Positions 1 to 64,000 of a DNA stretch of 64,000 nucleotides are shown here, piece after piece. The DNA comes from Candidatus Krumholzibacteriia bacterium (GTDB lineage: Bacteria > Krumholzibacteriota > Krumholzibacteriia > JAJRXK01): the NCBI GenBank assembly GCA_041484665.1, contig JBGPIA010000002.1, forward strand, positions 640,001-704,000, given 5' to 3'. Numbering within the stretch: the stretch's first letter is position 1; every line of letters starts with the position of its first letter. Position numbers and translations under genes: made by a program. The notes under the pieces are model-generated. The model was not told the DNA's origin, ran no database searches, and worked only from the letters and a program-made list of their open reading frames with translations.

Positions 1-1623
1 GAACGCCGACTCCCAACCCGGCTCGATGCGCACCTGCTCGGCGAGCGCCCCGCGCACGCGCCGCCGGGTGGTCTCGGCCTTGAGCAGGCGGGCGGTACCC
101 GTGCGGTAGCCTTCGTACTCCTTGGCGATGCGCTGGGCGATCTCGAGCCGGCTCTCCGCGCGCGCCAGCTCGTCGTTGGCAGCCGCGCGCGCCTCCAGCG
201 CCTGCTCGAGCTGCTCCTCGGCCTGCGCCTCCGCTCGCTGCGCCGCTGCCAGCTCCTGCTCCAGCTGCGTGCGGCGCCGGGCGATCTCCGCGCCGCGGGC
301 CACTGCCGTGGCGCGCGCCTCGTCGTGGCGCGCGCGGCGCGCGCTGGCGTCGGCGAGCTGCGCCGCGATGCCGTCGCGCCGCTCGCACAGGGCGTGCAGT
401 CGCGCCTGGACGGCGGCCACTTCGCTCTTGTGCTCGGCCTCCTCCTGCAGGAAGCCCAAGGAGAGCTGCTGCGCCCGCGCCAACGCGGCCCGCACCTCGT
501 CGTGACGGCGTGTCGCCGCGCGCAGCTCCTCGTCCATGGACTGGGCCTGCCGATCCTGGACCGCCAGGTCCTCCGTGAGCGCCGCGCGCTCGGCCAGCGC
601 CGCCTCGTGCTCGGCCGCGAGCTGCGCCGCGCGCTCGCGCGCCCGCGCCAGCTCCGCGGCGATCTCCTCGCCGCGCCGCCCGCCGCTGTCGGCTTTCTCG
701 CGCAGCACGAGGATCTCGCCCTGCGTCTGCGCCAGGGCGGCCTCGACTTTCGTGAGCTCGTGCTCGCGAGCGCGGCGCTGCGCCTCGAGCTCGTCGATCT
801 CAGGCCGCATCTGCTCCACGCGCACGCGCTGGCGCGCCAGCTCGGCGTCGTCGCCCACGTCCTCGGCGCGCAGCTGCTGCGACCGATCCTGCAGCTGGGC
901 CAGCTCGCGATGCAGTTCGCGGGAGAGATGGTCGGCGCGGATGAGCTCCAGCGCGCGCAGCTCGCCGAACAGGCGCTGGTGGCGCCGCGCCTTGCCCACC
1001 TGCCGGGCCAGGCTGCGCACCTGCGTGGCGATCTCCTCGATGATGTCCTCGACGCGCAGCAGGTCGCGCTCGGTCTGCTCGAGCTTCCGCAGCGCCTCCT
1101 TGCGCTTGACCTTGTAGCGCACCACGCCGGAGCCCTCCTCGAGGATGGTGCGCACCTTGTCCTCGGAGGGGCTCAGCACCTGCCCCACGACCTCCTGCTC
1201 GATGATGGAGTAGGCATTGTTTCCCACGCCGGTATCGTAGAAGAGGTCCTTGATGTCCTTGAGGCGGCAGGGCGCCTTGTTGAGGAAGTAGTCGCTCACG
1301 CCCTCGCGGGTGACGCGGCGGCTGATCGCGACCTCGCTGAACGGCACGCGCAGCTCGCCAGCGATGTCGTCGAACACCAGGCTCACCTCGGCCACCGACA
1401 GCGGCTTGCGCTTCTGCGTGCCCTTGAAAATCACGTCGTCCATGCGCTCGCCGCGCAGCTGCTTGGCGCTCTGCTCGCCCAGCACCCAGCGCACAGCGTC
1501 GACCACGTTGCTCTTGCCGCAGCCGTTGGGCCCCAGAATCGTGGTGACCCCCGTGCGGAAGTCCAGCACGGTGCGGTCCATGAACGACTTGAAGCCGATC
1601 AGCTCCACCCGTCTCAGTCGCAC
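1..1623 (-). CDS. smc: Chromosome segregation protein SMC (5' part; runs off the window edge)
   Basis: Absent from the ORF track; read by hand from GTG at 1623 (AGGAAGG upstream): MRLRRVELIGFKSFMDRTVLDFRTGVTTILGPNGCGKSNVVDAVRWVLGEQSAKQLRG, the SMC N-terminal Walker A signature, followed by coiled coil. Confidence 0.97.
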   Translation of the reverse strand, partial: MRLRRVELIGFKSFMDRTVLDFRTGVTTILGPNGCGKSNVVDAVRWVLGEQSAKQLRGERMDDVIFKGTQKRKPLSVAEVSLVFDDIAGELRVPFSEVAISRRVTREGVSDYFLNKAPCRLKDIKDLFYDTGVGNNAYSIIEQEVVGQVLSPSEDKVRTILEEGSGVVRYKVKRKEALRKLEQTERDLLRVEDIIEEIATQVRSLARQVGKARRHQRLFGELRALELIRADHLSRELHRELAQLQDRSQQLRAEDVGDDAELARQRVRVEQMRPEIDELEAQRRAREHELTKVEAALAQTQGEILVLREKADSGGRRGEEIAAELARARERAAQLAAEHEAALAERAALTEDLAVQDRQAQSMDEELRAATRRHDEVRAALARAQQLSLGFLQEEAEHKSEVAAVQARLHALCERRDGIAAQLADASARRARHDEARATAVARGAEIARRRTQLEQELAAAQRAEAQAEEQLEQALEARAAANDELARAESRLEIAQRIAKEYEGYRTGTARLLKAETTRRRVRGALAEQVRIEPGWESAF

Positions 1624-1744
1624 GCCGTTCCTTCCTGCCAGTCGTGGTTGCCGCCCGGACGGCCCCGGCGCCGCGCGGCGGGGGGCTCGCGTTCCGCGCG
1701 CGCCGCATTCCCAGCGCAGCGCCTACCGCGCGCCGCGCCAGTCG

Positions 1745-3727
1745 CTACTCGATGCGCACGACGCCCACGAAGTCGACGTCGCGCCGCTGCGCGAGCAGCA
1801 CGCGCGCGGCCGTCGCCTGCTTGCGCGTCGGATACTCCCCCACCAGCACGCGGAACCAGCGCCGCCCGGAAACGAGCGCGCTGCGCACGGCGGGTTGCAT
1901 TCCCTCGTTGGCCAGCTTCACCGAGGCCGCCACCGCCTCCATCGAGTCTGGGAAGCTCCACAGGTGCAGCGCATAGCCCTGCCCCGGCGCGAGCTTGAGC
2001 AGCTGCTCGAGCACCGAACGCTCCGCCTCAGAGAGCGTGCTGGCCGGCCCGTTGGGGGCGCGGGACGCGGCCGCGGATCCGTCGGCCGCCGTCTGGGCCG
2101 CGCTGGAGATGGACGACGCTGCGGCCCCGGTCGCCGTAGATGGCCCGGAGGGGGTGGCCGGCGCGGAGTTCGCACTGCTCGCTGCGGGCGCCGGGCTTGC
2201 CGGCGCGGCCGCGGCGCCCGCCCCCCCTGGCGCGGCGTCGGCTCCCTTCGCGCTTGCCGGTGTGCCGGCCGGTGGCTTGGGGATCTCCTCCTCGGGGAAC
2301 GCTTCCTCGGCGTCGTGGGCGCGCGACGCGGGTCCCGCGACCTCGGGGCCCGCAGCCTCCCCCTCGGAGCCCTGCGCCTGCGCCTCGGCTCCGGGCGGGG
2401 GCGACGCGGTCTCGCCGCCGGCGGCCGGCGCCTGCGGGCCCACGACCCGCGTGGCCGACGGCTGCGTGCCTGCGGTCCTGTGCCCGCCGCGCTCCACGAG
2501 CATCCACCACCCGACGAAGCTCAGCAGGAGCATGGCCATCGCGAGAGTCAGCACGCGGAAGAAGGGGCTCGACGCCGCCGGCTTCCGCGCTGGCGCGGGG
2601 TGCCCGTCGGAGGAGACCGGGCCCTCGCTGGCCGGCTCCCCGAGCTCGGCGTGCGCACCGCTGCGCGGCCTAAACGGCGGCGTGGCGTGACCGGCATCGC
2701 CCGGGGCGGCATCCGCTGCGGTGTCCGCCGCGGCGTCGACTGCAGCTGCTCGCGGGTGCGCGCGCGGCTCGGCCTGCAGCGGTGCTTTGCCCGCAGACCG
2801 GTCGTCTGCGTCGGCGAACGCCTCGGCCGATGCCAGAGTCGCACCGAACGCGGAGCGCGGCGCCTGCGCGCGCGCTGCGCCAGGCGTCAGGTCGGGTGAC
2901 GCCGCCGGGGGCGCCGGACGCGCCGGGCGCGTGAACGCTACGACGCCCTGCAGCGGGATGCTGAGCCCACGCAGGTAGCGAACGGTGGGCTCGAGCAGCT
3001 CCTCGGATGGATCGCGCAACGTGACCGCCAGCAGGACACCGTCGACGTAGGCGAACAGCGGATTGTAGGTGCCGTCCGCCAGGCGCGTCGGGGCGACCAG
3101 CAGCACGAACGCGGCAAAGGCACGCAGCTGCGCCAACGCATGGCGGAGCTCGTCGTCGCTGCAAGGATCGCCCTCATCTGGCCAGAACGACCCCACGCCC
3201 ACCAGGCCCACGCCCTGGATCCCCACGTCCTGCGTGCTCGAGCGCAGGGAGGCGCCGTAGCGGGCCATGTCGATCAGGCCCACGTGGTCCTCCTGCCCCA
3301 GCGCGGCGCTCAGGTGCCCTTGGCGGAAATCGGCATCCACCAACAGCACGCGGTGCTGCGCCCCGGCTAGCAGGCGGGCGATCTGCGCGGCCACGAATGC
3401 GCGCGCCTGCGCGGTGGGCTGGTCGTCGCCGACCAGGAGCACGCACCCGTGGCCGGGCTGTGGCGCGAGGCGCAGCCCCTGCGCAACGCGGCGCAGCTCG
3501 CTGCCCAGAGCCTCGTCGCGCAGCGCCGCCGCGCCACCCAACCGATCCGGCCCCACCGGCGAGTAGACGAGCGGGTAGAAGCCGTCCTCGCCATTGGAGA
3601 GCAGGTCGCGGATGCGGACCTGCTCGGAACCGTCGGGCAGGGAGGGCCCGGACTGCGGCGTGGGCGGCGTTGTGCCCTGCGCATGCCCGGCGTCGCGCTG
3701 CAGCCCGGAGTCCCGCGGTCCGTTCAT
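1745..3727 (-). CDS. SPOR-domain membrane protein with a degenerate N-terminal CpsD/CapB/MinD-like P-loop domain
   Basis: N-terminal VAAQIARLLAGAQHRVLLVDADFR; central TM helix (VLTLAMAMLLLSFVGWWML); Ala/Pro linker; C-terminal YALHLWSF...WFRVLVGEYPTRKQA typical of SPOR. Confidence 0.75.
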   Translation of the reverse strand: MNGPRDSGLQRDAGHAQGTTPPTPQSGPSLPDGSEQVRIRDLLSNGEDGFYPLVYSPVGPDRLGGAAALRDEALGSELRRVAQGLRLAPQPGHGCVLLVGDDQPTAQARAFVAAQIARLLAGAQHRVLLVDADFRQGHLSAALGQEDHVGLIDMARYGASLRSSTQDVGIQGVGLVGVGSFWPDEGDPCSDDELRHALAQLRAFAAFVLLVAPTRLADGTYNPLFAYVDGVLLAVTLRDPSEELLEPTVRYLRGLSIPLQGVVAFTRPARPAPPAASPDLTPGAARAQAPRSAFGATLASAEAFADADDRSAGKAPLQAEPRAHPRAAAVDAAADTAADAAPGDAGHATPPFRPRSGAHAELGEPASEGPVSSDGHPAPARKPAASSPFFRVLTLAMAMLLLSFVGWWMLVERGGHRTAGTQPSATRVVGPQAPAAGGETASPPPGAEAQAQGSEGEAAGPEVAGPASRAHDAEEAFPEEEIPKPPAGTPASAKGADAAPGGAGAAAAPASPAPAASSANSAPATPSGPSTATGAAASSISSAAQTAADGSAAASRAPNGPASTLSEAERSVLEQLLKLAPGQGYALHLWSFPDSMEAVAASVKLANEGMQPAVRSALVSGRRWFRVLVGEYPTRKQATAARVLLAQRRDVDFVGVVRIE

Positions 3728-5157
3728 GGAGTGGCCTCCCAGCCGCGCCAGATCTCGTGGATGCGTGTGCCGATCTGCACGAGCTCCTCCTCCGACGGCG
3801 TCCGCACGTCGACGCGCACCGCGCCGCCGCCGATCCGCGTCAGGACGTGCGGCGGATCGCGCCGCAGCGCGTGGTGCAAGCGCTCCGCGTCCTGCGCGAC
3901 CGGCCCCGCCACGGCCACTTCGATGCCGGGCAGCGGCTGCTCCGCGAAGCTGCCCCCACCCACGGCGCCCACCGACCGCTCGACCGCCACGCTCCAGCCC
4001 GCGGGCAGCGCGGGCGCGAGCGCCGCGGCAAGACGCCGGGCGCGCCGCCGCAGCACCGTCGCCGTGAGGGCCAGGGCGTCGAAGAGGGGCAGGTCCGGGC
4101 GGCGGTCCGGGGCTGCATACGCGACGAGCGTCGCCTCGAGCGCCGCCAGGGTGAGCTTGTCGACGCGCAGGGCCCGCATCATCGGGTGCTGCGCGAGGCG
4201 CGCGACGAGGGTGGCTTCACCGATCAACAGCCCGGCCTGCGGGCCGCCCAGGAGCTTGTCGCCGCTGAAGGTGACCAGGTGCGCCCCCGCGGCCAGCGCC
4301 GAGGCAAGGGGCGCCTCCCCCGTCAGTCCGAACTCCGCGAAGTTATAGAGGGATCCGCTCCCGGCGTCAAAGATCAATCGCGCGCCGCGCTCCCGGCACA
4401 GGCGCGCGAGGCCGGCGAGCTCGACCTCCTCCACGTAACCCTCGATGCGGTAATTGCTCGGGTGGACCTTGACCGCCACGTCGCCGTCCCGCAGCGCCGC
4501 GGCGTAGTCGGACAGGCGTGTCCGGTTGGTCGTGCCGACCTCGACTACGTTGGCGCGGGTGGCGCGCAGCAAATCGGGCATGCGGAAGCTGCCGCCGATG
4601 GCCACCAGCTCTCCGCGGGAGATCACCGCGCGGCGGCCGCTGGCGAGACCCTGCACGGCGAGCCACAGCGCGGCCGCGTTGTTGTTCACCACCAGACCGG
4701 CCTGCGCGCCGGTGAGCAGGCAGAGCCAGCGCTCCACGCGGTCGTGGCGGCGCCCACGCTCGCCGTGCTGCAGGTCGATCTCCAGTGCGACGGGCGCGCG
4801 CGCCACCCGCACCAACTCGTCGACCGCCATCGGCGAGAGGCACGCGCGGCCCAGATTCGTGTGCAGGACTACGCCGGTGGCATTGATGGTGTTGACGAGC
4901 TTGGGCGTCCGCAACTGCTCGGCAGCCTCTCGCACGCGCAGCTCGACGGCGCGCAGCAGAGCCGCTCGCGCGGGAGGATCCTGCCCGTAGCGTTGCCGCA
5001 GCCCCTTGCCGTGCGCGAGGAGCTCCCGCTCCTGTGCGAGCGCTTCGCGGGCGAGCGCCACCACGATCTCGCGCCGGAGGCGGCGGCAGAGCCCCCGGAC
5101 AGCCTGGCGAGCGAGGACTTCGTTGAGGGGCGGGAGGTTCCGCCCGGGATGGCTCAT
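3724..5157 (-). CDS. selA: L-seryl-tRNA(Sec) selenium transferase
   Basis: INATGVVLHTNLGRA, VVNNNAAA, SRGELVAIGGSFRMPD, EVGTTNRT, FSGDKLLGGPQAG, RALRVDK motifs; start moved to ATG 5157. Confidence 0.96.
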   Translation of the reverse strand: MSHPGRNLPPLNEVLARQAVRGLCRRLRREIVVALAREALAQERELLAHGKGLRQRYGQDPPARAALLRAVELRVREAAEQLRTPKLVNTINATGVVLHTNLGRACLSPMAVDELVRVARAPVALEIDLQHGERGRRHDRVERWLCLLTGAQAGLVVNNNAAALWLAVQGLASGRRAVISRGELVAIGGSFRMPDLLRATRANVVEVGTTNRTRLSDYAAALRDGDVAVKVHPSNYRIEGYVEEVELAGLARLCRERGARLIFDAGSGSLYNFAEFGLTGEAPLASALAAGAHLVTFSGDKLLGGPQAGLLIGEATLVARLAQHPMMRALRVDKLTLAALEATLVAYAAPDRRPDLPLFDALALTATVLRRRARRLAAALAPALPAGWSVAVERSVGAVGGGSFAEQPLPGIEVAVAGPVAQDAERLHHALRRDPPHVLTRIGGGAVRVDVRTPSEEELVQIGTRIHEIWRGWEATP

Positions 5158-5196
5158 GGTGCTTCTCTTGCTGAGCAGGCCGGACGAAGCGGCGCC

Positions 5197-5225
5197 ACCG
5201 TAGCATGCCGGCACACGAGCGTCAA
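5197..5225 (-). promoter_or_regulatory. Sigma70-type promoter for selA
   Basis: Minus strand TTGACG-17 bp-TACGGT with a TGn extension. Confidence 0.55.
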
Positions 5226-5236
5226 ATCGGGGCGCG

Positions 5237-5265
5237 TTGACGCAGCGCGGCGCGGCCGGTAGCTT
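5237..5265 (+). promoter_or_regulatory. Sigma70-type promoter for the TonB-family gene
   Basis: TTGACG-17 bp-TAGCTT. Confidence 0.55.
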
Positions 5266-5300
5266 GCTCAGGGAAGCACTCAATGGGCAGGAAGGCGGTC

Positions 5301-6083
5301 ATGGGCACCTGGCGACCCGCGTACCGCGAGGGGTACGGTCGCCGGATGGCCCTGGCCGTGGCGCTGAGCTGCGTCGCGCTGGGCGCAGCGCCCTTCCTGC
5401 GCCTCAGCGCTGGGTGCTCCGGTCGGGGGACGGCCCGCAGCGTCGCGGGGCACACCGGCGCCCAGGGCGAGTTGCGCCTGCTGCCCGAGATCAACCTGGC
5501 GCACGCTGACGACGCGGTCACGCGCTGGCGTCAGCAGTCGATGGCCCGGGCCAGCCGCGGCGTGGATGTGCAGGTGGCGACCAAACCCGTCTCGACCGCG
5601 GCCACCCCGCCGGCGACCGCGCCCGACGCCACGACGCCGGATGCAGCCGCCCCTCCACCACGCGGCTTGCCACGCGCGGACGTGACCTGGCAGCAGCTGA
5701 TCGCGCCGACCGAACCGACCGGGCGGGAGGCCCGGACCCAGGTCGAGCTGAACCGCCCCAGCCAGCAGTCCCTCGAGTTCGTCCTCGTGAAGTTCGTCCG
5801 CCCGCGCTATCCGCAGGGCGTACCGGCGGCGCTCTTGATGCGTCGGATCGTCGTGCACGCGGCGATGTACGTGGGCACAGACGGCCGTGTCAGCGACGCA
5901 TACGTGATCCGCAGCGAGGGCGGCCCGCCATTCGACCGGGAGGTACTGTCGGCCATCCGCCAGTGGGAGTACCGCCCGCTGGTGGTGGACCGCGCTCCGC
6001 AGCCATTCTGGGACCAGATCAAAGTCACCTTCGTCGGCGTGCCGAGCGGCAAGGGCTCATCTGAGCCGAGTCCCGGGGGCTGA
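5301..6083 (+). CDS. TonB C-terminal domain protein (possible lipoprotein)
   Basis: Hydrophobic N-terminus ending LSAGC, Pro/Thr linker, PRYPQ...VGTDGRVSDAYVIRSEG.PPFDREVLSAIRQWEYRP; AGGAAGG precedes ATG 5301. Confidence 0.75.
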   Translation: MGTWRPAYREGYGRRMALAVALSCVALGAAPFLRLSAGCSGRGTARSVAGHTGAQGELRLLPEINLAHADDAVTRWRQQSMARASRGVDVQVATKPVSTAATPPATAPDATTPDAAAPPPRGLPRADVTWQQLIAPTEPTGREARTQVELNRPSQQSLEFVLVKFVRPRYPQGVPAALLMRRIVVHAAMYVGTDGRVSDAYVIRSEGGPPFDREVLSAIRQWEYRPLVVDRAPQPFWDQIKVTFVGVPSGKGSSEPSPGG

Positions 6084-6090
6084 GCGCGCC

Positions 6091-7641
6091 TCAGTGCCCT
6101 CCCGTCGGTTCGCGCTGCTGCGGCTCGGCTCCGCCCGCGCCGGCCGGTTTTGACCGCGGGAAGGCGCCGATCGGGAACGGCACGATCGCGCCGCCGTCGA
6201 GCACGCGCAGCGCGGCCAGCCGGGTGTCGCCGCCGGGCTGCTCGCCCTGGCTCTCGCGCTCGCGCTGCTCGAGGGCGTCGCGCAGCGCGCCGCGGGTGCG
6301 CGCCCCGCCGGCCAGCCCTTCGAGGATCCAGGCAGTTGCGAGATAGGTCTTGAGCGCGAACGGGCTCGCGGGGTCGTCGCCGTGGGCCCGGCGCCAGGCG
6401 GCGTCGAAACGGTCGCGCTGCGCCGGCGACATCAGGGCCGTCTCTCCGGGAACCACGGCGCGGTCCAGATCGGCCGCCAGCTCGGCGGCCAGCGGAGCGC
6501 TGCTCCAGCTGCTGGGCCCCAGCAGCTGCACCTCGAGCTGGTAGAAGGTCAATTGCGGAGCGATGAGCCGCAGCTGGACTGGGCCGCACGGTAGGAAGAG
6601 TGCCTCGGGCGCCGCGGCGCGCAGGCGGCGCACGATCTCCTTGAAATCGGTCACGTCGCGCTCGAAGCCCTCCCGCGCGACGATGCGCCCGCCCCGGCGC
6701 TCGATCTCGCGCTGGAACATGTCGGCGGCGGCGCGCCCCTCGTCGTCGTCGGGGTGCAGCACGGCGAAACGGCGCTTGAGCAGCTTCTCGGTGGCTGCGC
6801 GCGCCAGCAGGCTCGTCTCGTAGGCCGAGGTGAGGTTGGTCTGGAAGACGTACCCGCCGATGTCGGAGATGGTCGCCTGCGTCGCGGTCGGCGAGACCAG
6901 CGGCACGGAGCGCTCCTGGCACACCGCGGCGGCGGCGATGGTGGTCGACGACAGAAGCTCGCCGACGACCGCCACCACGCCCTGCGCGTCGATCAGCTCG
7001 CGCGCGCCCAGCACCGCTCGCACGCCATCGCCGGCCGTGTCGCGCGACACCAGCTCCACTGGCTCGGCCGAGCCCTGGTCGTGCTCCTGCACGGCGATGC
7101 GCGCCCCTTCGACCATCGCCTGCCCCAGCGCCGCGTACTCGCCGGTCAGCGGGCAGAGCAGCCCCAGGCGCGCGCCGGAGGGCGCCGCCGCGGGCGGGCC
7201 CGCCGGTGGTCCGGGCACGGAGGTACGGCCCTGCAGCGCCGCCAGCAGCGCCTGGGCCGTGACCGCGCGCGCGTCGTTGGGGTAGCGCCGGACCAGCTCC
7301 TGCGCCAGGGCGGCCGCGCCGCGATCGTCGCCGGCCGCGCGGGCCGCGCGCGCGCCCAGCAGCAGCACGTCGCTCTCCTGCGGCGCCCCCGGGAATGCAT
7401 CCAGCCACCGCAGGGCGAGGTCCTGTGCCTGGGCGTGGCTGCCGGCGACCACCGCGGCCAGCAGCTCGTCGTAGCGGCGTGCGGCCTGCGCGCTCTGCTC
7501 GCGGGAGTGTGCCGGTGGGCTCGCGGCCGTGCCGCGCGGCCCGCCGCAGCCGGCGGCGGCCAGTCCGGCCAGGGCAGCCAGCGCGAAGCGCCGCGCGCCG
7601 CGTACGCCCGTGCGCCGCCGCGTCACGGCATCACCGCGCAT
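6091..7641 (-). CDS. Lipoprotein with TPR-like N-terminus and type I periplasmic-binding fold (LpoA/LppC or Liv-like)
   Basis: Lipobox LAAAGC; LGLLCPLTGEYAALGQ...VVGELLS...VPLVSPTAT. Confidence 0.8.
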   Translation of the reverse strand: MRGDAVTRRRTGVRGARRFALAALAGLAAAGCGGPRGTAASPPAHSREQSAQAARRYDELLAAVVAGSHAQAQDLALRWLDAFPGAPQESDVLLLGARAARAAGDDRGAAALAQELVRRYPNDARAVTAQALLAALQGRTSVPGPPAGPPAAAPSGARLGLLCPLTGEYAALGQAMVEGARIAVQEHDQGSAEPVELVSRDTAGDGVRAVLGARELIDAQGVVAVVGELLSSTTIAAAAVCQERSVPLVSPTATQATISDIGGYVFQTNLTSAYETSLLARAATEKLLKRRFAVLHPDDDEGRAAADMFQREIERRGGRIVAREGFERDVTDFKEIVRRLRAAAPEALFLPCGPVQLRLIAPQLTFYQLEVQLLGPSSWSSAPLAAELAADLDRAVVPGETALMSPAQRDRFDAAWRRAHGDDPASPFALKTYLATAWILEGLAGGARTRGALRDALEQRERESQGEQPGGDTRLAALRVLDGGAIVPFPIGAFPRSKPAGAGGAEPQQREPTGGH

Positions 7642-8158
7642 GGGATCCGCGCAGATGCTCAAGGGCGAGCTCACGGTACTGCTGTGCATGGGCGAGGCGG
7701 GCTTGACGATTGGCGGTTTCCAGTTCGCGCTTGACCGTCGCCGGGACCCCCGCCACCAGCGTATCGGGCGGGATGAGCATCCGTTCGGGGACGACGGAGC
7801 CCGCGGCCACGATCGAATAGCTGCCGACAACCGCGCGGTCGAGCAACACGCTCTTCATCCCCACCAGGGCCCCCTCCTCGACGTGCGCCCCATGAATCAC
7901 GGCATGGTGCCCCACCGACACGTCGTGGCCGAGCACCACGGTGCTCTGATCGGTCGTGGCGTGGAGCATGCAGCCATCTTGGATGTTGCTGCCGCGCCCG
8001 ACGCGGATCGCTCCGCAGTCGCCGCGCAGGACGCTGCCCCACCAGACCGAGACGCCGTCCTCCAGGGTCACGTCGCCGATCACCACGACGTCGTCGGCAA
8101 GGTACACGCCGGCGCCGATGCGCGGGACCAGGCCGCGGTAGGCGCGGACGATCGCCAT
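7631..8158 (-). CDS. Gamma carbonic anhydrase family protein (YrdA-like)
   Basis: VIGDVTL..VW.GSVLRGD..IRVG..SNIQDGCMLH...VGHHAVIHG hexapeptide repeats with metal-binding His. Confidence 0.92.
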   Translation of the reverse strand: MAIVRAYRGLVPRIGAGVYLADDVVVIGDVTLEDGVSVWWGSVLRGDCGAIRVGRGSNIQDGCMLHATTDQSTVVLGHDVSVGHHAVIHGAHVEEGALVGMKSVLLDRAVVGSYSIVAAGSVVPERMLIPPDTLVAGVPATVKRELETANRQARLAHAQQYRELALEHLRGSHAR

Positions 8159-8805
8159 CAGGGCTGCTCCTCGTCGTCTTGCTCGTCAGGCGGGTCGGGC
8201 ACCACGGGGCCGCCGGGCGCAGCGGGCCCGGGCGGGTCGGGGACGCTTGGGTCGTTCTCCGCGCCGCCCTCGGGCGCATCCCCACCCAAGAGCGCGGTGA
8301 GGTCACCCGTCGGCGCGTCCGCCGACTTCGACTCGATCTGCTTGAGCATCTTGTCGATCCCGCCGGCCGCGGCCTCGTCGCCGCCGAGCAGGTCGTGATC
8401 GAGCTGCAGCAGGCTGATCTGCTGGCTGGCGAGCAGCTCCTTGCTCAGGTAGATCGGGCAGCGCGCGCGTAGCGCCAGGGCCACCGAGTCGCTCGGCCGG
8501 GCGTCGATGGCGATGATCTCGTGGCCGCGGGTGATGAAGATCTTGGCGAAGAACGTGTTGTCCTTCAGCGCGGTGATGATGACGCGAGAGACGGTCCCGC
8601 CCAGACCGTCGACGATCTGCTTGAGCAGGTCGTGGGTGAGGGGGCGCTCGAAGTTGCGCTTGCGCAACACCATGTCGATGGCGGTGGCCTCGGACGGGCC
8701 GATCCAGATCGGCAGGTAGTGCTGGGTGTTGGGCACCTTCAGCAGCAGCACCGGGCTGCCGCTCTTCTTGTCCACCACCATCCCGCCGACTTTGACTTCG
8801 ATCAT
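8158..8805 (-). CDS. Bifunctional nuclease family protein (DUF151)
   Basis: LPIWIGPSEATAI, RPLTHDL, IDARPSDSVALALR. Confidence 0.92.
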   Translation of the reverse strand: MIEVKVGGMVVDKKSGSPVLLLKVPNTQHYLPIWIGPSEATAIDMVLRKRNFERPLTHDLLKQIVDGLGGTVSRVIITALKDNTFFAKIFITRGHEIIAIDARPSDSVALALRARCPIYLSKELLASQQISLLQLDHDLLGGDEAAAGGIDKMLKQIESKSADAPTGDLTALLGGDAPEGGAENDPSVPDPPGPAAPGGPVVPDPPDEQDDEEQP

Positions 8806-8861
8806 TCCTCCCCCAGGCCGCGGCGGCCGCCGGTCCGCAGCGGACCGGCGGGCCAGAAGGC

Positions 8862-8890
8862 AATATACCCGAGGGCCTCCAAGCGGGCAA
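8862..8890 (-). promoter_or_regulatory. Sigma70-type promoter for the DUF151 operon
   Basis: TTGCCC-17 bp-TATATT on the minus strand. Confidence 0.55.
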
Positions 8891-8944
8891 TCGCGCGCGC
8901 CGGCGCCAGGAGCGCGGGCGTCGCGCCGACGCCTTGCGAACGCG

Positions 8945-10207
8945 TCACTGCTTGTCGCGCGCCGCGTTGATGCGCTGCTTCAGCGCGCCCGGATCCGAGG
9001 GCGGAGAGTTGCCCAGCAGCGTGGGCTCACGCCGCCCGAGGTTCTGCAACATCCATTGTGACTGCTCCACGAACTCGCTCTTGGGATAGTCCTTGATGAG
9101 CGTCTCGAACGCGTTGCGCGCCGCGGGCTCGTCCACGATCTCCTCGCTGTAGAGGAACCCCATCATGAACAGCGCGTTGGGCGCCAGCGGGTCCTTCGGG
9201 TACTGCTTCACGAGCGTGTGGTAGTAGCCGAGCTTGGCGTACGGATTGTGGCTCTCGGCGGCGATGCGGTAGAGCTGATCCGCGGTGCGCGCGTCCGCAT
9301 CGTTGTACTTGCCGAAGCGTCGCACGGCATAGGTTCGGTGCAGCTCCTCCACCTGCTGCAGGTAGCGCTGCCGCGCCAACGTCGGACGCAGGGTCGCCAT
9401 CACCTTGTCGCGCACCTTGTCCAGCGGCTCGACCTCGTCCTCGGTCTTGTTGGCGATGCTGATGATGTGCCAGTCCTCGCCGATCTGGATCGGGCGCGTG
9501 TAGGTGCCGGGCTCGAGCGCGAATGCGGCGTTGGTGAATTGCTTGTTGAAGCCGATTCCCATCACGTACCCGTCGCGATTGAACCAGCCGAGCAGGCCTC
9601 CGTTGTCCTTGCTGGAATCCTCGGTGTAACGCCTGGCGACGGCGTCGAAATGCTCCCCGCGCTGCAGGGCGGTGTACGCCTCGTCGATCTTCGCGCGGTC
9701 CTTGCATTGGATGTGCGAGCCCAGCGCGCGGCCAAGCTGGCGGAATTCATCGCGGTGATTGGCGTAGTAGTCCTTGATCTCGTCGCCGCTCGGCTGGACC
9801 TTGCGCTGGAACTCCTGCGCGTAGTAGCCCTGCCCGAGGATCGTGCGCGTCGACACGTCCAGCTGGTGCCGGATGTCGGGGTCGCGGTTGACCTTCGCGT
9901 CCAGCGCCGCCTTGTACACCACGGTCTCGTCGACCAGGAAGTCGAGGAATCGGTTCTCCCAGTTCTCACCCGAGAGGCGCTCCTTCATACCCTGGGGCAG
10001 CTCCTCGTAGCGCTTGTCGAAATACCCCTGAGTGATCTCGATATCCCCCACCTTGGCGATCACCGGCGTCACGTCCCCGGCCGCCTTGGGGTACGGGCCC
10101 GCAGGCTCCTGTTGGGTCCTGGCCTTGCCGCAGCCCGACAGTCCGGCAGCGCAGGCTGCCAGGGCGGCGCAGGCGGTCACGGCAAGCAGACCACGTCGAA
10201 CTTCCAT
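8945..10207 (-). CDS. Parvulin (PpiC)-type peptidyl-prolyl isomerase lipoprotein with C-terminal TPR
   Basis: Lipobox GLSGC; FDAVARRYTED.SKDNGGLLGWF...FTNAAFALEPG...WHII; C-terminal YPKDPLAPNALFMMG TPR. Confidence 0.88.
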   Translation of the reverse strand: MEVRRGLLAVTACAALAACAAGLSGCGKARTQQEPAGPYPKAAGDVTPVIAKVGDIEITQGYFDKRYEELPQGMKERLSGENWENRFLDFLVDETVVYKAALDAKVNRDPDIRHQLDVSTRTILGQGYYAQEFQRKVQPSGDEIKDYYANHRDEFRQLGRALGSHIQCKDRAKIDEAYTALQRGEHFDAVARRYTEDSSKDNGGLLGWFNRDGYVMGIGFNKQFTNAAFALEPGTYTRPIQIGEDWHIISIANKTEDEVEPLDKVRDKVMATLRPTLARQRYLQQVEELHRTYAVRRFGKYNDADARTADQLYRIAAESHNPYAKLGYYHTLVKQYPKDPLAPNALFMMGFLYSEEIVDEPAARNAFETLIKDYPKSEFVEQSQWMLQNLGRREPTLLGNSPPSDPGALKQRINAARDKQ

Positions 10208-10261
10208 CTCCGGCTCCCTCCTATGTGCGCGAAGCGGCGCGGTGCGCCCCCGCCAGCGCGG

Positions 10262-11347
10262 TCATAGATAGCGGTCGTCCCCGGATCGCTCCAGCTCCTC
10301 GATCAGGCGCCGTACATCCTGCGCCCGGTCGGCGGAGCAGACCAGGGTCACATCGGGCGTGTGCACCACGATCAGGTCCTTGATCCCTACCAGCGCCGTG
10401 AGGCGGTCGGGCCCGTAGACGATGCACCCCCCGCTATCGAGGGCCAACACCCGCCCCCGCGCCGCGTTTCCGGCGCTGTCGCGCGGCCACAGGTCCCGCA
10501 TTGCGATCCAGTGCCCCACGTCGTTCCACTCGAACGCCGCCGGCAGCACGGCCACGTTGGCGGCCCGCTCCATCAGGGCGTAGTCGATGGAGATCGAAGG
10601 AAGGTCCCCGTAGGCGGTTTTCAACGCCGCCTCGAACCGGGCGGTTCCCGGCGCCCCGGCGCGCGCCACGCCCACCAACGGCTCCACGGCCTGCGGCAGG
10701 TGCTGGCGCAGCCCGGCCAGGACCACCCCCGCCCTCCAGACGAACATGCCGCTGTTCCAGAGGTGGCGGCCCCCGCTCAGGTAGCGCTGCGCGGTGGCGC
10801 GGTCGGGTTTCTCGGCGAATGCCACGACCGTGCGCGCCGGCGCCGCGTTGGCGAGCTCCGGTCCCGCCTCGATGTAGCCGTAGCCCGTCTCGGGACGGGT
10901 CGGCGCGATGCCGAAGGTCAAGAGCAGGTCGGTGTGCCCCGCGATCTCCAGCGCGCGCTCCAGCGCGGAGCAGAAGGTCAGCGCCGGCGCGATCAAGTGG
11001 TCGCTAGGGAGCACCGCGAACGGCACGTCGCCGTCCTGCTCCTGCAGCACTGCAGCGGCTAGACCCACGGCAGCCGCCGTATTGCGCCCGATCGGCTCGC
11101 CGATGATGTGGTCGCGCGGAAATGCCGGCAATGCGTCCACCACGCCCTCGGTCAGGTCCGCGCCCGTGATGATCCACTGTCGTTCGCGGGGGACCGCCGG
11201 TTCGATGCGGGCGACGGTGGCCGCCAGCAACGGTCCGTCTGCGGTGAGGTCCAGCAGCTGCTTGGGACGCCGCCGCCGCGACAACGGCCAGAAGCGGGTG
11301 CCGCGCCCTCCCGCCAGAATGACCGCGTGTGCTGGGCGCGGCGTCAC
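10262..11347 (-). CDS. manC: Mannose-1-phosphate guanylyltransferase
   Basis: ILAGGRGTRFWPLSR..RPKQLL, EPIGRNTA, PSDH, PETGYGYI, WNSGMF, SIDYALME, WNDVGHW. Confidence 0.95.
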   Translation of the reverse strand: MTPRPAHAVILAGGRGTRFWPLSRRRRPKQLLDLTADGPLLAATVARIEPAVPRERQWIITGADLTEGVVDALPAFPRDHIIGEPIGRNTAAAVGLAAAVLQEQDGDVPFAVLPSDHLIAPALTFCSALERALEIAGHTDLLLTFGIAPTRPETGYGYIEAGPELANAAPARTVVAFAEKPDRATAQRYLSGGRHLWNSGMFVWRAGVVLAGLRQHLPQAVEPLVGVARAGAPGTARFEAALKTAYGDLPSISIDYALMERAANVAVLPAAFEWNDVGHWIAMRDLWPRDSAGNAARGRVLALDSGGCIVYGPDRLTALVGIKDLIVVHTPDVTLVCSADRAQDVRRLIEELERSGDDRYL

Positions 11348-11352
11348 CGGAC

Positions 11353-12723
11353 TCAGCCTTTTGCCCCGGTCCGGCGCAGGGCGGAATCGATCGCGCGCTG
11401 CAGCTCCGCGTGGTAGCGGTCGCGCAGGTCCTCGTCCTGCGCCTCCACGCGCACGACGAGCGCCGGCTGCGTGTTGCTCGCGCGCACCAGCCCCCAGCCG
11501 CGCTCGAAGGCGACCCGCACTCCGTCGATGTCCAGCACCGGGTATCGGGCGCGGAAGTGCTCCTTCACGTCGGCGACGACCTGGAACTTCACCTCGTCAG
11601 GGCAGTCCACCCGGATCTCCGGGGTCGCCGCCATGAGGGGCACGTCGCGCAACTGCTCGCTGAGCGGGCGGGCGTCGTCAGCCACGATCTCCAGCAGGCG
11701 CAGCGTGGCGTAGATGGCGTCGTCGAACCCGAGGTAGCGATCGGCAAAGAACATGTGGCCGCTCATCTCCCCGGCGATCGCCGCGCCGGTCTCCCGCATC
11801 TTCTGCTTGATGAGGGAGTGCCCCGTTTTCCACATGATCGGCTCGCCACCGTGGGCCGCCACGTCGTCGCGCAGCGTCTCGCTGCACTTCACGTCGAAGA
11901 TGACGCGGGCCCCGGGGCGCTGGCGTAGCACGGCGCGGGCGTACAGGATGAGCAGGCGATCACCCCACAGCACCTGCCCCTGGTCGTCGATGACGCCGAT
12001 ACGGTCGGCGTCGCCGTCATAGGCCACGCCCAGCTCGAGGTGCCGCTCGAGCACGGTGCGGCGCAGGTCCGCGAGGTTCGCTTCGACCGTCGGGTCGGGG
12101 TGGTGGTTGGGGAAGCTGCCGTCGGGCTCGTCGAAGAGCGCCACCGGGGAGAGCGCGAGGCGGCCGAACAGGCGCCCGGCTACCAGCGAAGCGGCTCCGT
12201 TGCCCGAGTCGTAGGCGAAGCGCGGAGCGCGCGCTAACCGCACCCGCCCCGTAAGGTCGTCCACGTAGGGCCCCAGCACGTCGCGCGCGACGAGCCGCCC
12301 GGCCCCGCGGGTAAAGTCCTCGCGCTCGATCAGCCGCGCCAGGTCCTGGATCTGGGCTCCGAAGAAACTCTCGTCACCCAGCAGGATCTTGAAGCCGTTG
12401 AACTCGGGCGGATTGTGGCTGCCGGTGATCTGGACCCCGGCTTCCTCAGGCCCGGTGACCACGCCGTGGTAGAACGCCGGCGTCGGCACGCGGCCGAAGT
12501 CGACCACGTCGCAGCCCGCGGCGCGCAATCCGCCGCTCAAGGCTGCGAGCAGCCCTTCGCCGCTGGGCCGCACGTCGCGCCCCACCGCCACCGTACGCTT
12601 GCCGGCACGCGAGATGACGGTGCCCAGGCCCCGCCCCAGGGCGTGCACGACCGCTGGCGTGAGGTCGCGGCCGACCACCCCGCGGATGTCGTACTCGCGG
12701 AAGATGTGCCTGGGTAGCTGCAT
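11353..12723 (-). CDS. Phosphomannomutase/phosphoglucomutase (AlgC-like)
   Basis: IFREYDIRG, TGSHNPP, DGDADR, GEMSGH, VRASNTQP. Confidence 0.96.
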   Translation of the reverse strand: MQLPRHIFREYDIRGVVGRDLTPAVVHALGRGLGTVISRAGKRTVAVGRDVRPSGEGLLAALSGGLRAAGCDVVDFGRVPTPAFYHGVVTGPEEAGVQITGSHNPPEFNGFKILLGDESFFGAQIQDLARLIEREDFTRGAGRLVARDVLGPYVDDLTGRVRLARAPRFAYDSGNGAASLVAGRLFGRLALSPVALFDEPDGSFPNHHPDPTVEANLADLRRTVLERHLELGVAYDGDADRIGVIDDQGQVLWGDRLLILYARAVLRQRPGARVIFDVKCSETLRDDVAAHGGEPIMWKTGHSLIKQKMRETGAAIAGEMSGHMFFADRYLGFDDAIYATLRLLEIVADDARPLSEQLRDVPLMAATPEIRVDCPDEVKFQVVADVKEHFRARYPVLDIDGVRVAFERGWGLVRASNTQPALVVRVEAQDEDLRDRYHAELQRAIDSALRRTGAKG

Positions 12724-12748
12724 CGCCCCACGCCCGTGACCGGCCTGC

Positions 12749-13192
12749 CTAGGACCGCTCTACCACCAGCTGGACCTCCACGCGGACGTCGCGGTGCAGG
12801 TGGATGGGCACCGCGTAGGCGCCCAGCTGCTTGATGTGGTCGGGCAGATCGACCTGGCGCGGGTCGATGGTGAACCCCTTCTCGGCCAGGGCAAGGGCGA
12901 TGGTCTGCGCCGTCACGCTGCCGTAGAGCCGGTCCTCCTCCCCGGCGGCGGCGGCCAGCCGCAGGGCGACTCCCTGCAGCCGCTCGGCCACCGACTGGGC
13001 CGCATCCCGCTCGTGGGCGTCCTGCTTCTCCAGGCTCTTGAGGCGCGTCTTGAGCGTGCGCTCGCTGGCCGCGTCGGCCAGCACGGCCAGGCTGCGCGGG
13101 AACAGATAATTGCGCGCGAACCCCTTGGCGACGGACACGGTCTGGCCCCGCTTGCCCACCTTGTCCACGTCGTGGATCATGATGACCTTCAT
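12749..13192 (-). CDS. rplI: 50S ribosomal protein bL9
   Basis: VGKRGQTVSVAKGFARNYLFP, LYGSVT, IKQLG. Confidence 0.98.
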   Translation of the reverse strand: MKVIMIHDVDKVGKRGQTVSVAKGFARNYLFPRSLAVLADAASERTLKTRLKSLEKQDAHERDAAQSVAERLQGVALRLAAAAGEEDRLYGSVTAQTIALALAEKGFTIDPRQVDLPDHIKQLGAYAVPIHLHRDVRVEVQLVVERS

Positions 13193-13204
13193 GACTTCGT
13201 CCCC

Positions 13205-13468
13205 CTAGCGGTAATACTCGCGAACGAACGGAACCAGCGCGATGTGGCGCGCGCGCTTGACCGCCGCCGCCAGGAGCCGCTGGTGCTTGGCGCAAGTCCC
13301 CGTGTTGCGCCGCGGGGAGATCTTGCCGCGCTCGGTCATGAACTTGCGCAGCAGCTGGTCGTCCTTGTAGTCGACGAGCAGGTAGCCTTGCTCGCAGAAC
13401 CAGCACGGCTTGCGCCGCGCCATCTTCCGTGGATCGCGCGGCTTGGACTTCTTCTTCTTCTCTGCCAC
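13205..13468 (-). CDS. rpsR: 30S ribosomal protein bS18 (Cys-containing zinc-binding type)
   Basis: [35 protein letters not shown]. Confidence 0.98.
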
Positions 13469-13848
13469 TACTGACCCTCCTCCTCTTCGTCCTCGTCGAC
13501 GGTCTCGCGCGAGGCCAGCCGGGCGGCCCGCCGCGCCAGCGACGGCCGGTTACGCTCCTCCCACTCCTCGTCCTGGACGAAGAGGTGCCGCAGCACGCGC
13601 TCGTCCAGTCGGAAGGCGCGGTCGGCCTCGTCCACCAGCGTGTTGTCCGCGGTGAAGTGATAGAGGAAGTAGCTGCCGGTGGTCTGCTTGAGGATCTGAT
13701 ACGAGAGCCGCCGCTGACCCCACGCGTCCTTGCGGCGCACCTCGCCCCCGTGACTGGTCACGCTGGACTCGAAGCGCGTCAGGATGGCCTCGGTGTCGGC
13801 CTCCGAAGTCGCCGGATGCAACACCACCACGCATTCGTACTTGCGCAC
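13468..13848 (-). CDS. rpsF: 30S ribosomal protein bS6
   Basis: [12 protein letters not shown]...[10 protein letters not shown]...VLRHL. Confidence 0.97.
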
Positions 13849-13855
13849 GAATCGC

Positions 13856-13898
13856 TCCCTTCGGTCTGGACGGCCCGCCGCGGGGCGGCGGGCAGGGA
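13856..13898 (-). promoter_or_regulatory. Putative S6:S18-binding leader RNA
   Basis: Minus strand UCCCU-GCCCGCCG(loop)CGGCGGGC-CGUCCAGA-CCG-A-AGGGA: an anti-SD stem, an inner hairpin and an unpaired CCG beside the SD, matching the described S6:S18 motif architecture. Confidence 0.65.
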
Positions 13899-13975
13899 TG
13901 CCCGGGCGGAGAGGGTCCGCCGGGGCGATTCAATTGTCGGGGCGGCAGCGCAGGCGCCGCACGCAAAGGCTCCAG

Positions 13976-14004
13976 AGGATAGTCCGCGCGGCGGTGCGAT
14001 GCAA
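13976..14004 (-). promoter_or_regulatory. Sigma70-type promoter for rpsF-rpsR-rplI
   Basis: TTGCAT-17 bp-TATCCT. Confidence 0.6.
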
Positions 14005-14045
14005 GGGTCCGGCGCGGGGCGGGCCGGCGGGATGCGCGGTTGGGC

Positions 14046-14636
14046 TCAGCCGTTGAAGCGGCGCATGGTCGCCTCCGGGCCCTCCTGGATCCAGCTCTCC
14101 AGGGCGTCGGCGGCGCGGTCCAGCATCTGCTCCACCGCTTCGCGCTCGTGCGGCTCGAACTCCTCCAGCACGAACTCGGCCAGGTCGGCCCCATCGGGGC
14201 CCGGCCCCACCCCCATGCGCAGCCGCGCGAAGTCGTCACTGCCCAGATGCTCGAGGACCGAGGCGAGGCCGTTGTGCCCGCCGGAGGTGCCGCGCGGCCG
14301 CACACGCAGTCGCGACAGCGGGAGGTAGACGTCGTCCAGCGCGACCAGGATGCGCGGAGCGGCTGGGCGCTCGATGCCCAGGTACTGGCGCACGGCGCGG
14401 CCGCTGAGGTTCATCTGAGTGGTGGGCTTGATCAGATGGACGCGGTGGGGGCCGAGGCCCGCGCGAGCGAAGAAGTAGTCCGCCCGCCCCGCCTGCAGGC
14501 GCGCGCGGCAGCGCCCGACCATGCGGTCGACCAGTCGCCACCCGAGGTTGTGGCGGGTGGCCGCATACCGGCTACCCGGATTGCCCAGGCCGAACACCAG
14601 CCAGTCCTGTCCCGGCTCGCCCTGCCCCCCGTCCAT
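14046..14636 (-). CDS. pth: Peptidyl-tRNA hydrolase
   Basis: GLGNPG.RY..TRHNLG, KPTTQMNLSG, GGHNGL, RLRMGVG; ATG overlaps the rplY stop (TGATG). Confidence 0.96.
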   Translation of the reverse strand: MDGGQGEPGQDWLVFGLGNPGSRYAATRHNLGWRLVDRMVGRCRARLQAGRADYFFARAGLGPHRVHLIKPTTQMNLSGRAVRQYLGIERPAAPRILVALDDVYLPLSRLRVRPRGTSGGHNGLASVLEHLGSDDFARLRMGVGPGPDGADLAEFVLEEFEPHEREAVEQMLDRAADALESWIQEGPEATMRRFNG

Positions 14637-15439
14637 CAACCCTTCTTGTCCCTCTCCTTGCCCCTCTCGGGCCGCTCCGGCTTTTCGGCCTTCGCCCCCT
14701 TCTCGCCCTTCGCACCCTTCTCGCCTTTCGCACCCTTCTCGCCCTTCGCCCCCTTCTCGACCTTGTCGCCCTTCTCGCCCTTCTCGTCCGTGGCGGCGGC
14801 CTCGGCACCGCCCTCGCCCGGCGCGGCCTCCGCGCCGACCTCGGCGGTCTCGGCAGCGGCGGGCGTCGGCTCGGCGGCGAGCATGGTCGCGCTCACGACG
14901 GCGCACAGCGTCAACTCGGCATCGTCCACGATCTCGAAGCCCGCGGCCTGCACGTCGGAAACGTGGAGCGACTGCCCGCTGTGCAGCGCGCTCACGTCGA
15001 GCTCGATGCTGTCGGGGATCGCGGTCGGCAAGACCCGGATCGCCAGGTCGTGGCGCAGCCACTGGAGCAGGCCGGCCTCGTTCTTCACTCCGTAGGGCAG
15101 CCCCACGCCGCGCAATGGCACGTGGACGACGATCGCCTCGTCCATGCGGATGGAGAGCAGGTCGGCGTGCAGGAACTCGCGGCCCACCGGGTGCCGCTGG
15201 ATCTCGCGGATCATCGCGACTTCGGACTCCCCGCCCTGGAACTGCAGATTGAGGATGACGCGCACTCCGGCCCGCGTCGCCAGGGCCTTGCGGAACTCCT
15301 TCTCATCGACGGAGATCGGCCGCGACGGCTTGCTCCCGCCATACAGAACGGCCGGCACACGGTTGGCGGCGCGCAGCTGGCGGGCGACGCCCTTGCCGGC
15401 CCGATCACGGGGAGTGACGTTCAGGTTCACGGTTGCCAT
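14636..15439 (-). CDS. rplY: 50S ribosomal protein bL25/Ctc with a repetitive C-terminal tail
   Basis: GKGVARQLR..RVPAVLYG, IQRHPV..FLHADL, GVKNEAGLL, IPDSIELDVSAL; start ATG 15439. Confidence 0.95.
   Translation of the reverse strand: MATVNLNVTPRDRAGKGVARQLRAANRVPAVLYGGSKPSRPISVDEKEFRKALATRAGVRVILNLQFQGGESEVAMIREIQRHPVGREFLHADLLSIRMDEAIVVHVPLRGVGLPYGVKNEAGLLQWLRHDLAIRVLPTAIPDSIELDVSALHSGQSLHVSDVQAAGFEIVDDAELTLCAVVSATMLAAEPTPAAAETAEVGAEAAPGEGGAEAAATDEKGEKGDKVEKGAKGEKGAKGEKGAKGEKGAKAEKPERPERGKERDKKG
14689..14786 (-). repeat. In-frame 9/18-bp tandem repeat encoding (GEK-GAK)n in the rplY 3' end
   Basis: Repeated cccttctcgcccttcgc units on the plus strand. Confidence 0.9.
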
Positions 15440-15774
15440 TACGTCTGCTCTCTGCTCTGGGGCGCTGGAGCGCCCGGTTCCTCGTCCCGACCGCCGGGTC
15501 GGGTTCCCGCGCGGGGAGTGGCATGCACCCGGGGCGTCGGCGCCCCGGCCTCGCCCGTCCCAGCGCCTTGGGGCTTCGGCGGGTGGTTCCGACAAGCCGC
15601 TTAGTATAGGCGACGGTGCAGGCGATGGGTAGGGGCGAGTTGAGCCGGCCGGCCGCGGGCGCGCCAGCGGTTCGCCGATCGTCTGCGGGCCAGCCGGCGG
15701 CGGCCGGGCGCGTGGTCCACTGCGGCGCTTCGCCCGCTCCCGGTCGGCACTCGGCCGCGCACGCGCACGCCGGC

Positions 15775-16713
15775 TCAGACGAACAGGGACGAGATCGTCT
15801 GCTCCAGGTGGATGCGCTTGACCGCCTCGGCCAACAACGGCGCAATGTCCAAAACGTGGAACTTGGAGGAGCCTCCCACGTCCTTGAGCGGGACCGTATT
15901 GGTGACCACCACCTCGCGCACCGGCGCCTCGATCAGGCGCGCGATGGCCGGACCCGAGAAGACGGCGTGGGTAGCGCAGATGTCGATGCCGACGGCCTGC
16001 TGGCGCACCAGCTCCTTGGCGGCGTCGCTCATGGTGCCGGCGGTGTCGATCAGGTCGTCGAAGACGATCACGTTGCGCCCACGGACGTCGCCGATGAAGT
16101 TGACGACCTCCGCCTCGTTGGGCCGCGGCCGCCGCTTGTCGATGATGGCCAGCGTCGCCCCCAGACGCTTGGCGAAGGCGCGCGCCATCTTGATGCTGCC
16201 CACGTCGGGCGCCACGATGGCCAGATTCTCGATGCGGCGCTCACGTTGGTAGTAGTCCAGGAGCACCGGCGCGGCGTACAGATGGTCCAGCGGGATGTCG
16301 AAGAAGCCCTGGATCTGCGGCGCGTGCAGGTCCATCGTGAGCACGCGGTCGGCACCCGCCTCGGTGATCAGGTTGGCCATGAGCTTGGCCGAGATGGGGA
16401 CCCGTGGCTGGTCCTTGCGGTCCTGGCGCGCGTAGCCGAAGTAGGGGATGACCGCCGTGATGCGTTGCGCGCTGCTGCGTCGGACGGCGTCCAGCAGCAG
16501 CAACAGCTCTACGAGATTCTCGGCCGGTGGACTGGTCGGCTGGACGATGAAGACGTCCGTGCCGCGGACGTTCTCCTGGATCTTGATCTGGATCTCGCCG
16601 TCGCTGAAGCTGGAGATCGAGACGTCGGTCGGCGAAACGTCCAAGTAGTGGCAGATGCGCTGGGCCAGAGCGGGGTGGCCCCGGCCGCTGAGAATCCTCA
16701 GTCTCCTACCCAT
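15775..16713 (-). CDS. prs: Ribose-phosphate pyrophosphokinase
   Basis: FSDGEI, PYFGYARQDRK, DLHAPQIQGFFD, DDLIDTAGT. Confidence 0.98.
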   Translation of the reverse strand: MGRRLRILSGRGHPALAQRICHYLDVSPTDVSISSFSDGEIQIKIQENVRGTDVFIVQPTSPPAENLVELLLLLDAVRRSSAQRITAVIPYFGYARQDRKDQPRVPISAKLMANLITEAGADRVLTMDLHAPQIQGFFDIPLDHLYAAPVLLDYYQRERRIENLAIVAPDVGSIKMARAFAKRLGATLAIIDKRRPRPNEAEVVNFIGDVRGRNVIVFDDLIDTAGTMSDAAKELVRQQAVGIDICATHAVFSGPAIARLIEAPVREVVVTNTVPLKDVGGSSKFHVLDIAPLLAEAVKRIHLEQTISSLFV

Positions 16714-16853
16714 TGACGCGACCCGTGACGGTCCCCTCCCACGCAACGACGCGCCGCGTCCCAGCCCGGCGGTGTCGGGATTGCAGCCACTCCGCCGCGC
16801 GGCTGCGCGGTCCCGCGCCGCCCGCCACGCCAACGCTGCGCGGGGTCGCGGGG

Positions 16854-17177
16854 TCAGTAGGCGTCCTCGGCCTCCAGATCGTCCTCCGGCCCGGCCGGAA
16901 AGGTGTGCAAACCGGCCTGGGCCTTCTGCACCTCTTCCTTGTACGCGGCGATCACCTGGCTCTCCAACCACTCGCGAGTCTCGCGGTTGATCGGATGGGC
17001 CACGTCCTGGTAGGTTCCGTCCTTGCGCTGTCGGCTCGGCATCGCGATAAACGTACCCTGCGAGCCCTGGATGATCTTGAGACCCCGGATGACGAGCATG
17101 TTGTCGAGGGTGATGGAGGCGAATGCTTTGAGCTTGTCATCGTCACGGAGCGTGATCCTGATCTCAGTGATTTCCAA
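16854..17177 (-). CDS. spoVG: SpoVG family nucleic-acid-binding protein
   Basis: MEITEIRI...LKAFASITLD...GTFIAMPSR...YQDVAHPIN; TTG start after GGTGAGG. Confidence 0.95.
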   Translation of the reverse strand: MEITEIRITLRDDDKLKAFASITLDNMLVIRGLKIIQGSQGTFIAMPSRQRKDGTYQDVAHPINRETREWLESQVIAAYKEEVQKAQAGLHTFPAGPEDDLEAEDAY

Positions 17178-17206
17178 GCCTCACCTGCCCTTTTGTGGGA
17201 TCCGGT

Positions 17207-18112
17207 TCACTGATCCCCCGGATCGGGACTCCTTTCCCGTTCACAATCGATCTCCACACCAAAGTTAGTGGAGCGACCGATCCAGGTGAACGCCTCTCCG
17301 ACGTCGACAGATTCCTTCGCTTTCTCCGTTTCTTCAAGAGCTAAGTAGACAGCGAAAAGACTGGGGCCGCTCCCGCTCAACATGGCCAGGCGTGCGCCGC
17401 TGTCCTGCAACTGGAGCAGGAGGCGGTGGAGAGCCGGGAATGCCGGGAGCACGACATCCCCCAACCGATTGAACCCGGGCCAGGGGCGCTCAGGGAAGCG
17501 AGCCAGCAAGGACTTGTAGTTAGCGAGGTTAACCTTGGGTGGAGCATGCGTCAATCCCATTCTCAGGTGCTCATAGACCCACGCAGTGGAAAGCTCGATC
17601 CGCGGCGTGATGATCAGATACCAGCCGCCGCCCGAGGCGGAAAGTGGAGTGAGTACTTCGCCCACTCCACGCGCGAGCTGCGTGCCACCACGCAGGAAGA
17701 ACGGCACGTCGGCACCCAGACGTGCGGCCAACGCGTGCAGCTCCTCGGGCTCGACTTGCACATCCCACAAGCGCGGCAGCGCGAGCAGGCAGGCGGCCGC
17801 GTCGGCGGATCCCCCGCCCAGGCCGGCCGCGACCGGAATGCGCTTGTGGATGTCGATCTGCACACCCTTGCGTACGCCGGTGTGCGCCCGCAGCGCGCGT
17901 GCGGCGCGCCAACACAGATTGGTGCGGTCCAGCGGTACGCCCGGGTGGTCGCAGCGCACCTTGATGCCGCTGCGCAGCCGGCGCAGGTGGAGCGTATCGT
18001 GCAGCCCGACGGACTGCAGAATCGTCTCCACCTCGTGGTAGCCATCCTCGCGGCGGTGGAGCACCTCCAGGTGCAGGTTCACCTTCGCGTGCGCCTTCGC
18101 CCGCAGGATCAT
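17207..18112 (-). CDS. ispE: 4-diphosphocytidyl-2-C-methyl-D-erythritol kinase
   Basis: AKVNLHLEV..RREDGYHE, KRIPVAAGLGGGSADAA, LGADVPFF, LSGSGPS; ATG overlaps the DUF362 stop. Confidence 0.97.
   Translation of the reverse strand: MILRAKAHAKVNLHLEVLHRREDGYHEVETILQSVGLHDTLHLRRLRSGIKVRCDHPGVPLDRTNLCWRAARALRAHTGVRKGVQIDIHKRIPVAAGLGGGSADAAACLLALPRLWDVQVEPEELHALAARLGADVPFFLRGGTQLARGVGEVLTPLSASGGGWYLIITPRIELSTAWVYEHLRMGLTHAPPKVNLANYKSLLARFPERPWPGFNRLGDVVLPAFPALHRLLLQLQDSGARLAMLSGSGPSLFAVYLALEETEKAKESVDVGEAFTWIGRSTNFGVEIDCERERSPDPGDQ
17526..17554 (-). promoter_or_regulatory. Promoter inside ispE, likely for spoVG-prs
   Basis: TTGACG-17 bp-TAACCT in a locally AT-richer part of ispE. Confidence 0.55.
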
Positions 18113-19206
18113 CCGAGCCCACCCCGCGTGCGGTACGCCTCGAACAGCCGCCCCCAGGGTGTCTTGTTGTAACGGCGGATGATGCTGCGCCCCACCGTGG
18201 GGTACCAGATCCCATCGTGATACACGTTGCTGGCGAAGGGCGCCCAGACCATCAGGGGCGAATGCAGCGCGATCTTCTCCAGGAAGCGCAGCGGGCCGCG
18301 CCGGAGCATCTGGTCGCCCCAGATCACCAGGCTGCGCGAGACCTTGAAGCCGAAGTTCACGCCGGAGACGTCCTCTCCCACCACCTCGATGTCCTCGGTG
18401 CGCGCGCGGCCCAGGCCGCGCTCGTCGCACATGCGCAGGTACGGGATCGCCATGGGGTCGAAGCCCATCATCCTGGCCGCCACCGCGTCGATGGCCACGC
18501 TGTCCGCGGAGGCGAGCAGCACGTTCTGGATGCTGGGCTTCATCGTGCGCGGCCCCGCGCCATTGCCACAAACTGTCCCGTCCATCACAGCGAAGACATT
18601 GGGGTGCAGCTCCCGCTGCATGTACATGAGATCCACGAGCACCTCGTGCATGTGCTTGTGAGCGTAGTGCCGCACCTCTTTCAGCAGGCCGCCAAAGGAG
18701 TTCTTGATTGCGCCGGTGGTGATGCTGTGCCCGTGCGTCTTCACCGTGGGCAGGTGCAGGATGTCGCGCCCGACGTACATCTTGGGGATCTCGATCCCTT
18801 CGGGGAAGATGCGGTTGAGCTTGAGCAGCGGGCTCTTGAACGGGTAGACGGTCCACTCCACTTCGGGCAGCGGCGTGAAGCCGAAACCGTGCTCGCGCAG
18901 CACCGGCTCCCACAGGTTGTTGCGCGCGCCCTTGCGCGGGTTGGTCACCACGGTCTTGTTCTCGACGCAGAAGACGCGCTGCGGTGAGAAGTGCGCGTCC
19001 TTGAGGGCGCGCAGCACCCCGTCCACCTGCCAGGGCTGGCTGCTGCAGGCGGGGAAGTACTTGGTCCACGACAGGTTGAGCTTGACGAGCAGGTCCCGCT
19101 GCGGGCTGAGGTGCTCGTGCCAGTCGGCCAGCTCCATCACGCGACGGTAGTCGTCGAGCACCGTCTCGGGCGTGGTGCTGACCACCGCGACCTTGCTGCG
19201 TGCCAT
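18109..19206 (-). CDS. DUF362 domain-containing protein
   Basis: LLVKLNLSW, LPTVKTHGH.ITTGAIKN.FG, VMDGTVCG.GAGP, LASADSVAIDAVAARMMGFDP. Confidence 0.85.
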   Translation of the reverse strand: MARSKVAVVSTTPETVLDDYRRVMELADWHEHLSPQRDLLVKLNLSWTKYFPACSSQPWQVDGVLRALKDAHFSPQRVFCVENKTVVTNPRKGARNNLWEPVLREHGFGFTPLPEVEWTVYPFKSPLLKLNRIFPEGIEIPKMYVGRDILHLPTVKTHGHSITTGAIKNSFGGLLKEVRHYAHKHMHEVLVDLMYMQRELHPNVFAVMDGTVCGNGAGPRTMKPSIQNVLLASADSVAIDAVAARMMGFDPMAIPYLRMCDERGLGRARTEDIEVVGEDVSGVNFGFKVSRSLVIWGDQMLRRGPLRFLEKIALHSPLMVWAPFASNVYHDGIWYPTVGRSIIRRYNKTPWGRLFEAYRTRGGLG

Positions 19207-19272
19207 GGGCTGCTCCTTGAAGGTGGTGTGGTCCTGCTCGCCCCCGCGCGGGCACGGGTCAGCCGTCTCGGC

Positions 19273-20154
19273 TCAGGTGCGGTACAGGATCCAGCCGACG
19301 CACACGACCCAGAGCAGAACGGTAACCATAATCGATTTCTCGTGGAGCAGCATCTCGGCCGGATCGTCCCCCTTGTCCCGCTCCATCACCAAGAAGAGGT
19401 ACCGTCCGATGCCGTAGAACACGAACGGCACGGTGAACACCAGCGCCTCGGTGCCGAACTTCGCCACCGTGTCCGGCCAGATCGTGTAGAGGCAGTAGCT
19501 CTGGATCGTGAGGGCCGCCGCGATGGCGATCAGCCGGTCGAGGAACTCCGGCCCGTAGCTGCGCAGGATGGCGCGGTGGTTGGCATCGACCACGGCCGCC
19601 TCGCGCCGGCGCTTGGTCAGCCCCAGGAACAGCGACAGGAAGAAGGTGCACACCAAGAGCCAGGCCGAGATCGTCACGTGGGTGCCGGCGCCCGCCAGCA
19701 CCTCGGCCCCGGCGATCGCCCGCAGGACGAAGCCCGCCGCGATGGCCATCACGTCCAGCAGCACCAGGTTGCGCAGCACCAGGGAGTAGAGGACGTTGAG
19801 CGTGAGATAGGCGACGGCCACCAGCAGGAAGTTATGCCCCAGCCATGCGGCGCACAGCAGCGCCAGCGGCGGAAGCACCGCCAGCGCTCCCCAGGCGGTC
19901 GCCGGGCGCAGCCGGCCCGAGGCGATGGGGCGCAGGCGCTTGCGCGGGTGGGACCGGTCGCGCTCCCGGTCCTTCAGGTCGTTGAACAGGTAAACGGTCC
20001 CGCTGAGCAGGCAGAACACGCAAAACCCCAGCACCGCGTGCAACAGCAGGCGCGGATCCTCGGCCCGGCGGGCGAAGATCGGGGCGGCGAAGAGGACGAG
20101 GTTCTTCGTCCACTGCCGGGGGCGCAGGCTGCGCAGGAGCTGGACCAGCTGCAT
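19273..20154 (-). CDS. UbiA-family prenyltransferase (decaprenyl-phosphate phosphoribosyltransferase-like)
   Basis: LRPRQWTKNL, YLFNDLKD.ERDR.HPRK..RPIASG, LDV..IA.GFVLRA, KRR.E; multiple TM helices. Confidence 0.9.
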   Translation of the reverse strand: MQLVQLLRSLRPRQWTKNLVLFAAPIFARRAEDPRLLLHAVLGFCVFCLLSGTVYLFNDLKDRERDRSHPRKRLRPIASGRLRPATAWGALAVLPPLALLCAAWLGHNFLLVAVAYLTLNVLYSLVLRNLVLLDVMAIAAGFVLRAIAGAEVLAGAGTHVTISAWLLVCTFFLSLFLGLTKRRREAAVVDANHRAILRSYGPEFLDRLIAIAAALTIQSYCLYTIWPDTVAKFGTEALVFTVPFVFYGIGRYLFLVMERDKGDDPAEMLLHEKSIMVTVLLWVVCVGWILYRT

Positions 20155-20199
20155 CGTGGCCGAGTGACGGGACGCTTCGCCGTCGGTAGGCTTTGCCGT

Positions 20200-21615
20200 C
20201 TAGTACGCGTTCTCGCCCTTGAGCACGCTCTTGAGCGTGCGGAGCAGGATACGCATGTCCAGTCCCAAAGACCAGTTCTCGATGTAATGCAGGTCGTAGA
20301 GCGTGCGGACCTCGATCGGCGTGTTCCCCCGCAGGCCGTTGACCTGGGCCCAGCCGGTCAGCCCGCTGCGCACGCAGTGCCGCTCCAGGTAGCGAGGCAC
20401 GGTCTGCTCGAACTGCTGGGCGAAGTGGGCCCGCTCGGGGCGGGGCCCCACCAGGCTCATGTCCCCTCGCAGGACGTTCCACAGCTGCGGCAGCTCGTCG
20501 AGGCTCAAGCGCCTCAGCCACGCTCCCACCCACGTGCGCCGGGGGTCGTCCTTCGCCGCCCACACCGGGCCGAGGCCGGTCTCGGCGCCAGAGCGCATGG
20601 TGCGGAACTTCAGCATGTAGAACAGCCGATTGTCGCGCCCTAGCCGCTCTTGGCGGTAGAGCACCGCACCCTGCGAGCCGAACTTGACCGCCGTCGCGAC
20701 GACCAGCAGGAAGGGTGACAGCAGCAGCAGCCCCAGCGCGGACAGGGTGAGGTCGAAGCTGCGTTTGACGATCCGGTCGATGCCCGACAGCCCCACCTCC
20801 CGCACGCTGATGAACGGCAGGCCGGCGATCTCCTTGAGGCGCATGCGGCTGGTGTGGATGCGCTGCATGTCGGGCACGAACTGCACGTCGACGTGCGTGG
20901 GCGAGAGCACCTCGGCGATGTGGGTCACGGCGGCCAGTCGCTCGAAGGGCAGCGCCAGGATCACCAGATCCACGCGCTGCTCCTCCACCACGCGCGCCAG
21001 ATCTGCGTAGCCGCCCAGCACGGGGAGGTCGGGCCGGCGAGCGCCGTCGGGGGACTCCTCCTCCACCTCGCCGATCACCTGCACGCCCAGGCCGGGCAGG
21101 TGCGCGAAGGTCTCCAGCAGTCGATCGCGCATGCCCGTGCGCCCCAGCAGCACCACGCGCGCGACGCCGATCCCGTGGCGCACGACGCGCCGCAGCGCCA
21201 TGCGCGCCGCCGCGCGCCCCACCACCAGGAACAGCAGACTCATCAGGAAGAATACGCCGAAGAAGCTGCGCGAGTAGCTGAAGGAGCGCAGGAAGAACGC
21301 CAGTGCGAGCACCACGAGGCTGCCGATCACCACCCCCTTGCCCAGGCCGAAGACGTCCTCCTCGATGCTCTTGCGGCGAGTCGCGTCGTAGAGCCCTTCG
21401 GCGTAGAAGATGCCGGCCCACACCAGCAGCAGGACCAGGCTCGTGTAGAAATACGGCGCGAACGGCGGCACACCCAGCGGCGTGAGGAACCAGCCGGACC
21501 GAAAACGCATGAGGTAGGTAAGGGCGAACGCCGCCTCCAGCGCCAGCAGGTCGCTGGCGAGGTAGACCGCGGGCTGGACCAGATCCGCTTTGCGCGAGCG
21601 CATCGTCCGCAGCAT
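20200..21615 (-). CDS. Undecaprenyl-phosphate glucose phosphotransferase (WcaJ-like priming glycosyltransferase)
   Basis: N-terminal TM helices; [50 protein letters not shown]. Start is 21615 or 21603. Confidence 0.93.
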
Positions 21616-21616
21616 G

Positions 21617-22807
21617 TCAGGCCACCCCCGCGCCCTGGCGTGCCGTTGTCCCAGCGAGGGCCTGCTGCAGGAGCGTCCCCATCGCCGACGCGAAACGCTG
21701 TGGGCTGAAGCGGCGGGCGTGCTCGTGCATCGCTTGCGGGTCGAAACGCCGCCCCTCGCGCTCGAAACGGTCCAGGGCCGCAGCCAACCCGCAAGGCGAT
21801 GCGTCCTCGTAGAACTGGGCGGTGACACCGTCGATCATGGTGTCCAGCACTCCGCCCTGCGCGAGCGCGATGACCGGCAGCCCGCACGCCGCCGCCTCGA
21901 TGGGCGTCAGCCCGAAGTCCTCGACGCCGGGGAAGAGGAACGCGCGGTGCGAGCGCAGCAGCTGCGCCACCTGCGCGTCGCTGACCGCGCCCAGCAAATC
22001 GATGCGGTCGGCTGCGCCCAGCGCACGCGCCAGACGCTGCAAGCGAGGCAGCTCGGGCCCAGAGCCGGCGACGGTCAAGCGCCGCCCGCTGCGCGCACAC
22101 GCCTCCACCGCCACGTCGACCCGCTTGTAGGGCACCAGCGCGGAGATGATGAGGTAACGGTCCGTGCGGGGCGTTCCTTGGAGCGGCATGCCCAGCCCCT
22201 GCAGGTCGACGGGAGCGGGTAGGATTTCCACCCGTTCCGCCGGCACGCCGTAGCAGCGCACGATCCGCTCCTGCACGCAGCGGCTGATGGCCACGAAGCG
22301 GTCGACGCGCGCGGCCGTGGCCCGGTCCCAGCGCCGCAAGCGCTCCGCGGCCCGCGCCACGAGCGCCCGTCGCGGCCCGCGCAGGTGCCCGAAGTAGGTG
22401 TCGTAGGAGTCCCACACGTAGCGCATCGGCGTGAAGCAGTAGCACACGTGCACCCCGCGGGGAGCGCGCACACCCTTGGCCACGCAGTGGCTGGTGCTGA
22501 TCACCAGGTCGTAGCCCGAGAGGTCGAGTCGGTCGGCCCAGGCAGGGAACAGCGGCAGCAGCCAGCGGTAATAGCGCTGGGAGGCGGGCAGCCGGTTCAT
22601 CCACGAGGCGTGGACGGTGAGCCGCTCGATCGCGGGGTGGCTGGAGCCCGGCACGTGGAAGAGCGTGTAGAGCTCCGCCTGGGGGAGCAGCTCGGCAAAG
22701 ATCCGCAGCACCTTCTCCCCGCCGCGGTAGCCGGTGAGCCAGTCGTGCACCAGCGCCACACGGGGCGCGCCCGGAAGCTGCAACGGCGGCAACGTGGGCC
22801 CAGCCAT
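21617..22807 (-). CDS. Glycosyltransferase family 4
   Basis: VALVHDWL.GYRGGEKVL, YCFTPMRYVWD, EDFGLTPIEAAACGLPV. Confidence 0.93.
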   Translation of the reverse strand: MAGPTLPPLQLPGAPRVALVHDWLTGYRGGEKVLRIFAELLPQAELYTLFHVPGSSHPAIERLTVHASWMNRLPASQRYYRWLLPLFPAWADRLDLSGYDLVISTSHCVAKGVRAPRGVHVCYCFTPMRYVWDSYDTYFGHLRGPRRALVARAAERLRRWDRATAARVDRFVAISRCVQERIVRCYGVPAERVEILPAPVDLQGLGMPLQGTPRTDRYLIISALVPYKRVDVAVEACARSGRRLTVAGSGPELPRLQRLARALGAADRIDLLGAVSDAQVAQLLRSHRAFLFPGVEDFGLTPIEAAACGLPVIALAQGGVLDTMIDGVTAQFYEDASPCGLAAALDRFEREGRRFDPQAMHEHARRFSPQRFASAMGTLLQQALAGTTARQGAGVA

Positions 22808-22814
22808 GGATCGC

Positions 22815-23533
22815 CTAGCTCCCACCCTCGCTGCGGCGGCGGTTGCGCCGCGGCGCCCCAGCCCGCGGCGCCGCGCCGGCGGCGGCCGCGCGCTGTGCGG
22901 GCGCGGCGCGCTCGAGGCCTGACGCCTGCACCGCTTGTCTCGCCACGGTCGGGGGAAACCCGCGCGCGACCAGGAAACGCATCTCCGCCACGGCCGAGGC
23001 CGCGCGCGCCGGGACGCGGCGCCGCGCCGCCAGCGCCTGCCGCGCAAGCTCGAGCTCGCGCTCCGCGGGCACGACCTCGCCCACCCCGGCCCGCGCGTCC
23101 TCGCGCGCCACACCCTGGGACCGCAGCCGCGCCAGGAGCCACGCGCGTCCCACCGGGCGTCGCGCGAGCTGGTCGGCGGCAAACGCCCGGGCGAAGTCCC
23201 GGTCGTCCAGCAGGCCCTGGGCGGCGAGCTGCTCCAGCACGGCATCGGTGGGTGCCTCGTCCGCGCCGGCGCGCAGGAGCCGCTCGCGCAGGCGGGCGCG
23301 GCTGTAACGGCGGCGCGCCAACAGGCGCAGAGCGGCACGGGCCGCCGCCTTGCGCGCCGCGGCCGCCTGCAGCGCGCCGCGCTGCCGCGCGTCGAGCAAC
23401 TGGCCCGCGGACAGTCCGCGCACCTCGGGAGCGTCAGGGGCCACCTCCGCGATGGCCCCGTCGCTCAGCACGACCCGCAGCGTTCGGGACTCCGCGTCCA
23501 GGTCCACCCGGACGATGTGGACGTCGTCCTCGT

Positions 23534-23537
<4 letters not shown>
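22815..23537 (-). CDS. recX: Regulatory protein RecX
   Basis: [35 protein letters not shown]; overlaps the recA stop. Confidence 0.9.
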
Positions 23538-24841
<1,304 letters not shown>

Positions 24842-24935
24842 GGCCGTGCCTTTCTCGGGAAAGCGTCTTAATGTCCGGCTGGGAGGCGGAAAACGAAGGG
24901 AGGCGACCGGGAGGTCGCTCTGACGCCGCAGCGGC

Positions 24936-24964
24936 AATGTAGCACGCGTCCGGGACCGGATCAA
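24936..24964 (-). promoter_or_regulatory. Sigma70-type promoter of recA
   Basis: TTGATC-17 bp-TACATT with a TGn extended -10. Confidence 0.65.
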
Positions 24965-25014
24965 CCGGGGGTGGCCGCCCGCCAGGACGAGGCCGGGCGG
25001 GGCCGCGCGCGGCC

Positions 25015-25557
25015 TCAGCCAGGCAGCTTGGCGCTGTGCTGGACGGTCAGCCCAGATCCGCCGTCGGCCAGCAGCGCAAGCTCGCGGACGCTCATCGTCC
25101 ACGACTTGCCCGCCAGGGCCGCCTGCAGCTCCAGCTGTGCCTTCGCAGAGGGCGATCTCCCAAAGCGGGCCAGCAGCAGCTTCGGCCGCCACGGCGCCTC
25201 CACCTTCGGCTGCAGCTGCGCGGGCAGCTTGTGCAAGGTGGAGAGCGTGAGCGCCTGGAGCATCCCGGCGTTCTGCGCCGTGGCGATCCAGGCCTGCCGT
25301 ACCTTGCCCCACCGCCCGGAGAAGCTCAGGCCGGCCAGCTGGATCTCGAAGCCCTGGTGGGCGGCCGCCGCTTTGTCGATGGCGAAGCTCACGTGGTGCT
25401 GCAGCGCCGGGTCGATCTCCCCCAGATTCTGCAGCCGCACGGCCAGCTCCGAGTCCGTCAGCCACTGCGCGGGGCAGAGCGAGGAGAGCATGGTGCGCAG
25501 CGCGGCGATCTGCGGCAGGACCGTCTTGGACAACATGACGCCGAGCAGGGCGCCCAT
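25015..25557 (-). CDS. ThpR-like 2H-fold protein lacking both HxT catalytic motifs
   Basis: GAAGGAG RBS; colinear similarity to the adjacent ThpR ([15 protein letters not shown] vs [22 protein letters not shown]...PKLLLAR vs LPAALRP...AHLTLAR). Confidence 0.75.
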
Positions 25558-25701
25558 GGCGTGCTCCTTCGGGGATGGCGTGGACGGTGGGGCAACAGGA
25601 TGCCGGGAGCGCGCGATTCCGTCTAGAGCCTCGCAGCGTGCGGCGGCGGCACGCAGCCGGCACCGGCACGCGCCGCGGGTCGCCCGCCGGGCGGGCCGGG
25701 C

Positions 25702-26256
25702 TCAGCCCCGCAGCGGTGCGTTGCCACGTTCATAGTAGGTGGCCCCGCTGGGCGCCAGGCGGCTCTCCATGACCGCCACGCTCTGGCAGCTGAAGCCGAA
25801 GCGGCGCGCCGCCAGCGCGTCGGCCGTCGCCTGCAGCGCGCCCGGATCGGGCGGCGTGCGCGGGCGCGCCAGGGTCAGGTGCGCGGAGAACGCTCGCGGT
25901 TGCTGTGGCCGCAGCGCGGCGGGCAGCGCCGCAACCACGTCCGCGGCCAGGCGGCTCAGCTGCAACTCGCCGGCGGCGGTGCGCAGCAGGAGCACCCGCG
26001 CGTGGCGCAGGCTGTCGAAGGCGCCCAGGCCCTGCAGCGCCAGCTCGAAGGGCGCGTGCCGCGCGGCAGCCCCCTGGACGGCACTCAGCACTCCGTCCAG
26101 GCGCGCGGCGGCGATCTCGTCCAGAAACGCGAGCGTCAGGTGGAGGTTTTCCGCGGGAGTCCACCGTACGCGCAGGCCGGCTGCGGCCTGCGCCACGGCG
26201 CCCGCGATCTCCGCGCGCAGCGCCAGTGGCGGCACCACCGCCAAGAACAGCCTCAT
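25702..26256 (-). CDS. thpR: RNA 2',3'-cyclic phosphodiesterase
   Basis: [34 protein letters not shown]; usual cinA-thpR-recA context. Confidence 0.93.
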
Positions 26257-26278
26257 CGCTCCCGCCGTGCGCCCGGGC

Positions 26279-27529
26279 TCATGGCAGGCGGGGCTGGATG
26301 GCCAGCGCTCGGCGCAGCAGATCCAGCGCCGCCGCCACGCTCCAGGTCCGGTTCTGAGTGCGGTCGCCTGGGAACGCCGAGCGCTCGGCCTGCGTTGCGC
26401 CCGGGCCGGCGAGTGCGACCCAGGTCATCCCCACCGGCTTCTCCGCCGTTGCACCCGCAGGGCCGGCGATGCCGGTGACCGCCAGCCCCCAGTCGGTGCG
26501 CAGCCGGTCGCGAACGCCTGTGGCCATCGCCCGGGCGGCCTCCTCGCTCACGGCGCCAAAGCTTCGCAGCAGGTCCTCCGGCACGCCGAGCGCCTCCACC
26601 TTCACAGCGTCGTGATAGGCGATCACGCCGCCACGGAATGCTGCGCTGCTGCCCGGGACACGCGTGAGACAGCCGCCCAACAGTCCCGCGGTGCACGACT
26701 CCGCGACCGACAGGGTCTGGCGGCGACGCAGCAGCTCCTCCACCACGACGCGCTCGAGCCCCGCATCGCCCACCGCGTACACGTGGGGTGCCAGGCGCGC
26801 CAGCAGGGTGGCCCCCGCGGCGTCCAGATCGGCCTGCTCGTCGCCGGCCAACAGCAGCAGGTCCACGCCGAATTCGTTGACGAGGTAGCCGCGCTCGATC
26901 GCGCCGCCCTGCCCCAGCGCCGCGTCCACGGCGTCGGCCAGCGCCGACTCGGGCAGCCGCGCGGTGCGCAAGCGCAGGCGCCGCGGCGCGTTGCCCGCAA
27001 CCAGCGGCGCCACGATGCCCTCGGCGGTGGCTTCCCACATGGCGTGCAACTCCGCGGGGACGCCGGGCAGGAGCACAACGGGAACGCCGTCGAGCAGGTG
27101 CAGCAGCCCCGGCGCCGTGCCGCGCGGATTGGGGATCGGCTTGCCGGAGACCGTGCGATACGCCTGGCGGCGGTTGCTTTCGGGCATCGTCCTGCCCCGC
27201 CGGCGCCAGCGCTCGTGCAGCGCGGCGAGCAGCTCCAGGTCCAGCACCAGCTCCTCCTGCGCGGCGCGCGCGAGGCCCTCGCGCGAGAGATCGTCGGAGG
27301 TGGGCCCCAGGCCGCCAGCGACCACCACGGCCGCGCTCTCCGCGCTGCCGTGCAGGATCGCCGCCGCGATCCCCGCCACGTCGTCCGGCACGACCCGGAG
27401 GGAGTCGACGCATCCGCGCAGGACGGTGATGCGCTCGATCAGCCAGGCGCTGTTGGTGTCGCGCACGCGCCCGTCGAGCAGCTCGTCGCCGACCATGACC
27501 AGCGCCACGCCGCGCGGCGCCCGCGTCAA
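26279..27529 (-). CDS. cinA: Competence/damage-inducible protein A (NMN deamidase related)
   Basis: VGDELLDG.VRDTN, GGLGPTSDDLS, LPGVP.E, AESCTAGLLG, TGIAGP; TTG start overlaps the pgpA stop. Confidence 0.94.
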   Translation of the reverse strand: MTRAPRGVALVMVGDELLDGRVRDTNSAWLIERITVLRGCVDSLRVVPDDVAGIAAAILHGSAESAAVVVAGGLGPTSDDLSREGLARAAQEELVLDLELLAALHERWRRRGRTMPESNRRQAYRTVSGKPIPNPRGTAPGLLHLLDGVPVVLLPGVPAELHAMWEATAEGIVAPLVAGNAPRRLRLRTARLPESALADAVDAALGQGGAIERGYLVNEFGVDLLLLAGDEQADLDAAGATLLARLAPHVYAVGDAGLERVVVEELLRRRQTLSVAESCTAGLLGGCLTRVPGSSAAFRGGVIAYHDAVKVEALGVPEDLLRSFGAVSEEAARAMATGVRDRLRTDWGLAVTGIAGPAGATAEKPVGMTWVALAGPGATQAERSAFPGDRTQNRTWSVAAALDLLRRALAIQPRLP

Positions 27530-27984
27530 CCGAGGTGCGTGCGTGCCCACAGCATCATCCCCACGACGATGCGCGCCTGGATCCCGGCGATGACGTCGTC
27601 GGCCATCACGCCCCAGCCTGCGGGCAGCCGCTCCGCCTGGCGCGCGGGAGGCAGCTTCAGCACGTCGAACGCCCGGAACAACACGAATGCCGCGCCGACG
27701 TTGATCCAGTCGAGCGGAACCGCCAGCAGCGTGATCAACATGCCGGCCACCTCGTCGACGGTCGCTTGCTTGGGATCGTGGCCGTAGATGCGCTCGAGCG
27801 CCGAGCAGGCCGGCACGCCCAGTACCAGAGTCGCTGCCAGGAGCGTACTCTGCAGCGGCACCGAGCCGGCGTGGAACGCCAGCAGCAGCGCCGCGACCAG
27901 CAGGCTGGTCCAGGTGGCCGGAATCACCGGAATCAGCCCGACGCCGAAGCAGGTGCCCACGACGATCGCAAGAGGCCGCGGCAT
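27526..27984 (-). CDS. pgpA: Phosphatidylglycerophosphatase A
   Basis: HDP...VDEVAG, FVLFRAFDVLK.PP, GWGVMADDVIAG. Confidence 0.93.
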   Translation of the reverse strand: MPRPLAIVVGTCFGVGLIPVIPATWTSLLVAALLLAFHAGSVPLQSTLLAATLVLGVPACSALERIYGHDPKQATVDEVAGMLITLLAVPLDWINVGAAFVLFRAFDVLKLPPARQAERLPAGWGVMADDVIAGIQARIVVGMMLWARTHLG

Positions 27985-28043
27985 GATGGGCGACAGAGTA
28001 GGCGCGGGCGGCGCGGGCGGTCAAGCCGCGCGCGAGGGGGGGC

Positions 28044-28622
<579 letters not shown>

Positions 28623-28651
28623 GGCGCTCTCCCAGCAGGTCGACGGAGACG

Positions 28652-29155
28652 TCAGTCGACGAACAGGTTGTCGATCTCGGCCTCGACTCCCTTGGTGAAA
28701 TCCGAGTCCGCCAGGGGATGGTCGTATTCCTCGTTGCGGTATTCCAGCTTCTCGAACAGGCGCTCCAGGATCGCGCTCAGCTCGTCTACCGCGCGCTTCA
28801 CGCGCAGCCGCACCAGCCCCAGCGTCGTGGTCTTGTCGAACAACACGACCAGGATCACGTCGCGGGCGATCTTGCTCAGGTACATGCTCTCGTCGGAGCC
28901 CTGGTGGTAGAGCGTCGAGAAGTCCTTTTCACCGATGAGCTTGGCGAGCTGATTGTTCGCCTCGAAATCCGCGGCGCACAGGCTGGCGAAGCTCACGATA
29001 TCGAAGTCGGGCGGCGTGCCGATATTGCTGATCAGCTGCCCGGTCCTGTCGATCAGGAGCGTGCTGCGCGAGTTGCTGCTCTTGAGCAGATCGGCGAGCA
29101 CGCTGTTGATCGCCCAGTAGTCCTCTTCGAAGATCGACCAGTCGGCCTTGACCAT
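28652..29155 (-). CDS. mglB: MglB roadblock/LC7 GTPase-activating protein
   Basis: [46 protein letters not shown]; start ATG 29155. Confidence 0.93.
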
Positions 29156-29484
29156 GGTGCTCTCGTTGCTGGGGTGGCGCCCGCTGGCCACCGCGTCCGC
29201 CGGTCCGCGACGGCTCGCCCGTCCCCCGCGCAGCGCATCCGCCGCCGACGGGAAGACGGCGCGAACGGGGAGCACGCGCCGCGGAGCTGACGCCGGCGGC
29301 CCTTCGGCCCTGTCCCGGCGCGCCCGGTCCAAGCCGGGCAACGCAAGAAGCATGCACAAGAAAGGCCCAGCGCCGGCGACCCGGGCCGCCCGCGCGGTGC
29401 GGCTTCCGGGGAGCGGCCGGCGGCGGGGAGCCGGCAGGATTTGCCGGGCGAAGCTCCTTGCAAAACGCGAGGCGCAGCGCCCCG

Positions 29485-30093
29485 TCAGCGCAGGGGGCGC
29501 CGGCCGGAGAAGGCCCGCTCCAGCGTCACCTCGTCGACGTACTCCAGGTCGCCGCCTACAGGGATGCCCGTGGCGAGGCGGGTCACCTGCACCGGCAGCT
29601 CCTGGAGCATGCGCGCGACGTAGAGGGCCGTCGCCTCTCCCTCGACGCTGCCCGAGAGCGCCAGCACGACCTCGCGCACGCCCTCGTCACGCACCCGCTG
29701 CGCCAGTGCGGCCAGACGCAGCTGAGCCGGCTCCACGCCTTCCAACGGCGAGAGCAGCCCACCCAGCACGTGGTAGCGGCCGCGGAAGACGGCCGCGCGC
29801 TCCATCGAGAACACGTCTTGGGCCTGCCCCACCACGCACAACAGCGCGGGATCGCGCCGAGCGTCCTGGCAGAGGTCGCAGCGCTCGCCCTCGGCGATCG
29901 CGCCACAGCGCGCGCACGGCTGCACGTGCGCCTTCATGTCCAGGATCGCCTGCACCAGTGATTGCGCCTCCGCGGCGGGCTCCTCCAGCAGGTGCAGGGC
30001 GATGCGCGCGGCGGATTTCTGCCCGATCCCGGGCAGGCGGGAGAGCTGCTGGACCAGGCGCTCCAGACGAACGGATCCGAGGGGATGCTTCAC
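29485..30093 (-). CDS. recR: Recombination mediator RecR
   Basis: LPGIGQKSA.R, CxxC...CxxC, YHVLGG.LSP, EGEATA, G.DLEYVD. Confidence 0.97.
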   Translation of the reverse strand: MKHPLGSVRLERLVQQLSRLPGIGQKSAARIALHLLEEPAAEAQSLVQAILDMKAHVQPCARCGAIAEGERCDLCQDARRDPALLCVVGQAQDVFSMERAAVFRGRYHVLGGLLSPLEGVEPAQLRLAALAQRVRDEGVREVVLALSGSVEGEATALYVARMLQELPVQVTRLATGIPVGGDLEYVDEVTLERAFSGRRPLR

Positions 30094-30136
30094 GATCGCA
30101 GCGAGCGCGGCCGCAGTGGCAGCGCGGGACGGCGGC

Positions 30137-30448
30137 TCAGAACAGCCCCGGCAGGTTGAGCCCGCCGGCGAGCTGGCCCATGGCCTCCTGCGCCATCGCG
30201 GCCGCCTTCTTCTGGCCTTCCTGCACCGCGGCGACGATCAAGTCCTCGAGGAGCTCCACGTCCTGCCCCTGCAAGGCCTGCGGACCGATCTTCAGCGCGA
30301 CGAGCTCCTGGTGCCCATTGACGACGGCGGTCACGAGCCCGCCGCCACTCTGCGCCTCGACCTTGCGCTGGGCGAGCTGCTCCTGCAGCTGCGCCATCTG
30401 CTGCTGCATCTCCTGCGCGCGCTTCATGAGCTGCTGGAAGTCGGGCAT
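30137..30448 (-). CDS. ybaB: YbaB/EbfC nucleoid-associated protein
   Basis: MKRAQEMQ, SGGGLVT.VVNG, DVELLEDLIVAA; between dnaX and recR. Confidence 0.95.
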   Translation of the reverse strand: MPDFQQLMKRAQEMQQQMAQLQEQLAQRKVEAQSGGGLVTAVVNGHQELVALKIGPQALQGQDVELLEDLIVAAVQEGQKKAAAMAQEAMGQLAGGLNLPGLF

Positions 30449-30541
30449 CGCGGTGTACCTCTGGGCTGGCCTGCGTCGATCGCGCGAAGACGACCCGGCG
30501 GGGAGCATCCGGGGGGCTACCCTACGTCCGTCACCTGGGGG

Positions 30542-32245
<1,704 letters not shown>

Positions 32246-32291
32246 GACCCCGGATCGGTCGGGAGGCGGCCCCGGCTGCCCGGCGGGGAGA

Positions 32292-32395
32292 GCAGGGCCA
32301 GGTGATCTGCGGCACACGCCAGGACTTACGTACCGCTGCTACTTTCCAGTCCTGACGGGGTTGGCAAGCTGGCGTTGCGCAGGACCTGGCCCCAC
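32292..32395 (-). ncRNA. ffs: Signal recognition particle RNA (4.5S type)
   Basis: Minus strand GGGGCCAGGU...CCGUCAGGACUGGAAAGUAGCAGCGG...ACCUGGCCC long hairpin with the helix-8 motif; upstream of dnaX. Ends are approximate. Confidence 0.9.
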
Positions 32396-32508
32396 ACCTA
32401 CGGCGTTGCGTCCGTCGTCGAAGCCAACGTGCATGGCGGACGCGACCGCCCCGGCAGCGCTCGGATGGGCAGTTGCTTTGGCGGCGGGCCGGTTGAATCG
32501 GCTATTCT

Positions 32509-32584
32509 TGGTGGAGATGAGCGGGCTCGAACCGCCGACCTCCTCGTTGCGAACGAGGCGCTCTCCCAGCTGAGCTACATCCCC
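32509..32584 (-). tRNA. tRNA-Ala(CGC)
   Basis: GGGGATGTAGCTCAGCTGGGAGAGCG CCTCG TT CGC AA CGAGG...TTCGAG...CCA; 76 nt. Confidence 0.97.
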
Positions 32585-32595
32585 AGGCGGGATGA

Positions 32596-32624
32596 TAGGT
32601 AACATGAAGGCCTTGGGCTGTCAA
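32596..32624 (-). promoter_or_regulatory. Promoter for tRNA-Ala/ffs/dnaX
   Basis: Perfect TTGACA, 17 bp, TACCTA (imperfect -10). Confidence 0.5.
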
Positions 32625-32647
32625 CGCGCCCCGGCCGCGGAGACGGA

Positions 32648-33256
32648 ATGCGACGTCGCAAGCCTGAGCCAACTGCGGATGCCGCAGCAGTGCACGCGGA
32701 GATCCTGCGCGATCTCGAGCGGCGCCCTCCGCGCGCAAGCGACAAGCAGGCGCCTCCCGAGCTGCCGCGGCGCACGTCTGGATCGTCGCCCGCACCGCAG
32801 TCGAGCCCCACTCCAGGGTCCCGGTCCAGGTCGGCGCCCCGGCCGTTGGCCGGGGACGCATCCAGGTCGACACCCGCGCCGGCGTCCAGGTCGCAGTCGG
32901 GGGCCCCCAACCGGCCGCCAGCGCAGGATCCATCCCGGTCCGGCCCCGATCCGAAGCGCAAGCGCCGGCCCGGCGCTGCGCCGCCGGCGCGCCGCCAGCT
33001 CGACTTGCACCTGCTGACCGTCGAGCAGGCGCTGGCCGCCATCCGCCTGAACGCGGCGTCATGGCGCCAGCAGCAGATCGAGGAGGTGCTGTTGATCGTC
33101 GGCCGCGGGCGCCACAGCGAAGGCGGGGTACCACGGCTGCGCCCGGCGGTGGAGGAGTTCTGCCGCGCACGCACCGACCTGTTCGTCTCCGTCGCAGAGG
33201 CGCCCCGCGACCGGGGCGGGGCCGGAGCGCTGGTCGTCAGGTTGCGCCCACGCTGA
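32648..33256 (+). CDS. Stand-alone Smr (small MutS-related) domain protein
   Basis: QLDLHLLTVEQAL...VLLIVGRGRHSEGG..RLRPAV...GGAGALVVRL; low-complexity N-terminus; start uncertain. Confidence 0.85.
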   Translation: MRRRKPEPTADAAAVHAEILRDLERRPPRASDKQAPPELPRRTSGSSPAPQSSPTPGSRSRSAPRPLAGDASRSTPAPASRSQSGAPNRPPAQDPSRSGPDPKRKRRPGAAPPARRQLDLHLLTVEQALAAIRLNAASWRQQQIEEVLLIVGRGRHSEGGVPRLRPAVEEFCRARTDLFVSVAEAPRDRGGAGALVVRLRPR

Positions 33257-33317
33257 GCCCACGCTGAGCCGGTGCGTCTCAGGGATCCGACCGGCGCGCC
33301 GATCGCGCGCAGGGGAA

Positions 33318-33406
33318 TGGCGGAGAGGCAGGGATTCGAACCCTGGGTCCCCAAAGGGGACAACGGTTTTCGAGACCGTCCCGATCGACCGCTCCGGCAC
33401 CTCTCC
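33318..33406 (-). tRNA. tRNA-Ser(CGA)
   Basis: ACGGT CT CGA AA ACCGT, long variable arm, GCCA end. Confidence 0.96.
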
Positions 33407-33478
33407 GCACCGCCTTCTCGGGCCGCCGTCAGCCGCGCTCCATCTTAAGCGGCGCGCGAGCGCCGGCCCTGGACTGCG

Positions 33479-33566
33479 TGGCGGAGAGAGAGGGATTCGA
33501 ACCCTCGGTACCTTGCGGTACACACGCTCTCCAGGCGTGCCGATTAAACCACTCTCGCATCTCTCC
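33479..33566 (-). tRNA. tRNA-Ser(GGA)
   Basis: CACGC CT GGA GA GCGTG, long variable arm, GCCA end. Confidence 0.96.
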
Positions 33567-33581
33567 GCCCTGAGCCTCCAA

Positions 33582-33610
33582 TGTATAGCCGCCCAGCCCA
33601 GGCTTTTCAA
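33582..33610 (-). promoter_or_regulatory. Promoter for tRNA-Ser(GGA)
   Basis: TTGAAA-17 bp-TATACA, overlapping the tadA stop. Confidence 0.5.
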
Positions 33611-34179
33611 CCGGGGGGGTCCGTCCGCGCGCGCAGATCGCGGTAGAACGCCTGCAACAGCGCGAGCGCGTCGTGCTCCAAGCAGCCATCGGTGATCGCC
33701 AGGTCGTGGCGGTAGGGGTTGCCTTGCACCACGTCCAGGAAGCTGCCGCACGCGCCCGCGCGCGGATCGCGCGTGCCGTAGACCAAGCGCGCGACGCGCG
33801 CGAGCAGGATTGCGCCAGCGCACATGGTGCACGGCTCCAGGGTGACGTAGAGCGTTACGCCGGCCAGCCGCCACTCCCCCAGCGCCTGCGCAGCGCTGCC
33901 CAGCGTAAGGATCTCCGCGTGCGCCGTGGGATCGCCCAAGGCCTCGACGCGGTTGTGACCGCGCCCCAGCAGGCGCCCCTCGTGCACGGCCACCGCGCCC
34001 ACGGGCGTCTCCCGATCGGCGAAGGCCTGCTCGGCCTCCTGCAGCGCCAGGCGCATCCAGCGCTCGTCGTCGGGCGGTGTCCGCGGTGCCACCGTCGGTC
34101 GCGCACTGCCCTGTGCACCGTTGGGCCGCGGGCGTGGCGCCGGCGTGTCGCCGCCGTCCGCATCGTGCCCGGCGTTCAT
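33607..34179 (-). CDS. tadA: tRNA adenosine(34) deaminase
   Basis: ETPVGAV, DPTAHAEI, LYVTLEPCTMCAGA; ATG overlaps the upstream stop. Confidence 0.95.
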   Translation of the reverse strand: MNAGHDADGGDTPAPRPRPNGAQGSARPTVAPRTPPDDERWMRLALQEAEQAFADRETPVGAVAVHEGRLLGRGHNRVEALGDPTAHAEILTLGSAAQALGEWRLAGVTLYVTLEPCTMCAGAILLARVARLVYGTRDPRAGACGSFLDVVQGNPYRHDLAITDGCLEHDALALLQAFYRDLRARTDPPG

Positions 34180-36398
34180 TGCTTCGCGGGGCGCGCATCG
34201 CGCAGCTCGCGCAGCACGACGTTGCCGGCCGCGTCCACCGCGCGCAGCCAGATCCAGTCGGAGTCCGCCGCGCTGCGGGCCTGCGGCCGCGGACCGTGCA
34301 CCTGCTCCTCGGAGGAGTCGAGGACCCCGTCGACGGGCGAGAGCGCCTCCCACTCACCCTGCTGCGTGCGGACCGCAACGTCCGCGATGGGCGACGACGC
34401 GTCGCGCACGCGCGCGGTCACCTGCGTGCGAGCGTCGTCCTCGAAGCGCAGCTCGAGCACGACCGGCGGGGTGTTGTCGACGTGGAGGGTACCCGTGACC
34501 TCTTCGGACTCGCGTCGAGTGAGTGCGGGGTTGTCCTGGCCGTCGTTGGCGCGCACGCGCACGCGGTAGATGCCGTCCTCGAAGGCGCGCGTGTCCCAGG
34601 CGTAGAGCGGGTCGCGCAGCTCCGTGGCCAGCTGCTGCCAGGCGCCGTCGGGCTCGCGGCGCACGTCCACGGCGTAGCGCACGTCGTCGTCGTTGGGGTC
34701 GTCGGCCTCCCAACGGACGGTGCGCAGGCCGCGTGCCCACGCGGTCAGCTCCGCCGGTGCGCCGGCGCGCCGGGTGTAGACCTGGTACTCGACGGCCAGG
34801 CCGTCGTCGAAGCGCTGGCTCACCTGCGGCGGCGAGGAGTTCACGCCACCGCTCTGGAGCTCGCCGCCGGCCGGCTCGACGCGCAGGGCGTGGATGCGCG
34901 GAGGCAGGTTGCGCTCGCGGTAGGCGATGCGCACCGCGGCGACGCGCGGCTGCGACGCCGGGCTGCCGAGCTCGAGGCGGTACTGCAGGTAGGGCCCGAC
35001 CGGCGATCGGATGGGCTCGCCGGAAGGCTGCGGGTCGCTCCAGGGGCTCCAGGTGGTGTCGGGCGCGTTGCGAAAGCCGCTGCGCGTGCGCACGGTGACG
35101 CCCTCGGTCTCGCCCTCGAGCGTCAGGCGGCCCCACTGCTCGAGCTGGCGGGCCTCCACCACGCGCGAGGTGATTTGACCCTTGGCGCGCCGTTCCGGCG
35201 CCAGCTGCACGACCTTGCCCTGGTTGCCTGTGCCCACCGTGATCGCGCCGTCACCGTCCACCTGGAGCGCGAGGGCGTCTCCACCGTCCAGATCGGTCCA
35301 GATCTCGCGGCGTCCCCGCCGGTCGATGTGCAGCAGGCGGCCCGACTCGGCCTCGCCGGCCAGCAGCGTGCCGTCGGACAGGCGCGCCAGCGAGAGCAGG
35401 CGCTGCGCGGAAGCGTAGATCTCCTCGAACCCGCCGCTGCGTGGGATCCAGACGATGCGGCTGGCCGTTGGACCGCCCGAGCTGATGGGCACGCCGGAGC
35501 CGCCGGGGCCGCTGCCGCCGGGCTCCCCACCCCCGTGAGGTCCGCTCGCTGCCCCCGGCGATGGTGCAGGCGTAGCCGGCGGCGGACCGGCCGCGGGCGA
35601 CGACCCACCCACCGTGAGCACGTAGACGCCCTGCTCGCCGTCCCCCACGATCCGGCGGATCTCCTCTTCCTTGGCCTCGTAGGCGATGCGACACGTCGGG
35701 CCGTCGCTTCCCTCCACGCGCGCCACGAGCGCGGGTGTGGACGTGCCGATCCACAAGCCGGCCGCGTCGCGCAACAGCGTCGTGGCGTTGGCCGCGGGCA
35801 GCTCCAGCAGCACTTCGCCTGATGGCGCCTTCGTGGAGACGCGCACGACGCGCGCCCCGGGCCCCGTCGCGGCCAGCCAGCTGCCGCGCTCGCTGCCCTC
35901 TGCCAGGTCCCACACCGATTGCTGCGGCACGTCCAGTGCGACGGACGCCGTGCCGTCGGGTGTGACGCGGTAGACCACGCCGTCGGGGCTGCTGCCGGCC
36001 AGCAGCTCGTCGCCCTGCGGCATCAGGCACAGGATCTCGAAGGCCAGCGTATGGACCCACGGCAGCAGCGTGTCGCCCTGCTGGCGGAAGATCGCGCCCG
36101 AGTCGCCGGTGCCCACCAGCAGCCGGCCTTTGCGGTCGCGCGCCAGGCTCCACACGTGCAAGGCGTCGGTGTGCCACGTGCGCGTGACACGCGGCGCGGA
36201 CACCAACTGGCCGGAGGAGTCCAGCGCGACGCCGCGCAGCTCGCCCTGCAAGAACTCGGGGGCGCCCTCCGACAGCGTGCGGCTTCCCGCGGCGCGCGCT
36301 GGCACCGCTGACGCCACGGCGCAAACGAAGCAAAGCGCCGCCGCGGCGGGCGCCATGGACAACGACGTGGGCACGCGCAACGAGGGACGACGATTCAT
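34176..36398 (-). CDS. Secreted beta-propeller protein with a C-terminal Ig/Fn3-like region
   Basis: Signal peptide; repeated blades (VWSLA, LVGTG, GVVYRV); W.S.W segment; WEADDPNDD, WDT..FEDG.YRVRV.A.D, VDNTPP. Confidence 0.7.
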   Translation of the reverse strand: MNRRPSLRVPTSLSMAPAAAALCFVCAVASAVPARAAGSRTLSEGAPEFLQGELRGVALDSSGQLVSAPRVTRTWHTDALHVWSLARDRKGRLLVGTGDSGAIFRQQGDTLLPWVHTLAFEILCLMPQGDELLAGSSPDGVVYRVTPDGTASVALDVPQQSVWDLAEGSERGSWLAATGPGARVVRVSTKAPSGEVLLELPAANATTLLRDAAGLWIGTSTPALVARVEGSDGPTCRIAYEAKEEEIRRIVGDGEQGVYVLTVGGSSPAAGPPPATPAPSPGAASGPHGGGEPGGSGPGGSGVPISSGGPTASRIVWIPRSGGFEEIYASAQRLLSLARLSDGTLLAGEAESGRLLHIDRRGRREIWTDLDGGDALALQVDGDGAITVGTGNQGKVVQLAPERRAKGQITSRVVEARQLEQWGRLTLEGETEGVTVRTRSGFRNAPDTTWSPWSDPQPSGEPIRSPVGPYLQYRLELGSPASQPRVAAVRIAYRERNLPPRIHALRVEPAGGELQSGGVNSSPPQVSQRFDDGLAVEYQVYTRRAGAPAELTAWARGLRTVRWEADDPNDDDVRYAVDVRREPDGAWQQLATELRDPLYAWDTRAFEDGIYRVRVRANDGQDNPALTRRESEEVTGTLHVDNTPPVVLELRFEDDARTQVTARVRDASSPIADVAVRTQQGEWEALSPVDGVLDSSEEQVHGPRPQARSAADSDWIWLRAVDAAGNVVLRELRDARPAKQ

Positions 36399-36469
36399 GG
36401 GGGCGCTCCTTGCGGATGCGCGGGCAGCCCGCTGCGGCGGCAGGTTACGGCGCTGCGCGCGACCGGGAT

Positions 36470-38503
36470 CTACTTCGATTCTGCGGGCCTGACCGTGACG
36501 GCGATCTTCTCCGCCCCGTCCAGCACCCACTGCGTCGTCAGCTGCGTGCCCGCCACGGGGGTGGCGAGGACGCTCTCGGCGGTGGGGGTGCCGCGCGCGC
36601 GACCGAGCACCGCCTGCACGCTGGGCGGCAGCTGCTCCAGCTCGCGCCCGCGCACCACGACCGCTTGCGGGGCCCCGTAGAGCGTCGCCACCAGCGTGCT
36701 GGCCGGACGGCGCAGCGCGAAAGCCTCCCGCACCGCGCGGACCCCGGGATTGCGCCAGCGGGCCATGGCGCGCGCGAGCTCCTCGCGGAATGCGCTGCTG
36801 CCGTCGGCCAGGTGCAGCTCGTAGAGACCGGGCTGCGTGCGCGGCGGCACGGTGATCTCCAGATCGGTCCACACCGGCGCGGCGTGTCGCGGCAGCAGCT
36901 CGACGCGCACCGCCACCCGCTGTCCGGGGCGCGGATCGGGCGGCTGCGCCAACACGCGCCCGAGCCGCGCTGTCTGTTCGCCGAAGCCCAGCTCCAGTTG
37001 CGCCTGCACGGCCTGCAGGCGCACCGCCTGCTCATCGTTGAACGCCACCATCGAGATCGGCAGGATGACCTCCGACGCGAGATCGGCGCCCTGACCCAGT
37101 CCGCTGAAGGCCGACTCGCTGACCACGGGCGGCTCGCCGGGCACGTCGAGGCGCAGCTGCATGCGCACGGTGGACTCGCCCAGGTTCTCGTGGCCGCTCA
37201 GCAGCGCGCTCTGGATCGTCCAGAGCACGAGCGTGGTCATGATGGCCGGCTCGCGCGCCACACCGTAGGAGAAGTGGTCCTCCCGGCCACCCTGCTCCAC
37301 AACTCGCACGTGCACCGGCAGCAGGTCGGCGGTCACGCCGATCCGGCCGCAGACGCCCGTGGAGCGATCCAGCAGCAACGCGCCGACGGTGGGACCGGCG
37401 GTGGCGAACTTGAAGCTGATCTCGCTGCTGGGCAAGAGCGCCACGACGCTGGCGCCGGCCAGCGGCAGGCTGAGCGGTCCCGCGCCCAGCAATGGGTGGC
37501 CGAAGCCCAGCACCGTGTCGCCGATGCGCTCGGTCATGGTTCCCACGGCGCCCAGGCGGGCGTCCCCGTCGACCAGCAGCACCGCCATCGCGTCACCGGG
37601 ATGCTGCAGGGCGCCCGCCGCGGACGCGCTGGCGGCGGGCCCCGCCCCACCGACATCCGCCGCGCTGCTCACCACCACACTGCGGTCAAGACCCGCCGCG
37701 CGGTCCGCACCCGCAGTGGCGCCCACGGCCGCGGGAAGCGTGGCGTCGAGCGCCTGCGCGATCGTGCTGCGCACCGCGGGCGCGAATCCGGAGACGGTCC
37801 AGGCGAGCCCACTGCTCGCCAACCGACGCGCCAGCCCCTGCGCCGGATCGTGCGGCGGTTCGACGGGCGCACCGCCCAGAGCCGGCAGCGACGGCAGCGA
37901 CGAAAGATCGAACACCTGTGGATGAGGCCACAGCGGCGGATGCGACCAAGCGGAGGCCAGCGCGCCGTCGGCCGCCGCGAGCGCGGCGGCACCGGCCCCG
38001 GCCGTCCCGCCGGCCATCGTGACGTCGCCCAGCGCGAGGCCCGCCGGCGCGCCAAAGGAGGGCGCCAGCGCTTGCTGATCACCCGGCTTCCAGGTCGGGT
38101 GCTCGCCACGCTCCAACGCATCGGCCATGCGGCGCATGTCGGCAATGGGACGGATCGCGGCGATGGGCTCCTTGGCGAAGCCCCAGGTCGCCATCACTGC
38201 CCCGATCAGCTCGCCGTCGATCAGCACGGGGCTGCCGCTCATGCCCTCCAGCACGCCGGTCTGGGTGAGCGGGTCGCCGGAGAGGCGGGCCAACAGCACG
38301 TCGCCGGTCGTGCCCCAGCGCTCGAGGCGGCCGAGGATCTCGACCTGGAAGGTGTCCACCTTCTGGCCCGAGAAAACCGTGTAGCCCACGCCGCGGTCGC
38401 CGGCCTGCGGCGGCCGCGCCGCGGCCAGCGGGGTGCGAACGCTCAGCACGCCGGGCGCGCAGAACGCGCAGAGCGTCAGCAGGTGGGTCCTCAGCCGGCG
38501 CAC
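36470..38503 (-). CDS. SpoIVB-like peptidase S55 domain protein
   Basis: GYTVFSG..V..F.VEILG, GVLEGMSGSPV.IDG.LIGAV, GT.T...G..VLGFGHP. Confidence 0.88.
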   Translation of the reverse strand: MRRLRTHLLTLCAFCAPGVLSVRTPLAAARPPQAGDRGVGYTVFSGQKVDTFQVEILGRLERWGTTGDVLLARLSGDPLTQTGVLEGMSGSPVLIDGELIGAVMATWGFAKEPIAAIRPIADMRRMADALERGEHPTWKPGDQQALAPSFGAPAGLALGDVTMAGGTAGAGAAALAAADGALASAWSHPPLWPHPQVFDLSSLPSLPALGGAPVEPPHDPAQGLARRLASSGLAWTVSGFAPAVRSTIAQALDATLPAAVGATAGADRAAGLDRSVVVSSAADVGGAGPAASASAAGALQHPGDAMAVLLVDGDARLGAVGTMTERIGDTVLGFGHPLLGAGPLSLPLAGASVVALLPSSEISFKFATAGPTVGALLLDRSTGVCGRIGVTADLLPVHVRVVEQGGREDHFSYGVAREPAIMTTLVLWTIQSALLSGHENLGESTVRMQLRLDVPGEPPVVSESAFSGLGQGADLASEVILPISMVAFNDEQAVRLQAVQAQLELGFGEQTARLGRVLAQPPDPRPGQRVAVRVELLPRHAAPVWTDLEITVPPRTQPGLYELHLADGSSAFREELARAMARWRNPGVRAVREAFALRRPASTLVATLYGAPQAVVVRGRELEQLPPSVQAVLGRARGTPTAESVLATPVAGTQLTTQWVLDGAEKIAVTVRPAESK

Positions 38504-38534
38504 AGAATCGTCGGTGGCAGAGGGGGGGCTGGCG

Positions 38535-39218
<684 letters not shown>

Positions 39219-39366
39219 CAGGACCTCCCGCCGCGCAGCGCGCTCGTGGGGAGGCGCGCAGGGCGACGCTGCGTCAGGATAGGTGGCGGTTGCGGGCCGT
39301 GCAACCGCGCGCCTGCGCGCAAACGAGCGAGGGCCAGCGATCGCGGCGACGCTGGCCCTCGTGAAG

Positions 39367-39443
39367 TGGTGCGCCCAGAGGGACTCGAACCCCCAGCCTT
39401 TTGGTCCGTAGCCAAACGCTCTATCCAATTGAGCTATGGGCGC
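39367..39443 (-). tRNA. tRNA-Arg(ACG)
   Basis: TTTGG CT ACG GA CCAAA; 77 nt; CCA end. Confidence 0.97.
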
Positions 39444-39505
39444 GTCAGATCCCGCGTCGGCGGCATGCTCGGCGCGGCGGCCGCATCGCGCGACCGCGCG
39501 CGTGG

Positions 39506-39599
<94 letters not shown>

Positions 39600-39700
39600 G
39601 TTGAAGTCTGTTCGCTCTTGCCTCCCGTGACGGCTCGCCGCGGCCGTCGTCGGCCGCCCGCCGCAGTTGTGTTTCCTGCCCGACCGCGCGTCCCGGATGT

Positions 39701-39787
39701 TGGCGGAGGGCGGGGGATTCGAACCCCCATGGGCGTACGCCCGGCGGTTTTCAGGACCGCTGCCTTGCCAATTAGGTCTAGCCCTCC
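39701..39787 (-). tRNA. tRNA-Ser(TGA), atypical (C33)
   Basis: GGAGGGC acceptor, GCGGT CC TGA AA ACCGC, variable arm GGGCGTACGCCC, GGTTCGAATCC, G discriminator plus CCA. Confidence 0.88.
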
Positions 39788-39898
39788 GTGCGGCCACGTG
39801 TGCGAGAGCCCGCGCGTAGAGGCTCGCGCCGACTGTGTAACTTGTTTTGCCGCAACAAATTATGTGCGGCCGACCGGCTCGGTGGGCAACGGGTGCTG

Positions 39899-39927
39899 AA
39901 TCTAGCACCGGCCCCGGGGGGTGTCAA
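39899..39927 (-). promoter_or_regulatory. Strong sigma70-type promoter of the tRNA Ser-Ser-Arg operon
   Basis: TTGACA-17 bp-TAGATT with a TGn extension. Confidence 0.75.
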
Positions 39928-39958
39928 GCAACCGGGCGCGTCGCAGCCGCGGCACCGC

Positions 39959-42664
39959 TCAGTCATTCCCGTTCTTCTTCTTCAGGCCATCCAGCAGGTC
40001 CTTGACCGCCTTGCTCGCTTTCTCCTTGAGGCTGTCAGAAGCGGCGGCGGGGCTTTGCCCAGCGGGTGGCGGGGTCCCGCTCCCTGCACTGGTGCCGGGG
40101 CCGGCCGGCGGCGCGCTCCCGCTCGCTGCGCCGGGAAAGAACTGTCGCAGCTTGTCCTTGAGCGCCTGCTGGCCGCCTTCCTTGGCGCGCTTCTGCACCT
40201 CGGCCAGGTCGAGCTCGATCTTCGGTTTGCGCGCCGGGCCGCTGACGCGCAGTGCGACGGTGATGCGTCCCTTGTCGTCGCGCAAGAGCGACGCCAGCGA
40301 CGTGAACGCTCCCAGGTCGGGTGTCACCCCCGGCGGCAGCTTCACCGTCAGCGAGTAGTCGACGCGCTGATCCACGATGCCGATGGACCCGCGCGCCGCC
40401 ACGCTGGTGGGCCCGTCCAGCAGCAGATCGTCGAAGCGCACCTGACCATCCTGCAGCTTGAGGATGGTAGCGATGCTGCTGAAGTCGAGCGCTTCGAAGC
40501 GCTTGGCCTCCGCGGCCCCCAGCAGGCTCGTGAGCTGGTCGCCCAGCAATGGTTGCGTGCGCAGCTGCCCCTTGTCCGATTTCACGTCGCAGGTGCCGGT
40601 CAAGTGGGACTGGATCGCCACCGCATCCGCGACCACGGGCCCAGACAGCTGGATGCGCCCCGAGAGGTTTGCGCTGAGGGCCTGCGCCAGCGATGCGGCG
40701 AACGGCGCAAACACCTCCTTCGCGGGTACGGCCGTGGCCTGCGCGTCCACCGACCAGGTCGGCGTGGGCTTCGTCAAATCGACGGTACCGCCGCCCACCA
40801 GCTTACCCGTGCCGAGGTTGGCCTGCAGGTCGCCAAAGCGCAGGACGCGCTTCTCCAGCTGCCCGCGCGCGAGCAGGTCCGTCAACTGGTAGCCGCGTGA
40901 GCGCAGCTCGTCGGCGCGGATCACCAGCTTCGCGACCAGGTTCTCCGGCGGCACGGGCAGCGTCACGGGCGCGGTGGCTGCCCCCTGCGCGCGTGCCTGC
41001 GGCGGCAGCACGCCCTGCAACCAGGCCTTGCGCACGTCCTTGCGCGCGGCGGCGCCTGGCTGGCCACTCTCCTTCGGCATCCAGGCGTCCAGGTCGAGCT
41101 GGCGGAACGCCAGCTGCCCGGTGACGTCGATGCGCTCCGGCCAGCCCGACAGCCCCGCGTTGATCGTGCCGCGGGTGCCCGGCCCCTCGATCTCGATGTT
41201 GAACAGATCGGCACGCAGCATCGTCCCGCGGGCGTTGCCGCCCAGCACGTGCAGCGTGTCGGGCAGTGCCGCGCTCCAGAGCGCCAGGCGACCGAGCGTC
41301 GCCTCCCAGGCGACGGGCGTGAGCTGCGGATCCAGCGGCTTACCCCTGGGCAGCTTCAGGTCCAGCAGCACGCTGACCGTACCCGTCACCCCCGGCCACT
41401 GCGCGGGATCCTGCTTCCCGGCGCGCAGCTCGGCCGGCAGCTTCGGCCAGATCTCCTTGGCGAGCGCCAAGGCGGGTGCACAGTCGAGGTCGAGCGTGAT
41501 CTTGCCGCGCAGATCGCCGCCCGGAAGTGCCTGGGCGGTGACCGAGCCGTTGGCGCGCACCCCGGGCGCGGCCGCTGCGAGGTCGTCCAGCTGCACCTTG
41601 CCGTCGCGCAGCGTCCAGCGCGCCGAGCCTTGCACCAGATCGGCGCGCCCCAGAGCGGAGATCCGCAGATCCTTTGCGCTGCCCGTCCCCGAGACCAGCG
41701 CGATCCATTGCTGCGGATTCTCCTGCTCCTCTGGCAGCGCTCCCTCGACGCGCAGCTGCCCCTGGATCCTTCCGCCCCGGATCTCGACGGGCTGTCCCGC
41801 GGCTTGCGGAATCGCCGCCAGCGGTCCTAGCGCCGCCACGGCGGCGGGTAGATCCACGTCCAGCTCGAGTTCCGCCTTCACCGCCGGTTTGGCGGCGAGA
41901 TCGAGCTCGATGGGGCCCTTCAGCCGCGCGCCGGCGGCCGTGAGGTCGGCGATCGTCAGCGTAGCGCGGCGCGCCTGCAGGTTGCCCTCCACGCGCAGTG
42001 AGACCTTTACGCCGGTCAGGCGGAGCGGCCCGGGAAGCGCCGCACCGGCGACCTCGAGGGTGCCCACGGTCGACTCCACGCTGCCCGTCAGCGCGCCACC
42101 CTCCTGCAGGTGCAACCGCGCGCGCTGCTGCACCCCATCGAGGCGGATCTCCTGCGCGTGCGGCGCGTGCACCGCAACGCGGCCGTCGCTGATCGAGAAG
42201 AGGCCGATCGCCGCAGCCAGATCTGACGGAACGCTGCGCAGCCCCGCGCCGCCCGCCGCGCCCGGCGTGGCCTCGCCAACGGGCGCGCCCGGCGTGGGCT
42301 CGGGCACCCAGACCTCCAGATCGGGGTGCTGCAGCCGAATCTCCTGCAGGCTGGGTTTGCGCCGCAAGAGCGACATCAGCTCGGCGGTCACCACCACTTC
42401 CTGCACGGTGCCCTGGACGCGCGGCCCCGCGGTCTGGCCCGCGCGCTCGGGCCCGGAGACCTGGAGTTGGCGTAGCTTGATCCCCACCGGCCAGGGAAAG
42501 CTCACCGTGGCCGACGCTGCTGACGCGTGGATCCCGGTGCGCGCGTAGAGCTGGTCGAAGCCCTTGCGCATCAGTGCGTCGGCGGGGACCAAGAGCCGCA
42601 CGGCAACCACGGCGGCCACGAACACCACGACCACCACAAGAACGACCCGGATCAGCTTGCGCAT
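39959..42664 (-). CDS. AsmA-family protein
   Basis: Single N-terminal TM helix, SLLRRKP.LQEIRL.HP, long beta-rich body, LDLD motif, C-terminal G.I.....RVDY...LRVSGP..KP. Confidence 0.85.
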   Translation of the reverse strand: MRKLIRVVLVVVVVFVAAVVAVRLLVPADALMRKGFDQLYARTGIHASAASATVSFPWPVGIKLRQLQVSGPERAGQTAGPRVQGTVQEVVVTAELMSLLRRKPSLQEIRLQHPDLEVWVPEPTPGAPVGEATPGAAGGAGLRSVPSDLAAAIGLFSISDGRVAVHAPHAQEIRLDGVQQRARLHLQEGGALTGSVESTVGTLEVAGAALPGPLRLTGVKVSLRVEGNLQARRATLTIADLTAAGARLKGPIELDLAAKPAVKAELELDVDLPAAVAALGPLAAIPQAAGQPVEIRGGRIQGQLRVEGALPEEQENPQQWIALVSGTGSAKDLRISALGRADLVQGSARWTLRDGKVQLDDLAAAAPGVRANGSVTAQALPGGDLRGKITLDLDCAPALALAKEIWPKLPAELRAGKQDPAQWPGVTGTVSVLLDLKLPRGKPLDPQLTPVAWEATLGRLALWSAALPDTLHVLGGNARGTMLRADLFNIEIEGPGTRGTINAGLSGWPERIDVTGQLAFRQLDLDAWMPKESGQPGAAARKDVRKAWLQGVLPPQARAQGAATAPVTLPVPPENLVAKLVIRADELRSRGYQLTDLLARGQLEKRVLRFGDLQANLGTGKLVGGGTVDLTKPTPTWSVDAQATAVPAKEVFAPFAASLAQALSANLSGRIQLSGPVVADAVAIQSHLTGTCDVKSDKGQLRTQPLLGDQLTSLLGAAEAKRFEALDFSSIATILKLQDGQVRFDDLLLDGPTSVAARGSIGIVDQRVDYSLTVKLPPGVTPDLGAFTSLASLLRDDKGRITVALRVSGPARKPKIELDLAEVQKRAKEGGQQALKDKLRQFFPGAASGSAPPAGPGTSAGSGTPPPAGQSPAAASDSLKEKASKAVKDLLDGLKKKNGND

Positions 42665-43797
42665 GATACCTCCACGAGTCTGCCGCCCCCCACGACGACG
42701 TCGCCGCGGTAGAGGACGACCGCCTGGCCCAAAGCAGGTGCGCGGTCGGGCTGCTTCAGGGCCACCTGCAGCCGCTGGCCGTGCAAGCGCACCTCCCTCA
42801 CCGGCAGGCCGGCATGACGATAGCGCGTCTTGGCGATCAGGCCCGGGCCGCCCGCCAGCGGATCGCGCAGGAAAGCCTCGTCGCACTCCAGCTCGTCGCG
42901 CAACAGCGACGCGGCGTCGCCCACGACCACGCGGTTGGTCCCAGGCTCCAGGCGCACGACGTAGCGCGGCGCGCCGCCCGCCAGTCCCAACCCCTTGCGC
43001 TGCCCCACGGTAAAGTGCGGGAGGCCGGGATGCGTGCCCAGCACCCGTCCCGCCTCGTCCACAATCTCGCCCGGGCCTTCGCCGTCACCGACCAGCGGCC
43101 GCCGGTCGCCGTCGGGCAGGAAGCAGATCTCCTGGCTCTCGGGCGTCTCCGCCATCGGCAGCCCGTGCGCACGGGCGGTCCGGCGCACCTCTTCCTTGGT
43201 CTTGTCCCCGACCGGGAACGCCAGCAGCGCGAGCAGCGCCGGCGGTACGCGGTACAGGAAATAGGACTGGTCCTTCGCCGCATCCCGTCCGCGCGCCACG
43301 AAGGCCTGGCCCGCGGCGTCCACCTGCAGCCGTGCGAAGTGGCCGGTCGCGATGCGGGCGATGCCCAGGCCGCGCGCCCAGGCGAGGATCCCCGGGAAGC
43401 GCACCCGCTCGTTGCAGCGCACGCACGGGTTGGGCGTGCGACCGCTGCGGTACTCGAGGATGAAATCGTCGATCACTCCCTCCTGGAAGGGGCGCGCCAG
43501 GTCGAGCACCACGTGCGGGATGCGCAGGCCGGCGCACAGCTCGCGCGCCGCCTCGACGGCCTGCGCGCTGCAGCAGCTGCGCGCGCCGAGCGCGCTGGAG
43601 AAGGGCGGCTCGCCGTAACAGAAATTGCGCGTGGTGACGCCCACCACGTCGCAGCCCTGCTGCACCAGCGTCCAAGCGGCCACGGCGCTGTCGACGCCGC
43701 CGGACAGCGCCACGGCCACCGGCTCGCCCGGGCGCGGCTGCGCGGCCGCACGCCAGAGGCCGGTGTCCGCCGCCCCCGTGGCCGCGGGGCCGCTCAT
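42652..43797 (-). CDS. mnmA: tRNA 2-thiouridine(34) synthase
   Basis: SGGVDS, GRTPNPCVRCN, ATGHF, KDQSYFL, ESQEICF, TVGQRKGL. Confidence 0.96.
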   Translation of the reverse strand: MSGPAATGAADTGLWRAAAQPRPGEPVAVALSGGVDSAVAAWTLVQQGCDVVGVTTRNFCYGEPPFSSALGARSCCSAQAVEAARELCAGLRIPHVVLDLARPFQEGVIDDFILEYRSGRTPNPCVRCNERVRFPGILAWARGLGIARIATGHFARLQVDAAGQAFVARGRDAAKDQSYFLYRVPPALLALLAFPVGDKTKEEVRRTARAHGLPMAETPESQEICFLPDGDRRPLVGDGEGPGEIVDEAGRVLGTHPGLPHFTVGQRKGLGLAGGAPRYVVRLEPGTNRVVVGDAASLLRDELECDEAFLRDPLAGGPGLIAKTRYRHAGLPVREVRLHGQRLQVALKQPDRAPALGQAVVLYRGDVVVGGGRLVEVSCAS

Positions 43798-44543
43798 CCG
43801 CCCGAGGAGGGCGAGGGCGGCTTGTCCGTGCCCGACGGCAGCTTGGGCGTCTCGGTGGATTCAAGCTGCTCGATGATCTTGATGTTCTCGGCGCTGCGCT
43901 GCCCCAGGTCGCTGGCCTTGTCGAGGTCGACGGCCTTCTGCCATTCGACCTTGGCCTCGCGATAGATTCCGGCGTCGGCGAACAGGATCGCGATGTTGTA
44001 GTGGGCCAACTGCGAGCGCGGGTTAGCGAGCAGAGCCGATTTGAAATTCTCCAGGGCCTTGTCGATCTGTCGCTTCTTGAAGTAGACGCCTCCCAGGTTA
44101 CAGAGCGTCTTCTCGTCCTTGGAATCGATGGCCAGGGCCTTACCGTAGGCGACCACGGCCTGATCGAGCTGACCCAACTCGTCGTACACGCTGCCCAGGT
44201 TGAGCCAGCCCCCGATGAATTCGGGCTTCTGCTCCGAGACCATCTTGAGGTGCGCGACCGCGCTGTCGAGCTGCCCCTGGTCGAAGTAGAGGTTGCCCAG
44301 GCTGAAGCGCAGCCCGTAGTCGCGGGGCTTCTTGGCGAGCTCGCCGCGCAGGAAGTCGATGCGCGTCGTGTTGTCGGGCAGGCTGTCGAGCTTCTTTTGC
44401 GTCTCGGGCGAGAGCAGCGCGTTGGCCGCCAGACAGGTCAAGGCGCCGGCCAGAAGCCACGCCAACGCCGTTGCGGCGCCCAGCGCGCGCCGAGCCGCTC
44501 GCGCGGTCCCGACGCCACCTTCCAGACGCGGATGCCACTCCAT
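43794..44543 (-). CDS. Exported tetratricopeptide repeat protein
   Basis: Signal-like N-terminus; several TPRs (WLNLGSVY, LCNLGGVY, AHYNIAILF). Confidence 0.85.
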   Translation of the reverse strand: MEWHPRLEGGVGTARAARRALGAATALAWLLAGALTCLAANALLSPETQKKLDSLPDNTTRIDFLRGELAKKPRDYGLRFSLGNLYFDQGQLDSAVAHLKMVSEQKPEFIGGWLNLGSVYDELGQLDQAVVAYGKALAIDSKDEKTLCNLGGVYFKKRQIDKALENFKSALLANPRSQLAHYNIAILFADAGIYREAKVEWQKAVDLDKASDLGQRSAENIKIIEQLESTETPKLPSGTDKPPSPSSGG

Positions 44544-44620
44544 GATCTCCCCTTTCCGCCCACCGAGCAGGCGAACGTCGCGCAATCCCGGGCCGGCGAG
44601 GGCCCCGTCATGCCGCGTGC

Positions 44621-45910
44621 TCAGAACCACTTCTCCGAGCCCGTGAGGCTGAACGCAAGACGCCAAATCTTCTCACGGACGCCATTCTCCTGCAGCGATC
44701 CAACCTCGCTGTAGCCCAGGGCGATGTCCCCTCGGCTGCCCCCGCCGAGCATCCGGATCGCCGTCCCGACCGTGATCCCCCACTCCTGCACGCGGTGCCC
44801 TTGCAGGCTGTAGTTCCAGCGGCGCACGTAGGCTCCCGCTCGCAGCGCCAGCGGGCCGCCTCGGGCGGCCTCCTCGCGCTCCAGCCCCACGCGCGCCACG
44901 CTCTCGTCCTGCAGCGAGCCCTCGTAGGACGGACGGCCGCGGTAGTGGCTCCAGAGCTCCTGCTCCAGGTCGGCGCCGATGCTCCAGGCCGCTCCCACGG
45001 ACGCCCGTGCGCCAACGCCCCAACGCGGCGGCAGGCGGTCCTTGCGGGTGCTGTTCTCGCGGGCATCCAGCGCCACTCCGCGGCGCTGCACGTCCACGTT
45101 GGCCGTACGCTGGGGAACGAAGTAGCCGCCCAGCGAAAGGCCCCGCAGATCATACACCGCCAGCGCGATCTCGGACGCGGTCGCGGTGAAGACGTCCTCG
45201 CGCACGTCGGTGGGATCGATGAGATCCGTGCCCGCCAGATCGGCCGTGTAGCTCTCGCGGATGGTGCCCCGCTCGAGCAATACCCCCATCCCCAGCCGGA
45301 CGTGGCGGTTCACGCCGACGCCCAGCTCGAGGGGGACCTCGAACTGCGTGCCCTCGCGCTGGATGCGCTCGATGATGGTCGGATTGCTCGCGTTCGGCCG
45401 CACCACGGTCCATTGCGTCGTACGCCGCGCCTGGAAGCCCGAGCCGAAGCCCAGGTGCCGTCCCAGCGGCAGCGCCACGCGCAGCGTCGGGCTCATGAGA
45501 TCGTACCGGGTGATGCTGGCGGCGTCCTCCCGCGAGTCCCGGCGGGCCCATTGGCTGGCCAGGCTCACGGTCACGCGGCGCACGTCCACCAGCTGCGTCG
45601 GCAGCGTGATGTTGGCGTTGAGGGAGTCGCGAAAGGCCAGCCCGGTACCCCCGCGTCCCTCGGCGCGGGCGTCGGACAGGCGCGCATCGCCACCAAAGTA
45701 CACGAGCCCGAACACCGAGTCGGCGCGGACGGGCGCGGGGTGCAGCGCGGCGCAGGCGGCTGTGGCCAGGATGGCGGTCCACACGGCGGTCCACACGGGG
45801 GCCCGCACGCAGGTCCAAACGGAGGTCGCCGCGCGCGCACGGCCGCGCAGCTGCGCGGCGGCGGTCCAGGCCCGCCTGGTACGCGTTCCGTTGCCCTGGG
45901 CGGCGCTCAT
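44621..45910 (-). CDS. Outer-membrane beta-barrel protein (FadL/PorV-like architecture)
   Basis: Signal peptide, ARAEGRGGTGLA N-terminal segment, alternating beta strands, C-terminal EKWF. Confidence 0.7.
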   Translation of the reverse strand: MSAAQGNGTRTRRAWTAAAQLRGRARAATSVWTCVRAPVWTAVWTAILATAACAALHPAPVRADSVFGLVYFGGDARLSDARAEGRGGTGLAFRDSLNANITLPTQLVDVRRVTVSLASQWARRDSREDAASITRYDLMSPTLRVALPLGRHLGFGSGFQARRTTQWTVVRPNASNPTIIERIQREGTQFEVPLELGVGVNRHVRLGMGVLLERGTIRESYTADLAGTDLIDPTDVREDVFTATASEIALAVYDLRGLSLGGYFVPQRTANVDVQRRGVALDARENSTRKDRLPPRWGVGARASVGAAWSIGADLEQELWSHYRGRPSYEGSLQDESVARVGLEREEAARGGPLALRAGAYVRRWNYSLQGHRVQEWGITVGTAIRMLGGGSRGDIALGYSEVGSLQENGVREKIWRLAFSLTGSEKWF

Positions 45911-45918
45911 CTGCGCTC

Positions 45919-47229
45919 CTAATCCCGGTAGTGCGCCGGCGGGGTGACCAACAGCTCGATGCGCGGGCGCAGCGCCGGGTCGCTGGCGTTGGTCCCGAAC
46001 AGTCCTGCCCACCCCAGCTCCAGCAGCTCGCTATTGAGCGCCAGGAGCAGGCCGTCGTCGGGCTGCAATACTCCGTTGACCTTGCGCTGGACGAATTCGG
46101 TGACGTTGACCCGCACCCGGACCGCCGCGCGCAGGTCCACCGACGAGGCGCTGTTGAGCACGGCCTCCAGGGTCGTCGCATCCGCTACCCCGGCGTTGGC
46201 CAACGTCGAGCGGTACGCAGCCATGGCCGCATTGGCCGTGCCGACGGTGCGGCTGCGGTCGATCGGCAGCACCAACAACGCGCGATTGATGGTGGACGTT
46301 GGATCGATGGCGCTCAGATCGAAACGCAGCCAGACACGCGCCGGCAGGTGCGACCCCAGCGCGAGGCCCGGATCAACCGGCGGGTCGGCCGGCCGCACGA
46401 AGTGGGTGAGGTCGTCGATCGCCGGGTACGCGCGGAAGGTCAGGTTGGGATCGCCGAGCTCGATGACGATCTCCGGAGCAACGACCTCCAGCGCCTGCTC
46501 GGGGAGCAGCAGGGAGAAGTGGGTGAGCTGCTTGCTGGCCAACCCCACGATGTTGGTGTCGGGCGTGTCGGTGCGGTCCACCAGCGCCAGTCCCATGTGC
46601 CCCCGCGCCTGGATCCAGCTGGCCACCCGGGTTGAGTCGAGCGGGATCCGGAAGTCGGCGGATCCCGGCAGGTCCCGCGCAATCGCCAGCGAGTCGCCCA
46701 GTACGGCCGCGAGCGTGCTGTCGGCCAGCCCGGCGTTGAGCGTGTCGCGCAGCGCGTAGAGGGCGACCGTGCGCGCGCCGCGCCCGAGATCGCTCGCCAG
46801 GATCTTCAGCTCCAGGCTTACCCGCAGCCAGCGGTACGCGAAGACATGGACGGTGTCCGGGACGGCCGCGAAGTTGAAGCGCACAAGCGGCGTCGCTCTC
46901 CAGCCTGCCGAGCGCTGGGTCCCTAGGTAGAGCACCTCGCGGTCGATCAACAGCTGGCTGGCGGCCGGGATCACCTTCATCTCCTGCACGGTGCCGACCA
47001 CGCTGTCCGGCACGGCGAGGTGGTCCTGCTGCACGTCGATCGGCAGCCCCGACCCTGCGGTGTTGAACGGATTGCTGTTGCAGGCACAAAGCAGCAGAGC
47101 GGGCAGAAGCAGCGCCAAGAGCGGCGGCGCGGGCAAGCGCAGCGCCGAACACGGCAGCGCCGGCCGCGGTGCCCGCCGCAGCAGCGGCCGGGGCTGGGGT
47201 CGCGCCCCAGAGCGTCCGCGCCGGATCAC
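45919..47229 (-). CDS. Putative outer-membrane lipoprotein (DUF4270-like)
   Basis: Lipobox LLCAC; beta-rich body with WLRFDL...INRALL; the family call is tentative. Confidence 0.55.
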   Translation of the reverse strand: MIRRGRSGARPQPRPLLRRAPRPALPCSALRLPAPPLLALLLPALLLCACNSNPFNTAGSGLPIDVQQDHLAVPDSVVGTVQEMKVIPAASQLLIDREVLYLGTQRSAGWRATPLVRFNFAAVPDTVHVFAYRWLRVSLELKILASDLGRGARTVALYALRDTLNAGLADSTLAAVLGDSLAIARDLPGSADFRIPLDSTRVASWIQARGHMGLALVDRTDTPDTNIVGLASKQLTHFSLLLPEQALEVVAPEIVIELGDPNLTFRAYPAIDDLTHFVRPADPPVDPGLALGSHLPARVWLRFDLSAIDPTSTINRALLVLPIDRSRTVGTANAAMAAYRSTLANAGVADATTLEAVLNSASSVDLRAAVRVRVNVTEFVQRKVNGVLQPDDGLLLALNSELLELGWAGLFGTNASDPALRPRIELLVTPPAHYRD

Positions 47230-47672
47230 CGGCCCGCTCTCCCGGGCAGCGGCGCGAGCTCGGTGCCGACGCTCACGCCCGCGAACCCGGCCTCGCGCAC
47301 CAGATCCAGCAGGTGCACGACGTCGCCGTGGCGCGCGCCGGACTCCGCCTTGATCAGGATGCGCTGCCCGGACGCCCGGCCCGCGATCTGCGCAAGGCGG
47401 GCGGGGAGCGCCGACTGTTCGGTCGCCTTGCCGTCCAGCATCACCGCGCCGTCGGCCAGCAGCACGAGCTCCGACTGTTGCTGCGACTCGCCGGCCCCCG
47501 CCGCGACGGCAGTGGTGGACTTGGGCAGGTCGAGCTTGAGCTCGCCGTGGCGCCGAAACGTGGTGGTGAGAACGAAGAACAGCACCAGCACGAACAGCAC
47601 GTCCACCAGCGAGATCACGTTCAACATCGTGATTCGCCTGCGCCGCGTGTAGGTTCTAAACACCATCTGCAT
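47226..47672 (-). CDS. exbD: ExbD/TolR biopolymer transporter
   Basis: NVISLVDVLFVLVLFFVLTTTF, LDLP, IKAE....HG.VV.LLD.VR.AG. Confidence 0.92.
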   Translation of the reverse strand: MQMVFRTYTRRRRITMLNVISLVDVLFVLVLFFVLTTTFRRHGELKLDLPKSTTAVAAGAGESQQQSELVLLADGAVMLDGKATEQSALPARLAQIAGRASGQRILIKAESGARHGDVVHLLDLVREAGFAGVSVGTELAPLPGRAGR

Positions 47673-48292
47673 CAGGAGAGCACCTCGGCGCGGCGCTGGC
47701 GCAAGCGCGACACCAGACGGCTGGCGTAGGACTCGATCTCGACGACGTAGGTCTCGGCGCGCGCCGCGATGAGGTTGTAGGCCACCAGCGTGGGAATTCC
47801 GATCGCCAGGCCGGTCGCAGTGCAGATCATGGCCTCGCTGATGCCCGTGGAGAGCATGGCGGGATCCCCGAGCGCGCCCGAGGAGATGGCGCGGAAGACC
47901 TTCATCATCCCGGTGACCGTCCCCAACAGCCCCAGCAACGGCGCGACACCCGCGATCGTCTCGAGGAACACCAGATTGCGCTCCAGCCGCGGGATCTCCT
48001 GGCGTCCCGCGTCGAGCACCGCGTCACGCATGACCTCCCACGGCTCCCCCGCATGCTCGAGCCCGGCGCGCACCACCGCGCTGAAGGCGCCGCGGCTGCG
48101 CCCGCACAGGGTGATCGCCACGCTCAAGTCGCGCCCCGGCTCGACCGCCTCGGTGATATCGACGATCTCGCGGGGGAGGATGCGACTGCGGCGCAGCGCG
48201 AGCACGCGCTCGAACGTGATCGTCGCCGCCAGGAGGCTGCACAGCCCCAGCGGGATCATGACGGGGCCGCCCTTGGCCAGGAAACTCCACAT
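47672..48292 (-). CDS. exbB: ExbB/TolQ/MotA proton channel
   Basis: GGPVMIPL, APLLGLLGTVTGM, GISEAMICTATGL.IGIP. Confidence 0.92.
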   Translation of the reverse strand: MWSFLAKGGPVMIPLGLCSLLAATITFERVLALRRSRILPREIVDITEAVEPGRDLSVAITLCGRSRGAFSAVVRAGLEHAGEPWEVMRDAVLDAGRQEIPRLERNLVFLETIAGVAPLLGLLGTVTGMMKVFRAISSGALGDPAMLSTGISEAMICTATGLAIGIPTLVAYNLIAARAETYVVEIESYASRLVSRLRQRRAEVLS

Positions 48293-48430
48293 CGCTCTCT
48301 CGTCCTGCGGTCCCGTGGGGGCCCCGGAGCGGGCCACCCAGGGGGGGACCACCTTAGGGGGTTGGCGGCGGACCTGGCAAGTGGCGCGTCCGGTCGGTGG
48401 TCTGGGTGCTGCCGGTGGTGCCCGCGCGCA

Positions 48431-49582
48431 TCAATGCTCGTGGTCGGGGTAGATCATCTTCAGGCGAAGGACGAGCGAGGGCTCTGGAAAGTCCTCTGGC
48501 AATGCCTGGTAGGGTGCTGTCGACCGCAAGGCGGCAATGCTGTGCTCACGCAGCGAGCTGTGTCCCTCCTCGCCGAGGACTTCCAGGCGGACCAGCTTCC
48601 CGTCGCGCGCGACTTCCAGCTCCACGAGGGTGTAGCCATGGATCACGCCGAGGTAGTACGCGTACGGAGCCCGCCAGTTCCGTTGGACCTCCCGGAAGAA
48701 GTGCTGCAACCACGGCGCATAGGCCCACTTGATGGTGCTGAGGCTGACGTCTCCGAAGAGCTGGACGTTGCCCCCGGGGTTGTCCATCTCCTCCTGGTAG
48801 ATGTCGGTCGTGCCAAGCCGCTGGAGCAGCACCGGCGTCGCCGGCCCACCCTCGCCGCGTCCCAGCAGGTCTTCGCGGGAATCCGCGGTGGACGCCCGGC
48901 GCCGCCGCGCGTCGTCAGCGGCGGCCGCGCTACCGGCGTCCTGGGCGGTGGCGTTCTGCGCGGTTGCGTCCAACGCGGAGCCATCCTGCGGCGGACCACC
49001 CGGGCCGGGGCCCGCGGCGGGCGGGCGCGCTGGCCGGCCGCCTGGGGATGCTTGCGCGCCGGCGGCGGACGCCTGCGCGCCGGCCGGCGGCAGCACTGGC
49101 TGGGGCTGGCCGGCGGGCTCCATGCCGACGTGGGGTGCCTCGCCCCGTCCCTTCAGCTCGGGCAGGCCCGTGTCTTCGCCTCCGGGACGCCGGTCGCGCG
49201 CCCGGCTGTCGACGTTGCTCAGGAAGTCGGGGCGCTCCGGGCGCACGTCGGTGCGGTCCACGGGCAGCTCGCTGAATTCGCTGGGCTGCTTGGGCTCCGG
49301 CGGTGTCGGCGCGGGCCGCTCGCCGCTCACGGCAGCCTGGGATGCGGCCGATGCGCTCACCGCCTGGTCGAAGACGAACGAGACAGGCTCGGGAGCGGAG
49401 GCCTGCAACGTGGCCGGCCCACCCAGCCCCACCCAGCGGGCCCCCAGGCCGCACACGATGTGGAACAGCAGCGCCAGGATCAGCGCCGCCAGCCAACGCC
49501 CCCGCTCGGAAGCCGCCGACTCGCAGGACGCAAACGCTTGCTCGCGGGAGGCGGGCCCGAAGGTTGCTGGCTGAGTTGACAT
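48431..49582 (-). CDS. TonB/TolA-family energy transducer
   Basis: TM helix ALILALLFH, Pro-rich linker, C-terminal WL..F.REVQRNW.AP...RDGKL..LEV...ALR..APY..LP. Confidence 0.8.
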   Translation of the reverse strand: MSTQPATFGPASREQAFASCESAASERGRWLAALILALLFHIVCGLGARWVGLGGPATLQASAPEPVSFVFDQAVSASAASQAAVSGERPAPTPPEPKQPSEFSELPVDRTDVRPERPDFLSNVDSRARDRRPGGEDTGLPELKGRGEAPHVGMEPAGQPQPVLPPAGAQASAAGAQASPGGRPARPPAAGPGPGGPPQDGSALDATAQNATAQDAGSAAAADDARRRRASTADSREDLLGRGEGGPATPVLLQRLGTTDIYQEEMDNPGGNVQLFGDVSLSTIKWAYAPWLQHFFREVQRNWRAPYAYYLGVIHGYTLVELEVARDGKLVRLEVLGEEGHSSLREHSIAALRSTAPYQALPEDFPEPSLVLRLKMIYPDHEH

Positions 49583-49629
49583 GGCGTGAGCACGCACCCT
49601 AACGTGGCGGCGCGCCGGGAATCCCATCC

Positions 49630-50604
49630 ATGCAGCAGGCCTCCACGCCGATCAGCAATCTAGCCGCAGATCCGCGGTACGACGAGCTCGACGCGCGGTT
49701 TCCGGGGCGCCTGCGCCGCGGCGTCCCACTCGCCGAGCGCACCAGCTTCCGCATCGGCGGAGCCGCCGCCATCCTGGCCGAGGTGCAGTCCGCGAGCCTG
49801 ATGGCGGAGCTGCTCGCCGCCGCGCGCGAGCTCGCACTGCCGTGCTTCTTGCTGGGGGGCGGCAGCAACCTCCTGATCGACGAGAGCGGAATCCACGGCC
49901 TGGTCCTTGTCAATCAGATGCGAAGCCAGCGCTACGATGGTGACCTGCTGCGGATCGACGGCGGTGTGGGCTTCAACGACACCATCCTCGACGTGGTGGA
50001 GCATGGACTGGGCGGGCTGGAGTTCGCCGCCGGCATCCCCGGCACGCTAGGTGGAGCGGTCTGGGGCAACGCGGGCTGCTACGGGCAGGCGATCGGCGAT
50101 TTCCTGGTGGAGGCGCGCTGGATCGACCGCCGGGGGAAGATCGAGACCGTGGGCCCCGACGCCTTCGCCTTCGTGTATCGCGACAGCAAGCTCAAACGCA
50201 ACGGCGCGGTGCTGCTGGACATGGTGCTCCAGCTGCTGCCAGGCGACCGCGCGCGCAGCGAGTCGATCATCGCTGAGAACATGGGCCTGCGTTGGCAGAA
50301 ACATCCCCACCTGGAGCCCTGCGCCGGGAGCTACTTCAAGAACGTCCCGCCGCCCGATCCATCCCAGCGCCGCATCCCGGCCGGCCGGCTGCTGGAGGAG
50401 GTCGGCGCCAAGTCGCTGTCGGTTGGCGGAGCGGCGATCTTCCCCAAGCACGCCAACATCATCATCAACCGCGGCGGGGCCACGGCGAGCGACGTACGCG
50501 CCCTCGCGGCCGAGATGAAGCGCAGGGTGGGCCTGCAGTTTGGCATCGAGCTCGAGGAGGAGGTCACCTACATCCCGCCCGACCTCAAGGGCTGCTCCGT
50601 ATGA
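49630..50604 (+). CDS. murB: UDP-N-acetylenolpyruvoylglucosamine reductase
   Basis: TSFRIGG, GGGSNLL, GLEFAAGIPGTLGGA..GNAG, YRDS, AGSYFKN, HANII, LEEEV. Confidence 0.96.
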   Translation: MQQASTPISNLAADPRYDELDARFPGRLRRGVPLAERTSFRIGGAAAILAEVQSASLMAELLAAARELALPCFLLGGGSNLLIDESGIHGLVLVNQMRSQRYDGDLLRIDGGVGFNDTILDVVEHGLGGLEFAAGIPGTLGGAVWGNAGCYGQAIGDFLVEARWIDRRGKIETVGPDAFAFVYRDSKLKRNGAVLLDMVLQLLPGDRARSESIIAENMGLRWQKHPHLEPCAGSYFKNVPPPDPSQRRIPAGRLLEEVGAKSLSVGGAAIFPKHANIIINRGGATASDVRALAAEMKRRVGLQFGIELEEEVTYIPPDLKGCSV

Positions 50605-53290
50605 GCGGCACACTCGCGCGGCGCCCGCCAGCTTCGACATCCACGTAATAGCTCCCCCTCCCCACCGACGCCCCCCGCCCGTCGCGCCCCGACCAGACGG
50701 CCGCGAACCAGCCCGATCCCTCTGGCGTCGCCTGCACGCGCGCCACCACCCGACCGCGCGCGTCGCACACGCGTACACGCGGCGGCCGGTCACCCGCGGC
50801 GCGGAAGCGCAACGTCACCGGGCCGAAGCTGGGATTGGGCGAGGGAGTCAGCAGCACGATCGATCCCGCAGCACTTGCCGCCGCAGCAGCGGATGCCTCG
50901 ACTGCGGCCTGCGCCAGAACGTCGCCCGTCGCAGCCACGAGCGCGTAGCGCTCCGGCCCGCTGGCCGGGGCGGGATCGCGGCCCGTCCAGCTGCGCTCGC
51001 CCGGCGCCGCGGAGCCATCCGCCGCGGCAGGCTGCGCCACGAGCGCGATCGGCCGGCCGTCCCGCACGCGGCGTGCCACGACTTCCACCGAGGCGCTGGC
51101 GGTCAGCTCGACCGCCGTGCCCGTGCGCCGCGCGCTGAGCGCGCCGCGGGCGACCGGCACCGCCTGCTGCGGCTGGTTGAACAACGTGACGATCGCGTCG
51201 CCCAGCGCGTCGAGCACGACGACGTCGCCGCGTCCGTCACCGTCCAGGTCGGCCCCCACCTGGTCGAGCGGCAGCGACGAACAGCGATACGTCACCGGCA
51301 CGACGAAGCTGCCGTCGCCGGCGTTGATGTGCAGCGAGATCTCGCGGAAGGCCGGCGAGGAGACCACCAGGTCGTCTTGGCCGTTGCCGTCCACGTCGAG
51401 CGCGGTGATCCGCCCCGCCCCTACGGGGACCTTCACGTTGCGCGATCCGATGTGGTAGAAACGCGGAAAGGAGCTGAGGATGACCGTGAACGTGCCGTCA
51501 CCGGAGTTGGCGCAGGCGATGTCGGGCAGGCCGTCGCTGTTGAAGTTTCCGCAGGCGATCGTCCGCGGCTCGTCGCCGGCGTCGAAGCGCGTTGGAGCCT
51601 GCAGCCCCGTCGAGTCGCTGAAGGCGACGTAGAGGGAGCGGTACCCATCGAGGGCCAGCACGTCGTCACGCCCGTCGAGGTCCAGGTCGCGCAGTTCGGT
51701 GACCTCCGGCGAGCCCTGCAGCGGGACGGAGTCGGTGGGGATGAAGCCACCGCTGCCGTCACCGCGCAGGACCTGCAGCGCCCCCAGATCGCTGTCCGCC
51801 AGCACGAGGTCGCCCCGACCGTCGCCGTCGAGATCGCCCGCCGCGACGTCGCGCACACCGGCCGACAGCGGCAGCACCACGGGCGGGGAGAAGCCTCCTC
51901 CCTGGCTGAAGCGCAGCTCCACCAGTCGTCCGGGGACGATCACCAAGAGGTCGGGCCGCCCGTCGGCGTCGAGGGACACCCAGCGCAGCTTCGCCGCACC
52001 CGCCGTGACCGACAGCTGCCCCATCTGACGCCAGCGCAGACCGTGCAGCTCGTACAGCCGCACCTCCCTGGATCCGGCGCACAGGACAGCCAGACGGCGC
52101 GCCGCCCCCGCAGCCGGCAGGCTGAGATCGAGACTGATGGGGAGCTGGCCGGTCGCGGCGGAAGGGTAGGCCAGGAAGCCGCTCCCGAAGCTGCGCAGAA
52201 CCACCAGGGCGTTCTCGCTCGACAACGGCGCGACGATCTCGTCGCTGCCATCGCCATCCAGGTCGACCGGCAGGAGCTGGCCGAGCCCCTCGCCGAGGAA
52301 GTACGAGTCCTGCAACTGAGCGGATCCCGTGGCCCCGATGCGGTAGAGGCTCAGGCGGTCCAGCGGGGCCTCGCTGACCACGACGCGCCGCATCGGGCCG
52401 GCATCGGGCAGGCGCGCGAGCCCCGTGGAGGAGGGCGCAACCGGCCACGAGAGCACCGGTTGGAAGCGGCCGTCCGCGGTTCCCTGCATCACCACCACCG
52501 CGCCCTGGATGCCGTCCAGGGCGAGCAGGTCGGGATATGCGTCAGCGTCCCAAGCGCCGAGCAGCAGGCCGCGAGCGTCCCTCACCGGCAGTGACTGGGA
52601 GAGTCCGAAGCTCGCTCCCTGGTAGACGCCGATGTCGTCGGAGAGTGCTCCCGGCTGGGCGATGACGACCTGGGGCGTGGTCGCGCCGGGCCACCACGCC
52701 GCGCGTACGCTCGCGGGCTGGTCGCCTGCGGGATAGGTCTGCGCGGGCTGCAGGATTCCGCCGGCGTTGCGATAGACCGAGAGCAGGTCGGCCCCCTGGT
52801 TGGCCACCAGGACGTCGAGCCAGCCGTCCTGCCCGAGGTCCACCAACGCGAGCGACACTGCCTCGTCGCCGCCGGGCAGCGACTGCACGGCGCCAAACGG
52901 CAGCGCGCCGGTCGTCCCGAAGGCCCAGGACAAAGCCCCGCTGCGCCGGTCGACCCAGACCAGGTCGGTCCGTTCGTCATGGTTGAGGTCGGCGACGGCA
53001 ATCTCGACTGGCTCCCCCCCCACCACGAACACTCGGGGTGGGAGGAGCTCCCCATTGCCGCTCCCCTGCAACATCAGGATCGCGCCATTGGCGCTGCCAG
53101 TGGCGAGCACGTCGAGGACGCCATCGTCCGTGAGATCTGCTGCCGCGATCGAGGTCGGCTGGCCGGGGCAGGAGAACAGGGAGGGCCCGGGGAAGAACTG
53201 CGCGCAGGCCGGGCAGGGCGCCGAGACCTCCGCCAGCCAAACCGCGAGTACGGCCGCCGTGCGAGGCGCCCACGCGCGTCGGGCGGTCAT
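50585..53290 (-). CDS. Secreted FG-GAP/VCBS repeat protein with FlgD/T9SS-like C-terminal domain
   Basis: Many DLDGDGxxD repeats; C-terminal PSPNPS.GPVTLRF...DARGRVV...WSGRD.RG..V..G.YYV. Confidence 0.85.
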   Translation of the reverse strand: MTARRAWAPRTAAVLAVWLAEVSAPCPACAQFFPGPSLFSCPGQPTSIAAADLTDDGVLDVLATGSANGAILMLQGSGNGELLPPRVFVVGGEPVEIAVADLNHDERTDLVWVDRRSGALSWAFGTTGALPFGAVQSLPGGDEAVSLALVDLGQDGWLDVLVANQGADLLSVYRNAGGILQPAQTYPAGDQPASVRAAWWPGATTPQVVIAQPGALSDDIGVYQGASFGLSQSLPVRDARGLLLGAWDADAYPDLLALDGIQGAVVVMQGTADGRFQPVLSWPVAPSSTGLARLPDAGPMRRVVVSEAPLDRLSLYRIGATGSAQLQDSYFLGEGLGQLLPVDLDGDGSDEIVAPLSSENALVVLRSFGSGFLAYPSAATGQLPISLDLSLPAAGAARRLAVLCAGSREVRLYELHGLRWRQMGQLSVTAGAAKLRWVSLDADGRPDLLVIVPGRLVELRFSQGGGFSPPVVLPLSAGVRDVAAGDLDGDGRGDLVLADSDLGALQVLRGDGSGGFIPTDSVPLQGSPEVTELRDLDLDGRDDVLALDGYRSLYVAFSDSTGLQAPTRFDAGDEPRTIACGNFNSDGLPDIACANSGDGTFTVILSSFPRFYHIGSRNVKVPVGAGRITALDVDGNGQDDLVVSSPAFREISLHINAGDGSFVVPVTYRCSSLPLDQVGADLDGDGRGDVVVLDALGDAIVTLFNQPQQAVPVARGALSARRTGTAVELTASASVEVVARRVRDGRPIALVAQPAAADGSAAPGERSWTGRDPAPASGPERYALVAATGDVLAQAAVEASAAAAASAAGSIVLLTPSPNPSFGPVTLRFRAAGDRPPRVRVCDARGRVVARVQATPEGSGWFAAVWSGRDGRGASVGRGSYYVDVEAGGRRASVPLIRSSP

Positions 53291-53387
53291 CGGTGTCGGA
53301 CCCTCCTCGGGTCCCCTGGGGGGTGGACCCGCGCAGTGGGGCCCCCTCAATATCGGGGGCGCGGGGCCGCCGGGGCAACCGCGCGCA

Positions 53388-53417
53388 TTGACAAATGCCG
53401 CCCCAATCAAGTATTTA
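53388..53417 (+). promoter_or_regulatory. Sigma70-type promoter for the outer-membrane barrel gene
   Basis: TTGACA-18 bp-TATTTA. Confidence 0.55.
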
Positions 53418-53460
53418 TCCCTGGTTTCCCACCCCACGGGACCCGCTGAAGGAGTCCGCC

Positions 53461-54372
53461 GTGCGACGCGCCGCCTTGCTGTCCGGAATGCTGCTGCTTC
53501 TGGGGAGCGCGGGAGCCTGGGCCCAGACGCCCAGGGAGCCCCAGATGCCCAAGCAACCCGACCAGCCCGAGGAGACCCAGCCCGGCCGGGAGCGCAACGA
53601 GGTCGTCACCGAGAAGCTGTTCGTCCCGGGACTCAAGCGCAACGCGTGGCAACTGGACGTGCAGCTGGGCACGCTTGGCCTTGCCAAGACTTTCCTGAAG
53701 GCCGATCGGATCCTCGTCGACTACGAGTCCGACGCGGGCAGCGCCCTGTATGGGAACATGTCCCTGCAGGGACAGAGCTCGTTTAGCCCGCAGGTCAAGC
53801 TCGGACACACGATCAAGTCGTTCAGCCTCGAGGAGGGCGTCGGGTTCGCCATCGGGGACTTCAAGCAGCAGGTCGATCGCGGCAGCATCGTCTCGCCCGC
53901 CCCGACCAACACCAACACGCTGACCGACAACGAGGTCAAGACGGGCTCGTATTTCATGTGGTTCCACGAGACGTCGGTGTCGTGGTACCCCATCGTACGC
54001 GGGCGCTTGCTGCCGTACGTGTCGGGCGGCGTCGGCGGACAGTACTACTTCCTCGACAGCTCCAACTACGTGCACGGCACGACCTCGAGCCTGGCGTTCA
54101 GCACCGGCGTGGGCCTGCGGCTCGTCGGCGACAACGTTCTCTCGGCGCGGCTCGAAGTGCGCAACTACTGGTACTCGGTGGACTTCACACCGTCCCAGAA
54201 CTTCCTGAAAGACGTGCCGAATCCTGACCGTGGGGCTCCCGTCGGGGAACGGCTGTTGAACATCCCGCTCACGGCGTTGGACGCCGACGGCACGGCGCAG
54301 CAGGTGACGAAGTACGACAAGCAGTCTTTCAGCAACCTGTGGATGTCGGTCGGGTTCGTGGCGGCGTTCTAG
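53461..54372 (+). CDS. Outer-membrane beta-barrel protein
   Basis: AAGGAG RBS plus GTG; signal peptide ending AWA; LLPYVSGGVGG, STGVGLRL, ARLEVRNY; C-terminal SVGFVAAF. Confidence 0.8.
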   Translation: MRRAALLSGMLLLLGSAGAWAQTPREPQMPKQPDQPEETQPGRERNEVVTEKLFVPGLKRNAWQLDVQLGTLGLAKTFLKADRILVDYESDAGSALYGNMSLQGQSSFSPQVKLGHTIKSFSLEEGVGFAIGDFKQQVDRGSIVSPAPTNTNTLTDNEVKTGSYFMWFHETSVSWYPIVRGRLLPYVSGGVGGQYYFLDSSNYVHGTTSSLAFSTGVGLRLVGDNVLSARLEVRNYWYSVDFTPSQNFLKDVPNPDRGAPVGERLLNIPLTALDADGTAQQVTKYDKQSFSNLWMSVGFVAAF

Positions 54373-54385
54373 TCCCCGGTTTGCT

Positions 54386-55894
54386 TCACGTCCTGCGGTA
54401 GGCCAGCGCTTCCGACAGTTCGTCGGTTCCCACCGCCGCCCGCCCCTCCAGATCGGCAATCGTGCGCGCCACGCGCAGCGCGCTGTGCAGCGCGCGCAGC
54501 GAAAGCCCCTTGAGGTCGGCCCACTGCTCGGCCTGGCGACGCACCGCGGGGCCCAGTCGGCAGAGCTCCTGCAAGCGCTCGGGGGCCAGCTGCGCGTTCA
54601 GCGCTCCACCGCGCGCCAGCGCCAGCTCGCGCGCCTTGTGGATGCGCGCGCGCAGACCGTCGTCGCCATCGGCGTTGTCCCACAGCTTCCCCGCCGGCTC
54701 GCGGTCCATCTCGACCCATAGGTCGATGCGGTCGCGCAGCGGGCCCGACAGTCGGCGCTGGTAGCGGGCGATCTCGGAGGGCAGACAGCGGCAGGGGCGC
54801 GTCGCGCTGCCCAGGTAGCCGCACGGGCAGGGGTTAGTCGCCGCAAGCAGTTGGAAGCGTGCGGGGAAGCGCACCGTCTCTCCCAGGCGCGAAAGCCGGA
54901 TCTCGCCTCGGGTCAGCGGCTCACGCAGGAGGTCGAGCTTCTCGGCGCCCAGCTCGGCAGCCTCGTCCAGCAGCAGCACTCCGTGGTGGGCGAGCGTAAC
55001 TTCCCCGGGGCGCACCGGACGCCCCCCGCCGATCAGGCCGGCCACGCTCACGGAGTGATGCGGCGCGCGCAACGGCGGCAGGGCCGCGGCCACCGGGTCG
55101 ACGGCGAGCCCAGCGCAGCTCTGGATGCGCAGCCGCTCCAGACGCTGCTCGCTCTGCAGCGCGGGCAAGAGCCCCGGCAGGCAGTGTGCGAGCATCGTCT
55201 TGCCGCAGCCGGGTGGCCCGATCATCAGCACGTGATGCCCACCCGCCGCGGCGATCGCCAGCGCCCGCTTGGCCTTCGCCTGGCCACGAACCTGCCCGAA
55301 CGGGCTGTCCTGCGCCGGCGAAGGCGCAGGCGGTGCGGTGCCACCGCAGGCGGGCGCGTCGGGCAGCCGGCGCAGCGCCTCGGCCAGCTCGCGCAGGTGC
55401 GATAGCGTCACGCGCCGTAGGCCGGGGATGCAGTCCAGCTCCCGCGCCTGCGCGGCCGGCACGAGCAGGCGGTCGGCACCCATCGAAGGCGCGTCCAGCC
55501 CCAACGCCAGCGCGCCGCGCGCGGGGCGCAGGGCGCCGTCCAGCCCCAGCTCGCCGACGATCAGCGTGCGTCGCAGCACGCCGTCGGGCGGGCGCGCCAG
55601 TTGGCCGGACGCCAGCAGCAACCCCGTCGCGATCGCCAGATCCATCGCCGCTCCATCCTTGCGCAGATCGGCCGGAGCGAGGCTCACGGTGATCCGCCGC
55701 TCGGGCCAGCTGAAGCCTGCGTGCCGCAGCGCCGCCCCCACGCGCTCGCGGCTCTCGCGCACTGCGGCACTGGCCAGTCCCACCATGGAGAAGCCGGGCA
55801 GGCCGCGCGCGAGGTCGACCTCCACTCGTACGCGCAGCCCGGCCAGCCCGTGCAGCGTCCCCGTGACGACCCGGGCCACCTCGTCGTCGTTCAT
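54386..55894 (-). CDS. comM: YifB/ComM family Mg-chelatase-like AAA+ ATPase
   Basis: VRESRERV, LAPADLRKDG, GPPGCGKTMLA, RAPHHS, PGEVTLAH.GVL.LDE, AATNPCPCG, LSGPL.DRID. Confidence 0.94.
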   Translation of the reverse strand: MNDDEVARVVTGTLHGLAGLRVRVEVDLARGLPGFSMVGLASAAVRESRERVGAALRHAGFSWPERRITVSLAPADLRKDGAAMDLAIATGLLLASGQLARPPDGVLRRTLIVGELGLDGALRPARGALALGLDAPSMGADRLLVPAAQARELDCIPGLRRVTLSHLRELAEALRRLPDAPACGGTAPPAPSPAQDSPFGQVRGQAKAKRALAIAAAGGHHVLMIGPPGCGKTMLAHCLPGLLPALQSEQRLERLRIQSCAGLAVDPVAAALPPLRAPHHSVSVAGLIGGGRPVRPGEVTLAHHGVLLLDEAAELGAEKLDLLREPLTRGEIRLSRLGETVRFPARFQLLAATNPCPCGYLGSATRPCRCLPSEIARYQRRLSGPLRDRIDLWVEMDREPAGKLWDNADGDDGLRARIHKARELALARGGALNAQLAPERLQELCRLGPAVRRQAEQWADLKGLSLRALHSALRVARTIADLEGRAAVGTDELSEALAYRRT

Positions 55895-56134
55895 CCGTCA
55901 TGCGATCCCGTCCGGGAGGCGGGTGCGGCGCGCGCCACGCAGGCGCGGGCTGAGGCAGACGCGGAGAATCTCGCGGGAGAGCTTGGAGCGAGAAGGCGCA
56001 AGCGAAGCACCGGCCGCGGGATGCTAGCGCGCCGCGCCTGCACGGCGCAAGATGGCAAGGCACGGCGCCGCGACCGCTGAGCGCGGCCCCGCGACCGTGG
56101 AGCCCCCGCCCGCAGAATGAAAGGACGCTCGACC

Positions 56135-57163
56135 GTGGACGAGCTGCAGGTCATCGCCGCCCCGATGGACCTCCCGCTGCAGCGGCCCTTCACCATCGCC
56201 CGCGGCAGCAAGACCGTGGCGCAAAACGTCCTGGTGCGGATCAAGAGCCAGGGCGGGGCGGGGCGGGGAGAAGCAGCTCCTTCCCCCCGCTACGGCCAGT
56301 CGCAAGCCTCCTGCCTGCAGGCGCTGGCGGCCTTCCGGCCGCCCCAGGGGCTCGGCCCGTTGGACATGCCCGAGATTCTCGACGCGTTCTCGGCGCAGTT
56401 CCCAGGTGAAGCCGCCGCGCGGTGCGCGCTGGAGTCTGCGCTGTGGGATTGGGTCGGCCGCCGACGGCACCTGGCGCTGCACCGCCTGCTCGCCATCGAT
56501 CCCGCGCGCACCCCGTTGTCGTCGTTCACGATCTCCATCGATGAGCCCGACGCCATCGAGGCCCGCGTGCGCGAGGCCGAAGGCTGGCCCATCCTCAAGG
56601 TCAAAGTGGGTGGCGGAGCGGCCGACGTCGCGGCGATCGAACGCCTGCGCGCCACGACCGACCGCCCCTTCCGCGTCGATGCCAACGAAGCCTGGAGCGA
56701 AGCCGAGGGGCGCGAGAAGATCGCGTGGCTGGCGGGGCTCGGCTGCGAGTTGGTGGAGCAGCCGCTGCCCGCCGGCTCACTGGATGCGATGGAGCGCCTG
56801 AAGGCGGCGAGCCCGCTGCCGCTGGTCGCTGACGAGGACGCCACCGACGCCGACGCGGTCTGGGACCTGGCCCGCGGCTTCCACGGCGTCAACGTGAAGC
56901 TCATGAAGACCGGGGGCCTGCGCGACGCCGTGCGGATGATCCACGCGGCGCGCGCCGCCGGGCTGGGCGTGATGTTGGGCTGCTTCGTGGAGAGCAGCCT
57001 GGGGATCGCCGCGGCGGCCCACCTGGCTCCCTTGGCGCGCTGGGCCGATCTCGACGGCGCCGCGCTGCTGGCGAACGACCCCTATCGCGGGGCGGAGGTC
57101 GTGGACGGTCGGATCACCATCCCCACCGGATCCGGACTGGGCGTCGAGGAAACGGACGCCTAG
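56135..57163 (+). CDS. Dipeptide (L-Ala-D/L-Glu) epimerase, enolase superfamily
   Basis: PFTIARG, LKVKVG, VDANEAW, EQPLP, ADE, NVKLMKTGG, DLDG; start is GTG 56135 (after AAGGA) or ATG 56117. Confidence 0.92.
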   Translation: MDELQVIAAPMDLPLQRPFTIARGSKTVAQNVLVRIKSQGGAGRGEAAPSPRYGQSQASCLQALAAFRPPQGLGPLDMPEILDAFSAQFPGEAAARCALESALWDWVGRRRHLALHRLLAIDPARTPLSSFTISIDEPDAIEARVREAEGWPILKVKVGGGAADVAAIERLRATTDRPFRVDANEAWSEAEGREKIAWLAGLGCELVEQPLPAGSLDAMERLKAASPLPLVADEDATDADAVWDLARGFHGVNVKLMKTGGLRDAVRMIHAARAAGLGVMLGCFVESSLGIAAAAHLAPLARWADLDGAALLANDPYRGAEVVDGRITIPTGSGLGVEETDA

Positions 57164-57328
57164 CGCCGCCCGCCAGGCGATCGTCGCTGCCTGGGACCAG
57201 CGCTCTCCACGCAGCCGTCACCCACAGCAACGCCGCGCCACAACTGCCCCGCAAACGCCGGCGCCCCCCGCTACCTGCGGTGGGCGCCGACTCGAGGGCG
57301 AAGGCCGCGCGCGCAGGCGCGCGGTGTG

Positions 57329-57997
57329 CTACGGGTGGTAGCTGTCCTTCAATGTCCCCCAGCTGCGCTGCTCGGTCGGCACGCCTTCGGTGCAGACCAT
57401 CTTCGCGTTGAACGTGCGCGTGAACGGCGCGCTCGGCATCGGATTGAACACCGGGCTGCCGCCGTGGATCACGCTCGCCAGGAACGAGCAGTCCAGCGGG
57501 GCGGTGGCCAGGATGTCAGCGTAGCGGGTCCCGCCGACGTACAGGTAGCTGCCCACGCCGTTGCCGTAGGCCAGGCCGAAGACGTCCGTCTGCAGCGAGG
57601 CCGTGAACCCCGAGAGCGACCCGGTCAGGATCGCCGTCCCGTCGGAGAACGTTCCCAGACTGGCGTAGCTGGCCGGCGTGGAGGCATCCTCGTAGATCGC
57701 CCAGCTGCCGGTCGCGTACGTGTCGTTCAGCTGCGTCGCCAAGGTGCCGGTCTTGCCCGTCTGGATCAGCGCTGCCACGAGCGTGTACTGCTTCGTCGCG
57801 AAATCCAGGGGGATCGGCGTTGGAGTGCCCGGCGTCGGCGGGTTGGCGATCCCGTAGACGTACAGGGTGCTCCCGATGGCGTCGTCGGTGGGCACCGCGT
57901 AGCTGAATCCCTCGAAGGTGAACGCCCCATTCGCGGCCGCACCGCTTGCGAACGCAGCGACGAACGCGAAGGTGAGGATCGCTGTCGCCATCTTCAT
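57329..57997 (-). CDS. Secreted protein with C-terminal SWGxxKxxY tail
   Basis: Sec signal ending AAA; Thr/Gly/Ser-rich beta body; ends GVPTEQRSWGTLKDSYHP. Confidence 0.85.
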   Translation of the reverse strand: MKMATAILTFAFVAAFASGAAANGAFTFEGFSYAVPTDDAIGSTLYVYGIANPPTPGTPTPIPLDFATKQYTLVAALIQTGKTGTLATQLNDTYATGSWAIYEDASTPASYASLGTFSDGTAILTGSLSGFTASLQTDVFGLAYGNGVGSYLYVGGTRYADILATAPLDCSFLASVIHGGSPVFNPMPSAPFTRTFNAKMVCTEGVPTEQRSWGTLKDSYHP

Positions 57998-58063
57998 GTT
58001 GTCTGATCCCCTTTCCGCTTGATCAAGCCGACCTCGGCGCGCCGCTGTCGGCGCCGCCGCGTT

Positions 58064-58768
58064 CTAGTTCTTGTAGAGGGCCTTGAGCTTGCCCCACGAG
58101 TTCTGCTCGGCAGGCACGCCCGAGTCCACGAAGATCTGGCCGTCGAGCTCCAGGTTGTAACCCTGGGGAATGAGCGGGTCGAGCTGGGGCCCCACGATGC
58201 CTTCGAACAGGAAGCTGTTGCCCGTGGGCGGCAGGGGACCGTTCTGATCGGCCGTGAAGACGATCACGCCCTGGGCACTGCCGGTGAAGCGCACCGTGTT
58301 GTACCGCAGGTTGAACTGGGTGAAGTGCCCGATCAAGTAAACCGAGCCATCGGTGAACGTGCCGGGAGCCGAAGCATTCGGCGGGTTGATCCCGTAGTCG
58401 CCCACGGTGTAGCTCCCGCCGCCCACCTGGTCCGTGTGGATCTCGACGTTCCCCCCCGCGTAGGACACGAGGATCTCATCGAGATTGGCCGGATTCACGA
58501 TCTGGCCGCCCGACACGAGATTGGAGAAGTAGTAGGTGTACTCGTACGGTCCGAGCGGAGGCGTGAGCGCCTGGCTCGCGCCATCGACGAAGCCGACCGC
58601 GAACATCTGGTCGCCAGGATCGCTGGGCGGAAAGACGTTGGGGCCGCCCCCGCCGACCGAGCTCTCCCACACGTTGCCGATGATGTCGAACACGACATAC
58701 TGGGCGGAGGCCGGACCGACCAGCATTGCCAGGAGAAGCGCTGTCGTCGTTAGCAAGGAAATTCGCAT
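58064..58768 (-). CDS. Secreted protein with C-terminal SWGxxKxxY tail (paralog of the downstream gene)
   Basis: GAGG RBS, ATG 58768; Sec signal ending ASA; ends GVPAEQNSWGKLKALYKN. Confidence 0.85.
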   Translation of the reverse strand: MRISLLTTTALLLAMLVGPASAQYVVFDIIGNVWESSVGGGGPNVFPPSDPGDQMFAVGFVDGASQALTPPLGPYEYTYYFSNLVSGGQIVNPANLDEILVSYAGGNVEIHTDQVGGGSYTVGDYGINPPNASAPGTFTDGSVYLIGHFTQFNLRYNTVRFTGSAQGVIVFTADQNGPLPPTGNSFLFEGIVGPQLDPLIPQGYNLELDGQIFVDSGVPAEQNSWGKLKALYKN

Positions 58769-58834
58769 CGATACCGCCTCGTCGTCGATCGGGTTGTAGA
58801 ACACTGCGCTACGAGCGCAGCTCGCGTCAGGAGT

Positions 58835-58864
58835 CAACGTGGCGATGCCAACGTGGCGATGCCA
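58835..58864. repeat. Perfect 14-bp tandem direct repeat (caacgtggcgatgc x2, plus ca)
   Basis: Read directly in the intergenic region upstream of 58768. Confidence 0.9.
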
Positions 58865-58881
58865 GGAGGGAGCCTGCATCC

Positions 58882-58911
58882 ACTCTACCATGGGACAGCC
58901 AGGAGCCTCAA
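58882..58911 (-). promoter_or_regulatory. Putative promoter of the SWG-tail gene pair
   Basis: TTGAGG-18 bp-TAGAGT with a TGn extension. Confidence 0.45.
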
Positions 58912-59257
58912 GAAAGAACTCCGCTCAGCGGGATCATTCGGGGACACGCGGGAGTTCCGGAGGAAGGGCACAAAAAGCGAAAGCCGATGTGGGTGCAAAA
59001 CGCCCCGGCGCCGGACGAAGTCGCCTCGGCACACGTTGCGCCACCGCGCAGGCCGCTGGGCAGACCAGCGCTCGCCCCCACCGCAAGGGCGATACTCCCA
59101 CTCCCCACTCGCCCTTTGCGGGGGCAGCCGGGCACCACGCGGAACTTGCGGCCATTACTCTCCCCCCAGAGCAGCGGGCAGTCGTTATGGGGCAGCCCGT
59201 GCCACGCCGCGGCACCCGCCCGGGGCGGCGCCGGTCCGCCCGTACCGGCGGCCATGT

Positions 59258-59273
59258 TGGCACGCAGGTTGTA
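59258..59273 (+). promoter_or_regulatory. Possible sigma54 (-24/-12) promoter of the kinase gene
   Basis: TGGCACG-CAGG-TTGTA versus consensus TGGCACG-N4-TTGCW; one mismatch at -12. Confidence 0.45.
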
Positions 59274-59290
59274 CCTCTGCGGAATCCGTG

Positions 59291-60727
59291 ATGCGTGGAA
59301 GCCGTTTCAAGCACTTCCAGATCCTCGCGCCGCTGGGCAGCGGGGGCATGGGCGAGGTGTATCTCGCCCTGGACACCACGCTGGAGCGCCGCATTGCGCT
59401 CAAGTTCCTCCCACGCTCGCTCACCGGAGATCCCGCCGCCCAGGGACGCCTGCTGGATGAGGCGCGCACCTGCTCGCGCATCCAGCACCCCAACGTCGCC
59501 GTCGTCCACTCCATCGAGGAGGACGGCGGCATCTTCGCCATCTGTATGGAGTACGTGGAGGGCATGACGGTGCGGGAGCTGATTGGCTCGAGGCCACTGC
59601 CCCTGCGCCAGGTGCTTTCGATCGCCACCGGCATCGCCGATGGACTACATGCGGCCCACGAGCTCAAGGTCATCCACCGGGACCTCAAGCCGGCGAACGT
59701 GATCGTGACCGACCACGGCGAAGTGAAGGTCATGGACTTCGGGCTGGCGCTGCGGCCGGCGCGCACGGTGCAGACCGCGGGTCCCGAGTCGTTCGGCACG
59801 GTGGCCTACATGTCGCCCGAGCAGGCCAGGGGCAGGGAGCTCGACCGGTCCACGGACATCTTCTCGTTCGGGTCGACGATCTACGAGATGCTGGCAGGGC
59901 GGCTCCCCTTCGAAGGCGAGAACGACCTCGCGGTATTGCAGGCGATCATCGGTCAGGAGCCACCCCCGTTGCGCGAGGTGCGCCGCGACGTGCCGCCAGC
60001 ACTCGACCGCCTCGTTCGCTGCTGCATGGAGAAGGACAAGGAGCGCCGCCACGGCACCATGGCCGCAGTCGCCGAGGACCTGCGCACGTTGCAGCCGATC
60101 GTCGAGAGCGGACCCAAGGACCTGATCGGTGAGCTCGCCTCGGGCCTGCGCGACAAGGAAACGAGGCTGCTGCGACCCTCCGGTCGCCAGCACCCCACGC
60201 GACTGTCCCCCACCGTCGCCCGCACGGCGCCGGCCCCCGGCACCTCCGCCAGCGTGGCCGACGTAGCGGTCGCCCCGAGCCCGCCCGGCGCGGGCGCCGC
60301 CGGGCGCGGCGGCGCGCGTGGCGCTGCCGGCGCACCGGGGCGGGTGGCTGCGCGCGGGGCCGCGCGCGCTGTGGCTCGCGCAGAGGCTCGCGGCGATGCG
60401 CCTGGAGCTGCCCGCAGCCCGGGCCGCCGCGCAGGCCGCGCTGCAGCACCGGCGGCCGGAACCAGCCCGGCGGCCGCCACACGGGAATCCGCGGCCGTCG
60501 CGGACGAGGCGGAGATGCTCGCCCGTTATTCGCGCCGGCGCATAGGCCCCAAAGCCATCCTCGGCATCTTCATCGCCTTCCTGATCGTCGCAATGGGGAT
60601 CTTCGTGCTGGGACGGATGAGCGCGCGGCACGCGGCCGCCAGGGCCGGCGCAGGCGTCCCGGCGGCCACAGAGACCCCCCAGGCCCCTCTGCAAGAACGG
60701 ACCGCTAGCAGCGGCGCGCGCCGCTGA
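59291..60727 (+). CDS. Hanks-type Ser/Thr protein kinase with a C-terminal TM helix
   Basis: LGSGGMGEVY, ALK, HRDLKPAN, DFG, GTVAYMSPEQ, DIFSFG; TM ILGIFIAFLIVAMGIFVL. Confidence 0.95.
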   Translation: MRGSRFKHFQILAPLGSGGMGEVYLALDTTLERRIALKFLPRSLTGDPAAQGRLLDEARTCSRIQHPNVAVVHSIEEDGGIFAICMEYVEGMTVRELIGSRPLPLRQVLSIATGIADGLHAAHELKVIHRDLKPANVIVTDHGEVKVMDFGLALRPARTVQTAGPESFGTVAYMSPEQARGRELDRSTDIFSFGSTIYEMLAGRLPFEGENDLAVLQAIIGQEPPPLREVRRDVPPALDRLVRCCMEKDKERRHGTMAAVAEDLRTLQPIVESGPKDLIGELASGLRDKETRLLRPSGRQHPTRLSPTVARTAPAPGTSASVADVAVAPSPPGAGAAGRGGARGAAGAPGRVAARGAARAVARAEARGDAPGAARSPGRRAGRAAAPAAGTSPAAATRESAAVADEAEMLARYSRRRIGPKAILGIFIAFLIVAMGIFVLGRMSARHAAARAGAGVPAATETPQAPLQERTASSGARR

Positions 60728-60744
60728 CCCCCCGGCGCCCGTCC

Positions 60745-61470
60745 TTAGCGCGGCCGCGTCGGCGCGACGAGCGCTAGCAACTCCGCCAGGATCATGGCGG
60801 TGGCGCCCCACAGCACGTTGCCGCCGCCGGGGCGCCCCCGGTCGCCTGGGCTTGCGGACCCCTCACTGCCGCGCGCAGTGTCGGCGCTGCCGCCGTTGAT
60901 GCGCCAACACGGGATCTCGTGTCGGGTCCCGCGGATCTCCAGGGGAAACGTCTGCTCGCAACTCGGCGTCTCGAGCTCCTCGAGCGACGTGATGAGGATC
61001 TCCGCGACTTCTTTGGGGTCGGGGCTGTAGGCGGGCGCACGGGCTGCGACGGTCACCACGGGCATCACACGGAAGCCGCTCACGGGGATGAAGTGGGGCG
61101 ACAGGCGGCCGATGACGCGCAGCTCACCGCTCTGGACGCCCAGCTCCTCGCGAGCCTCGCGCAGTGCGGTCTGCTCCGGCGTCTCGCCGGGCTCGCGGCT
61201 GCCGCCAGGTAGCGAGATCTGGCCGCTATGGGCGTCGTGGGCGACGCTCGTGCGGCGCATGAGCGGCAGGCAGACACGCTCTGCGTGCGGGTAGAGCAGG
61301 ATCAGGACGGCGGCGCGGCGCGCCTCGGCCGGGTCGATCACCGGCGGCCTGGCCGGCAGACGGCTGGGCCACATACGCTGCTTGGCGGGATCGCCGGGAA
61401 GAGCGCCCTGCGCGAGGGCCTGCTCCAGAGCGGCGAGGCGCTGGTGGGGTGTCGGCGGCGCGGCGGACAT
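60745..61470 (-). CDS. Nudix hydrolase, CoA pyrophosphatase type
   Basis: AAVLILLY, HSGQISLPGG, ALREAREELG, PKEVAEI, LWGATA.IL. Confidence 0.92.
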   Translation of the reverse strand: MSAAPPTPHQRLAALEQALAQGALPGDPAKQRMWPSRLPARPPVIDPAEARRAAVLILLYPHAERVCLPLMRRTSVAHDAHSGQISLPGGSREPGETPEQTALREAREELGVQSGELRVIGRLSPHFIPVSGFRVMPVVTVAARAPAYSPDPKEVAEILITSLEELETPSCEQTFPLEIRGTRHEIPCWRINGGSADTARGSEGSASPGDRGRPGGGNVLWGATAMILAELLALVAPTRPR

Positions 61471-61675
61471 GGGCGGCGGGGCCAATATACGAGGCCGGCC
61501 CGATCCGGCCAGACGCCCCAGGCGGCAACGGAGCGGCCGGCGAAGTCTCCGCCTCGCCGGCCGCACTCCACCGTTGCACCGGATCGCTCGCCACGCCGGC
61601 TGGGCCGCGGGCACGCCTGGCACCGCAGTTCACGCGGCGAGCGGCCGGGCCCGCGACGGAGCGATCAGGGACGAC

Positions 61676-64000
61676 TCACTTGACCATCCCGATCTTCCTC
61701 GCCTCGCAATGGCCGGATGCGGTGCTGAGCTGCACGAAGTAGACGCCGCTGGGCATCGGCGCGCCGCCATCAGCGCGACCATCCCAGCGCAGCTCGCTGT
61801 GCAGCCCAGCTTCGAGCACCGCGTCGACCAGCGAGCGCACCCTCTGGCCGCGCGCGTTGTAGATCGTCACGGCGGTCCGCTCACGCTGCGCCAGCGTGAA
61901 CAGGATCGTCGTGCTCGGGTTGAACGGGTTGGGCTGGTTGCCCAGCAACCGCGTCAGCCCCGACGGAACCGGCGGCGTCGGCGTGCTGTAGTCGACGGGC
62001 AGCCCCGGCGTCGCGGTATCGCCGCAGCCGAAGACGTGGCCGCCCGTCCCCCAGTTGGCCGCGTCGGTGTTATCGCCGAGCTCGTTCCACTGCATCGACG
62101 AGCCGTTGGGAATCGGCCAGGGCACCGCCCCGGTATAGTCCACCTCGTCGACCACGGTTCCCGCCGGGTTCAGCAGGATGATCTCGTCGGCCGCGTTGCC
62201 CAGCGCGAAGTTGGCGTACTGGTAGAACGGTGTGATCCCCTGCCCGGTCAGTGTCGCGGAATCGCGGGCGAAGACCACGTATTGGCCGGCGTTGATCAAG
62301 AGCGGCCCGCCGTTGCTGATCACGTGGAGGTCGGCGCCGGTGTCCTTCATCGTCCAGCCGTCGAGGTCGATGGTGACCGCGCCGTGGTTGCGCACCTCGA
62401 ACCACTCAGCGAGGTTGTCGGCCACGCAGAGTGGGTTCTGCATGATCTCGGTGATCTGGATCGCGCCCACGCCCAGGCTCGGATCCCGGATCACCGCCGT
62501 GGTGTTGGCAGCGATCGTGGCGCCGCCCAGGTCCTTCACATTGTTGACCCGCACCGAGTGCGAGATGCCGGCCGGCACGTTGGCGGCCAGCGTCAGCAGC
62601 ACCTGCGAGTCGGGCACCTGCACCGCGGCGCTGGTAACCGCAATCGTGGTGGCAGGACTGGAAGTCCGGAACACCACGTAATTGCCGGCCGTATTGCCCG
62701 AGACCGGATCGATGCTCTCATTGAACGTCAGCGTGACCTGATTGGCCGCGGTCAGCACTGCGTTGGTCAAGAGCGGCGGCGGGTTGCCCCCCGTCAGCGC
62801 GATGCCGGCCGCCTCGCCCACCAGGATCTCCCCCTGGCCGGTGAAGGTGCTGCCCGCGCCGCGCCCGACGATTTGATCGTTCAGGTGGAACGCAGTGTCG
62901 AGGTCGGCGCGCAGGTCGTCGTCCACGCGCACGATCACAGGCCCGCTGCCGTCGCTGATCGTAAAATTGTGGGCGGTGGTGCCCGCAGTGCCCGTGATCG
63001 CGATGGCCGTGATGACGCCCGTGGACTGGACGTAGGTGCCCTCGTTCCCGGGCGCGGCGGCGGCCGCCGTGCTCGGCTGGACGGCTGGCGTCCGCGGCGG
63101 GTTGCCGGTGCTGACCAGCTGGATGTCGTACTGCTCCAGCTCGACTGTGGTCGTGCTGAAGATGATCACCGTGCCGGTGATCTGCACGATGTTGGAGACG
63201 TCGTTCAGCAGAGTCTGCCCGAAGCTGCCGCCGTCACCGAAGATGTTGATTCCGCGGCCCGAGCCATCCTGCACGTAGGCGCTGGTGGCGTTGCCAGGGC
63301 CCTTGTAATCGCCGGGAACGTACACCTGGGCCTGGATCTGCACCTGCGTGCCGGTGTAGGTCCCGAGGTTCGCGTGGATCGTCGCGATGGGAGTGATCAC
63401 GTCGTTCTTCACGGTGTACGTGTTGGTCGTGGCCGGCGCGCCAGCGGGGCTCACCGAGAGGGCGCCCAGGTTGTCCTGCGCCTGAACGTAGTAGTCGACG
63501 ACCGTGTTGAGCGCCTGGCCGGGGATGGCCGCCTTGTGGGTGGTTCCGCTGTCCAGGGGCATCGCCACCGAGGTGAATCCGCCCCCGTTGATGCGGTAGT
63601 ACAGCGTGACCGAGCCCACGGTGCCGTCGATGTCGGAGACGTCGGCCTGGACGGTCGCGACTTCCGCGGGATTCACCACGAAGGGCCGCTGCGCCAGGTT
63701 GGTGATGGTCGGGGCCTGATTGCCGCAGCTGTTCGCCGCGCCAGGGGTGTCGTTGCCGACCGGCGGCAAGCCGTCCTGGCCCGCGTTCCATGTGCTTCCG
63801 CACTTGTGGACGTGCATGGGCGCTGCGCCCCCGGGGCCGGGCCCGACGGTCGTGGTGCAGTACACACGTTCGCTGGTCCCGGCCGCGCCGGTACACGCGA
63901 TGGTGTAATTGCCCACGAGCGCGACGCAGTCGACGATGCTGGTCCAGGGCGTGATATCCAGGACGCCGTCGTCGTTGGTGTCGAGGTCCTGAAGGGCAGC
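61676..64000 (-). CDS. Large secreted protein with lamin-tail, Ig-like and OB-like domains and a FlgD/T9SS-like CTD (5' end outside the window)
   Basis: Frame is open to the window edge (AALQDLDTNDDGVLD...); ITEIMQNP...EWFEVRN (lamin tail); NQPNPFNPSTTI.F...IYNARGQRV..L...WDGR..G..MPSGVYFVQL. Confidence 0.85.
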   Translation of the reverse strand, partial: AALQDLDTNDDGVLDITPWTSIVDCVALVGNYTIACTGAAGTSERVYCTTTVGPGPGGAAPMHVHKCGSTWNAGQDGLPPVGNDTPGAANSCGNQAPTITNLAQRPFVVNPAEVATVQADVSDIDGTVGSVTLYYRINGGGFTSVAMPLDSGTTHKAAIPGQALNTVVDYYVQAQDNLGALSVSPAGAPATTNTYTVKNDVITPIATIHANLGTYTGTQVQIQAQVYVPGDYKGPGNATSAYVQDGSGRGINIFGDGGSFGQTLLNDVSNIVQITGTVIIFSTTTVELEQYDIQLVSTGNPPRTPAVQPSTAAAAAPGNEGTYVQSTGVITAIAITGTAGTTAHNFTISDGSGPVIVRVDDDLRADLDTAFHLNDQIVGRGAGSTFTGQGEILVGEAAGIALTGGNPPPLLTNAVLTAANQVTLTFNESIDPVSGNTAGNYVVFRTSSPATTIAVTSAAVQVPDSQVLLTLAANVPAGISHSVRVNNVKDLGGATIAANTTAVIRDPSLGVGAIQITEIMQNPLCVADNLAEWFEVRNHGAVTIDLDGWTMKDTGADLHVISNGGPLLINAGQYVVFARDSATLTGQGITPFYQYANFALGNAADEIILLNPAGTVVDEVDYTGAVPWPIPNGSSMQWNELGDNTDAANWGTGGHVFGCGDTATPGLPVDYSTPTPPVPSGLTRLLGNQPNPFNPSTTILFTLAQRERTAVTIYNARGQRVRSLVDAVLEAGLHSELRWDGRADGGAPMPSGVYFVQLSTASGHCEARKIGMVK

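Follow-up and report, generated by a model that had tools for sequence, protein, structure and literature searches.

Two adjacent genes of the window (the whole stretch of 64,000 nucleotides that was analysed) encode secreted proteins whose bodies match only patchily but whose last residues align closely. This raises the question whether the shared tail is a protein-sorting signal, as the original prediction had proposed, and to which secretion system such a signal would belong. The features of the two genes are:

58064..58768, minus strand: tail gene 1, ATG start, 234 aa, with signal peptide, predicted soluble beta-barrel body and C-terminal tail
58703..58768, minus strand: predicted Sec signal peptide of tail gene 1, 22 aa, A-S-A end (crude hydrophobicity test)
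58067..58120, minus strand: tail of gene 1, GVPAEQNSWGKLKALYKN; predicted helix from the W to the end, unpacked against the body
57329..57997, minus strand: tail gene 2, ATG start, 222 aa, distant paralog of gene 1
57932..57997, minus strand: predicted Sec signal peptide of tail gene 2, 22 aa, A-A-A end (crude test)
57332..57385, minus strand: tail of gene 2, GVPTEQRSWGTLKDSYHP

Both proteins end in the consensus V-P-x4-[ST]-W-G-x-[VL]-K-x-x-[YF]. Their bodies share 21% identity (36 of 170 aligned positions) as against 11 identical residues in the final 18. The signal peptides and Gly/Thr/Ser-rich bodies described earlier for these co-oriented neighbours are confirmed, since both proteins pass the crude signal-peptide test and the three residues make up 27% and 33% of their lengths compared with 20% of the proteome; every peptide quoted in that description is present. 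The absence of a transmembrane anchor is borne out as well, as neither protein has a hydrophobic C-terminal segment. An AlphaFold2 model of gene 1 (9-row alignment, mean pLDDT 74.9) consists of a beta body and a loose C-terminal helix at residues 202-210, which have a low pLDDT of 45-56. In fold the body comes closest to a DUF3224/dirigent-like soluble barrel (2q03_B), at a middling Z of 8.9 with an rmsd of 3.3 over 115 aligned residues, a match that implies no function. A Pfam and NCBIfam scan of gene 1 gave no match, and gene 2 matched the floc PEP-CTERM protein PepA weakly (E 0.026, far under the cut-off). The S55 protease and the barrels of the window, which had been suggested as candidate partners, are not adjacent to the tail genes; they include an S55 (SpoIVB) peptidase slightly over the Pfam cut-off at 36470-38503 (minus strand) and an outer-membrane barrel-like gene with a weak TIGR04565 match at 53395-54372 (plus strand).

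The genome holding the window is 5.45 Mb long and 93.65% complete, and our own gene caller found 3,989 genes in it. Its phylum is probably Krumholzibacteriota, judging by the taxa of Atlas clusters, by the C25 peptidase tree and by a RecA comparison with five named genomes that was itself only weakly informative. An iterated score matrix located the tail in the last 22 residues of 63 of these genes, with no internal matches at a score of at least 20. A profile search recovered several further tail genes missed by the caller, bringing the total to about 70. Translated in six frames, the genome gives 65,679 segments that contain the pattern [ST]WG.[LIVM]K 45 times, and 40 of these copies lie no more than 12 residues from a stop. 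Among the called genes, 36 have the pattern in their final 22 residues, whereas 50 shuffles gave 0.08 such genes on average and 1 at most. By the crude test, signal peptides are present in 52 of the 63 tail genes as against 1,281 of the 3,926 other genes (33%), and in 110 of 121 tail homologs. Among the 63 tails, Tyr or Phe is conserved in all, Lys and Gly in 62 each and Trp in 46.

The proteins carrying the tail are diverse. Cargo regions of at least 30 residues number 61 and form 40 clusters, and the 40 of the 63 tail proteins that were scanned contain at least 10 different Pfam domains, the Pfam-type domains found being CHRD, DUF4114, lamin-tail, GSDH, PPC, Calx-beta, beta-helix, CBM20, LamG and phosphoesterase. 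The tail itself is not covered by any Pfam or NCBIfam model in the two window proteins and 40 other tail proteins. Cargo is generally small in this genome (median 227 aa, maximum 476, against a median of 731 for proteins with a type IX C-terminal domain, CTD); a strict size limit is ruled out by one tail-bearing protein of 1,183 aa. The two window genes are distantly paralogous, and homology inside a single family might have accounted for their common end, as might chance, but the 40 unrelated clusters, the variety of domains and the excess over shuffled sequences refute this explanation. The tie to the C-terminus and to signal peptides on unrelated cargo was correctly predicted, and a check of three contrary outcomes (a tail restricted to paralogs, a tail independent of the C-terminus or of signal peptides, a tail within a known domain) found none of them. 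The tail is real, genome-wide and not a product of paralog homology, and it is undescribed in the literature searched: the main texts of openly available papers gave no description of it, and literal motif strings retrieved no relevant paper. PMC3909097 notes CTD proteins in Poribacteria in passages that do not mention the tail motif.

CHRD, DUF4114 and lamin-tail domains are familiar from PEP-CTERM proteins. Their presence on tail cargo, the weak PepA matches and a Val-Pro at positions -7/-6 in 41 of the 63 tails (Val at -7 in 46, Val or Ile at -7 in 53, Pro at -6 in 53) would suit a PEP-CTERM-like signal that lacks a membrane helix and undergoes exosortase-type processing, a link that the original prediction had drawn from the Val-Pro. 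In its parts dealing with tripartite signals (PEP-CTERM/exosortase, LPXTG, GlyGly-CTERM and MYXO-CTERM), 10.1101/2023.06.07.544157 describes several traits shared with the tail: a C-terminal position, many copies, signature residues, signal peptides and a candidate enzyme gene beside the substrates. The tail differs from them in having no transmembrane helix and no Arg cluster, and in that no exosortase was found. The combination of signature motif, transmembrane helix and basic cluster that defines this class is not seen in the tail genes, as a membrane segment (hydrophobic 19-residue window in the last 45 residues) is present in 0 of 63. Exosortase (PF09721) gave no match in the 93.65%-complete genome, while a control genome was positive. 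The Pro of the Val-Pro is specific to the lineage of this genome, only the Val being general across lineages, and a VPEP end occurs in 0 of 121 homologs, a set biased towards the tail. The link to PEP-CTERM is thus largely refuted, and we regard it as very improbable.

A connection to type IX secretion (the T9SS) is much closer. The genome encodes SprA, eight PorV-family genes over the cut-off and five C25 peptidases, one of which is PorU over the cut-off and lies beside PorV; 205 genes carry a FlgD-Ig-type CTD. Twenty tail cargos have tail-less homologs in the same genome, and 17 of 24 such homologs end in a CTD. In the closest tail/CTD paralog pair both signals start at the same alignment column, and none of the called genes carries both (63 tail and 205 CTD genes). 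A CTD gene lies within two genes of 27 of the 63 tail genes, compared with 559 of 3,721 other genes. In the window itself, two genes for cargo of T9SS type A (FlgD-Ig) lie not far from the tail genes, at 50585-53290 (minus strand, FG-GAP repeat protein) and at 61676-64405 (minus strand, lamin-tail protein extending past the window end).

The tail shares with the type A CTD (TIGR04183, PF18962; in this genome FlgD_ig, PF13860) the pairing of a Sec signal peptide with a C-terminal tag, its use on many unrelated cargos per genome, the same cargo domains and the presence of SprA, PorV and PorU in the genome. The junction is also the same, with a Val/Ile start; the portion of PMC11969387 on Prevotella intermedia gives a cleavage consensus of PT/GI. 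In contrast to the 40-100-residue beta-sheet domain of the CTD, the tail is a predicted helix of about 15 residues that has none of the motifs B, D and E; it may be repeated or stand ahead of a CTD, and it occurs in lineages where no GldM was found. None of the three CTD models matched the two window proteins or 40 other tail proteins, and a CTD profile built from this genome matched 0 of the 63 tail genes. T9SS signals can shrink, as shown by P. intermedia's short CTDs (40-55 aa), which are still cleaved and glycosylated according to the relevant passages of PMC11969387. In the same passages, however, these still have motifs B, D and E along with three beta-strands and are modelled as sitting on the PorV site, and even the shortest known CTDs keep the beta-strand motifs bound by PorV, with which the tail has no structure in common. 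A precedent for a second class of T9SS signal with a genetically linked partner is provided by type B CTDs and their dedicated PorP/SprF shuttles, as presented in part of PMC12618676; these are folded domains, whereas the candidate partners of the tail are a PorU paralog and a lipoprotein pair. The tail works like a C-terminal sorting tag and yet belongs neither to the T9SS CTDs nor to the tripartite signals, because it has no beta domain and no membrane helix.

The tail is found well beyond one genome. Its profile matches all 151 phylum genomes, with 4 to at least 54 matches per genome. In a library of 1.84 billion proteins it is terminal in 125 of 129 motif-bearing representatives, a set that excludes the first-ranked P0001-P0004, which are repeat artefacts without the motif. 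A pattern scan of GTDB DNA gave at least 120 stretches, and among the 80 listed almost all have FCB-group titles or no lineage name; for the tail position counts, 9 short, open or doubtful frames were removed from these 80 loci. PMC11285876, in the part concerned, lists other FCB phyla as possible T9SS carriers. Of 35 motif copies read from a Poribacteria genome and two Latescibacterota genomes, 32 are terminal, and these two Latescibacterota genomes contain 23 and 28 TW[GA]x[IVLM]K matches compared with 4 and 2 in controls. The profile trained on the source genome detects the tail in only 26 of 50 tail-bearing genomes outside the phylum sample, and therefore under-reads other lineages. These 50 genomes, picked for a tail match, include 49 with SprA and 50 with a C25 peptidase; the lone exception for SprA is an assembly of 1.6 Mb in which just one tail gene is known. 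Among the genomes examined, none that was rich in tails was seen to lack SprA.

In Poribacteria the tail and the CTD are joined on the same chain: 21 of 41 genomes, as against 0 in the control, have WGx[IVL]K five residues before QNYPNP (the first CTD strand), on the unrelated cargos WD40, GSDH and FG-GAP. The opposite order is seen in an uncalled gene of the source genome (G000:C29:20010-20588, minus strand), which encodes a small secreted protein with a FlgD-Ig-like domain followed by a tail variant. The CTD swaps on paralogs, the Poribacteria fusion, the occurrence of SprA in 49 of 50 genomes and an adjoining PorU paralog do not support the claim that the signal is distinct from the known systems. 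What stands of the prediction is a genome-wide, C-terminal tag, linked to signal peptides and borne by unrelated cargo, without a family model; its separateness does not, since it is tied to the T9SS.

The adjoining PorU paralog is the first candidate partner. It is a C25 peptidase of 1,450 aa with its own CTD, present in two copies in the source genome, one of which sits behind four tail genes. With a PF01364 domain and a His-Cys dyad it is a C25 cysteine peptidase, scoring 176 and 174 bits against PorU (NF033707, cut-off 420) and thus falling short of that family. It resembles the putative PorU2/PorV2 pair of NCBIfam (NF052324, NF052325) in being a second PorU-like C25 peptidase, but its copies reach only 90 and 100 bits against PorU2 (cut-off 450) and form a clade of their own. 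In a quick tree this clade has an SH-aLRT of 99 and is separate from the second C25 genes of Bacteroidota and of KSB1/Calditrichota; His and Cys are kept in all 26 rows. Matches to the paralog occur in 147 of 151 phylum genomes, the weakest of which may be other C25 genes. In 20 loci drawn from all nine families of the phylum, co-oriented tail genes lie directly upstream in 19 (18 by score, one with diverged tails), which are not 19 independent events since synteny is common to kin; the same arrangement is seen in two of four loci from outside the phylum sample. The cargos upstream belong to several sequence clusters. The end of contig C23 and the start of C5 of the source genome are overlapping halves of one tail-gene array, so that the PorU-paralog locus has been split by the assembly.

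The PorU paralog cannot be a universal reader of the tail, because two Latescibacterota genomes with more than 20 tail-pattern matches have a single C25 gene each, with the catalytic Cys replaced by Ser. The same replacement is seen in the PorU of three Latescibacterota-type genomes (L240, L243 and L244), which is possibly inactive or a Ser-type sortase. Around the PorU-paralog locus (L060, L211-L230) a MltG-like gene lies upstream and MurQ, AnmK, SpoIID and NagZ-like genes downstream, these names being given by eye. A conserved, secreted Ig-like protein is encoded directly upstream of the tail array at this locus and has neither tail nor CTD (L281, L213:3673-4290, L218:4576-5256); it is dockerin-like by a weak PF00404 match (E 0.008-0.03). 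One tail cargo has a weak cohesin match.

The second set of candidates is a mini-protein, a lipoprotein pair and a barrel, for none of which a Pfam or NCBIfam model was found. The mini-protein (140 aa) has a signal peptide, a fibronectin-III-like domain and a highly conserved tail, and its family accounts for 38 of the 80 listed GTDB pattern loci; in 10 of the 38 the Ignavibacteria mini-protein has as its neighbour the SpoIID-like gene that is also seen at the PorU-paralog locus. In an evenly drawn sample of 111 Bacteroidota genomes, PorU is present in 79, GldM over the cut-off in 27, a M6-like protein in 48, the lipoprotein pair in 42 and the single-copy mini-protein in at least 41 (among the matches listed, counting rows that reach the tail). 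Among the matches listed, all 41 mini-protein genomes have PorU and the lipoprotein pair, the mini-protein is present in 41 of the 42 genomes with the pair, and it is found in none of the 27 GldM-positive genomes. This contrast tracks class boundaries and therefore amounts to about one evolutionary event. Again among the matches listed, 17 of the 58 PorU-positive, GldM-negative genomes lack the mini-protein; the lipoprotein pair is present in one of these 17, and a tail-pattern search in five of them gave one match.

In the source genome a 703-aa barrel-like gene is followed by two homologous lipoproteins, A and B (C9:87315-90738), and this operon is found in 20 of 30 phylum loci. At its C-terminus lipoprotein A carries a tail variant with R in place of K, seen by eye in 20 of 20 phylum loci and lying under the score threshold; in 24 of 24 loci from 22 Bacteroidota and two Latescibacterota it ends in [ST][WF][SG]. 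The lipoprotein family was found in five of five further genomes, the match in Poribacteria being only weak (E 8.8e-6), and a metagenome scan for a tail-bearing lipoprotein gave one weak locus, which was set aside. No barrel was seen beside the pair in the fetched Bacteroidota and Latescibacterota loci (1.5-4 kb flanks); in two Latescibacterota a PorV-family gene is upstream of the pair instead. The pattern of its sequence lets the pair be read as NTF2-like, while its profile gave no significant match in the PDB (best E 0.07; NTF2-like entry E 0.55). The pair may be the reader of the tail, or its members may just be further conserved proteins with a tail, docking on a shared hub.

The original prediction had placed W, L and Y at i, i+3 and i+7 of an amphipathic helix. 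The spacing is confirmed and AlphaFold2 models a helix, but the amphipathic character failed a moment test: the hydrophobic moment is 0.26 compared with 0.31 in shuffled controls, and we rejected a membrane helix of the amphipathic kind. Lys at i+4, which is nearly invariant, shares the helix face with W, L and Y. Since it does so, and since the moment is no higher than in shuffled sequences, we infer a face for protein docking rather than for membrane binding. The cleavage motif of Porphyromonas gingivalis is T/E/D/N | G/A/S in the section of PMC10202324 concerned; a motif of this type ([TEDN][GAS][VI]) occurs before the tail in 7 of 63 genes compared with 67 of 1,062 background windows, which is no clear enrichment. 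Tail copies are also found internally, in tandem, between repeated domains or just after the signal peptide (P0043, P0036, P0099, P0012, P0013, P0028 and P0006), as well as on lipoproteins, and such copies and carriers fit a docking module better than a cleaved terminal signal.

Taken together, we favour a reading in which the tail is a second, predicted-helical address label of the form of T9SS where no GldM is found, and we put its probability at roughly 0.55. The export, binding, cleavage and location named here are our proposals. Cargo would leave the cytoplasm through Sec and lose its signal peptide; the free helix would then dock on a partner in the envelope by way of its W/(V,L)/K/(Y,F) face. 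This partner would most probably be the NTF2-like lipoprotein pair or else the site bound by the tail variant of lipoprotein A itself, and the cargo would be handed to the SprA-PorV translocon. In this phylum and in Eisenbacteria only, the His-Cys-intact PorU paralog behind the tail arrays would cleave the cargo close to the conserved Val and fix it to the surface. Several observations count against an address label: the internal and tandem copies, the tails on lipoproteins, Latescibacterota without a Cys-active PorU, the cleavage motif without clear enrichment, the 17 of 58 genomes without the mini-protein (among the matches listed), a GldM contrast that runs by class, the gene with a FlgD-like domain followed by the tail, the dockerin-like protein with neither tail nor CTD, and the lack of likeness to PorV-bound motifs.

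Some of these would be accommodated if the tail were no export signal at all, and instead an uncleaved docking helix tethering proteins to an envelope scaffold, be it the lipoprotein pair, an outer-membrane protein or the tail proteins one another. Proteins with the tail only would then be periplasmic or carried out, and those with tail and CTD exported by the CTD. Tandem, internal and N-terminal copies, tails on lipoproteins, the tail and CTD on one chain in Poribacteria, the Latescibacterota without a Cys-active PorU, the peptidoglycan-turnover genes flanking the PorU-paralog locus and the SpoIID-like neighbour of the mini-protein all agree with such a helix. We nevertheless consider it rather unlikely, as the motif is terminal in 125 of 129 representatives, tail and CTD are mutually exclusive in the source genome and swapped at one junction, and the tail-adjacent peptidase has a CTD of its own. 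An export route independent of SprA, through the 703-aa outer-membrane barrel and the two lipoproteins encoded behind it, would draw on the operon in 20 of 30 loci, on a barrel without a family model, on the tail variant of lipoprotein A and on the occurrence of the lipoprotein pair, which follows that of the tail more closely than the occurrence of PorU or of the M6-like protein does. The barrel was, however, not seen beside the pair in the Bacteroidota and Latescibacterota loci fetched and no tail-rich SprA-negative genome was found, which makes this route improbable.

Beyond the favoured address label, it is possible, though less likely than not, that the tail represents a new class of secretion and sorting signal, a 15-residue helix with its own recognition module in a motor-less T9SS that is widespread in the FCB group. 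The module would comprise the NTF2-like lipoprotein pair and the tail-bearing fibronectin-type mini-protein, with a dedicated transpeptidase and a barrel added in some phyla, and would be replaced by the GldKLMN motor in Bacteroidia. The gingipain-like paralog could recognise the nearly invariant Lys or mediate its cross-linking.

To our knowledge, every T9SS signal described so far is a folded beta domain, and the short sorting tags described have a membrane helix. If the address-label reading is true, a soluble tag of 15 residues on 1-2% of the genes of this genome would add a class of signal, would supply a predicted destination for many hypothetical proteins and would be a very small secretion tag. 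The tail is present across the phylum and in several sister phyla, and it bears on how the T9SS works where no GldM is found. Lineages with the titles Ignavibacteria, Kapabacteria and Rhodothermaceae, which include cultured strains, have the single-copy tail protein and the lipoprotein pair, so that the idea could be tested at the bench.

GldM/PorM was found in none of five genomes including the 93.65%-complete source genome, while the same model was positive in 27 of 111 Bacteroidota. In the window, ExbD, ExbB/MotA and TonB-like genes lie at 47226-49582 (minus strand), and ExbBD-like genes were also seen by eye near PorV-family genes on contigs C3 and C17; they might energise a T9SS that has no GldM. 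As an obligatory reader of the tail we rejected the M6-like inactive metalloprotease (NF052323), it being present in only 29 of the 41 mini-protein genomes (E 1e-40, among the matches listed). It never occurs together with GldM in the 111 Bacteroidota genomes, and two such inactivated genes (L047 and L056) each adjoin a PorV-family gene; the M6-like protein is possibly a stand-in for PorZ.
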